Origin: Candidatus Vampirococcus lugosii
Lineage (GTDB): Bacteria > Patescibacteriota > Gracilibacteria > Absconditabacterales > Absconditicoccaceae
DNA: 7,530 nucleotides
Assembly (NCBI RefSeq): GCF_018420025.1
Contig: NZ_JAEDAM010000078.1
Coordinates: 1 to 7,530, forward strand
Direction of reading: 5' to 3'
The translations under genes were made by a program, and so were the position numbers. Positions within the stretch are counted from its first letter, which is position 1; each line of letters starts with the position of its first letter. Positions 1 to 7,530 of this stretch are shown piece by piece. The notes under the pieces were generated by a model. It saw only the letters and a list, made by a program, of their open reading frames with translations, was not told the origin of the DNA and did no database searches.

Positions 1-1
1 T

Positions 2-589
2 AATATCTATGAATTCATATCTGAATACATAGATATTAATTGAAAACCAGTAGCTGTTTATCTTGATCGTCATTCTGCATACAAAATCAATCATCCAAAA
101 GATCAATTTGATAAAGAAATGCTTAGCAGATTACAAGTTGCTTGTAATATATTATGAATTGAAGTTATTTATTCTAAGTGTCCTGAATGAAAATGAAGAG
201 TTGAAAATTCATTTAAAACACATCAAGACAGACTTATAAAAGAGATGAGACTTGCTTGAATTAAAAACATTGTTTCTGCTAATAAATTCTTATATGATTA
301 CTACATACCTAAACATAATAATAAGTTCTCTGTTGAAGCTAAAGTGTCTTGAAACTTCCATGTTCCTATCACTAAATATGAAAAAGAAAATCTTGAATGG
401 TTCTTTGCTAAAAAAGAGAAAAGAATTATTAAAAGAGATTGAACTGTTAATTACATGAATACAAAATATCAAATACATAAAAAACAATATTTACCTGCTT
501 GAAAGCAAGTAAATGTTGTTACATCTATGTTGGGGAAACTTAAAATATTTTCTTGAAATGTAGAATTATTATTTGATATTATTAATTAA
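2..589 (+). CDS. rve/DDE transposase, C-terminal fragment (5' end outside window); table 25
   Basis: With TGA=Gly it reads NIYEFISEYIDINGKPVAVYLDRHSAYKINHPKDQFDKEMLSRLQVACNILGIEVIYSKCPEGKGRVENSFKTHQDRLIKEMRLAGIKN...LFDIIN*. The LDRHS and KGRVEN motifs are the second Asp and the Glu of an integrase-core DDE triad. Stop TAA at 587..589. Confidence 0.85.
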
Positions 590-601
590 TTATTTATATT
601 A

Positions 602-650
602 TTACTGACATTTCTATTTTTGTTTTTTTACTGACATTTTAAAGTTGCTG
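602..650. repeat. IS right terminal inverted repeat (IRR) containing two TTACTGACATTT direct repeats
   Basis: TTACTGACATTT occurs at 602..613 and 628..639. The reverse complement of 606..650 aligns with 3326..3369, with shared blocks CAGCAAAGTT/AAAGTTGCTG, TGTCAGTA and AAATAGAAATGTCA. Confidence 0.6.
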
Positions 651-718
651 TTACAAGATTTATTTTGGGTGAATTTGTCAAATTTTTGGGAGTGAAGAAG
701 TTTATTTTGGACAAATCA

Positions 719-1597
719 TTACAAAATAATATCTTTCATATATCAATTTTTCTCTAAAACTTTTTTTAATTCAGCTCTATTAGCTAAATTAAATCATACT
801 TGGCTCCAAATTTTATGTTTTTCTTCTATTTGATTTTGTATTTTATTAAAAATTTTAACAAAATTTATTGAAATTTGCTCAAAACTTAATCACTCTCTTT
901 TACTATCTATATAATTTTTTTCAAAACAATCTACCAAATTGATACTTTTTCAGTCAACTGAAATATTAAGTAGTTGTTGTCTAGTATTTGCATATTTTAT
1001 GTTTTCTCATTGTCTTATACCATCCCAAAAACTATCTCTAACAATTACGGGTGCTATTATTTCTTTTAGATAATCATGTCAAACATCTGATAATTCTCAT
1101 ATTTTACTATAAACATTTTTAATTTGTTTTTCTCGTATAATATGACAATATTCATGCAAAAATATGTCTAAATAATTATTTTCTTGATTTTTGAATACTT
1201 CAGTTACAATAGAAAACTTTATAATATCACTACCAAATGTAGAACTTGGTAAAAAACTTGGATATATATGGACAGTCTCGTTATTTATTTGGTAGTCCAT
1301 AGTTTTACAAAAACCCTCCACGATTTTTTGTTTGTTTCAATTAAACAATTTTTTCCATTTTTTAATTATATCATCTATCTTGTATTTATATTCAAAATAT
1401 TTTTGTTCCAAAAAGTTATCAACTAATTTTTCTCATTCTGCTTGAGATATATTCTCTATATTAGCCAAACTATAATAACAAAAAAATATTGATTTACGAA
1501 CATGTCATCGTTTGTGGATATGTTTTTTTTCAAAGAGAAATTTTTTGAAAGATATTTTATCTTTTTCTACATCGCATTTTATTTTAAAATTTAGCAT
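719..1597 (-). CDS. 292-aa hypothetical protein with an HExxH motif (putative Zn-metallopeptidase, candidate leader peptidase); table 25
   Basis: Open only with TGA=Gly (10 in-frame TGA codons). ATG at 1597 lies 9 nt after the upstream TAATAA stop; stop TAA at 719..721. Sequence MLNFKIKCDVEKDKISFKKF...NYLDIFLHEYCHIIREKQIKNVYSKIGELSDVGHDYLKEII...KNGYMKDIIL. HEYCH is at 1142..1156. I do not recognise the family, so the function rests on the motif and context only. Confidence 0.7.
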
Positions 1598-1606
1598 GAG
1601 TATTTA

Positions 1607-2989
1607 TTATAATATTTCAATTATCTTTTTTTTATAAAGCATAAATAAAAATTTATTTAATTTTTTTTCATCAATTCAGATCTCTGAAGAAAGTTCAGAT
1701 AAAGAAAAATAATCTTTTTTTAACAATCTTTTTAACAAATATCATGAATCTCTAGTTACCATAGTATTAGCATATCACAAAGACAGAATATATCAATCAT
1801 TTTCTTCTCTGAAAATAATATTAGGTGATACTCTTAACTTTTCTCAAAGAAGAGAAGTAACCTTAATTTTATTTTGTTCCAACAATAGATGTATTTTTTT
1901 TCTATTAACTGGTTTTGCATAAGGATCCATTTGATTTATTTCTCATGTTGTTCACTTTGCTTCCATTCTACATCATCATGTACATTTTGATAAATATTCA
2001 CAAGACACACATGTTTCTGGAATCAAATCTCAATTTCTCCATTCCTGCATATTTTGCCATATTTCATCTAAATTTTTTTGAAATATATTTCAATAAGACA
2101 TGTCAGCATGAGTACATGGTCTAACTTCTCAGTCTGCTCATATTATTGAGGATGTTATTCAAGCAGTACACTTATGTCTAGAAAATTCTGCAAACTCAGG
2201 TATCTCTGACAATAAACACAAAGGATAACATTCTAATATGTCTACATACAATCATTGTTCTTTTTTTAGTCTTACTAAATCAGAAAGACTCAAAATAACA
2301 TCATCCTTATCAACAGCATAATCCATAAAGTTTGGTATGTTTGCTGGCCAAGATCATTTTGTAGCGAAAAAACTTTTAACTCATAGTTCTTTCAAAAAAT
2401 TACCTGTTTCATAAACATGGTCAATATTTAATTTTGTTAGGACCATATTAACTCAAATTTTAATATCCTCATCTAAAGCCGTTTTTATTCAAGAAATAAC
2501 TTTATTAAAATTTCATTCTTTTCAAGTAATTTGATCATGAACTTTTGAATCATAAGAAGTTAATGATGTTAAAATAGACCTCAATCATTTACTTTTTAGC
2601 TCTTGTGCTAATTTTTTTGTTAATAACATAACATTTGAGTTTAAACTGCAGGAGATTCAATGTTCAGAAAGTTGTTCTATTAAGAACAGAACGACATCTT
2701 TTTTGATTAGTGGTTCTCATCAAGTTATTCAAACATGGAAAACTCATGCTTTTTTCAATTGCTCAATAATAATTTTTGCTTTTTCAATATCAAGATGAAT
2801 ATGATTTCTATCAGTAATTTGCCAAGAATTGTAGCAATGTATACAGCTAACATTACAACTACTAGTTACTTCTATCTGCATACTTAATGGTGCAGATAGT
2901 TGTCTAGCAAAGTTTCATTTTAATGAATTTACCTTATTTGATTTTTCTCAGTTGCTACATATTTCATTACAATTATCACATCTATTCAT
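1607..2989 (-). CDS. Radical SAM/SPASM-domain peptide maturase (460 aa) with a C-terminal PqqD-like (RRE-type) domain; table 25
   Basis: Open only with TGA=Gly (29 in-frame TGA codons). MNRCDNCNEICSNGEKS...MQIEVTSSCNVSCIHCYN gives CX3CX2C at 2834..2857. VGITGGEPLIKK gives GGEPL at 2708..2722, with both Gly encoded by TGA. The SPASM signature is CTAGITSSIIGADGEVRPC (CX12GX4C) plus CVSCEYLSKCTGGC (CX2CX5CX3C, 1970..2011). The C-terminal ~80 aa read LRVSPNIIFREENDGYILSLGYANTMVTRDSGYLLKRLLKKDYFSLSELSSEIGIDEKKLNKFLFMLYKKKIIEIL. Stop is TAATAA. Confidence 0.93.
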
Positions 2990-3033
2990 GTTAATGTAAT
3001 ATATATTTAGATAAATACTGCATTGTGTTTAAA

Positions 3034-3060
3034 TCTCCAGCCAGACATTCTGACTGGAGA
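3034..3060 (-). terminator. Stem-loop between precursor and maturase genes (candidate attenuator or partial intrinsic terminator)
   Basis: Minus-strand RNA UCUCCAGUCAG-AAUGU-CUGGCUGGAGA forms an 11-bp stem (one G-U pair) with a 5-nt loop. Only a short UUU follows. It starts 9 nt after the precursor stop and ends 44 nt before the maturase ATG. Confidence 0.5.
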
Positions 3061-3069
3061 TGTTGAAGT

Positions 3070-3207
3070 TTATGAATCGCATGGTGTATTGTCGCAATCA
3101 CATGCATCACACAAATCGCAATTATCACAGTAATCACAACTGTCACATGATTCTGCAACAACATCACCATCACCAAACAAACTAACAAAACCGAGATCCA
3201 GACTCAT
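3070..3207 (-). CDS. 45-aa Cys/Asp-repeat RiPP precursor peptide (8 Cys, each followed by Asp)
   Basis: MSLDLGFVSLFGDGDVVAESCDSCDYCDNCDLCDACDCDNTPCDS*. ATG at 3207 lies 5 nt after a perfect AAGGAGG. It sits directly upstream of, and on the same strand as, the rSAM/SPASM gene. Stop TAA at 3070..3072. It contains no TGA codon, so it is visible in the standard-code track as the 3' part of ORF 3070..3297. Confidence 0.8.
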   Translation of the reverse strand: MSLDLGFVSLFGDGDVVAESCDSCDYCDNCDLCDACDCDNTPCDS

Positions 3208-3212
3208 AAATA

Positions 3213-3219
3213 CCTCCTT
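3213..3219 (-). promoter_or_regulatory. Shine-Dalgarno site AAGGAGG for the precursor peptide
   Basis: Plus-strand CCTCCTT is AAGGAGG on the minus strand, with a 5-nt spacer (TATTT) to the ATG at 3207. Confidence 0.65.
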
Positions 3220-3276
3220 TTTTTTATAAAGAATTAATGTTACAATAATTACAACCATTGCAACTACTGTAATATT

Positions 3277-3304
3277 CTTATAAAGATCTTTTTTCAAAAA
3301 TCAA
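3277..3304 (-). promoter_or_regulatory. Candidate sigma70-like promoter for the cassette (TTGATT-16 nt-TATAAG)
   Basis: The minus strand reads TTGATT (3304..3299), 16 nt, then TATAAG (3282..3277), about 70 nt upstream of the precursor ATG and about 22 nt from the IS end. In DNA this AT-rich, such matches arise easily by chance. Confidence 0.2.
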
Positions 3305-3325
3305 CACTTTTTGGCTCTATTGTGC

Positions 3326-3371
3326 CAGCAAAGTTAAATTGTCAGTACTAGGCACAAATAGAAATGTCAAT
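3326..3371. repeat. IS left terminal inverted repeat (IRL)
   Basis: CAGCAAAGTTAAATTGTCAGTACTAGGCACAAATAGAAATGTCAAT. The two (A)AAT(T)GTCA(G/A)T motifs at 3336..3347 and 3362..3371 mirror the two TTACTGACATTT repeats of the IRR. Confidence 0.6.
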
Positions 3372-3407
3372 ATAATAATATTGTTTTATTTTTTAAAAAA
3401 CAATATT

Positions 3408-4551
3408 ATGAATTTACTTTATACTGACAAACAAATGAACAAAGTCCGTATTATCCAAAAACTTATCGATAATAAGATAAACATCAAAGATGTTTGTGAT
3501 GCTTTAAGTTGTTCTGAAAGAACTGTTTATAGATATAAATCTACTCTTATCAATGAATGACCTCCTGGATTCATTCATTGATTAAAATGAAAAGTTTCCA
3601 ATCACAATCCATATTCCTCAAAACATCAAGACTTAGATAGAATAATAACTCAAAATAAGTTTATTTGATTTTGACCCACATTTTTATCTGAAAAGCTTCT
3701 TGAGATCTATTGATTCTATATCAATAAAGAATCTCTTAGAAAAAGAATGATTAGATTGTGATTATGGTTACCAAAACCAAAAAAGACTGTAGTTAAAAGG
3801 AAAAAAAGAGAAAGAAGTAAATCATTTTGATTACTTATTCAAATTGATTGATCTTAATCATGATTGGTTTGAAGATTGATCTGAATATTGTCTCATAAAT
3901 GCTGTTGATGATGCTACCTGAAAAACTACTCATGCTAAATTTACTACTTGAGAGTCCCTTATTAATATCTATGAATTCATATCTGAATACATAGATATTA
4001 ATTGAAAACCAGTAGCTGTTTATCTTGATCGTCATTCTGCATACAAAATCAATCATCCAAAAGATCAATTTGATAAAGAAATGCTTAGCAGATTACAAGT
4101 TGCTTGTAATATATTATGAATTGAAGTTATTTATTCTAAGTGTCCTGAATGAAAATGAAGAGTTGAAAATTCATTTAAAACACATCAAGACAGACTTATA
4201 AAAGAGATGAGACTTGCTTGAATTAAAAACATTGTTTCTGCTAATAAATTCTTATATGATTACTACATACCTAAACATAATAATAAGTTCTCTGTTGAAG
4301 CTAAAGTGTCTTGAAACTTCCATGTTCCTATCACTAAATATGAAAAAGAAAATCTTGAATGGTTCTTTGCTAAAAAAGAGAAAAGAATTATTAAAAGAGA
4401 TTGAACTGTTAATTACATGAATACAAAATATCAAATACATAAAAAACAATATTTACCTGCTTGAAAGCAAGTAAATGTTGTTACATCTATGTTGGGGAAA
4501 CTTAAAATATTTTCTTGAAATGTAGAATTATTATTTGATATTATTAATTAA
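3408..4551 (+). CDS. HTH + rve/DDE transposase (~380 aa) in two frames; needs a +1 shift at 3855 (possible pseudogene or recoding); table 25
   Basis: Frame 1, 3408..3854: MNLLYTDKQMNKVRIIQKLIDNKINIKDVCDALSCSERTVYRYKSTLINEGPPGFIHGLKGKVSNH...FIGFGPTFLSEKLLEIYGFYINKESLRKRMIRLGLW...SFGLLIQIDGS, then TAA. Frame 2, 3856..4551: NHDWFEDGSEYCLINAVDDATGKTTHAKF...YLDRHSAY...CPEGKGRVENSFKTHQDRLIKEMRLAGI...*. There are 21 in-frame TGA=Gly codons. The joined sequence QIDGS|NHDWFED matches the conserved first-Asp region of this transposase type. Confidence 0.85.
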
Positions 4552-4563
4552 TTATTTATATTA

Positions 4564-4612
4564 TTACTGACATTTCTATTTTTGTTTTTTTACTGACATT
4601 TTAAAGTTGCTG
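4564..4612. repeat. IS right terminal inverted repeat (IRR), copy 2 of 602..650
   Basis: Identical to 602..650. TTACTGACATTT occurs at 4564..4575 and 4590..4601, and the repeat ends in AAAGTTGCTG. Confidence 0.6.
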
Positions 4613-4680
4613 TTACAAGATTTATTTTGGGTGAATTTGTCAAATTTTTGGGAGTGAAGAAGTTTATTTTGGACAAATCA

Positions 4681-5559
4681 TTACAAAATAATATCTTTCA
4701 TATATCAATTTTTCTCTAAAACTTTTTTTAATTCAGCTCTATTAGCTAAATTAAATCATACTTGGCTCCAAATTTTATGTTTTTCTTCTATTTGATTTTG
4801 TATTTTATTAAAAATTTTAACAAAATTTATTGAAATTTGCTCAAAACTTAATCACTCTCTTTTACTATCTATATAATTTTTTTCAAAACAATCTACCAAA
4901 TTGATACTTTTTCAGTCAACTGAAATATTAAGTAGTTGTTGTCTAGTATTTGCATATTTTATGTTTTCTCATTGTCTTATACCATCCCAAAAACTATCTC
5001 TAACAATTACGGGTGCTATTATTTCTTTTAGATAATCATGTCAAACATCTGATAATTCTCATATTTTACTATAAACATTTTTAATTTGTTTTTCTCGTAT
5101 AATATGACAATATTCATGCAAAAATATGTCTAAATAATTATTTTCTTGATTTTTGAATACTTCAGTTACAATAGAAAACTTTATAATATCACTACCAAAT
5201 GTAGAACTTGGTAAAAAACTTGGATATATATGGACAGTCTCGTTATTTATTTGGTAGTCCATAGTTTTACAAAAACCCTCCACGATTTTTTGTTTGTTTC
5301 AATTAAACAATTTTTTCCATTTTTTAATTATATCATCTATCTTGTATTTATATTCAAAATATTTTTGTTCCAAAAAGTTATCAACTAATTTTTCTCATTC
5401 TGCTTGAGATATATTCTCTATATTAGCCAAACTATAATAACAAAAAAATATTGATTTACGAACATGTCATCGTTTGTGGATATGTTTTTTTTCAAAGAGA
5501 AATTTTTTGAAAGATATTTTATCTTTTTCTACATCGCATTTTATTTTAAAATTTAGCAT
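4681..5559 (-). CDS. HExxH-motif hypothetical protein, second identical copy
   Basis: Identical to 719..1597 shifted by 3962. Confidence 0.7.
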
Positions 5560-5568
5560 GAGTATTTA

Positions 5569-6951
5569 TTATAATATTTCAATTATCTTTTTTTTATAAA
5601 GCATAAATAAAAATTTATTTAATTTTTTTTCATCAATTCAGATCTCTGAAGAAAGTTCAGATAAAGAAAAATAATCTTTTTTTAACAATCTTTTTAACAA
5701 ATATCATGAATCTCTAGTTACCATAGTATTAGCATATCACAAAGACAGAATATATCAATCATTTTCTTCTCTGAAAATAATATTAGGTGATACTCTTAAC
5801 TTTTCTCAAAGAAGAGAAGTAACCTTAATTTTATTTTGTTCCAACAATAGATGTATTTTTTTTCTATTAACTGGTTTTGCATAAGGATCCATTTGATTTA
5901 TTTCTCATGTTGTTCACTTTGCTTCCATTCTACATCATCATGTACATTTTGATAAATATTCACAAGACACACATGTTTCTGGAATCAAATCTCAATTTCT
6001 CCATTCCTGCATATTTTGCCATATTTCATCTAAATTTTTTTGAAATATATTTCAATAAGACATGTCAGCATGAGTACATGGTCTAACTTCTCAGTCTGCT
6101 CATATTATTGAGGATGTTATTCAAGCAGTACACTTATGTCTAGAAAATTCTGCAAACTCAGGTATCTCTGACAATAAACACAAAGGATAACATTCTAATA
6201 TGTCTACATACAATCATTGTTCTTTTTTTAGTCTTACTAAATCAGAAAGACTCAAAATAACATCATCCTTATCAACAGCATAATCCATAAAGTTTGGTAT
6301 GTTTGCTGGCCAAGATCATTTTGTAGCGAAAAAACTTTTAACTCATAGTTCTTTCAAAAAATTACCTGTTTCATAAACATGGTCAATATTTAATTTTGTT
6401 AGGACCATATTAACTCAAATTTTAATATCCTCATCTAAAGCCGTTTTTATTCAAGAAATAACTTTATTAAAATTTCATTCTTTTCAAGTAATTTGATCAT
6501 GAACTTTTGAATCATAAGAAGTTAATGATGTTAAAATAGACCTCAATCATTTACTTTTTAGCTCTTGTGCTAATTTTTTTGTTAATAACATAACATTTGA
6601 GTTTAAACTGCAGGAGATTCAATGTTCAGAAAGTTGTTCTATTAAGAACAGAACGACATCTTTTTTGATTAGTGGTTCTCATCAAGTTATTCAAACATGG
6701 AAAACTCATGCTTTTTTCAATTGCTCAATAATAATTTTTGCTTTTTCAATATCAAGATGAATATGATTTCTATCAGTAATTTGCCAAGAATTGTAGCAAT
6801 GTATACAGCTAACATTACAACTACTAGTTACTTCTATCTGCATACTTAATGGTGCAGATAGTTGTCTAGCAAAGTTTCATTTTAATGAATTTACCTTATT
6901 TGATTTTTCTCAGTTGCTACATATTTCATTACAATTATCACATCTATTCAT
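5569..6951 (-). CDS. Radical SAM/SPASM peptide maturase with C-terminal PqqD-like domain, second identical copy
   Basis: Identical to 1607..2989 shifted by 3962. Confidence 0.93.
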
Positions 6952-6995
6952 GTTAATGTAATATATATTTAGATAAATACTGCATTGTGTTTAAA

Positions 6996-7022
6996 TCTCC
7001 AGCCAGACATTCTGACTGGAGA
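6996..7022 (-). terminator. Precursor-maturase intergenic stem-loop, second copy
   Basis: Identical to 3034..3060 shifted by 3962. Confidence 0.5.
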
Positions 7023-7031
7023 TGTTGAAGT

Positions 7032-7169
7032 TTATGAATCGCATGGTGTATTGTCGCAATCACATGCATCACACAAATCGCAATTATCACAGTAATCACA
7101 ACTGTCACATGATTCTGCAACAACATCACCATCACCAAACAAACTAACAAAACCGAGATCCAGACTCAT
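7032..7169 (-). CDS. 45-aa Cys/Asp-repeat RiPP precursor peptide, second identical copy
   Basis: Identical to 3070..3207 shifted by 3962. The AAGGAGG site is at 7175..7181. Confidence 0.8.
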   Translation of the reverse strand: MSLDLGFVSLFGDGDVVAESCDSCDYCDNCDLCDACDCDNTPCDS

Positions 7170-7287
7170 AAATACCTCCTTTTTTTTATAAAGAATTAAT
7201 GTTACAATAATTACAACCATTGCAACTACTGTAATATTCTTATAAAGATCTTTTTTCAAAAATCAACACTTTTTGGCTCTATTGTGC

Positions 7288-7530
7288 CAGCAAAGTTAAA
7301 TTGTCAGTACTAGGCACAAATAGAAATGTCAATATAATAATATTGTTTTATTTTTTAAAAAACAATATTATGAATTTACTTTATACTGACAAACAAATGA
7401 ACAAAGTCCGTATTATCCAAAAACTTATCGATAATAAGATAAACATCAAAGATGTTTGTGATGCTTTAAGTTGTTCTGAAAGAACTGTTTATAGATATAA
7501 ATCTACTCTTATCAATGAATGACCTCCTGG
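7288..7530 (+). mobile_element. Left (5') part of a third IS copy, truncated by the window end
   Basis: Identical to 3326..3568 (IRL plus the transposase N-terminus). Confidence 0.7.
7370..7530 (+). CDS. Transposase N-terminal (HTH) fragment; 3' end outside window
   Basis: Identical to 3408..3568: MNLLYTDKQMNKVRIIQKLIDNKINIKDVCDALSCSERTVYRYKSTLINEGPP... Confidence 0.85.

What the first reader, a model, noticed from the sequence alone, without database searches (positions are those of the whole stretch)
1..7530. TGA is a glycine codon here (translation table 25), so standard ORF calling misses every long gene
Under the standard code the longest ORF is 77 aa. Reading TGA as Gly produces three long, motif-complete proteins. 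TGA falls on positions that are invariant glycines in unrelated families. Examples are the radical SAM GGEPL motif (tga tga gaa cca cta, 2708..2722), the SPASM CTGGC (tgt aca tga tga tgt), and the transposase motifs QIDGS, GFGP and HGLKGK. By my count about 60 of 66 Gly codons in the three large genes are TGA. Trp is still encoded by TGG (HDWFE, EIWQNMQEW), which argues against table 4. TGA=Gly is known only from Gracilibacteria (BD1-5) and Absconditabacteria (SR1), which places this DNA in an episymbiotic CPR lineage or one of its mobile elements.
Basis: partly seen in the sequence, partly recalled or inferred. Interest (0 to 1): 0.6.

Follow-up and report, generated by a model that had tools for sequence, protein, structure and literature searches.

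The report
Known UGA=glycine code, Vampirococcus contig

Summary
The longest standard-code ORF is 77 aa. With TGA read as sense, long genes appear with 60 in-frame TGA, no in-frame TAA/TAG, and TAA as every stop. In a codon-by-codon test against standard-code homologues, 37 of 38 testable codons keep their standard meaning. Only TGA differs: Gly +96.7 bits, Trp -252.7. TGG stays Trp.

The rSAM protein translated with TGA=Gly is identical to NCBI MBS8122356.1/WP_213349794.1 from Candidatus Vampirococcus lugosii, on a 7530-bp contig. The genome paper states UGA=Gly and used Prodigal table 25. The finding is correct but already known.

- The window is 1.9 exact copies of a 3962-bp unit, so it holds four distinct genes, not more.
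- The transposase is not intact. One extra A at the catalytic aspartate splits it.
- Both CGA codons sit where orthologues have TGG. This fits the published prediction that Absconditabacteria also read CGA/CGG as Trp, which table 25 and the NCBI proteins do not reflect.
- The unit is a 1299-bp ISNCY element plus a conserved cassette: a 45-aa Cys-Asp-repeat peptide, a radical SAM/SPASM enzyme and an HExxH protein.

The parts
1..656 (+). 3' part of the IS (partial copy), carrying the C-terminal 195 codons of the transposase (2..586, stop 587..589). Identical to 3963..4618.
   Evidence: Exact period 3962; NCBI 'transposase, partial' 195 aa, MBS8122355.1.
719..1597 (-). orfA copy 1: 292-aa HExxH protein (HEYCH at 1142..1156) with 10 TGA=Gly codons and 2 CGA codons.
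   Evidence: H148, E149, H152, E179 and N204 are invariant in 51/51 family members. NCBI MBS8122359.1/WP_213349793.1 'hypothetical protein'.
1133..1135 (-). CGA codon at orfA residue 155 (HEYCHII-CGA-E), probably Trp. Second copy at 5095..5097.
   Evidence: Orthologues have TGG (L002, L015) or CGA (L006) here. Standard-code homologues have F24/L16/W5/R2 of 48.
1508..1510 (-). CGA codon at orfA residue 30 (K-CGA-TGA-H), probably Trp. Second copy at 5470..5472.
   Evidence: Orthologues have TGG in L002, L006, L015 and L016, and TAT in L017.
1607..2989 (-). Radical SAM/SPASM enzyme copy 1, 460 aa, with 29 TGA and 1 GGT. CxxxCxxC at 2834..2857, GGEPL at 2708..2722, SPASM CTGGC at 1970..1984.
   Evidence: Identical to NCBI MBS8122356.1/WP_213349794.1.
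3033..3061 (-). 13-bp-stem hairpin between the precursor gene and the rSAM gene.
   Evidence: The MFE fold of 2990..3072 (minus strand) is -23.4 kcal/mol and is dominated by this stem. Its function is inferred only.
3070..3207 (-). Precursor peptide copy 1, 45 aa: MSLDLGFVSLFGDGDVVAESCDSCDYCDNCDLCDACDCDNTPCDS. AGGAGG lies upstream. All 3 Gly codons are GGT; there is no TGA.
   Evidence: RefSeq WP_213349795.1 (45 aa). Orthologous CD-repeat peptides lie upstream of rSAM homologues in L002, L006 and L016, with a fragment in L017.
3320..4618 (+). Complete ISNCY-family insertion sequence, 1299 bp, with terminal inverted repeats at 3320..3347 and 4591..4618.
   Evidence: Top inverted pair I1, 28 nt, 82% complementary. 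Homology to the intact relative L001 ends at 4618. Logan contigs L013 and L014 end exactly at 4618, and L012 overlaps them by 30 nt.
3408..3857 (+). Transposase N-terminal ORF, 149 aa (HTH, HGLKGK, GFGP, QIDGS), ending at a TAA created by the frameshift.
   Evidence: NCBI MBS8122362.1 'putative transposase' 149 aa.
3855..3857 (+). Frameshift site. The window reads TCT TAA T CAT. The intact relative reads TCT TAT CAT (S-Y-H). One extra A.
   Evidence: Alignment with L001. The same base is present in Logan assemblies of two other runs.
3844..4551 (+). Transposase C-terminal ORF, 235 aa, in the +1 frame (HDWFE at 3859..3873 and the rest of the DDE domain).
   Evidence: NCBI MBS8122363.1/WP_213349797.1. 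The fused protein scores 321.6 bits on NF033594 against a cut-off of 250.
3549..3582 (.). Palindrome whose centre coincides with the contig end (7530 = 3568 + 3962).
3961..4002 (.). Palindrome (19-nt arms, 95% complementary) that contains the point corresponding to the contig start (position 1 = 3963).
   Evidence: (I4).
4681..5559 (-). orfA copy 2, identical to copy 1.
   Evidence: MBS8122364.1.
5569..6951 (-). rSAM/SPASM copy 2, identical to copy 1.
   Evidence: MBS8122360.1.
7032..7169 (-). Precursor peptide copy 2, identical to copy 1.
7282..7530 (+). 5' part of the IS (partial copy) with the first ~54 codons of the transposase (from 7370). Identical to 3320..3568.
   Evidence: NCBI 54-aa partial MBS8122358.1.

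Best explanation
The window is the 7530-bp contig of Candidatus Vampirococcus lugosii, an epibiotic predator in Absconditabacteria/SR1. Its translation system reads UGA as glycine (NCBI table 25), keeps UGG as Trp, and uses UAA as the stop for every gene here. Standard ORF calling therefore breaks every gene. Shown here: the meaning of TGA and TGG, the stops used, and the identity of the source. Taken from the literature on the lineage: a tRNA-Gly with anticodon UCA decodes UGA and release factor 2 is absent. Probable: this organism also reads CGA as Trp, as predicted for Absconditabacteria. The content of the window is one 3962-bp unit present 1.9 times. The unit is a 1299-bp ISNCY insertion sequence, whose transposase is broken by a 1-base insertion, next to a conserved three-gene peptide-maturation cassette. 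The cassette holds a Cys-Asp-repeat precursor, a radical SAM/SPASM enzyme and an HExxH...E putative zinc protease. By inference, the enzyme makes Cys-to-Asp thioether cross-links and the protease removes the leader.
For: Code. No ORF exceeds 77 aa in table 11. There are 60 in-frame TGA, 0 in-frame TAA/TAG and four TAA stops. Gly scores above X and above or equal to Trp in Pfam and NCBIfam. In the column-profile inference, 37/38 codons are standard and TGA is Gly at +96.7 bits, next best Asn at -137.5, Trp at -252.7, with Gly the best fit in each of three families. Invariant-Gly columns, such as transposase positions 148 (70/70), 141, 199 and 250 (69/70) and rSAM positions 167, 287, 300 and 339 (24/24), are TGA in the window. 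TGG falls on conserved Trp.

Source. P0121 is identical to the window's rSAM translated with TGA=Gly, carries the name Candidatus Vampirococcus lugosii, and sits on a 7530-bp contig. The taxonomy is Candidatus Absconditibacteriota. PMC8080830 states UGA=Gly and Prodigal table 25.

CGA. Both window CGA codons align with TGG in orthologues. In relatives L006 and L016, 3/3 and 3/4 rSAM CGA codons lie on conserved Trp columns. PMC8629427 predicts CGA/CGG to Trp in Absconditabacteria.

Structure. Exact period of 3962. IS ends. ISNCY model at 321.6 bits against a cut-off of 250. The cassette is conserved in chromosomal contexts in L002-L006 and L015-L017.
Against: No tRNA gene lies in the window, and prfB cannot be assessed from 7.5 kb, so the decoding machinery is taken from the literature. 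The CGA=Trp call for this organism rests on only two codons. One has a single usable distant-homologue column, where Trp scores 3.8 bits against 3.3 for Phe. The chemistry of the rSAM enzyme and the protease role of orfA are inferences. The enzyme is below the cut-off of every NCBIfam equivalog, including PapB (71 bits against 340), and orfA matches no curated family.
Confidence: 0.96

Rival explanations
1. TGA encodes tryptophan (table 4, as in Mycoplasma and some insect endosymbionts).
For: Table 4 opens the same ORFs as table 25. Public catalogues translated close relatives this way, for example P0001 with 6.3% W and 0.5% G.
Against: Trp scores below or equal to a masked X in every HMM. Standard-code homologues have Trp in 7 of 2082 cells at TGA columns, and Trp scores -252.7 bits. 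Code-4 translations give implausible compositions.
Confidence: 0.01
2. The code is standard and the region is non-coding or a field of pseudogenes. Alternatively, the TGAs are selenocysteine or read-through sites.
For: No standard ORF exceeds 77 aa. One gene, the transposase, really is disrupted.
Against: TGA occurs 60 times in frame while TAA/TAG never do, although they are abundant off-frame. Full-length matches to three families have Gly at those columns, and every amino acid other than Gly scores -137 bits or lower. The cassette is conserved with the same codon use in other genomes.
Confidence: 0.005
3. On the contig's architecture: the 3962-bp unit (IS plus cassette) is a real extrachromosomal circle or a tandem amplification. 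Multiple-displacement amplification then over-amplified it, and the contig reflects real head-to-tail joins.
For: Both IS ends join to the two ends of the same cassette, and the repeat is exact (3568/3568). The contig layout A(3568)-B(394)-A, with ends in palindromes, is what a path walking twice round a cyclic assembly graph gives. The DNA was MDA/MALBAC amplified, which favours small circles. A 99.6%-identical strain lacks the IS at this site.
Against: A cassette flanked by two direct IS copies (a composite-transposon layout) gives the same two junctions. Logan unitigs break exactly at the right end of the IS (4618) and at 3390/3419, so IS sequence is joined to other flanks in the reads. No replication gene is present, and nothing matches known plasmids or phages. 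In relatives the cassette is chromosomal.
Confidence: 0.35
4. The break in the transposase is a programmed +1 ribosomal frameshift at UCU-UAA-U and not a mutation.
For: The extra A is reproducible in two further read sets. The 0-frame stop lies directly at the shift site, as in prfB. Skipping one base restores QIDGS-N-HDWFE.
Against: Intact 380-aa relatives lack the extra base (TCT TAT CAT; P0001, P0240-P0242). The site lies inside the catalytic core next to the first DDE aspartate, not between domains. After a +1 slip the Ser tRNA would sit on CUU, which pairs poorly (inference). To my knowledge no frameshifting is described for ISNCY/IS1202 elements.
Confidence: 0.05

Closest known systems
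[quoted passage not shown] 2013, Rinke et al. 2013, as cited in PMC8080830 and PMC8629427)
   Same: UGA is read as Gly, UGG as Trp, and UAA as stop. The genome is low in GC (25.9% here). The source organism is an Absconditabacterium already annotated with this table.
   Different: Nothing differs for UGA. Table 25 leaves CGA as Arg, whereas both CGA codons here sit on Trp positions.
Absconditabacterial code inferred by Codetta (Shulgina & Eddy 2021, PMC8629427): UGA=Gly plus CGA and CGG=Trp
   Same: CGA is rare (2 of 1177 codons), AGA is the dominant Arg codon (32), and CGT stays on Arg/Lys columns. CGA lies at Trp positions in the window and in relatives.
   Different: The term 'Vampirococcus' does not occur in that paper. 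Here the evidence is two codons and no tRNA. There is no CGG in the window's genes.
Table 4 (UGA=Trp; Mycoplasmatales, Entomoplasmatales, some endosymbionts)
   Same: UGA is a sense codon in a low-GC genome, and the same ORFs open.
   Different: The amino acid is Gly, not Trp.
ISNCY-family insertion sequences (NCBIfam NF033594)
   Same: A single HTH plus DDE transposase of about 380 aa scores 321.6 bits against a cut-off of 250. It has 28-nt terminal inverted repeats and is about 1.3 kb long. Many relatives sit on ~1.3-kb stand-alone contigs.
   Different: This copy's transposase carries a frameshift. No target-site duplication is visible, because both flanks are the two ends of one cassette.
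PapB/PapA (freyrasin) ranthipeptide system: a radical SAM/SPASM enzyme linking Cys sulfur to the Asp beta-carbon in six C-X3-D motifs (PMC9413430)
   Same: A short precursor has a Cys/Asp-rich core (8 Cys, each followed by Asp; five overlapping C-X3-D motifs) and is encoded next to a radical SAM/SPASM enzyme.
   Different: The enzyme is not a PapB-family member (NF047865 71 bits against a cut-off of 340). The best partial hits are generic SPASM enzymes such as NirJ2, AhbD and PqqE. The cassette adds an HExxH protein. No chemistry has been tested.

Membership tests
Genetic code 25 (UGA=Gly) | In-frame UGA in otherwise intact, conserved genes | tested here: met
   60 in-frame TGA in four genes and 0 in-frame TAA/TAG.
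Genetic code 25 (UGA=Gly) | UGA positions correspond to conserved Gly in standard-code homologues | tested here: met
   Gly in 951/2082 cells against a 5% background. Gly +96.7 bits, all other residues -137 bits or lower, and Gly is best in three families separately. Invariant-Gly columns.
Genetic code 25 (UGA=Gly) | UGG remains Trp; UAA/UAG remain stops | tested here: met
   TGG is inferred as Trp at +16.7 bits over 10 columns. All four genes end in TAA. TAG is not used as a stop here, so its meaning is untested.
Genetic code 25 (UGA=Gly) | tRNA-Gly with anticodon UCA in the genome | not testable with these tools
   No tRNA in the window and none with that anticodon in the fetched loci. The V. 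lugosii genome was not found in the genome collection.
Genetic code 25 (UGA=Gly) | Loss of release factor 2 (prfB) | not testable with these tools
   Needs the whole genome. The source paper does not mention release factors.
Genetic code 25 (UGA=Gly) | Organism belongs to Absconditabacteria or Gracilibacteria | tested here: met
   Exact protein identity to Candidatus Vampirococcus lugosii records on a 7530-bp contig. Phylum Candidatus Absconditibacteriota.
Genetic code 4 (UGA=Trp) | UGA positions correspond to conserved Trp | tested here: not met
   Trp in 7/2082 cells and -252.7 bits. HMM scores with Trp are at or below those with X.
Absconditabacterial CGA/CGG=Trp reassignment (Codetta prediction) | CGA/CGG codons fall on conserved Trp positions | tested here: inconclusive
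   2 of 2 window CGA codons align with TGG in the closest orthologues. That is only two codons, and distant homologues give F/L/W at one column and mostly gaps at the other. The signal is clear in relatives L006 and L016.
Absconditabacterial CGA/CGG=Trp reassignment (Codetta prediction) | tRNA(UCG) with Trp identity elements | not testable with these tools
   No tRNA in the window.
ISNCY family insertion sequence | Transposase matches the family model above its cut-off | tested here: met
   NF033594 at 321.6 bits against a cut-off of 250 for the frame-corrected, TGA=Gly protein. Pfam rve (PF00665) was not reached at E<=0.01.
ISNCY family insertion sequence | Terminal inverted repeats bounding the element | tested here: met
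   3320..3347 and 4591..4618, 28 nt, 82% complementary. The right end is confirmed by unitig breaks and by the end of homology to L001.
ISNCY family insertion sequence | Intact transposase ORF (autonomous element) | tested here: not met
   A one-base insertion gives TAA at 3855..3857, reproducible in independent assemblies.
ISNCY family insertion sequence | Target-site duplication | tested here: inconclusive
   The flanks (...GGCTCTA | IS | GATTTAT...) are not direct repeats. In a circle, tandem or composite layout none is expected.
Radical SAM / SPASM peptide maturases | CxxxCxxC radical SAM cluster motif plus a SPASM auxiliary-cluster domain | tested here: met
   PF04055 at 86.6 bits and PF13186 at 34.8 bits. 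CNVSCIHC at 2834..2857 and CTGGC at 1970..1984.
PapB-family ranthipeptide maturase (NF047865) | Score above the family cut-off | tested here: not met
   71.4 bits against a cut-off of 340.
PapB-family ranthipeptide maturase (NF047865) | Cys-to-Asp non-alpha thioether cross-links in the product | not testable with these tools
   The precursor has five C-X3-D motifs and eight CD dipeptides. The chemistry needs mass spectrometry or NMR.
SCIFF peptide system (six Cys in forty-five residues) | Precursor and maturase match the curated SCIFF models | tested here: not met
   The 45-aa peptide matches no NCBIfam or Pfam model. No SCIFF maturase model is among the 25 best of the 87 NCBIfam matches shown for the rSAM.

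The most novel reading that the evidence does not exclude
The 3962-bp unit is a real circular or tandemly amplified translocatable unit in a CPR predator. In this reading, a defective ISNCY element, mobilised in trans, carries a previously undescribed Cys-Asp-repeat peptide cassette (rSAM/SPASM plus an HExxH...E protease family with no curated model). V. lugosii also reads CGA as Trp, so its public proteome is mistranslated at every CGA. In addition, the precursor genes' complete avoidance of TGA (0 of 15 Gly codons, against roughly three-quarters (72 of 95) in the three complete neighbouring enzyme genes counted) would indicate that UGA=Gly decoding is costly for highly expressed genes.
Probability: 0.25. 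Interest if true: 0.45.

Novelty: already known. Interest (0 to 1): 0.15.

Why it matters
For the scan, this case shows that the first-stage reader can recover an alternative genetic code from raw sequence alone. Biologically it adds nothing to the code itself, because UGA=Gly in Absconditabacteria has been known since 2013 and was used to annotate this very contig.

Three practical points remain. First, large protein catalogues translated the close relatives with code 4, so they hold proteins with Trp where Gly belongs (about 6% W and 0.5% G). Homology searches and family models built from them inherit that error. Second, table 25 annotation probably still mistranslates CGA as Arg instead of Trp in this organism. 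Third, the contig is 1.9 turns of one unit, so gene counts from this assembly are inflated by duplicates. The small peptide-maturation cassette next to an IS is a modest lead for natural-product work on CPR bacteria.

Tried and rejected
- One search used a mis-sliced transposase construct (wrong frame after the junction, spurious TAA codons). Its numbers are discarded and replaced.
NCBIfam NF033594 was used instead.
I had to use the code-4 database copy P0152.
- The single scan of GTDB species genomes returned only one locus (L011) and not V. lugosii. The source genome's tRNA-Gly(UCA), tRNA(UCG) and prfB therefore could not be examined.
- There are no tRNAs in the window. Rfam gave only a sub-threshold miRNA hit of 24 bits against a gathering score of 90, which I treat as chance. 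The only tRNA in related loci is Ser(GGA).
- No DNA similarity to plasmids or phages.
- Promoter-like sites are no more frequent than in shuffles (33 against 32.8), so no promoter is claimed.
- Programmed frameshifting was considered for the transposase and judged unlikely (see the rival explanations).
- I briefly read the UniRef 'n=3' label as evidence for further frameshifted IS copies. I dropped this because, to my knowledge, UniRef100 merges sub-fragments, and all listed accessions are on this contig.
- Structure prediction of orfA was not attempted. Only code-4 mistranslations could be submitted, with an alignment too shallow to trust.

Full report
**1. The observation**

Under the bacterial code, the longest start-to-stop ORF in the 7530-base window is 77 aa, and the longest stop-to-stop stretch is 95 aa. 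If TGA is read as sense, stretches of 473, 294, 252 and 194 aa appear. The three large genes hold 60 TGA and 6 GGN, and a small peptide gene adds 3 GGT. The genes have no in-frame TAA or TAG, although the large genes carry 13-35 per off-frame, and all four end in TAA. Every quoted motif is at the place stated, including GGEPL at 2708..2722 and CTGGC at 1970..1984 on the minus strand.

**2. What TGA means**

I masked TGA as X to avoid circularity.

- *HMM scores for Gly / X / Trp.* Radical_SAM 86.6 / 69.2 / 71.1 and SPASM 34.8 / 20.8 / no hit. ISNCY transposase NF033594 scores 321.6 / 274.4 / 254.7. Trp is no better than a blank and is sometimes worse.
- *Transposase columns.* Seventy distant, standard-code homologues have Gly at the TGA columns, for example 70/70 at position 148 and 69/70 at positions 141, 199 and 250. 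They have Trp at the TGG columns, 70/70 at position 153.
- *rSAM columns.* Twenty-four standard-code homologues give Gly in 365 of 644 cells at TGA columns and Trp in 1.
- *Codon-by-codon inference.* Using column profiles for all three families, 37 of 38 codons with at least five usable columns take their standard meaning. The only exception is TGA, which is Gly at +96.7 bits, with Asn next at -137.5 and Trp at -252.7. Gly wins in each family separately. One search was a faulty first run and is discarded.

So TGA is Gly, TGG is Trp and TAA is stop.

**3. Where the DNA comes from**

The rSAM search returned P0121, named by NCBI 'radical SAM/SPASM domain-containing protein [Candidatus Vampirococcus lugosii]', on a contig of exactly 7530 bp. 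It is identical over all 460 residues to the TGA=Gly translation of the window.

An exact look-up shows that every gene here is already in GenBank/RefSeq:
- rSAM: MBS8122356.1 and MBS8122360.1.
- The 292-aa protein: MBS8122359.1 and MBS8122364.1.
- The peptide: WP_213349795.1 (45 aa). GenBank calls a 75-aa version.
- The transposase: fragments of 149, 235, 195 and 54 aa.

The species belongs to Candidatus Absconditibacteriota. The genome paper (PMC8080830) says the UGA stop codon is reassigned to glycine and that genes were called with Prodigal table 25. The DNA came from MDA and MALBAC amplification of micromanipulated consortia and was assembled with SPAdes 3.6.

**4.

In the close, recoded relatives, R appears at invariant Trp columns of both the transposase and the rSAM enzyme. 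Reading their DNA shows that the codon is CGA. In L006 all three CGA codons of the rSAM gene lie at conserved Trp columns, and in L016 three of four do.

The window has only two CGA codons, both in the 292-aa gene.
- At residue 30 (1508..1510), four orthologues have TGG and one has TAT.
- At residue 155 (1133..1135), two orthologues have TGG and one has CGA.
- Standard-code homologues have F/L/W at the second site in 45 of 48 sequences and R in 2.
- CGT stays on Arg/Lys columns, and AGA is the main Arg codon.

This matches the Codetta prediction that Absconditabacteria read CGA and CGG as Trp in addition to UGA=Gly (PMC8629427). Table 25 does not encode this, so the NCBI protein carries Arg at both sites. 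For this organism the evidence is two codons, so I call it probable, not shown.

**5. How common TGA is**

TGA makes up 60 of 69 Gly codons here, but the share depends on the gene.
- About 54% over 16 genes of the related contig L002.
- 50% in the PheRS gene of a 99.6%-identical strain (L007).
- 86-91% in the rSAM genes of the window and L002 and in the transposases, though only 43% in L006's rSAM gene.
- 0 of 15 in the four orthologous precursor peptides that contain Gly.

**6. What the window contains**

The sequence has an exact period of 3962 bases, with 3568 of 3568 overlapping positions identical. It therefore holds one unit 1.9 times.

*The insertion sequence.* The unit starts with a 1299-bp ISNCY-family insertion sequence at 3320..4618. 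It has 28-nt terminal inverted repeats. Its right end is confirmed by the end of homology to an intact relative and by the exact end of two independent Logan contigs. Its transposase is split. The intact relative reads TCT TAT CAT (S-Y-H), while the window reads TCT TAA T CAT. One extra A creates a stop beside the first catalytic aspartate. The same base is present in assemblies of two other read sets, so it is not a SPAdes artefact and is unlikely to be an amplification error. This copy cannot make full-length transposase without a +1 shift, which I consider unlikely.

*The cassette on the minus strand.*
- A 45-aa peptide (3207..3070) preceded by AGGAGG. Its core, CDSCDYCDNCDLCDACDCDNTPCD, has eight Cys, each followed by Asp, and five overlapping C-X3-D motifs.
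- A 13-bp-stem hairpin (3033..3061).
- A 460-aa radical SAM/SPASM enzyme (2989..1607).
- A 292-aa protein (1597..719) whose family has invariant HExxH, a Glu 27 residues after the second His, and an Asn in 51 of 51 members, but matches no curated model.

The three-gene order is conserved in other recoded contigs, where it sits among housekeeping genes without an IS.

*Inferred function.* By analogy with PapB, which links Cys to Asp in C-X3-D motifs (PMC9413430), I infer thioether cross-linking of the peptide and leader removal by the HExxH protein. The enzyme is not a PapB-family member (71 bits against 340), and no chemistry has been tested.

**7. Circle, tandem array or assembler loop**

The contig has the layout A(3568)-B(394)-A. 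Both of its ends fall in hairpin-forming palindromes, at 3549..3582 and 3961..4002. This is what a path walking almost twice round a cyclic assembly graph would give.

The cycle could have three origins:
- A real small circle favoured by MDA.
- A tandem duplication.
- A cassette flanked by two direct IS copies.

Logan unitigs break exactly at the right end of the IS and at 3390/3419, so IS sequence is joined to other flanks in the reads. A 99.6%-identical strain has the 292-aa gene next to a PheRS gene, with only the last 28 codons of the rSAM gene left and no IS. No replication gene is present, and nothing matches known plasmids or phages. I cannot decide between these without read mapping, and I give a real circle or tandem array about 0.35.

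**8. Verdict**

The phenomenon is already known and already applied to this record, so the interest is low. The useful additions are:
- the probable CGA=Trp reading in this organism;
- the frameshifted transposase;
- the 1.9-fold repeat of the contig;
- the small conserved peptide-maturation cassette;
- the observation that public catalogues hold code-4 mistranslations of the relatives.

Noticed in passing
window 1..7530: The window is an exact 3962-bp period repeated 1.9 times (3568/3568 identical). The contig ends fall in palindromes at 3549..3582 and 3961..4002, which suggests an assembler path round a cyclic graph. NCBI annotates both copies of each gene as separate proteins.
   Followed up: partly
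window 1508..1510 and 1133..1135 (copies at 5470..5472 and 5095..5097): Both CGA codons lie where the closest orthologues have TGG (Trp). This fits the published CGA/CGG=Trp prediction for Absconditabacteria. The NCBI proteins (table 25) carry Arg there.
   Followed up: yes
window 3855..3857: A one-base (A) insertion relative to an intact 380-aa relative creates a TAA and a +1 frame change beside the first DDE aspartate of the ISNCY transposase. It is reproduced in Logan assemblies of SRR13241708 and SRR13241709.
   Followed up: yes
window 3070..3207; L002 5719..5913; L006 about 200..340; L016 upstream of 479: The Cys-Asp-repeat precursor genes use no TGA at all for Gly (0 of 15 codons in four orthologues). 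The complete adjacent rSAM genes counted (window, L002, L006) use TGA for 43-97% of Gly, 72 of 95 codons overall. TGA may be avoided in short, highly expressed genes.
   Followed up: partly
L007 1723..1946 and L008 (99.6% identical to window 663..1691): In a near-identical strain, the HExxH gene lies next to a PheRS-like gene. Only the last 28 codons of the rSAM gene remain, and there is no IS downstream. This is a deletion of the peptide and enzyme genes, or a second partial copy of the locus.
   Followed up: partly
P0001-P0050 and P0122-P0126 (database proteins); L001, L002, L006: Close relatives in the public protein collection were translated with code 4. They show about 6% Trp and 0.5% Gly, with Trp at invariant Gly positions. 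This is a systematic mistranslation that affects searches with these entries.
   Followed up: partly
L011 (CAYMVT010000073.1, 3888 bp): A MAG contig labelled 'uncultured Candidatus Peribacteria bacterium' carries the same IS family. It has many in-frame TGA codons in all its long ORFs (24% GC), so it also uses TGA as sense. The taxonomic label or the assumed code may be wrong.
   Followed up: partly
window 719..1597; family P0152-P0222: The 292-aa protein belongs to a family of about 70 representatives with invariant HExxH, a Glu 27 residues after the second His, and an Asn, which is a gluzincin-like signature. It matches no Pfam or NCBIfam model. UniRef labels it DUF2268, but the only such hit seen here was E=0.05 for one relative.
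   Followed up: partly
window 3033..3061 (minus strand): A 13-bp-stem hairpin lies between the precursor gene and the rSAM gene. It may be an attenuator or a processing site setting the precursor-to-enzyme ratio. No T-run follows it.
   Followed up: no
window 1607..1910 (rSAM residues about 360..460): The rSAM enzyme has a roughly 100-residue C-terminal extension after the SPASM domain that matched no model. From its sequence pattern it might be a peptide-recognition (winged-helix) domain. This was not tested.
   Followed up: no
L006 and L016 (Logan SRR14710925, SRR14710895): In these relatives the TGA share of Gly is lower (about 43-53% in L006) and CGA is used at conserved Trp sites of the rSAM enzyme (3/3 and 3/4). 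This shows lineage-to-lineage differences in how far the two reassignments have gone.
   Followed up: partly

Follow-up and report, generated by a model that had tools for sequence, protein, structure and literature searches.

The 7,530-bp DNA analyzed here, in the following called the window, is an entire GenBank contig of Candidatus Vampirococcus lugosii, and it raises the question of whether a peptide cassette between insertion sequences (IS) has been amplified in this bacterium or whether its repetition has another origin. Compared with itself, the window matched at 3,568 of 3,568 compared positions with a period of 3,962 bp (100% self-identity), and none of the other periods between 3,900 and 4,020 reached more than 50% identity. 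The exact periodicity described in an earlier note on this DNA was thus confirmed, and we analyzed the components of the repeat, its junctions in independent assemblies, and its ends.

Components of the repeated unit

One unit of 3,962 bp consists of a 1,298-bp IS of the ISNCY family and a 2,664-bp cassette of three genes. The earlier note had correctly recognized one IS and one cargo per unit, and only the sizes, given there as about 1,287 and 2,675 bp, had to be refined. The contig begins with the 3' part of an IS that is truncated at the contig start (1..656, plus strand; identical to 3963-4618 with the perfect period of 3,962). This part is followed by the first cargo copy, a radical-SAM peptide cassette bounded by IS termini (657..3320, minus strand), the complete IS (3321..4618, plus strand; TGT...ACAA), the second cargo copy (4619..7282, minus strand), which at the period of 3,962 shows no difference from the first, and the 5' part of an IS that is truncated at the contig end (7283..7530, plus strand; identical to 3321-3568). 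The order of partial IS, cargo, IS, cargo, and partial IS, all in direct orientation, had therefore been read correctly, and as IS ends adjoin the cassette at both sides, the term IS-bracketed is appropriate. Contig position 1 equals unit position 3963 and contig position 7530 equals unit position 3568, and two full turns fall short by 394 bp (3569-3962).

The assignment of the IS to the ISNCY family is based on its DDE transposase, which in a stitched form of 380 aa matched the model NF033594 (transpos_ISNCY_2) with 321.6 bits at a cut-off of 250. The match extends over positions 2-357 of the 368 in the model. We compared the complete IS with three independent copies (L011, L012, and L013), to which it is 85-87% identical at the nucleotide level over 3318/3321-4617/4618, and the flanks are unrelated. 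These three are the same element in unrelated contexts, which demonstrates mobility for the close relatives. The terminal inverted repeats (3321-3347 and 4591-4618) are complementary at 23 of 28 positions, and L011-L013 have the same termini. On the left (3321..3347, plus strand), the repeat TGTGCCAGCAAAGTTAAATTGTCAGTA has a second TGTCA(G/A)TA motif just inside, and on the right (4591..4618, plus strand), TTACTGACATTT is repeated subterminally at 4565-4576. Direct repeats of 6-7 bp (TSD) flank L012 and L013, and none were found around the window IS or L011.

In the window, the transposase is divided into two open reading frames on the plus strand. The N-terminal one (3408..3857, 149 aa, with the HTH) ends at a TAA that was made by an insertion, and the C-terminal one (3844..4551, 235 aa, MBS8122363) contains the DDE core in another reading frame. 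Relative to L011-L013, the frame is broken by a single additional A (3856/3857), and the same 1-nt frameshift was reproduced in an independent contig (L051, see below). The window copy thus lacks the intact transposase frame that would be expected of an autonomous element. Intact 380-aa relatives exist. We considered a programmed frameshift, which was ruled out by the single uninterrupted 380-aa frame of close relatives and also by the lesions being located at three different places in the window, L013, and L001. As an end of this IS is found at six contig ends in the MAG JBAZRN01 and at five in the metagenome Ga0172379, the element is, as judged from these sequences, a multicopy mobile element that breaks assemblies in relatives. 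In V. lugosii itself, the branch at the right IS terminus described below is the only evidence for mobility or multiple copies. An exact-pattern scan of IMG/VR viral contigs did not detect the element.

The cassette starts with a gene for a precursor peptide of 45 aa, MSLDLGFVSLFGDGDVVAESCDSCDYCDNCDLCDACDCDNTPCDS (3070..3207 and, in copy 2, 7032-7169, minus strand), with AAGGAGGT located 5 nt 5' of its ATG. The record WP_213349795 corresponds to this 45-aa form, and MBS8122357 to a 75-aa form with a TTG start. A hairpin with a 13-bp stem, found in our hairpin scan between the precursor stop and the start of the next gene (3033..3061 and 6995-7023), appears attenuator-like. The second gene encodes a radical SAM/SPASM enzyme of 460 aa (WP_213349794; 1607..2989 and 5569-6951, minus strand) with Pfam matches to Radical_SAM (2.7e-24), Fer4_12, and SPASM (2.1e-8), and this enzyme is 100% identical to P0001, which is annotated as Candidatus Vampirococcus lugosii. 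The gene contains 29 in-frame TGA codons, one GGN, and four TGG codons, and at the TGA positions six standard-code homologues have Gly in 96 of 159 aligned cells and Trp in none. In-frame TGA is thus glycine (genetic code 25), and table 25 was also used in the source paper of the assembly.

The third gene encodes a 292-aa protein with the HExxH motif HEYCH (719..1597 and 4681-5559, minus strand; translated in code 25). This protein had no sequence match in Pfam, NCBIfam, or PDB, even at E=10, and its UniRef name is DUF2268 domain-containing. Homologues adjoin the radical SAM gene in L001, L002-L007, L016, L010, and L015, and by this gene order the HExxH protein is a conserved partner of the enzyme. 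No family of the Pfam and NCBIfam libraries matched the precursor. Its leader and a CDCDxT(P/A)C motif show conservation in L001, L002, L009, L010, and L015, and as the precursor family lies beside homologous enzymes in six lineages, the cassette belongs to the rSAM/SPASM RiPP clusters. The three genes fill the cargo, with non-coding DNA restricted to stretches of about 60 and 110 bp beside the IS ends. Pfam and NCBIfam searches of the four products revealed no Rep, Par, or Mob domain, neither a replication initiator nor a recognizable origin was found, and scans of the unit for RNA genes gave neither a tRNA nor a credible match to an Rfam family. The view that replication, partition, and relaxase genes are absent from the unit was therefore justified.

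In L002-L007 and L016, the cassette occurs without the IS among housekeeping genes, and from these neighborhoods the cassette of the relatives is an ordinary chromosomal module, present as a single copy. The cassette of L001 is accompanied by an IS of this family, located at the same side as in the window. As L001 is 3,961 bp long, we examined it as a similar circle, but it has no terminal overlap of at least 15 nt and starts approximately at the left terminus of its own IS. The near-equal length of L001 and the unit is a coincidence of similar parts. Two contigs of about 2.67 kb with homologues of the radical SAM enzyme (P0009 and P0018) were considered as cargo cut at the IS. This was rejected, as both have other gene neighborhoods and the standard code.

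A closed cycle in the assembly graph

The published assembly was generated with SPAdes 3.6.0 from 2x125-bp reads, for which DNA of about 10 cells had been amplified by MDA/MALBAC. A perfect repeat of 3,962 bp is beyond the reach of any such read or read pair, and the second copy is therefore without independent support. The complete lack of mismatches between the copies is the expected outcome when the same graph edges are used again. The bracketing by IS copies postulated in the earlier note stands, but not the amplification, and tandem amplification as a dosage mechanism is unsupported, as a short-read de Bruijn assembly of amplified DNA cannot count copies.

Independent Logan assemblies were informative with respect to the junctions. 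These use k=31 and a distinct-31-mer rule, and by construction none of their contigs can hold a repeat twice. L050 (run SRR13241709) is 100% identical to window positions 627-3419 and L051 (run SRR13241708) to positions 2988-4618, and together they bear out both IS/cassette junctions, 3320|3321 and 4618|4619. The cargo ends thus join both ends of one IS, in the window as well as in L050 and L051, which corresponds to a closed cycle. L051 stops at 4618 and L050 starts 30 nt (k-1) before the IS end, at 4589. As both runs break at the right IS terminus, the last 30-mer of the IS branches and has at least one further neighbor in the reads. A circular contig written out more than once was among the possibilities listed in the earlier note. 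The cycle is not isolated from other DNA, as shown by the branch at 4618 in both runs. We considered an IS-circle junction, right end to left end, as the additional neighbor, which was unsupported, as the left terminus is unbranched. At this left terminus (3320|3321), neither run shows a break. The second break differs between the runs and lies at 3419/3420 in one and at 2988 in the other.

Taken together, we regard it as highly probable that the repeat is an assembly-graph cycle that was written out beyond one turn and that provides no evidence for amplification. We are far less certain about the physical form of the DNA behind this cycle. It is known that assemblers can output one genome 2.0-6.8x in a row, probably as artefacts (PMC8116208), and repeats such as transposons produce phantom cycles in assembly graphs (PMC9104695). 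The cycle of the window, with its side branch at the right IS terminus, represents the setting in which phantom cycles arise (PMC9104695). That such cycles come from repeats is illustrated by L049, which contains the same IS family in a 2,404-bp cycle composed solely of this IS type and an IS30-like IS.

In the most plausible sequence of events, the cassette would have become flanked by copies of the multicopy IS, resulting in a composite-transposon-like arrangement. The reads give one frame-broken ISNCY element, with its left end at the precursor side and its right end at the HExxH side, and with the same IS in direct orientation at both sides of the cassette, the graph closes as a cycle of 3,962 bp. 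SPAdes would then have circled about 1.9 times and halted at branch points located in hairpins. The lack of a TSD at the window IS fits better with two independent insertions around the cassette than with one insertion into a circle, and the scenario of one IS that inserted into a circle of 2.66 kb, which we also considered, is unsupported for the same reason.

The ends of the SPAdes contig deserve attention in this context. In our scan, only seven hairpins had a stem of 11 bp or more, and they cover 224 nt or 5.7% of the unit. The contig end (7530, equal to 3568) lies in the loop of one of them (3547..3584, 13-bp stem, 10-nt loop), and the contig start (1, equal to 3963) lies 2 nt inside another one (3961..4002, 19-bp stem), which is located within the transposase gene and is also present in the related copies L011-L013. 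The probability that both ends fall into hairpins by chance is about 0.003. MDA chimeras mostly have inverted junctions that are primed at short complementary sequences (PMC1855051), and the hairpin-located contig ends are probably branches caused by such chimeras.

Some observations do not fit easily to a chromosomal IS-cassette-IS arrangement behind the written-out cycle. Such an arrangement predicts branches at both IS termini, and the left one is unbranched. The differing second breaks do not give a consistent way into the cycle. SPAdes twice continued from the right IS end into the cargo, and this double passage suggests that the coverage of the cycle was well above that of the side branch, as it would be with a true circle or an array of several units. 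Finally, none of the other V. lugosii protein records carries this transposase, and a second IS copy is thus not documented elsewhere in this organism.

Circle, array, or plasmid

Among the physical alternatives, a real extrachromosomal circle of 3,962 bp, consisting of IS and cassette, is possible as the main physical form, although we tend not to favor it. It would have been released when direct IS copies recombined or would behave like a translocatable unit, would have no replication of its own, and would have been strongly over-amplified during MDA through rolling-circle synthesis by phi29. An IS-flanked cassette can become a circle or an array when its direct IS copies recombine. In favor of the circle, both junctions close the cycle, the left IS terminus is unbranched in both Logan runs, the two SPAdes passages through both IS ends suggest a dominant cycle, and the location of the contig ends in hairpins is consistent with snap-back products, which would be abundant if a small template was highly amplified. 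However, the right IS terminus has another neighbor in both runs, and the cycle is therefore not isolated. Moreover, the unit lacks a replication function, the transposase frame is broken, a TSD would be expected after insertion of the IS into a circle and is not present, and the two-IS cycle of L049 shows that repeats alone yield such cycles.

A true chromosomal tandem array (IS-cassette)n with n of at least 2, which would have formed when IS copies recombined unequally and would raise the peptide dosage, is in our view improbable. Its graph would be identical to that of the circle, the exit at the right IS terminus would be expected from the last unit, and the deposited contig does display two cassettes. 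On the other hand, 2x125-bp reads cannot support two cassettes, the Logan contigs of the two runs show an exit branch at the right IS terminus but no consistent entry junction, and relatives have a single chromosomal cassette. That the 3,962 bp are a small autonomous plasmid is very improbable. Only the closed cycle speaks for it, and against it, the IS and the three cassette genes occupy the whole unit without any Rep, Par, or Mob domain, and relatives have this cassette in the chromosome.

We consider it doubtful that this predatory CPR bacterium with its reduced genome contains a real circle of 3,962 bp, abundant but non-replicating, or an array of several units. If such a form existed, it would constitute a translocatable-unit-like vehicle that mobilizes a Cys/Asp-rich modified peptide and raises its dosage, and this peptide would possibly be directed against prey or competitors. 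With the written-out cycle as the preferred explanation, the main message is one of caution, as the data do not support the cassette duplication present in this deposited genome contig of a well-known CPR predator. Both copies are annotated, so that every one of the three cassette proteins has two accession numbers, and gene counts or amplification readings from this contig would be wrong or unproven. In biological terms, a multicopy ISNCY element of Absconditabacteria flanks both sides of a peptide cassette, which relatives have in the chromosome, and this is a plausible first step to mobilization. The cassette itself, with its CDCDxT(P/A)C precursor, radical SAM/SPASM enzyme, and HExxH protein, is conserved across CPR lineages and uncharacterized, and it merits a separate study more than the repeat.

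Relation to known systems

With its approximately 1.9 copies, zero differences, and origin from a short-read assembler, the contig resembles the assembly concatemers and phantom cycles addressed by CheckV and DomCycle. The repeat element within the cycle, here the IS, and the side branch at the IS terminus are as in DomCycle phantom cycles, and contig ends in hairpins inside the IS point to extra graph branches due to MDA chimeras. The usual circle signature, a terminal overlap of k bases, differs from the 3,568-bp overlap found here.

As in a composite transposon, the same IS lies in direct orientation at both sides of the cassette, and no TSD spans the single IS, which would be expected after two independent insertions. 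In contrast to such transposons, the only transposase copy seen is frame-broken, and neither outer flanks nor a second physical IS copy appear in the sequences. Similarly, IS26-type translocatable units share the closed combination of one IS and cargo without replication genes, but the element belongs to ISNCY and not to the IS6/IS26 family, its transposase is broken, and its circularity is only putative.

The cassette is comparable to ranthipeptide and SCIFF clusters, in which a short Cys-rich precursor lies beside a radical SAM/SPASM enzyme, and its core CDSCDYCDNCDLCDACDCD contains overlapping C-x3-D spacings. It differs from ranthipeptide clusters in its partner, the HExxH protein without a sequence match, and its chemistry is only putative here. 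The enzyme reached 71.4 bits with the PapB model NF047865 (rSAM_PapB), far from the cut-off of 340, and is thus not assigned to the ranthipeptide maturases, and the SCIFF maturase model was absent among its 25 best NCBIfam matches. PapB itself forms Cys-Asp thioethers in CX3D motifs (PMC9413430), and it is this type of motif that the C-x3-D spacings of the precursor core resemble.

Periodicity and physical form of the DNA

The earlier note's claim of a perfect 3,962-bp period was borne out, as 3,568 of 3,568 comparable positions were identical and neighbouring periods gave no match. The window (7,530 bp, 26% G+C) is the complete V. lugosii contig, and its rSAM protein is 100% identical to a GenBank/RefSeq entry for this organism. 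By arithmetic, its length equals 2 x 3,962 - 394: it runs through a 3,568-bp arc, then the 394 bp of 3569-3962, then the first arc once more. GenBank holds two accession numbers for each of the three cassette proteins, one for each copy. Nevertheless, the tandem amplification of the cassette that had been proposed could not be upheld: the periodicity is very probably a graph cycle that was written out, which gives no evidence of amplification.

The V. lugosii DNA came from consortia of about 10 cells and was amplified to give two MDA libraries and one MALBAC library, sequenced with 2x125-bp Illumina reads, and assembled with SPAdes 3.6.0 at default parameters, each dataset separately (PMC8080830); the IS-cassette element is not mentioned in that genome paper. 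As 125-bp paired reads cannot span a 3,962-bp repeat, the second copy has no support that would separate two copies from a one-copy cycle, and zero differences between the copies are what re-used graph edges would give. Both contig ends lie inside hairpins, the chance of which is about 0.003, given that hairpins with a stem of at least 11 bp number seven per unit and cover 224 nt (5.7%). MDA chimeras are mostly inverted and primed by short complementary sequences (PMC1855051), and inverted chimera junctions would create extra branch points where an assembly path halts. The same genome present 2.0-6.8 times in one contig has been recorded as a probable assembly artefact (PMC8116208), and phantom cycles in assembly graphs are known to arise from transposons (PMC9104695).

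The window sequence, the transposase frameshift, and both IS/cassette junctions were confirmed by two Logan contigs, L050 (run SRR13241709, 2,793 bp, matching 627-3419) and L051 (run SRR13241708, 1,631 bp, matching 2988-4618). As both are 100% identical to the window, we infer that these consecutive runs are V. lugosii libraries. Logan represents each 31-mer once per accession by construction, and therefore the two contigs are mute on copy number and their ends are branch points. The end of L051 coincides with the right terminus of the IS (4618) and the start of L050 lies precisely 30 nt upstream of it, so that the final 30 nt of the IS lead into at least two different sequences in both runs. 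No break occurred at the left terminus of the IS in either run, and a second break varied by run, lying at 3419/3420 beside the hairpin 3375-3409 in one run and at 2988 in the other run. The graph thus forms a cycle whose exit at the right end of the IS is reproducible, whereas no entry is.

With respect to the physical form behind this graph, what our estimates leave after a circle, an array, and a plasmid (see below) falls to a single cassette bracketed by two IS copies (IS-cassette-IS), for which the cycle is only a graph effect. This form is weakened by the missing branch at the left terminus, but is favoured by the facts that the IS is multicopy, that the graph has an exit at the right terminus of the IS, that no TSD surrounds the window IS (the related copies L012 and L013 have 6-7-bp repeats), and that the cassette is chromosomal in relatives. 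A dominant real cycle, either a circle or a multi-unit array, is suggested by the fact that SPAdes passed both IS ends twice along the cycle and by the hairpin-chimera signature expected of a heavily amplified small template, but it is weakened by the side branch at the right end of the IS, by a transposase that is broken, and by the absence of replication functions. We consider a real circle unlikely as the main physical form and a true tandem array of units distinctly more doubtful. An autonomous plasmid is scarcely conceivable, since, in agreement with the earlier note, the cargo contains nothing like a replication, partition, or transfer function.

The insertion sequence in the window and in relatives

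The transposase, when stitched across the frame change, belongs to the ISNCY family (NF033594, 321.6 bits versus a cut-off of 250). Three independent metagenome contigs (L011, L012, and L013) are 85-87% identical to the window at the nucleotide level across 3318/3321-4617/4618 and share nothing beyond this span, and the IS termini (TGTGCCAGCAA.GTTAAATTGTCAGTA ... ACAN) are conserved among all four; each end has a second, subterminal TGTCAGTA-like motif. The proposed unit of one IS plus one cargo therefore stands, but the sizes of about 1,287 and 2,675 bp were refined by these related copies to 1,298 bp for the IS (3321-4618) and 2,664 bp for the cargo. In the transposase coding region, a hairpin with a 19-bp stem and a 4-nt loop (3961-4002, equal to 1-40; LINIYEFISEYIDIN) keeps its palindromic form in L011, L012, and L013, and the contig starts inside it.

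An extra A at 3856/3857 (GATCTTAATC versus GATCTT-ATC in intact relatives) generates a TAA and splits the transposase gene into ORFs of 149 and 235 aa. As the independent assembly L051 reproduces this lesion, it is not a SPAdes error. There are many intact relatives of 380-383 aa, most of them encoded on contigs about 1.3 kb long. Three of the five IS-family copies examined are frame-broken, all at different sites (residues ~147 to ~190), with an extra A in an A-run near window-equivalent 3920 in L013 and a split further downstream (~3276-3375) in the Logan contig L001. Programmed recoding was ruled out because the L013 and L001 lesions sit elsewhere and intact relatives are abundant; judged from these comparisons, the window frameshift is a defect.

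In Absconditabacterales and in lineages close to them, this IS is genuinely a multicopy mobile element. In the Absconditabacterales MAG JBAZRN01, six contigs (L023, L024, and L026-L029) carry its left-end motif at about 100 nt from a contig end, as do five contigs (L041, L044, and L046-L048) of the metagenome Ga0172379. An IS near many contig ends is the usual picture when it breaks short-read assembly, and this ISNCY IS is among the chief reasons why assemblies of these genomes are fragmented. A further contig, L049 (Ga0102937_1023527, 2,527 bp), is a cycle with a 123-bp terminal overlap and a 2,404-bp unit that contains only an intact ISNCY element (~1,292 bp) and an IS30-like element (~1,065 bp, 333-aa transposase, own inverted repeats).

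The peptide cassette and its genetic code

Relatives show that the cassette is a conserved module of the chromosome. Contigs L002-L007 (rSAM 60%, HExxH 41% identity) carry it amid genes of the glmS-like, aminoacyl-tRNA synthetase, and sigma-70 types, no transposase being present in the surroundings, and L016 is similar. Distant CPR lineages retain the rSAM enzyme, the HExxH homologue, and a precursor with the C-terminal family motif CDCD(N/R/E)T(P/A)C, while an LGF(V/I)S(L/I) leader is common to close relatives. Cassette and IS family occur together on only one further contig, L001 from a divergent lineage (SRR14710925, 3,961 bp; rSAM 52%, HExxH 35%, transposase 47-49% identity), which starts at about the left terminus of the IS, carries it on the same cassette side and in the same orientation as the window, and does not close on itself. 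This placement could reflect an independent insertion with target preference or an old association.

All three cargo genes are on the minus strand. The 45-aa precursor (MSLDLGFVSLFGDGDVVAESCDSCDYCDNCDLCDACDCDNTPCDS; 3070-3207 and 7032-7169) is annotated in this form in RefSeq and as a 75-aa form with a TTG start in GenBank; the strong Shine-Dalgarno sequence AAGGAGGT, 5 nt upstream of the ATG, agrees with the 45-aa form. Homologues are encoded in L001 (199-336), L002 (9776-9913), L009 (~1601-1780), L010 (2411-2569), and L015 (2459-2611), and in several CPR lineages the family members adjoin homologous rSAM/SPASM genes. Pfam and NCBIfam families gave no match to the precursor, and its UniRef label, "4Fe-4S ferredoxin-type", looks like a false positive of the Cys pattern. 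Between the precursor stop and the rSAM start, a hairpin with a 13-bp stem and no T-run (3033-3061 and 6995-7023) is positioned in a way that fits an attenuator or RNA-stability element setting the precursor-to-enzyme ratio.

The C-terminal ~110 aa of the 460-aa rSAM enzyme (window 1607-1940) extend past SPASM, with weak helix-turn-helix-like matches (E about 0.02), and may form a peptide-recognition or winged-helix domain. The 292-aa HExxH protein (719-1597 and 4681-5559), the constant partner of the rSAM gene, had no match in Pfam, NCBIfam, or PDB sequences and is named DUF2268 domain-containing in UniRef. H148, E149, and H152 are invariant across six homologues, down to 19% identity, and the protein may be a leader peptidase. 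Other datasets contain single-substitution variants on short contigs, P0243 (2,993 bp, Logan and ENA) and P0247 (1,349 bp, Logan), the exchanges being Y42S for the HExxH protein and E28D for the stretch upstream of the precursor. Their origin could be a sister strain, a MALBAC error, or an additional allele or copy.

Translation table 11 gave fragmented ORFs in the window, and long ORFs were restored when TGA was read as sense; the radical-SAM motif reads GITGGEPL only with TGA as glycine. As Gly occupies 96 of the 159 cells opposite TGA in six standard-code rSAM homologues and Trp occupies none, V. lugosii evidently uses code 25. Glycine is encoded almost wholly by TGA (29 in-frame TGA and 1 GGN in the rSAM gene, next to 4 TGG), which is extreme even for a code-25 genome with 26% G+C.

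Comparison with known systems

As an IS-flanked cassette, the window element can be likened to a composite transposon or to a circle or array generated by recombination, while the contig itself belongs to the class of assembly concatemers and phantom cycles. An IS26-type translocatable unit was ruled out, as the IS family differs, and a plasmid identity of the unit was rejected. The CPR-wide peptide cassette is a more original item than the repeat. Its rSAM enzyme falls outside the ranthipeptide/SCIFF enzyme families, but the cassette follows the logic of these systems in combining a short Cys-rich precursor with an rSAM/SPASM enzyme, and the precursor core has overlapping C-x3-D spacings similar to those of the PapB substrate (PMC9413430).

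What the first reader, a model, noticed from the sequence alone, without database searches (positions are those of the whole stretch)
719..3207. Compact three-gene RiPP cassette in a recoded CPR-type background: Cys-Asp repeat precursor, rSAM/SPASM-RRE maturase, HExxH protein
Three co-directional, tightly packed genes match the standard logic of a radical-SAM-modified peptide pathway. First is a 45-aa peptide with a hydrophobic/acidic leader and a Cys-rich core, behind the only strong SD site in the window. Next is a SPASM-type radical SAM enzyme carrying its own PqqD-like recognition domain. Last is a protein with a zinc-peptidase HExxH motif that could remove the leader. The arrangement resembles the SCIFF/ranthipeptide and sactipeptide families. 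However, the (CDx)n core is not one I recognise from any described family. The cassette has no transporter, immunity or regulator gene. Natural-product clusters are rarely reported from small-genome CPR bacteria. The cassette is exactly the cargo between two IS copies, so it is mobile, and a second identical copy lies at 4681..7169.
Basis: partly seen in the sequence, partly recalled or inferred. Interest (0 to 1): 0.85.

Follow-up and report, generated by a model that had tools for sequence, protein, structure and literature searches.

The report
Cys-Asp peptide radical-SAM cassette, CPR-wide
This is a real three-gene operon (small cysteine/aspartate-rich peptide, radical-SAM enzyme that recognises and cross-links it, zinc-protease-like partner) belonging to an undescribed peptide natural-product family that turns out to be widespread in the tiny-genome CPR bacteria, whereas the claimed "two IS copies and second cassette" is just one 3,962-base unit written out 1.9 times in a short-read assembly.

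Summary
On the minus strand, read with code 25 (TGA=Gly), 719..3207 holds a 45-aa precursor, a 460-aa radical SAM/SPASM enzyme and a 292-aa HExxH protein. The window is a whole 7,530-nt contig of Candidatus Vampirococcus lugosii.

The RiPP reading is supported and extended.
- The maturase's C-terminal 89 residues model as an RRE fold. All top PDB matches are RiPP recognition elements, including PqqD.
- 51 related loci, almost all from CPR/Patescibacteria, were examined. 36 have an adjacent small peptide with a shared leader motif and a Cys/Asp-rich core. 38 have an adjacent HExxH protein.
- 74% of core Cys are followed directly by Asp/Glu (39% expected). The freyrasin-type CX3D spacing is not enriched.
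- No curated family (PapB, SCIFF, sactisynthases, PqqE, NirJ) reaches its cut-off.

The likeliest chemistry is several Cys-to-Asp/Glu thioethers, followed by leader removal. This is inferred, not shown.

The mobility claim is only partly supported. The contig is one 3,962-nt unit repeated with 0 mismatches, assembled from 2x125 reads of amplified DNA. It has only one complete IS, and that IS's transposase is frameshifted. A related code-25 organism carries the cassette with no IS nearby.

Verdict: a new variant of a known kind, of moderate to high interest.

The parts
3070..3207 (-). Precursor peptide gene, 45 aa. The leader is MSLDLGFVSLFGDGDVVAES and the core is CDSCDYCDNCDLCDACDCDNTPCDS. 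All three Gly codons are GGT, none TGA.
   Evidence: Homologous precursors lie next to homologous maturases in 36 of 51 loci.
3212..3219 (-). Shine-Dalgarno-like AAGGAGGT, ending 4 nt upstream of the precursor ATG.
   Evidence: The L001 homologue has AAAGGAGGTG in the same place.
3033..3061 (-). 13-bp stem-loop in the 80-nt spacer between the precursor and the maturase. It is probably an attenuator or transcript-stabilising hairpin that sets the peptide:enzyme ratio (inferred).
   Evidence: -23.4 kcal/mol, z -5.4, matched by 0 of 200 shuffles. A hairpin of different sequence sits in the same position in L001 (z -4.3).
1607..2989 (-). Radical SAM/SPASM maturase, 460 aa. It has CX3CX2C at C45/C49/C52 and seven invariant downstream Cys (C258, 274, 292, 327, 330, 336, 340).
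   Evidence: It is 100% identical to the NCBI entry 'radical SAM/SPASM domain-containing protein [Candidatus Vampirococcus lugosii]'.
1610..1876 (-). C-terminal RRE-fold (PqqD-like) domain of the maturase, residues ~372-460, with invariant R394 and E396.
   Evidence: AF2 model with pLDDT 92 and a strand-rich sheet followed by three helices. The top Foldseek hits are RRE-containing RiPP enzymes or isolated RRE domains (LynD/TruD, PbtF, ThcOx, MccB, TbiB1, PqqD 5sxy), with prob 0.99-1.0 and TM 0.56-0.69. No PF05402 sequence hit.
719..1597 (-). HExxH protein, 292 aa, proposed leader peptidase. H148, E149, H152, E179 and N204 are invariant in the family. It starts 9 nt after the maturase stop.
   Evidence: No Pfam, NCBIfam or PADLOC family matches.
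3311..4617 (+). The only complete IS copy, ISNCY family, ~1.3 kb. Its imperfect terminal inverted repeats begin TGTGCCAGCAA / TGTAACAGCAA and carry repeated TGTCAGTA.
   Evidence: Boundaries come from alignment to a related IS at 86% identity (L064) and from where L008 stops matching. NF033594 hits both ORFs.
3408..4551 (+). Transposase gene split into ORF A (3408..3857) and ORF B (3793..4551) by an extra A at 3856/3857 inside the QIDGS motif. It is a pseudogene or a sequence error.
   Evidence: Once repaired, the 380-aa protein aligns end to end with intact 380-aa homologues.
1..3568 (.). First copy of the exact repeat, identical to 3963..7530. Only 3569..3962, the middle of the transposase gene, occurs once.
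   Evidence: 3568 of 3568 positions match at period 3962.
4681..7169 (-). Second written-out copy of the three-gene cassette. It is not independent evidence of a second locus.

Best explanation
The segment is a functional-looking three-gene operon that makes a ribosomally synthesised, radical-SAM-modified peptide (RiPP).

Shown by the sequence and tools:
- A strongly translated 45-aa precursor with a hydrophobic leader motif (GFVSLF) and a core built from Cys-Asp units.
- A radical SAM enzyme with a complete seven-Cys SPASM domain and a fused C-terminal RRE-fold domain.
- A cytoplasmic-looking protein with an HExxH...E zinc-site signature.
- The same trio conserved across many CPR lineages.

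Inferred mechanism:
- The RRE docks the leader motif.
- The radical SAM core abstracts a hydrogen from the acidic residues, and the auxiliary clusters deliver the Cys thiolates. This installs several intramolecular thioethers from Cys sulfur to a side-chain carbon of Asp/Glu, which is ranthipeptide chemistry as in PapB/freyrasin and QhpD.
- The HExxH protein then removes the leader. The product is a small, very acidic, heavily cross-linked peptide.
- Across the family only the residue directly after Cys is enriched for Asp/Glu. So the rings are likely either vicinal (CX0D/E) or specified by a Cys-Asp recognition unit, not the CX3D spacing of freyrasin.

The apparent duplication is a 3,962-nt cycle in the assembly: one IS plus the cassette. 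It could be a circle, a tandem array or an unresolved IS-bounded loop. It is not proof of two loci.

My confidence is about 0.9 that this is a RiPP cassette of an undescribed family, and about 0.45 for the specific Cys-Asp/Glu thioether chemistry.
For: Gene structure and code 25.

Maturase:
- Radical_SAM and SPASM domains.
- Invariant CX3CX2C plus 7 further Cys across 42 homologues.
- RRE fold of the C-terminal domain: pLDDT 92. The top-ranked PDB matches are RRE-containing proteins, including PqqD and leader-bound TbiB1 and PbtF.

Conserved neighbourhood:
- L001-L004, from a code-25 organism, have the same order peptide-rSAM-HExxH. The maturase is 55% identical.
- Standard-code Patescibacteria, Paceibacterota, Parcubacteria, Saccharibacteria, Yanofskybacteria and Peribacteria loci have a peptide just downstream of the rSAM gene.
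- 36 of 51 loci have a peptide and 38 of 51 have an HExxH partner.

Precursors:
- They share the leader motif and the C-terminal signature CDCDxTPCD with the window peptide.
- Asp/Glu directly follows 151 of 205 core Cys, against 39% expected (z 11.8). No other offset is enriched.

Peptidase:
- The HExxH family has invariant H148, E149, H152 and E179.
- The structural model is confident (pLDDT 95). Its only structural neighbours, all weak, are almost all zinc metallopeptidases, mostly gluzincins of the M4/M1 families, including the lanthipeptide peptidase EryP.
- In about 10-11 loci the 290-aa family is replaced by a different HExxH...WxxEG protein. That fits a generic leader-peptidase role.

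Chemical precedent:
- PapB makes Cys-Asp/Glu thioethers and accepts CXnD with n = 0-6 (PMC9413430).
- QhpD makes S-Cbeta(Asp) and S-Cgamma(Glu) links, and freyrasin has six Cys-Asp links (PMC8326336).
Against: - No experiment has been done. The chemistry rests on analogy only.
- The maturase is not a PapB-family member (71 bits against a cut-off of 340). Its best curated hits are generic or non-peptide (NirJ2 134 bits, AhbD 130 bits, PqqE 122 bits).
- The RRE assignment rests on a predicted fold with modest Foldseek E-values (0.009-0.1). PF05402 is not hit.
- The HExxH fold matches are not significant (best E 0.13, TM ~0.3).
- No exporter or immunity gene is present, so the product's destination is unknown.
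- In a 99.2%-identical population (L008/L009), the peptide and most of the rSAM gene are absent while the HExxH gene is intact. The system is therefore dispensable, or the HExxH protein has another role.
- My peptide filter required at least 2 C[DE] motifs, which inflates the +1 enrichment somewhat.
- The 51 loci include near-duplicates from related samples.
Confidence: 0.6

Rival explanations
1. It is the same RiPP cassette, but the maturase performs a different reaction. Candidates are sactionine (S-Calpha) thioethers, Cys-Tyr or C-C cross-links, epimerisation, or oxidative Cys chemistry. On this reading Asp serves only as a recognition or solubility determinant.
For: The maturase meets no ranthipeptide family cut-off. 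It scores about equally against the sactisynthases AlbA (74 bits) and StsB (72 bits), and against PapB (71 bits). The closest solved relatives by sequence are SkfB, PqqE and SuiB, which make S-Calpha, C-C and Lys-Trp links. 13% of core Cys are followed by Tyr, in a conserved C[DE]CYG motif.
Against: The only strongly conserved feature of the cores is Cys directly followed by Asp/Glu (z 11.8). Cys plus an acidic residue is exactly the pair used by the known PapB and QhpD chemistry.
Confidence: 0.25
2. The peptide is not an exported natural product. It is an intracellular metal-binding peptide or a precursor of a peptide-derived cofactor, by analogy with PQQ and mycofactocin. Those systems also combine a small peptide, an rSAM/SPASM enzyme, an RRE and a peptidase.
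For: The core is 22% Cys and 25% Asp, with CxC and CxxC spacings like metallothioneins. No transporter lies in the unit or in any of the 51 related flanks. PqqE and MftC are among the better curated hits (122 and 98 bits). The system is widespread in organisms with tiny genomes, which suggests a housekeeping-type use.
Against: Core length, Cys number (4-10) and spacing vary widely between lineages. That is unlike cofactor precursors, which have a fixed reactive dipeptide. None of the extra tailoring enzymes that cofactor pathways need is present. The system is lost in a 99%-identical population.
Confidence: 0.1
3. The genome carries a composite transposon or tandem array with at least two real IS copies and two real cassette copies, and the cassette is actively mobile.
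For: The IS abuts the cassette on both sides in the contig, with recognisable terminal inverted repeats. In L008 the homology stops within a few bases of the IS end, as expected for an insertion. Related IS copies are common as ~1.3-kb contigs in similar samples.
Against: There are zero differences over 3,568 nt. The assembly used 2x125-nt reads of MDA/MALBAC products with SPAdes 3.6, so no read can span a 3,962-nt repeat and small circles are over-amplified. The contig starts and ends inside the IS. The only complete transposase is frameshifted. I saw no target-site duplication by eye. The sequence beyond the IS on the peptide side is not the continuation of L008's flank. The L001-L004 and L023 cassettes have no IS.
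Confidence: 0.2
4. The rSAM enzyme is a non-peptide enzyme of the heme d1 / heme b / cofactor-maturation type, and the small ORF is fortuitous.
For: The top NCBIfam hits by score are NirJ2 (134 bits) and AhbD (130 bits). JGI labels a few homologues 'AdoMet-dependent heme synthase'.
Against: Those scores are far below the cut-offs of 500. The enzyme has a fused RRE-fold domain. Homologous Cys/Asp-rich peptides with a shared leader lie next to it in most loci.
Confidence: 0.02

Closest known systems
Freyrasin pathway (PapA/PapB), a ranthipeptide from Paenibacillus polymyxa
   Same: An rSAM/SPASM maturase acts on a leader-bearing peptide whose core pairs many Cys with Asp. The products carry multiple S-Cbeta(Asp) thioethers. 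PapB also accepts Glu and CXnD with n = 0-6.
   Different: The maturase scores 71 bits against the PapB model cut-off of 340. The RRE-fold domain here is C-terminal to the SPASM domain. The conserved unit is vicinal Cys-Asp/Glu rather than CX3D: the +4 offset is 28% against 34% expected. The partner is a novel HExxH protein. The hosts are CPR bacteria.
QhpD/QhpC (quinohemoprotein amine dehydrogenase gamma-subunit cross-linking)
   Same: An rSAM/SPASM enzyme forms Cys-Asp (S-Cbeta) and Cys-Glu (S-Cgamma) thioethers.
   Different: QhpC is an enzyme subunit, not a free peptide. No Qhp genes are present here. QhpD is not among the 25 best curated hits.
SCIFF peptides with CteB-type maturases, and sactipeptide synthases (AlbA, SkfB, StsB)
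   Same: Small Cys-rich precursors of ~45 aa and an rSAM/SPASM maturase with a fused RRE. The operons are compact.
   Different: No SCIFF precursor or maturase model is matched. AlbA scores 74 against 850 and StsB 72 against 625. From general knowledge, the RRE of those enzymes is N-terminal; here it is C-terminal. The core composition is dominated by Asp.
PQQ and mycofactocin systems (PqqA/D/E/F; MftA/B/C/E)
   Same: The parts list is the same: small peptide, RRE, rSAM/SPASM enzyme and a metallopeptidase. PqqD (5sxy) is among the structural matches of the C-terminal domain.
   Different: PqqE scores 122 against 381 and MftC 98 against 265. There is no conserved reactive dipeptide and there are no further tailoring genes. 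The cores are variable and multi-site.
ISNCY-family insertion sequences
   Same: The transposase matches NF033594 over model positions 2-135 and 136-358. The element is ~1.3 kb with terminal inverted repeats. Intact 380-aa homologues are abundant in recoded CPR-like contigs.
   Different: This copy has a 1-nt insertion that splits the gene in the QIDGS motif. I saw no target-site duplication by eye.

Membership tests
Radical SAM/SPASM peptide maturase (general class) | CX3CX2C radical SAM cluster motif and Radical_SAM domain | tested here: met
   PF04055 E 2.7e-24. C45, C49 and C52 are invariant in 42 homologues.
Radical SAM/SPASM peptide maturase (general class) | SPASM domain with the full set of Cys for two auxiliary clusters | tested here: met
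   PF13186 E 2.1e-8. Seven invariant Cys: C258, 274, 292, 327, 330, 336, 340.
Radical SAM/SPASM peptide maturase (general class) | RiPP recognition element (PqqD-like wHTH), fused or adjacent | tested here: met
   Met at the fold level. AF2 pLDDT is 92, and the top-ranked Foldseek hits are RRE-containing proteins with prob ~1.0 and TM 0.56-0.69. Not met at the sequence-HMM level, since PF05402 is not hit.
Radical SAM/SPASM peptide maturase (general class) | Conserved adjacent small precursor peptide | tested here: met
   36 of 51 related loci have one, with a shared leader motif and a Cys/Asp core.
Ranthipeptides, PapB family (NF047865) | Maturase reaches the curated PapB model cut-off (340 bits) | tested here: not met
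   71.4 bits.
Ranthipeptides, PapB family (NF047865) | Core with Cys-X3-Asp/Glu motifs | tested here: not met
   The window core does contain five overlapping CX3D units. Across the family, however, the +4 offset is not enriched (28% against 34% expected), while +1 is (74% against 39%).
Ranthipeptides (class definition) | Thioether from Cys sulfur to a non-alpha carbon of the acceptor residue | not testable with these tools
   This needs MS/MS and NMR of the modified peptide.
SCIFF (six Cys in forty-five residues) system | Precursor and maturase match the curated SCIFF models | tested here: not met
   Nine family precursors gave no NCBIfam hit at E<=10. No SCIFF maturase model is among the 25 best hits, all of which fall below their cut-offs.
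Sactipeptide synthases (AlbA NF012164, StsB NF045574) | Maturase reaches the curated cut-off | tested here: not met
   AlbA 74.4 against 850 and StsB 72.4 against 625.
Non-peptide rSAM/SPASM enzymes (NirJ2, AhbD) and PqqE | Maturase reaches the curated cut-off | tested here: not met
   NirJ2 134 against 500, AhbD 130 against 500, PqqE 122 against 381.
Gluzincin zinc metallopeptidases | HExxH plus a downstream Glu as third zinc ligand | tested here: met
   H148, E149, H152 and E179 are invariant in 54 family members.
Gluzincin zinc metallopeptidases | Thermolysin-like catalytic fold | tested here: inconclusive
   The model is confident (pLDDT 95). The best PDB matches are almost all zinc metallopeptidases, mostly gluzincins (vibriolysin, aminopeptidase N, EryP), but E is 0.13 or worse and TM is ~0.3. 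No Pfam family matches; 3 of 54 members hit M48 weakly.
ISNCY insertion sequence | ISNCY transposase and terminal inverted repeats | tested here: met
   NF033594 scores 96.9 and 206.3 bits on the two ORF halves. The IRs and boundaries are set by comparison with L064.
ISNCY insertion sequence | Intact transposase and flanking target-site duplication, as expected for an active, recent insertion | tested here: not met
   An extra A at 3856/3857 splits the gene. The flanks TTGGCTCTAT and AGATTTATTT share no direct repeat (by eye).
Composite transposon carrying the cassette | Two independently verified IS copies with unique outer flanks | tested here: not met
   The contig is an exact 3,962-nt period that begins and ends inside the IS and has no outer flank. 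The short-read assembly cannot resolve this.

The most novel reading that the evidence does not exclude
This cassette is the founding example of a CPR-wide RiPP class with a cross-link pattern not yet described. The pattern could be vicinal Cys-Asp/Glu (CX0D/E) thioether rings or another Cys-Asp-directed link, packed at 4-10 sites in ~25 residues. The peptides would be processed by a dedicated new gluzincin-like peptidase family. The precursors avoid the recoded TGA codon. Episymbiotic or predatory CPR cells such as Vampirococcus would use the product in dealing with their hosts.
Probability: 0.3. Interest if true: 0.8.

Novelty: new variant of a known kind. Interest (0 to 1): 0.62.

Why it matters
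CPR/Patescibacteria make up a large share of bacterial diversity and have minimal genomes. They are rarely credited with natural-product pathways. In the literature I could search, no paper describes this system.

The maturase family has at least ~80 sequence clusters. It comes with a matching precursor family and a matching peptidase family of 91 representative clusters among 1.84 billion proteins. None of the three is covered by a specific curated family model: the precursor and peptidase hit nothing in Pfam or NCBIfam, and the maturase matches only the generic Radical_SAM and SPASM domains.

The system is only three genes and ~2.5 kb, so it can be tested directly by heterologous co-expression. 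If the Cys-Asp units are cross-linked, it would be the densest thioether peptide scaffold known. It would also extend ranthipeptide-type chemistry to a new ring pattern. In an epibiotic predator such as Vampirococcus it could bear on how these cells act on their hosts.

The finding also carries a practical caution. An exact multi-kb repeat in a short-read assembly of amplified DNA should not be read as two loci.

Tried and rejected
- Exact look-ups of the 45-aa peptide and of the NCBI maturase protein found no contig on record. I therefore used code-4 database versions (P0121, P0122), which carry Trp at the TGA positions.
- The first broad maturase alignment was too diverse for locus finding. 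A 12-sequence subset worked.
- Sequence-level tests of the C-terminal domain gave only weak winged-helix hits, not PqqD, against both Pfam and the PDB profile search. The fold search settled the point.
- PADLOC matched only the generic radical SAM core of viperins, residues 36-191. I rejected a defence-system reading on that basis.
- Rfam and tRNA scans found nothing. The promoter/terminator scan gave no more than chance.
- The 3,962-nt unit has no match in the plasmid, phage or viral-contig collections. There is no replication gene, so a plasmid reading is unsupported.
- I considered programmed frameshifting for the transposase. I rejected it in favour of a simple 1-nt insertion, because a related IS at 86% identity lacks that base and is in frame.
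- L060 was first misclassified as code 25 because its maturase gene is frameshifted. I corrected this.
- I could not build a phylogeny with characterised maturases, because their sequences cannot be retrieved with these tools. Curated HMM scores served as the membership tests instead.


Full report
**Source and reading frame**

The window is an entire 7,530-nt contig of Candidatus Vampirococcus lugosii (Absconditabacteria/SR1). The maturase protein is 100% identical to an NCBI entry from that organism, whose longest contig is 7,530 nt.

Under table 11 the genes fall apart. Under code 25 (TGA=Gly) long ORFs appear. 29 of 30 Gly codons in the maturase are TGA, including those of the GGEP motif. 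The published genome was also annotated with table 25 (PMC8080830).

**The observation**

The finding's coordinates are exact. On the minus strand there are three genes.
- A 45-aa ORF at 3207..3070: MSLDLGFVSLFGDGDVVAESCDSCDYCDNCDLCDACDCDNTPCDS.
- A 460-aa gene at 2989..1607.
- A 292-aa gene at 1597..719, starting 9 nt after the previous stop.

AAGGAGGT ends 4 nt upstream of the peptide ATG. It is the only such site before a start codon in the unit. A 13-bp hairpin sits between the peptide and maturase genes (-23.4 kcal/mol, z -5.4).

**The maturase**

Pfam finds Radical_SAM, Fer4_12 and SPASM. In an alignment of 42 homologues, the CX3CX2C motif and seven further Cys are invariant. That is the pattern of a full SPASM domain with two auxiliary clusters.

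No NCBIfam model reaches its cut-off.

| Model | Score (bits) | Cut-off (bits) |
|---|---|---|
| NirJ2 | 134 | 500 |
| AhbD | 130 | 500 |
| PqqE | 122 | 381 |
| MftC | 98 | 265 |
| AlbA | 74 | 850 |
| StsB | 72 | 625 |
| PapB | 71 | 340 |

The closest solved structures by sequence are SkfB, PqqE and SuiB, at E ~1e-14. So the enzyme is an rSAM/SPASM enzyme of no described subfamily.

**The recognition domain**

A profile search of the PDB gave only weak winged-helix hits.

The last 89 residues are conserved in the family, with invariant R394 and E396. AlphaFold models them confidently (pLDDT 92) as a strand-rich sheet followed by three helices.

In a Foldseek search of the PDB, the top-ranked hits are RiPP recognition elements. 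They include LynD and TruD heterocyclases, the PbtF RRE with bound leader, ThcOx, MccB, lasso-peptide TbiB1 with leader, McbB and PqqD itself (5sxy). Probabilities are 0.99-1.0 and TM-scores 0.56-0.69 over 77-86 columns, although E-values are only 0.009-0.1.

I accept the RRE assignment at the fold level. The domain lies C-terminal to the SPASM domain. A C-terminal RRE is known in proteusin epimerases (PMC8326336). To my knowledge the RRE is N-terminal in CteB, SuiB and AlbA.

**The HExxH protein**

It has no Pfam, NCBIfam or PADLOC family. A profile search of 1.84 billion representative proteins found only 91 at E<=1e-3, mostly ~290 aa.

In 54 members, H148, E149, H152, E179 and N204 are invariant. 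This is an HExxH plus downstream Glu, a gluzincin-type zinc site.

The AlphaFold model is very confident (pLDDT 95, pTM 0.92). Its PDB neighbours are only weak (best E 0.13, TM ~0.3). Even so, nearly all of them are zinc metallopeptidases, mostly gluzincins: vibriolysin/LasB (M4), aminopeptidase N/ERAP (M1), M61, and the lanthipeptide leader peptidase EryP. The peptidase role is therefore plausible but unproven.

**Related loci**

This is the strongest evidence. The maturase has ~80 full-length homologue clusters at 33-57% identity. Those that carry names come from Patescibacteria, Parcubacteria, WWE3 and Paceibacterota, plus one Omnitrophica entry.
- In a second code-25 organism (L001-L004 and L023, GC 0.30) the order is the same. 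The peptide is MKIGFISIFGEEVTMRVEQCDSCDCDNTSSGGCDSDSGDGCDTAQ. It is followed by a hairpin, then the maturase (55% identical), then the HExxH protein, in an ordinary chromosomal neighbourhood without any IS.
- In standard-code CPR genomes the peptide lies just downstream of the maturase. Examples are MEPKVLSMFEPSSSDEESLSSLMLDGKNPCECYGKPCDCDRSGCYTHIPPPSCETK and MLNPRVLSIVSG...CHTCDSCDNTTDGCDCYTQPCDCDETPCDDNSCDKDD.
- Of 51 loci, which include some near-duplicates and truncated contigs, 36 have such a peptide under a strict filter. 38 have an adjacent HExxH protein.
- The HExxH partner is the 290-aa family, a ~240-aa relative, or, in about 10-11 loci, an unrelated HExxH...WxxEG protein. Replacement by a different metallopeptidase type argues for a generic proteolytic job.
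- No ABC-transporter signature occurs in any flank.

**The precursor family**

Leaders share a hydrophobic motif: LSIFE, LSIVE, GFVSLF or VLSIFG. Cores are 25% Asp and 22% Cys, with 4-10 Cys. Many share the signature C[DE]CYGxxC[DY]CDx[ST]PCD. The window peptide keeps its C-terminal half, CDCDNTPCDS.

With Cys positions held fixed and the other residues shuffled, Asp/Glu is enriched only at the position directly after Cys: 151 of 205 (74%) against 39% expected, z 11.8. The +4 position used by freyrasin's CX3D motifs is not enriched, at 28% against 34%. My filter, which required at least 2 C[DE], biases this upward, but not by that margin. None of nine precursors hits any NCBIfam model at E<=10.

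**Mechanism**

Shown: the parts, their conservation and their co-occurrence.

Inferred: the RRE binds the leader motif. The rSAM/SPASM core then cross-links the Cys-Asp units, and the HExxH protein removes the leader.

The best-precedented chemistry that needs both Cys and an acidic residue is thioether formation from Cys sulfur to Cbeta of Asp or Cgamma of Glu.
- QhpD makes both link types, and freyrasin has six Cys-Asp links (PMC8326336).
- PapB accepts CXnD with n = 0-6, so even a vicinal link is enzymatically feasible (PMC9413430).

Other rSAM chemistries remain open, including sactionine, C-C and Cys-Tyr links. So does a metal-binding or cofactor-type role.

**The IS and the 'second copy'**

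Positions 1..3568 equal 3963..7530 without a single difference. The contig is therefore one 3,962-nt unit written 1.9 times. It begins and ends inside the transposase gene, and only 3569..3962 occurs once.

The genome was assembled with SPAdes 3.6 from 2x125-nt Illumina reads of MDA- and MALBAC-amplified DNA from about ten cells. Reads of that length cannot span such a repeat, and MDA over-amplifies small circles. The structure is best read as a cycle in the assembly graph. It could be a 3.96-kb circle of one IS plus the cassette, for instance from recombination between flanking IS copies. It could also be a tandem array or an unresolved IS-bounded loop.

The IS is real.
- Comparison with a related copy at 86% identity (L064) puts its ends at 3311 and 4617, with imperfect inverted repeats.
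- It is an ISNCY-family element.
- Intact homologues encode 380-aa transposases, on ~1.3-kb contigs.

In the window, however, an extra A at 3856/3857 breaks the gene inside the QIDGS motif. I found no target-site duplication. The unit matches nothing in the plasmid, phage or viral collections and has no replication gene. Mobility is thus possible but not shown.

**A natural variant**

Two independent assemblies from other samples (L008, L009) are 99.2% identical to window 663..1701 only. That span is the HExxH gene plus the last 95 nt of the maturase gene. Upstream they carry a PheRS-like gene instead.

The match ends within a few bases of the IS end, which supports the IS boundary. It also shows that the peptide and maturase can be lost while the HExxH gene stays intact.

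**Verdict**

The RiPP interpretation is supported and generalised to a CPR-wide family. The mobility and second-copy claim is not supported as stated.

The system is a new variant of a known kind: an rSAM/SPASM RiPP with a new precursor family, a new peptidase partner family, a C-terminal RRE and a vicinal Cys-Asp motif. I score interest at about 0.6. The finding is attractive and directly testable, but the general logic is familiar and the chemistry is still inferred.

Noticed in passing
window 3070..3207; L001 4776..4913; L020 4757..4903: In all three TGA-recoded lineages the precursor gene uses only standard GGN codons for glycine (3/3, 6/6 and 4/4). Neighbouring genes use TGA for 51-88% of Gly, and for 29 of 30 in the window's maturase. 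This may reflect high expression, or selection against the recoded codon in a short, heavily translated ORF.
   Followed up: partly
L008 1841..2881 and L009 443..1483, against window 663..1701: Contigs from two other samples are 99.2% identical to the HExxH gene plus the last 95 nt of the maturase gene. The precursor and the rest of the maturase are replaced by a PheRS-like gene. This is a natural deletion or rearrangement variant in which the HExxH gene remains intact.
   Followed up: partly
window 3853..3859: The only complete transposase copy has an extra A (TCTTAATC, against TCTT-ATC in the related IS of L064). This creates a TAA stop inside the conserved QIDGS motif. It is either a pseudogene or an amplification or sequencing error. 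The site lies in the one stretch of the contig (3569..3962) that is not duplicated.
   Followed up: yes
window 2951..2989 (minus strand; maturase residues 1-13): The V. lugosii maturase alone has an N-terminal extension, MNRCDNCNEICSN. Its CDNC/CxxCxxxC pattern resembles the precursor core (CDNCDLC). Other family members lack it. It could be chance, an extra metal site or a remnant of a core-like sequence.
   Followed up: no
window 3033..3061 and L001 4940..4970: Stable hairpins of unrelated sequence occupy the same spacer between the precursor and maturase genes in both code-25 lineages (z -5.4 and -4.3). This suggests a conserved attenuator or stabiliser.
   Followed up: partly
L005-L007 ~2250..3654 and 7454..11173: Next to the family locus in a Patescibacteria genome lies a second, different radical SAM gene (364-386 aa). 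It is followed by a 71-aa Trp/Asp/Pro-rich ORF (…RGWDYDWSDKGSDPPPWSDWPDKTE). A ThiF-like gene and a nitroreductase-like gene are also present. This may be another peptide-modification cluster.
   Followed up: no
window 1625..1646 and 3217..3238: A 22-nt direct repeat at 91% identity (minus strand …CTTTATAAAAAAAAG…) lies just upstream of the precursor's SD. It recurs just upstream of the HExxH start, inside the maturase's last codons. It may be coincidence in AT-rich DNA or a shared expression signal.
   Followed up: no
L060 2501..3798: The maturase homologue in this standard-code contig (QZGF01000006.1) is interrupted by frameshifts or stops, while its neighbouring precursor and HExxH-type genes look intact. 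It may be a decaying copy.
   Followed up: no

What the first reader, a model, noticed from the sequence alone, without database searches (positions are those of the whole stretch)
3073..3150. Core peptide is a near-perfect 9-bp/3-aa periodic Cys-Asp-X array giving overlapping CX3D and CX2C registers
The core SCDSCDYCDNCDLCDACDCDNTPCDS contains 8 Cys, each immediately followed by Asp. Six consecutive units have strict 3-residue spacing: tgt gac agt / tgt gat tac / tgt gat aat / tgc gat ttg / tgt gat gca / tgt gat. This makes five overlapping Cys-X3-Asp pairs: C21-D25, C24-D28, C27-D31, C30-D34 and C33-D37. In the characterised ranthipeptide freyrasin (PapA/PapB), the rSAM/SPASM enzyme joins Cys sulfur to the Asp beta-carbon within CX3D motifs. 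This peptide could therefore form an unusually dense ladder of interlocked Cys-Asp thioethers, with donor and acceptor residues alternating and no spacer between rings. An alternative reading is a Cys/Asp metal-binding peptide that resembles a metallothionein or metallophore.
Basis: partly seen in the sequence, partly recalled or inferred. Interest (0 to 1): 0.75.

Follow-up and report, generated by a model that had tools for sequence, protein, structure and literature searches.

The report
Cys-Asp repeat peptide with radical-SAM maturase

Summary
On the minus strand, 3073-3150 encodes SCDSCDYCDNCDLCDACDCDNTPCDS, the C-terminal core of a 45-aa ORF (3070-3207). The ORF has a strong Shine-Dalgarno site, a 13-bp hairpin after the stop, then a radical SAM/SPASM gene and a 292-aa HExxH protein. 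The window is a whole contig of Ca. Vampirococcus lugosii (code 25, TGA=Gly). It contains the cassette twice, separated by a 1.3-kb ISNCY element.

The maturase is not PapB-like: it scores 71 bits against a cut-off of 340, and its best matches are NirJ2, AhbD and PqqE. It has no N-terminal RRE but carries an RRE-like domain at its C-terminus. Relatives occur in 328 stretches of GTDB species genomes (candidate phyla radiation (CPR), Clostridia, Bacteroidales). In 38 loci the maturase sits beside a short precursor with a dense Cys core. Across 37 of these, Asp/Glu at +1 of Cys is strongly enriched (62% vs 26%, z=+15). The CX3D position is not enriched (25% vs 26%).

The periodic array is therefore one lineage's regular form of a Cys-acidic dipeptide core. 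S-C cross-linking remains the most likely chemistry, but the register is unknown. No paper or curated model found here describes the family.

The parts
3070..3207 (-). Precursor gene, copy 1 (45 aa + stop): MSLDLGFVSLFGDGDVVAESCDSCDYCDNCDLCDACDCDNTPCDS. Leader is about residues 1-19/20 (3148-3207) and carries the conserved motif LGFVSLFG.
   Evidence: Homologous precursors sit next to homologous maturases in L001, L005, L006, L331, L046 and L038.
3073..3150 (-). Core peptide S20-S45. It holds eight Cys-Asp dipeptides. Six fall in a strict 3-residue period (3097-3147), followed by CD-NTP-CD-S.
   Evidence: The pattern is absent from 200 shuffles.
3213..3218 (-). Shine-Dalgarno AGGAGG, 5 nt upstream of the ATG. 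It supports the 45-aa start over the TTG-started 75-aa ORF.
   Evidence: L006 has AAAGGAGGTG before its ATG.
3033..3061 (-). 13-bp stem-loop between the precursor stop and the maturase start. It is a probable transcript-stabilising or attenuating hairpin, with no T-run.
   Evidence: -23.4 kcal/mol, z=-5.4, 0 of 200 shuffles as stable. The consensus scan found no terminator. L006 has a G+C-rich inverted repeat (CCGGCTGTG...CACAGCCGG) at the same place, seen in the sequence but not folded.
1607..2989 (-). Radical SAM/SPASM maturase, 460 aa in code 25 (29 TGA=Gly codons). It has CX3CX2C at C45/C49/C52, SPASM Cys residues C258, C274, C292, C327, C330, C336 and C340, and a C-terminal beta-strands-plus-three-helix domain (385-459).
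   Evidence: (P0001, 100% identity, Ca. Vampirococcus lugosii).
719..1597 (-). 292-aa accessory protein with invariant HExxH...E. It is a putative gluzincin-type metallopeptidase and a candidate leader peptidase.
   Evidence: No Pfam or PDB relative.
3320..4618 (+). ISNCY-family insertion sequence, about 1.3 kb. It comprises IRL 3320-3381, a transposase in two frames (3408-3857 and 3793-4551, with one extra base near 3855) and IRR 4558-4618 (= 596-656).
   Evidence: NF033594: 96.9 + 206.3 bits, model positions 2-135 and 136-358; inverted-repeat alignment score 53 vs shuffles 18.9+-2.9.
1..656 (+). Partial first IS copy: the 3' part of the transposase gene plus IRR 596-656.
4681..7169 (-). Second, identical copy of the cassette: 292-aa gene 4681-5559, maturase 5569-6951, precursor 7032-7169, core 7035-7112.
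7282..7530 (+). Partial third IS copy: IRL 7282-7343 and the 5' part of the transposase.
   Evidence: offset 3962, 3568/3568 identical.

Best explanation
The array is the core of a ribosomally made precursor peptide (RiPP precursor). It belongs to a widespread, uncharacterised family that is modified by a dedicated radical SAM/SPASM enzyme.

Shown: the three genes (precursor, maturase, HExxH protein) are co-oriented and syntenic in relatives. The leader carries a conserved hydrophobic motif (L/I-G-F-V/I-S-L/I-F/W-G). The family's cores are dense Cys arrays in which the residue after each Cys is Asp or Glu in 62% of cases. The strict 3-residue period is found only in this lineage (window and L006).

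Inferred: the C-terminal winged-helix-like domain of the maturase binds the leader. The enzyme abstracts a hydrogen from a carbon of a residue next to or near each Cys, most likely the carbon adjacent to the Asp carboxylate. The Cys sulfur is then joined to that carbon, giving a chain of small thioether rings. The only donor-acceptor register available to every Cys in every Asp-rich member is Cys(i) to Asp(i+1), not CX3D. The HExxH protein then removes the leader. No exporter is encoded, so the product may act inside the cell, bind metal, or leave by a general route. In this genome the cassette is bracketed by ISNCY copies and is variably present among strains.
For: Code 25 and gene models. 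Maturase domains. Source organism. Synteny of precursor, rSAM and the ~294-aa protein in the closest relatives. Family-wide pairing of the maturase with Cys-dense precursors (38 tabulated). Offset statistics: +1 z=+15, +4 z=-0.5, +2 z=-7.3; residues at +1 are D123 E23 Y20 H14 N13 F9. All 8 Cys have Asp at +1. Cys/Asp codons are kept while X codons change between the window and L006. Confident maturase model (pLDDT 90.7) with C-terminal beta-strands followed by 3 helices. The C-terminal domain is conserved across the family (matches run to residues 457-460). HExxH...E is invariant in 46 members of the accessory family. Hairpin after the precursor. PapB is documented to link Cys to Asp at spacings CX0D to CX6D, so a vicinal Cys-Asp thioether is enzymatically feasible: PMC9413430. 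An independent phage locus pairs a C-(D/E)-X array with a PapB-like rSAM.
Against: No chemistry was or could be tested here. The maturase lies outside the known Cys-Asp/Glu thioether clade: PapB scores 71 bits, and the SCIFF and QhpD models are not among its top 25. It is about equally close to enzymes that make C-C bonds (PqqE, SuiB), alpha-thioethers (SkfB) or decarboxylate carboxylates (AhbD/NirJ). Family members without any acidic residue (L017, L018) show that Asp cannot be a universal acceptor. The PqqD Pfam model does not detect the C-terminal domain. PapB processed CX0D only incompletely. The residues preferred at +1 (D, E, H, Y) are also good metal ligands. The structure model of the 292-aa protein failed (pLDDT 34), so its peptidase role rests on a motif alone.
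Confidence: 0.5

Rival explanations
1. One reading: a PapB/freyrasin-like ranthipeptide. [quoted passage not shown]
For: Five CX3D pairs exist in the window. PapB prefers CX3D and tolerates nested and in-line motifs. A phage C-(D/E)-X array sits next to an rSAM whose best family match is PapB (204 bits).
Against: The maturase fails the PapB model (71 vs 340) and lacks the N-terminal RRE architecture. The +4 position is not enriched for Asp/Glu across 37 homologs (z=-0.5). C36, C38 and C43 would be left unpaired. Close relatives break the period (CDCD and CDNT...CD units).
Confidence: 0.12
2. The Cys/Asp array is mainly a metal-binding (metallothionein- or metallophore-like) or Fe-S-binding peptide. 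The radical SAM enzyme makes only a limited tailoring change, or uses the peptide as a scaffold.
For: Cys-Cys spacings are mostly 2 and 3 (77 and 55 of 198), as in CxC/CxxC metal sites. The +1 residues D, E, H and Y (77%) are metal ligands. 36 of 37 loci have no ABC-type exporter signature, which is compatible with an intracellular role. Acid-free CxCxCxCxC cores exist.
Against: A conserved leader motif, a dedicated rSAM/SPASM enzyme with an RRE-like domain, and a peptidase-like partner are the hallmarks of enzymatic maturation, not of a plain metal-binding peptide. N and F at +1 (22 cases) are not ligands.
Confidence: 0.15
3. The enzyme performs different radical chemistry on the Cys-X units. 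Candidates are alpha-carbon (sactionine) thioethers, C-C cross-links, or AhbD-like oxidative decarboxylation of Asp (possibly giving dehydroalanine that then captures Cys).
For: The best family scores are to NirJ2, AhbD and PqqE (134, 130 and 122 bits). The closest solved relatives are SkfB (alpha-thioether), PqqE and SuiB (C-C). The acceptor position tolerates Y, H, N and F as well as D and E. A sister clade of the same enzyme family acts on unrelated SCRGW(C/S/A)KI peptides.
Against: All these similarities are weak (E about 1e-14; far below every curated cut-off) and reflect the shared rSAM/SPASM core. No tool result discriminates between the chemistries.
Confidence: 0.18
4. The cassette is a decaying passenger between insertion sequences and is no longer expressed. 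The peptide is then a relic.
For: It is flanked by ISNCY copies whose transposase is frameshifted. Two related samples (99.2% identity) retain only the last 95 bp of the maturase gene plus the 292-aa gene next to pheS.
Against: All three ORFs are intact in the window. They have a strong SD site and a conserved hairpin. L007 shows only 2 mismatches in 1329 bp across the precursor and maturase.
Confidence: 0.05

Closest known systems
Freyrasin PapA/PapB (ranthipeptide, NCBIfam NF047865)
   Same: A short precursor whose core pairs Cys with Asp many times. It has an rSAM/SPASM maturase and CX3D pairs are present in this peptide. PapB can also link directly adjacent Cys and Asp.
   Different: The maturase scores 71 bits against a cut-off of 340. 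There is no N-terminal RRE; an RRE-like domain sits at the C-terminus. CX3D is not conserved in homologs. The Cys-Asp units here are contiguous dipeptides.
SCIFF peptides and their maturase (TIGR03973/TIGR03974; CteA/CteB)
   Same: A precursor of about 45 aa with many C-terminal Cys. The conserved core is a minimal two-gene system of precursor plus rSAM/SPASM, usually without exporter or protease. The biological role is unknown.
   Different: No NCBIfam model matched the window's precursor (E<=0.01) or ten family relatives (E<=1). The maturase is not among the best 25 matches of TIGR03974. No CteB entry appears among the top 50 structural matches listed. Taxonomic range also differs: CPR-rich here, versus Clostridia for SCIFF.
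QhpD/QhpC (quinohemoprotein amine dehydrogenase gamma subunit)
   Same: A radical SAM/SPASM enzyme that links Cys sulfur to methylene carbons of Asp and Glu (PMC8172795).
   Different: The substrate is a protein subunit with three widely spaced links. The QhpD model is not among the window maturase's top matches.
Periodic-Cys repeat RiPP families defined only by genome mining (CXXX-repeat TIGR04115, ACGX-repeat TIGR04340, Cys-every-fifth CefB NF038107)
   Same: Precursors with Cys at a fixed short period, paired with an rSAM/SPASM maturase. The chemistry is uncharacterised as far as I know.
   Different: Their periods are 4 or 5, not 3, and they have no obligatory acidic residue after Cys. The window's maturase scores 71 bits vs 400 for the ACGX model, and the CXXX and CefB models are not in its top 25.
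PqqE / MftC / AhbD-NirJ branch of SPASM enzymes
   Same: These give the best profile scores over the full rSAM+SPASM length. An invariant Asp lies 15 residues after the last SPASM Cys. From memory, PqqE uses an Asp ligand on an auxiliary cluster.
   Different: All scores are far below the family cut-offs. Those enzymes act on Glu/Tyr, Val/Tyr or tetrapyrrole propionates, not on Cys arrays.

Membership tests
PapB-family ranthipeptide system (NF047865) | Maturase reaches the curated PapB family score | tested here: not met
   71.4 bits vs cut-off 340; ranked 24th of 87 matches.
PapB-family ranthipeptide system (NF047865) | N-terminal RRE (PqqD-like) domain fused before the radical SAM core | tested here: not met
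   Only about 38 residues precede CX3CX2C, and residues 1-15 are disordered in the model. The wHTH-like domain is C-terminal, 385-459.
PapB-family ranthipeptide system (NF047865) | Core built of conserved CX3D motifs | tested here: not met
   Five pairs are present in the window, but +4 Asp/Glu is at background in 37 homologs (25% vs 26%, z=-0.5).
PapB-family ranthipeptide system (NF047865) | Cys sulfur linked to Asp beta-carbon in the product | not testable with these tools
   Needs MS/MS and NMR of the modified peptide.
SCIFF (TIGR03973 precursor / TIGR03974 maturase) | Precursor and maturase match the SCIFF models | tested here: not met
   The window's precursor matches no NCBIfam model at E<=0.01, and ten family relatives match none at E<=1. 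TIGR03974 is not among the best 25 for the maturase.
Sactipeptides (AlbA, SkfB, ThnB type) | Maturase reaches a sactisynthase family score; N-terminal RRE; Cys donors and separate acceptor half forming a hairpin | tested here: not met
   AlbA 74 bits vs 850 and StsB 72 vs 625. SkfB is only E=1.6e-14. The core has no Cys-free acceptor half.
Radical SAM/SPASM RiPP maturase systems (generic class) | CX3CX2C radical SAM motif and SPASM domain above Pfam thresholds | tested here: met
   PF04055 86.6 bits (cut-off 29.5); PF13186 34.8 bits (cut-off 21.5). Seven further invariant Cys are present in the region including the SPASM domain (C258-C340).
Radical SAM/SPASM RiPP maturase systems (generic class) | Conserved adjacency of the maturase to a short peptide with conserved leader and variable core | tested here: met
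   38 precursors sit next to family maturases. The leader motif recurs, as read from the sequences listed.
Radical SAM/SPASM RiPP maturase systems (generic class) | RiPP recognition element that binds the leader | tested here: inconclusive
   The model shows 4 strands + 3 helices at 385-459. The PqqD Pfam model gives no match, only weak HTH hits.
Gluzincin-type zinc metallopeptidase (for the 292-aa protein) | HExxH plus a downstream Glu ligand; peptidase fold | tested here: inconclusive
   H148, E149, H152 and E179 are invariant in 46 sequences. The fold is not obtainable (pLDDT 34), and there is no Pfam or PDB match.
ISNCY insertion sequence (NF033594) | Transposase matching the ISNCY model, flanked by terminal inverted repeats | tested here: met
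   Two ORFs cover model positions 2-135 and 136-358 (96.9 + 206.3 bits; cut-off 250 for one protein). The 61-bp imperfect IRs are at 3320-3381 and 596-656. The gene carries a 1-nt frameshift.

The most novel reading that the evidence does not exclude
The family makes a previously unseen RiPP scaffold. Each Cys is joined to the very next residue (Cys(i) sulfur to the beta-carbon of Asp(i+1), or of Tyr/His/Asn/Phe in variants). This would turn the core into a string of up to eight consecutive seven-membered thioether rings, made by a SPASM enzyme lineage unrelated to PapB/QhpD. The family is widespread in genome-reduced CPR bacteria, where it could serve predation, metal handling or signalling.
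Probability: 0.2. Interest if true: 0.85.

Novelty: new variant of a known kind. Interest (0 to 1): 0.62.

Why it matters
Radical SAM/SPASM peptide maturases are a main source of new peptide chemistry. This work defines a family that no curated NCBIfam model and no paper in the searched library describes. Maturase relatives were found in 328 stretches of GTDB species genomes. It has a simple, testable sequence rule: Cys followed by a carboxylate residue, at spacings of 2-3. Its enzyme architecture is unusual, with the recognition-like domain at the C-terminus. It is common in CPR bacteria, which have tiny genomes and few known natural-product genes, so keeping it suggests an important role. 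The V. lugosii peptide is the most regular member and would be an ideal substrate for working out the chemistry. The comparative result also changes the experiment: test the Cys(i)-Asp(i+1) register and Asp-free variants, not only CX3D.

Tried and rejected
1. An exact look-up of the 45-aa precursor found nothing. The database holds it only as the TTG-started 75-aa form (P0123).
2. The search for related loci with a 34-sequence alignment failed because no stretch was conserved enough. A 9-sequence alignment worked.
3. Only 1 of 240 loci had a related rSAM nearby.
4. My first upstream-only scan missed most precursors, because in most clades the precursor lies downstream of the maturase (vs 48, 49).
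The TGA=Trp database version gave an unusable model (pLDDT 34), so no fold search was run on it.
6. No Pfam or PDB sequence relatives were found for the 292-aa family.
7. The PqqD Pfam model does not match the C-terminal domain.
8. The consensus terminator scan found none, although a strong hairpin exists.
9. A circularity test of L005 by end overlap was negative. The near-equal length (3961 vs 3962 bp) is treated as coincidence of gene content.
10. Programmed frameshifting in the transposase was considered and rejected, because the frameshift lies at different places in the window and in L005.
11. Literature searches for this family in CPR or Saccharibacteria, or for Cys-Asp repeat RiPPs, returned nothing relevant. 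The V. lugosii genome paper does not mention radical SAM, transposase or plasmid.

Full report
WHAT THE WINDOW IS. The 7530-bp window is a complete contig of Candidatus Vampirococcus lugosii, an Absconditabacteria/SR1 epibiotic predator. The maturase protein P0001 is 100% identical to a V. lugosii protein, and its longest contig is 7530 bp. Table 11 gives only short ORFs. Reading TGA as sense gives long ORFs, and TGA stands where Gly is expected: there are 29 TGA against 1 GGN codon in the radical SAM ORF, including the GGEP motif. The window is a 3962-bp unit repeated 1.9 times without a single mismatch (3568/3568 positions).

OBSERVATION. It is the C-terminal core of a 45-aa ORF (3070-3207). 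AGGAGG lies 5 nt before the ATG. A 13-bp stem-loop follows the stop codon (-23.4 kcal/mol, z=-5.4). All eight Cys are followed by Asp. Five Cys have Asp at +4, and C36, C38 and C43 do not. The DNA pattern never appears in 200 shuffles of the window. TRF detects only a weak 9/18-bp period, so this is a coding repeat with a variable third codon, not a microsatellite.

NEIGHBOURHOOD. Three genes are co-oriented on the minus strand.
- The precursor.
- A 460-aa radical SAM/SPASM enzyme (1607-2989). Radical_SAM scores 86.6 bits and SPASM 34.8 bits, both above Pfam thresholds.
- A 292-aa protein with no Pfam match (719-1597).

On the plus strand lies an ISNCY transposase split into two frames by one extra base near 3855.

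CLOSE RELATIVES. The nearest maturases (49-57% identity) come from code-25 metagenome contigs. They keep the same order: precursor, rSAM, then a protein of about 294 aa. Their precursors are homologous:
- L006: MNIGFVSLFGEDGTIHACDTCDYCDNCDQCDSCDCDNTP
- L005: ...SCDTCDCDYCDSCDCDNTACDGDWP
- L331: ...SCDTCDCDYCDSCDCDNTPCDGDWG
- L001: ...QCDSCDCDNTSSGGCDSDSGDGCDTAQ
- L046: ...ACDNSCDCYSCDTCY
- L038: ...DCECYGTSCDCDGSPSD

. The leader motif (L/I)GF(V/I/L)S(L/I)(F/W) and the CD dipeptides persist, but the strict 3-residue period is seen only in the window and L006. Between those two, the Cys and Asp codons are retained while the X codons change (S>T, L>Q, A>S).

THE WIDER FAMILY. A pattern-plus-tblastn scan of one genome per GTDB species found 328 stretches encoding relatives. 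Most of the best 56 align over nearly the full length, including the C-terminal domain. They come from Paceibacterota, Parcubacteria, Saccharibacteria, Moranbacteria, Buchananbacteria, Shapirobacteria, Peribacteria, Clostridia (including the cultured Lachnospiraceae bacterium 10-1), Bacteroidales, Anaerolineae and others. In most of these loci the precursor lies immediately downstream of the maturase, which is why my first upstream-only scan missed it (vs 48, 49).

I tabulated 38 precursors. All have dense Cys cores. Cys-Cys spacing is 2 in 77 cases and 3 in 55, out of 198. The residue after Cys is D 123, E 23, Y 20, H 14, N 13, F 9, and other residues in 33 cases. Compared with within-core shuffles, and excluding the window:

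| Offset from Cys | Asp/Glu observed | Shuffle mean | z |
|---|---|---|---|
| +1 | 62% | 26% | +15 |
| +2 | 7% | 26% | -7.3 |
| +4 (CX3D) | 25% | 26% | -0.5 |

Two cores (L017, L018) contain no acidic residue at all. A sister clade of the same enzyme family pairs with unrelated SCRGW(C/S/A)KI peptides. No NCBIfam model matches the window's precursor (E<=0.01) or ten family relatives (E<=1).

THE MATURASE. It passes no NCBIfam equivalog cut-off. The best scores are NirJ2 134, AhbD 130, PqqE 122, ScmE 102, WgkB 99 and MftC 98. AlbA scores 74 and PapB 71 (cut-off 340). The SCIFF maturase and QhpD are not in the top 25. The closest solved structures by sequence are SkfB, PqqE and SuiB at E about 1e-14. 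By fold they are SuiB, SkfB, anSME, TigE and PqqE, and no CteB entry appears among the top 50 listed.

The AlphaFold model is confident (pLDDT 90.7). It shows no N-terminal domain; about 38 residues precede the CX3CX2C motif. After the SPASM region comes a compact domain (385-459) with four strands followed by three helices. This is the topology of an RRE/winged helix, but the PqqD Pfam model does not detect it. Invariant residues across 34 members include the three radical-SAM Cys, seven further Cys in the region including the SPASM domain (C258-C340), D355, R394 and E396.

THE 292-AA PROTEIN. An exhaustive HMMER search found 91 cluster representatives, nearly all about 290 aa. In an alignment of 46 of them, only H148, E149, H152, E179 and N204 are invariant. 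This is an HExxH...E signature typical of gluzincin metallopeptidases. The protein co-occurs with the maturase in the close clade and in some Patescibacteria (L009, L016, L046, L332, and probably L333, where a 241-aa HExxH ORF was judged by eye). There is no Pfam or PDB relative, and the structure prediction failed. A role as leader peptidase is an inference from the motif and the synteny.

MECHANISM. What is shown: a leader-core precursor, a dedicated rSAM/SPASM enzyme, and a core rule of Cys followed by a carboxylate residue. What is inferred: the enzyme forms S-C cross-links. Three points favour a link to the neighbouring residue over CX3D.
- +1 is the only register conserved across the family.
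- +1 is the only register that gives every Cys in this peptide a partner.
- PapB has been shown to cross-link even directly adjacent Cys and Asp, though inefficiently (PMC9413430).

The residues tolerated at +1 (D, N, Y, H, F, and E through its gamma carbon) all have a methylene next to a pi system. That would stabilise a carbon radical. This point is my own inference.

Four points count against overconfidence.
- The enzyme is not in the PapB/QhpD/SCIFF clade.
- Acid-free cores exist.
- D, E, H and Y are also metal ligands.
- 36 of 37 loci have no ABC-exporter signature within about 3.5 kb, as is usual for SCIFF systems, so an intracellular or metal-related role is open.

MOBILE CONTEXT. Imperfect 61-bp inverted repeats at 3320-3381 and 596-656 bracket the transposase (score 53 vs 18.9+-2.9 in shuffles). 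The IS is therefore about 1.3 kb and the cassette is 657-3319. The window reads IS(part)-cassette-IS-cassette-IS(part). The source reads were 2x125-bp Illumina from MDA/MALBAC-amplified cells, assembled with SPAdes (PMC8080830). The 1.9 copies therefore most likely come from the assembler walking a loop created by identical IS copies. The true structure could be an IS-flanked cassette, a tandem array or a free circle, and this cannot be decided here. Two other samples (L328, L329; 99.2% identical) keep only window 663-1701. That segment is the last 95 bp of the maturase gene plus the 292-aa gene, and it lies next to pheS. The precursor and maturase are thus variably present among strains. Relatives L005 and L006 also have transposase genes beside the cassette.

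COMPARISON AND NOVELTY. By class this is an rSAM/SPASM RiPP system, which is a known kind. It is not a member of the PapB, SCIFF, sactipeptide, CXXX-repeat, ACGX or CefB families by their curated models. It differs from them in enzyme architecture, core rule and taxonomic range. Neither the paper searches nor the V. lugosii genome paper describes it. I rate it a new variant of a known kind. The window's peptide is the most regular member of that family.

LIMITS. No chemistry was tested. The precursor set was collected by a rule (at least 4 Cys in the last 32 residues, next to the maturase). This rule guarantees Cys density, but it does not impose the +1 acidic preference. The RRE and peptidase assignments are structural or motif inferences only.

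Noticed in passing
window 1-7530 (unit 1-3962 = 3963-7530): The whole contig is a 3962-bp unit repeated 1.9 times at 100% identity. It reads IS(part)-cassette-IS-cassette-IS(part). Given short reads from MDA-amplified DNA assembled with SPAdes, this is probably an assembler walk around a loop. The real structure (IS-flanked cassette, tandem array or free circle) is unresolved.
   Followed up: partly
window 3320-3381 and 596-656 (also 4558-4618, 7282-7343): These are 61-bp imperfect terminal inverted repeats of a ~1.3-kb ISNCY element. Each contains two ACTGACATTT-like motifs. The alignment score is 53 vs 18.9+-2.9 in shuffles.
   Followed up: yes
window ~3850-3860 (TCT T AAT) and L005:3276-3321: The ISNCY transposase is split by a single extra base exactly at the DGS/HDWF catalytic region. 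The homologous transposase in L005 is also frameshifted, but at a different place, so this looks like decay or sequencing error rather than programmed frameshifting.
   Followed up: partly
L328:1841-2881 and L329:443-1483 vs window 663-1701: Two other samples carry a 99.2%-identical copy of only the 292-aa gene plus the last 95 bp of the maturase gene, next to pheS. The precursor and most of the maturase are deleted there, so the cassette is variable among Vampirococcus strains.
   Followed up: yes
window 3070-3207; precursors in L001, L005, L006, L331, L046, L038: The precursor genes avoid the reassigned codon. Gly is encoded 24 times by GGN and never by TGA in seven code-25 precursors. The adjacent maturase genes use TGA heavily (17:1 in the window, 20:2 in L001, 5:0 in L006). 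The reason is unknown; possibilities are expression level, decoding speed in a very short ORF, or recent transfer.
   Followed up: partly
L320:221-4461 (IMGVR_UViG_3300002378_000184, 16323-27018): A viral contig encodes a 972-aa protein (phrog_18190, unknown function). I judged it tail-fibre-like by eye only; no tool named it as such. Its last ~150 residues are a long Cys-(Asp/Glu)-X / Cys-X-X periodic array. It is immediately followed by an rSAM/SPASM enzyme whose best family match is PapB (204 bits, full length), then the SCIFF maturase and QhpD. This suggests thioether cross-linking of a phage structural protein.
   Followed up: partly
L039, L042, L050, L052 (upstream of the maturase homolog): A sister clade of the same maturase family (about 29-31% identity) pairs with quite different peptides carrying one or two copies of SCRGW(C/S/A)KI. 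Hosts are Fretibacterium, Treponema, Clostridia and Sodaliphilus.
   Followed up: no
L017:4902-5030, L018:4824-4952, L015:4233-4397: A sub-clade has cores with Cys at every second position and few or no acidic residues (ACYCNCGCACHVTG, ACYCHCACACHVTG, ACYCDCGCDCYVVS). Asp therefore cannot be a universal partner in this family.
   Followed up: no
L088-L327 (pattern hits): The DNA pattern for (Cys-Asp-X)x4 is common in metagenomes and viral contigs. It occurs mostly as perfect 9-bp microsatellites (CDG, CDW, CDC, CDL ...), mostly in short stop-to-stop ORFs (median 67 aa). Some variable-X arrays in giant-virus and phage contigs (L189, L230, L296, L311, L312) were not examined.
   Followed up: partly
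window 1587-1608 and 3921-3942: A 22-nt inverted repeat, 91% complementary (AAATTTAGCATGAGTATTTATT / AAAAACTACTCATGCTAAATTT), links the maturase/292-aa gene junction with the inside of the transposase gene. It is unexplained.
   Followed up: no
37 CD-type loci (L001...L332): Only 1 of 37 loci has an ABC-transporter ATPase signature within about 3.5 kb. The conserved system is just maturase plus precursor, with the HExxH protein in a subset.
   Followed up: partly
window 564-604 (and 4526-4566): A 20-bp tandem repeat (AATTAATTATTTATATTATT x2) spans the transposase stop codon and the start of the right inverted repeat.
   Followed up: no
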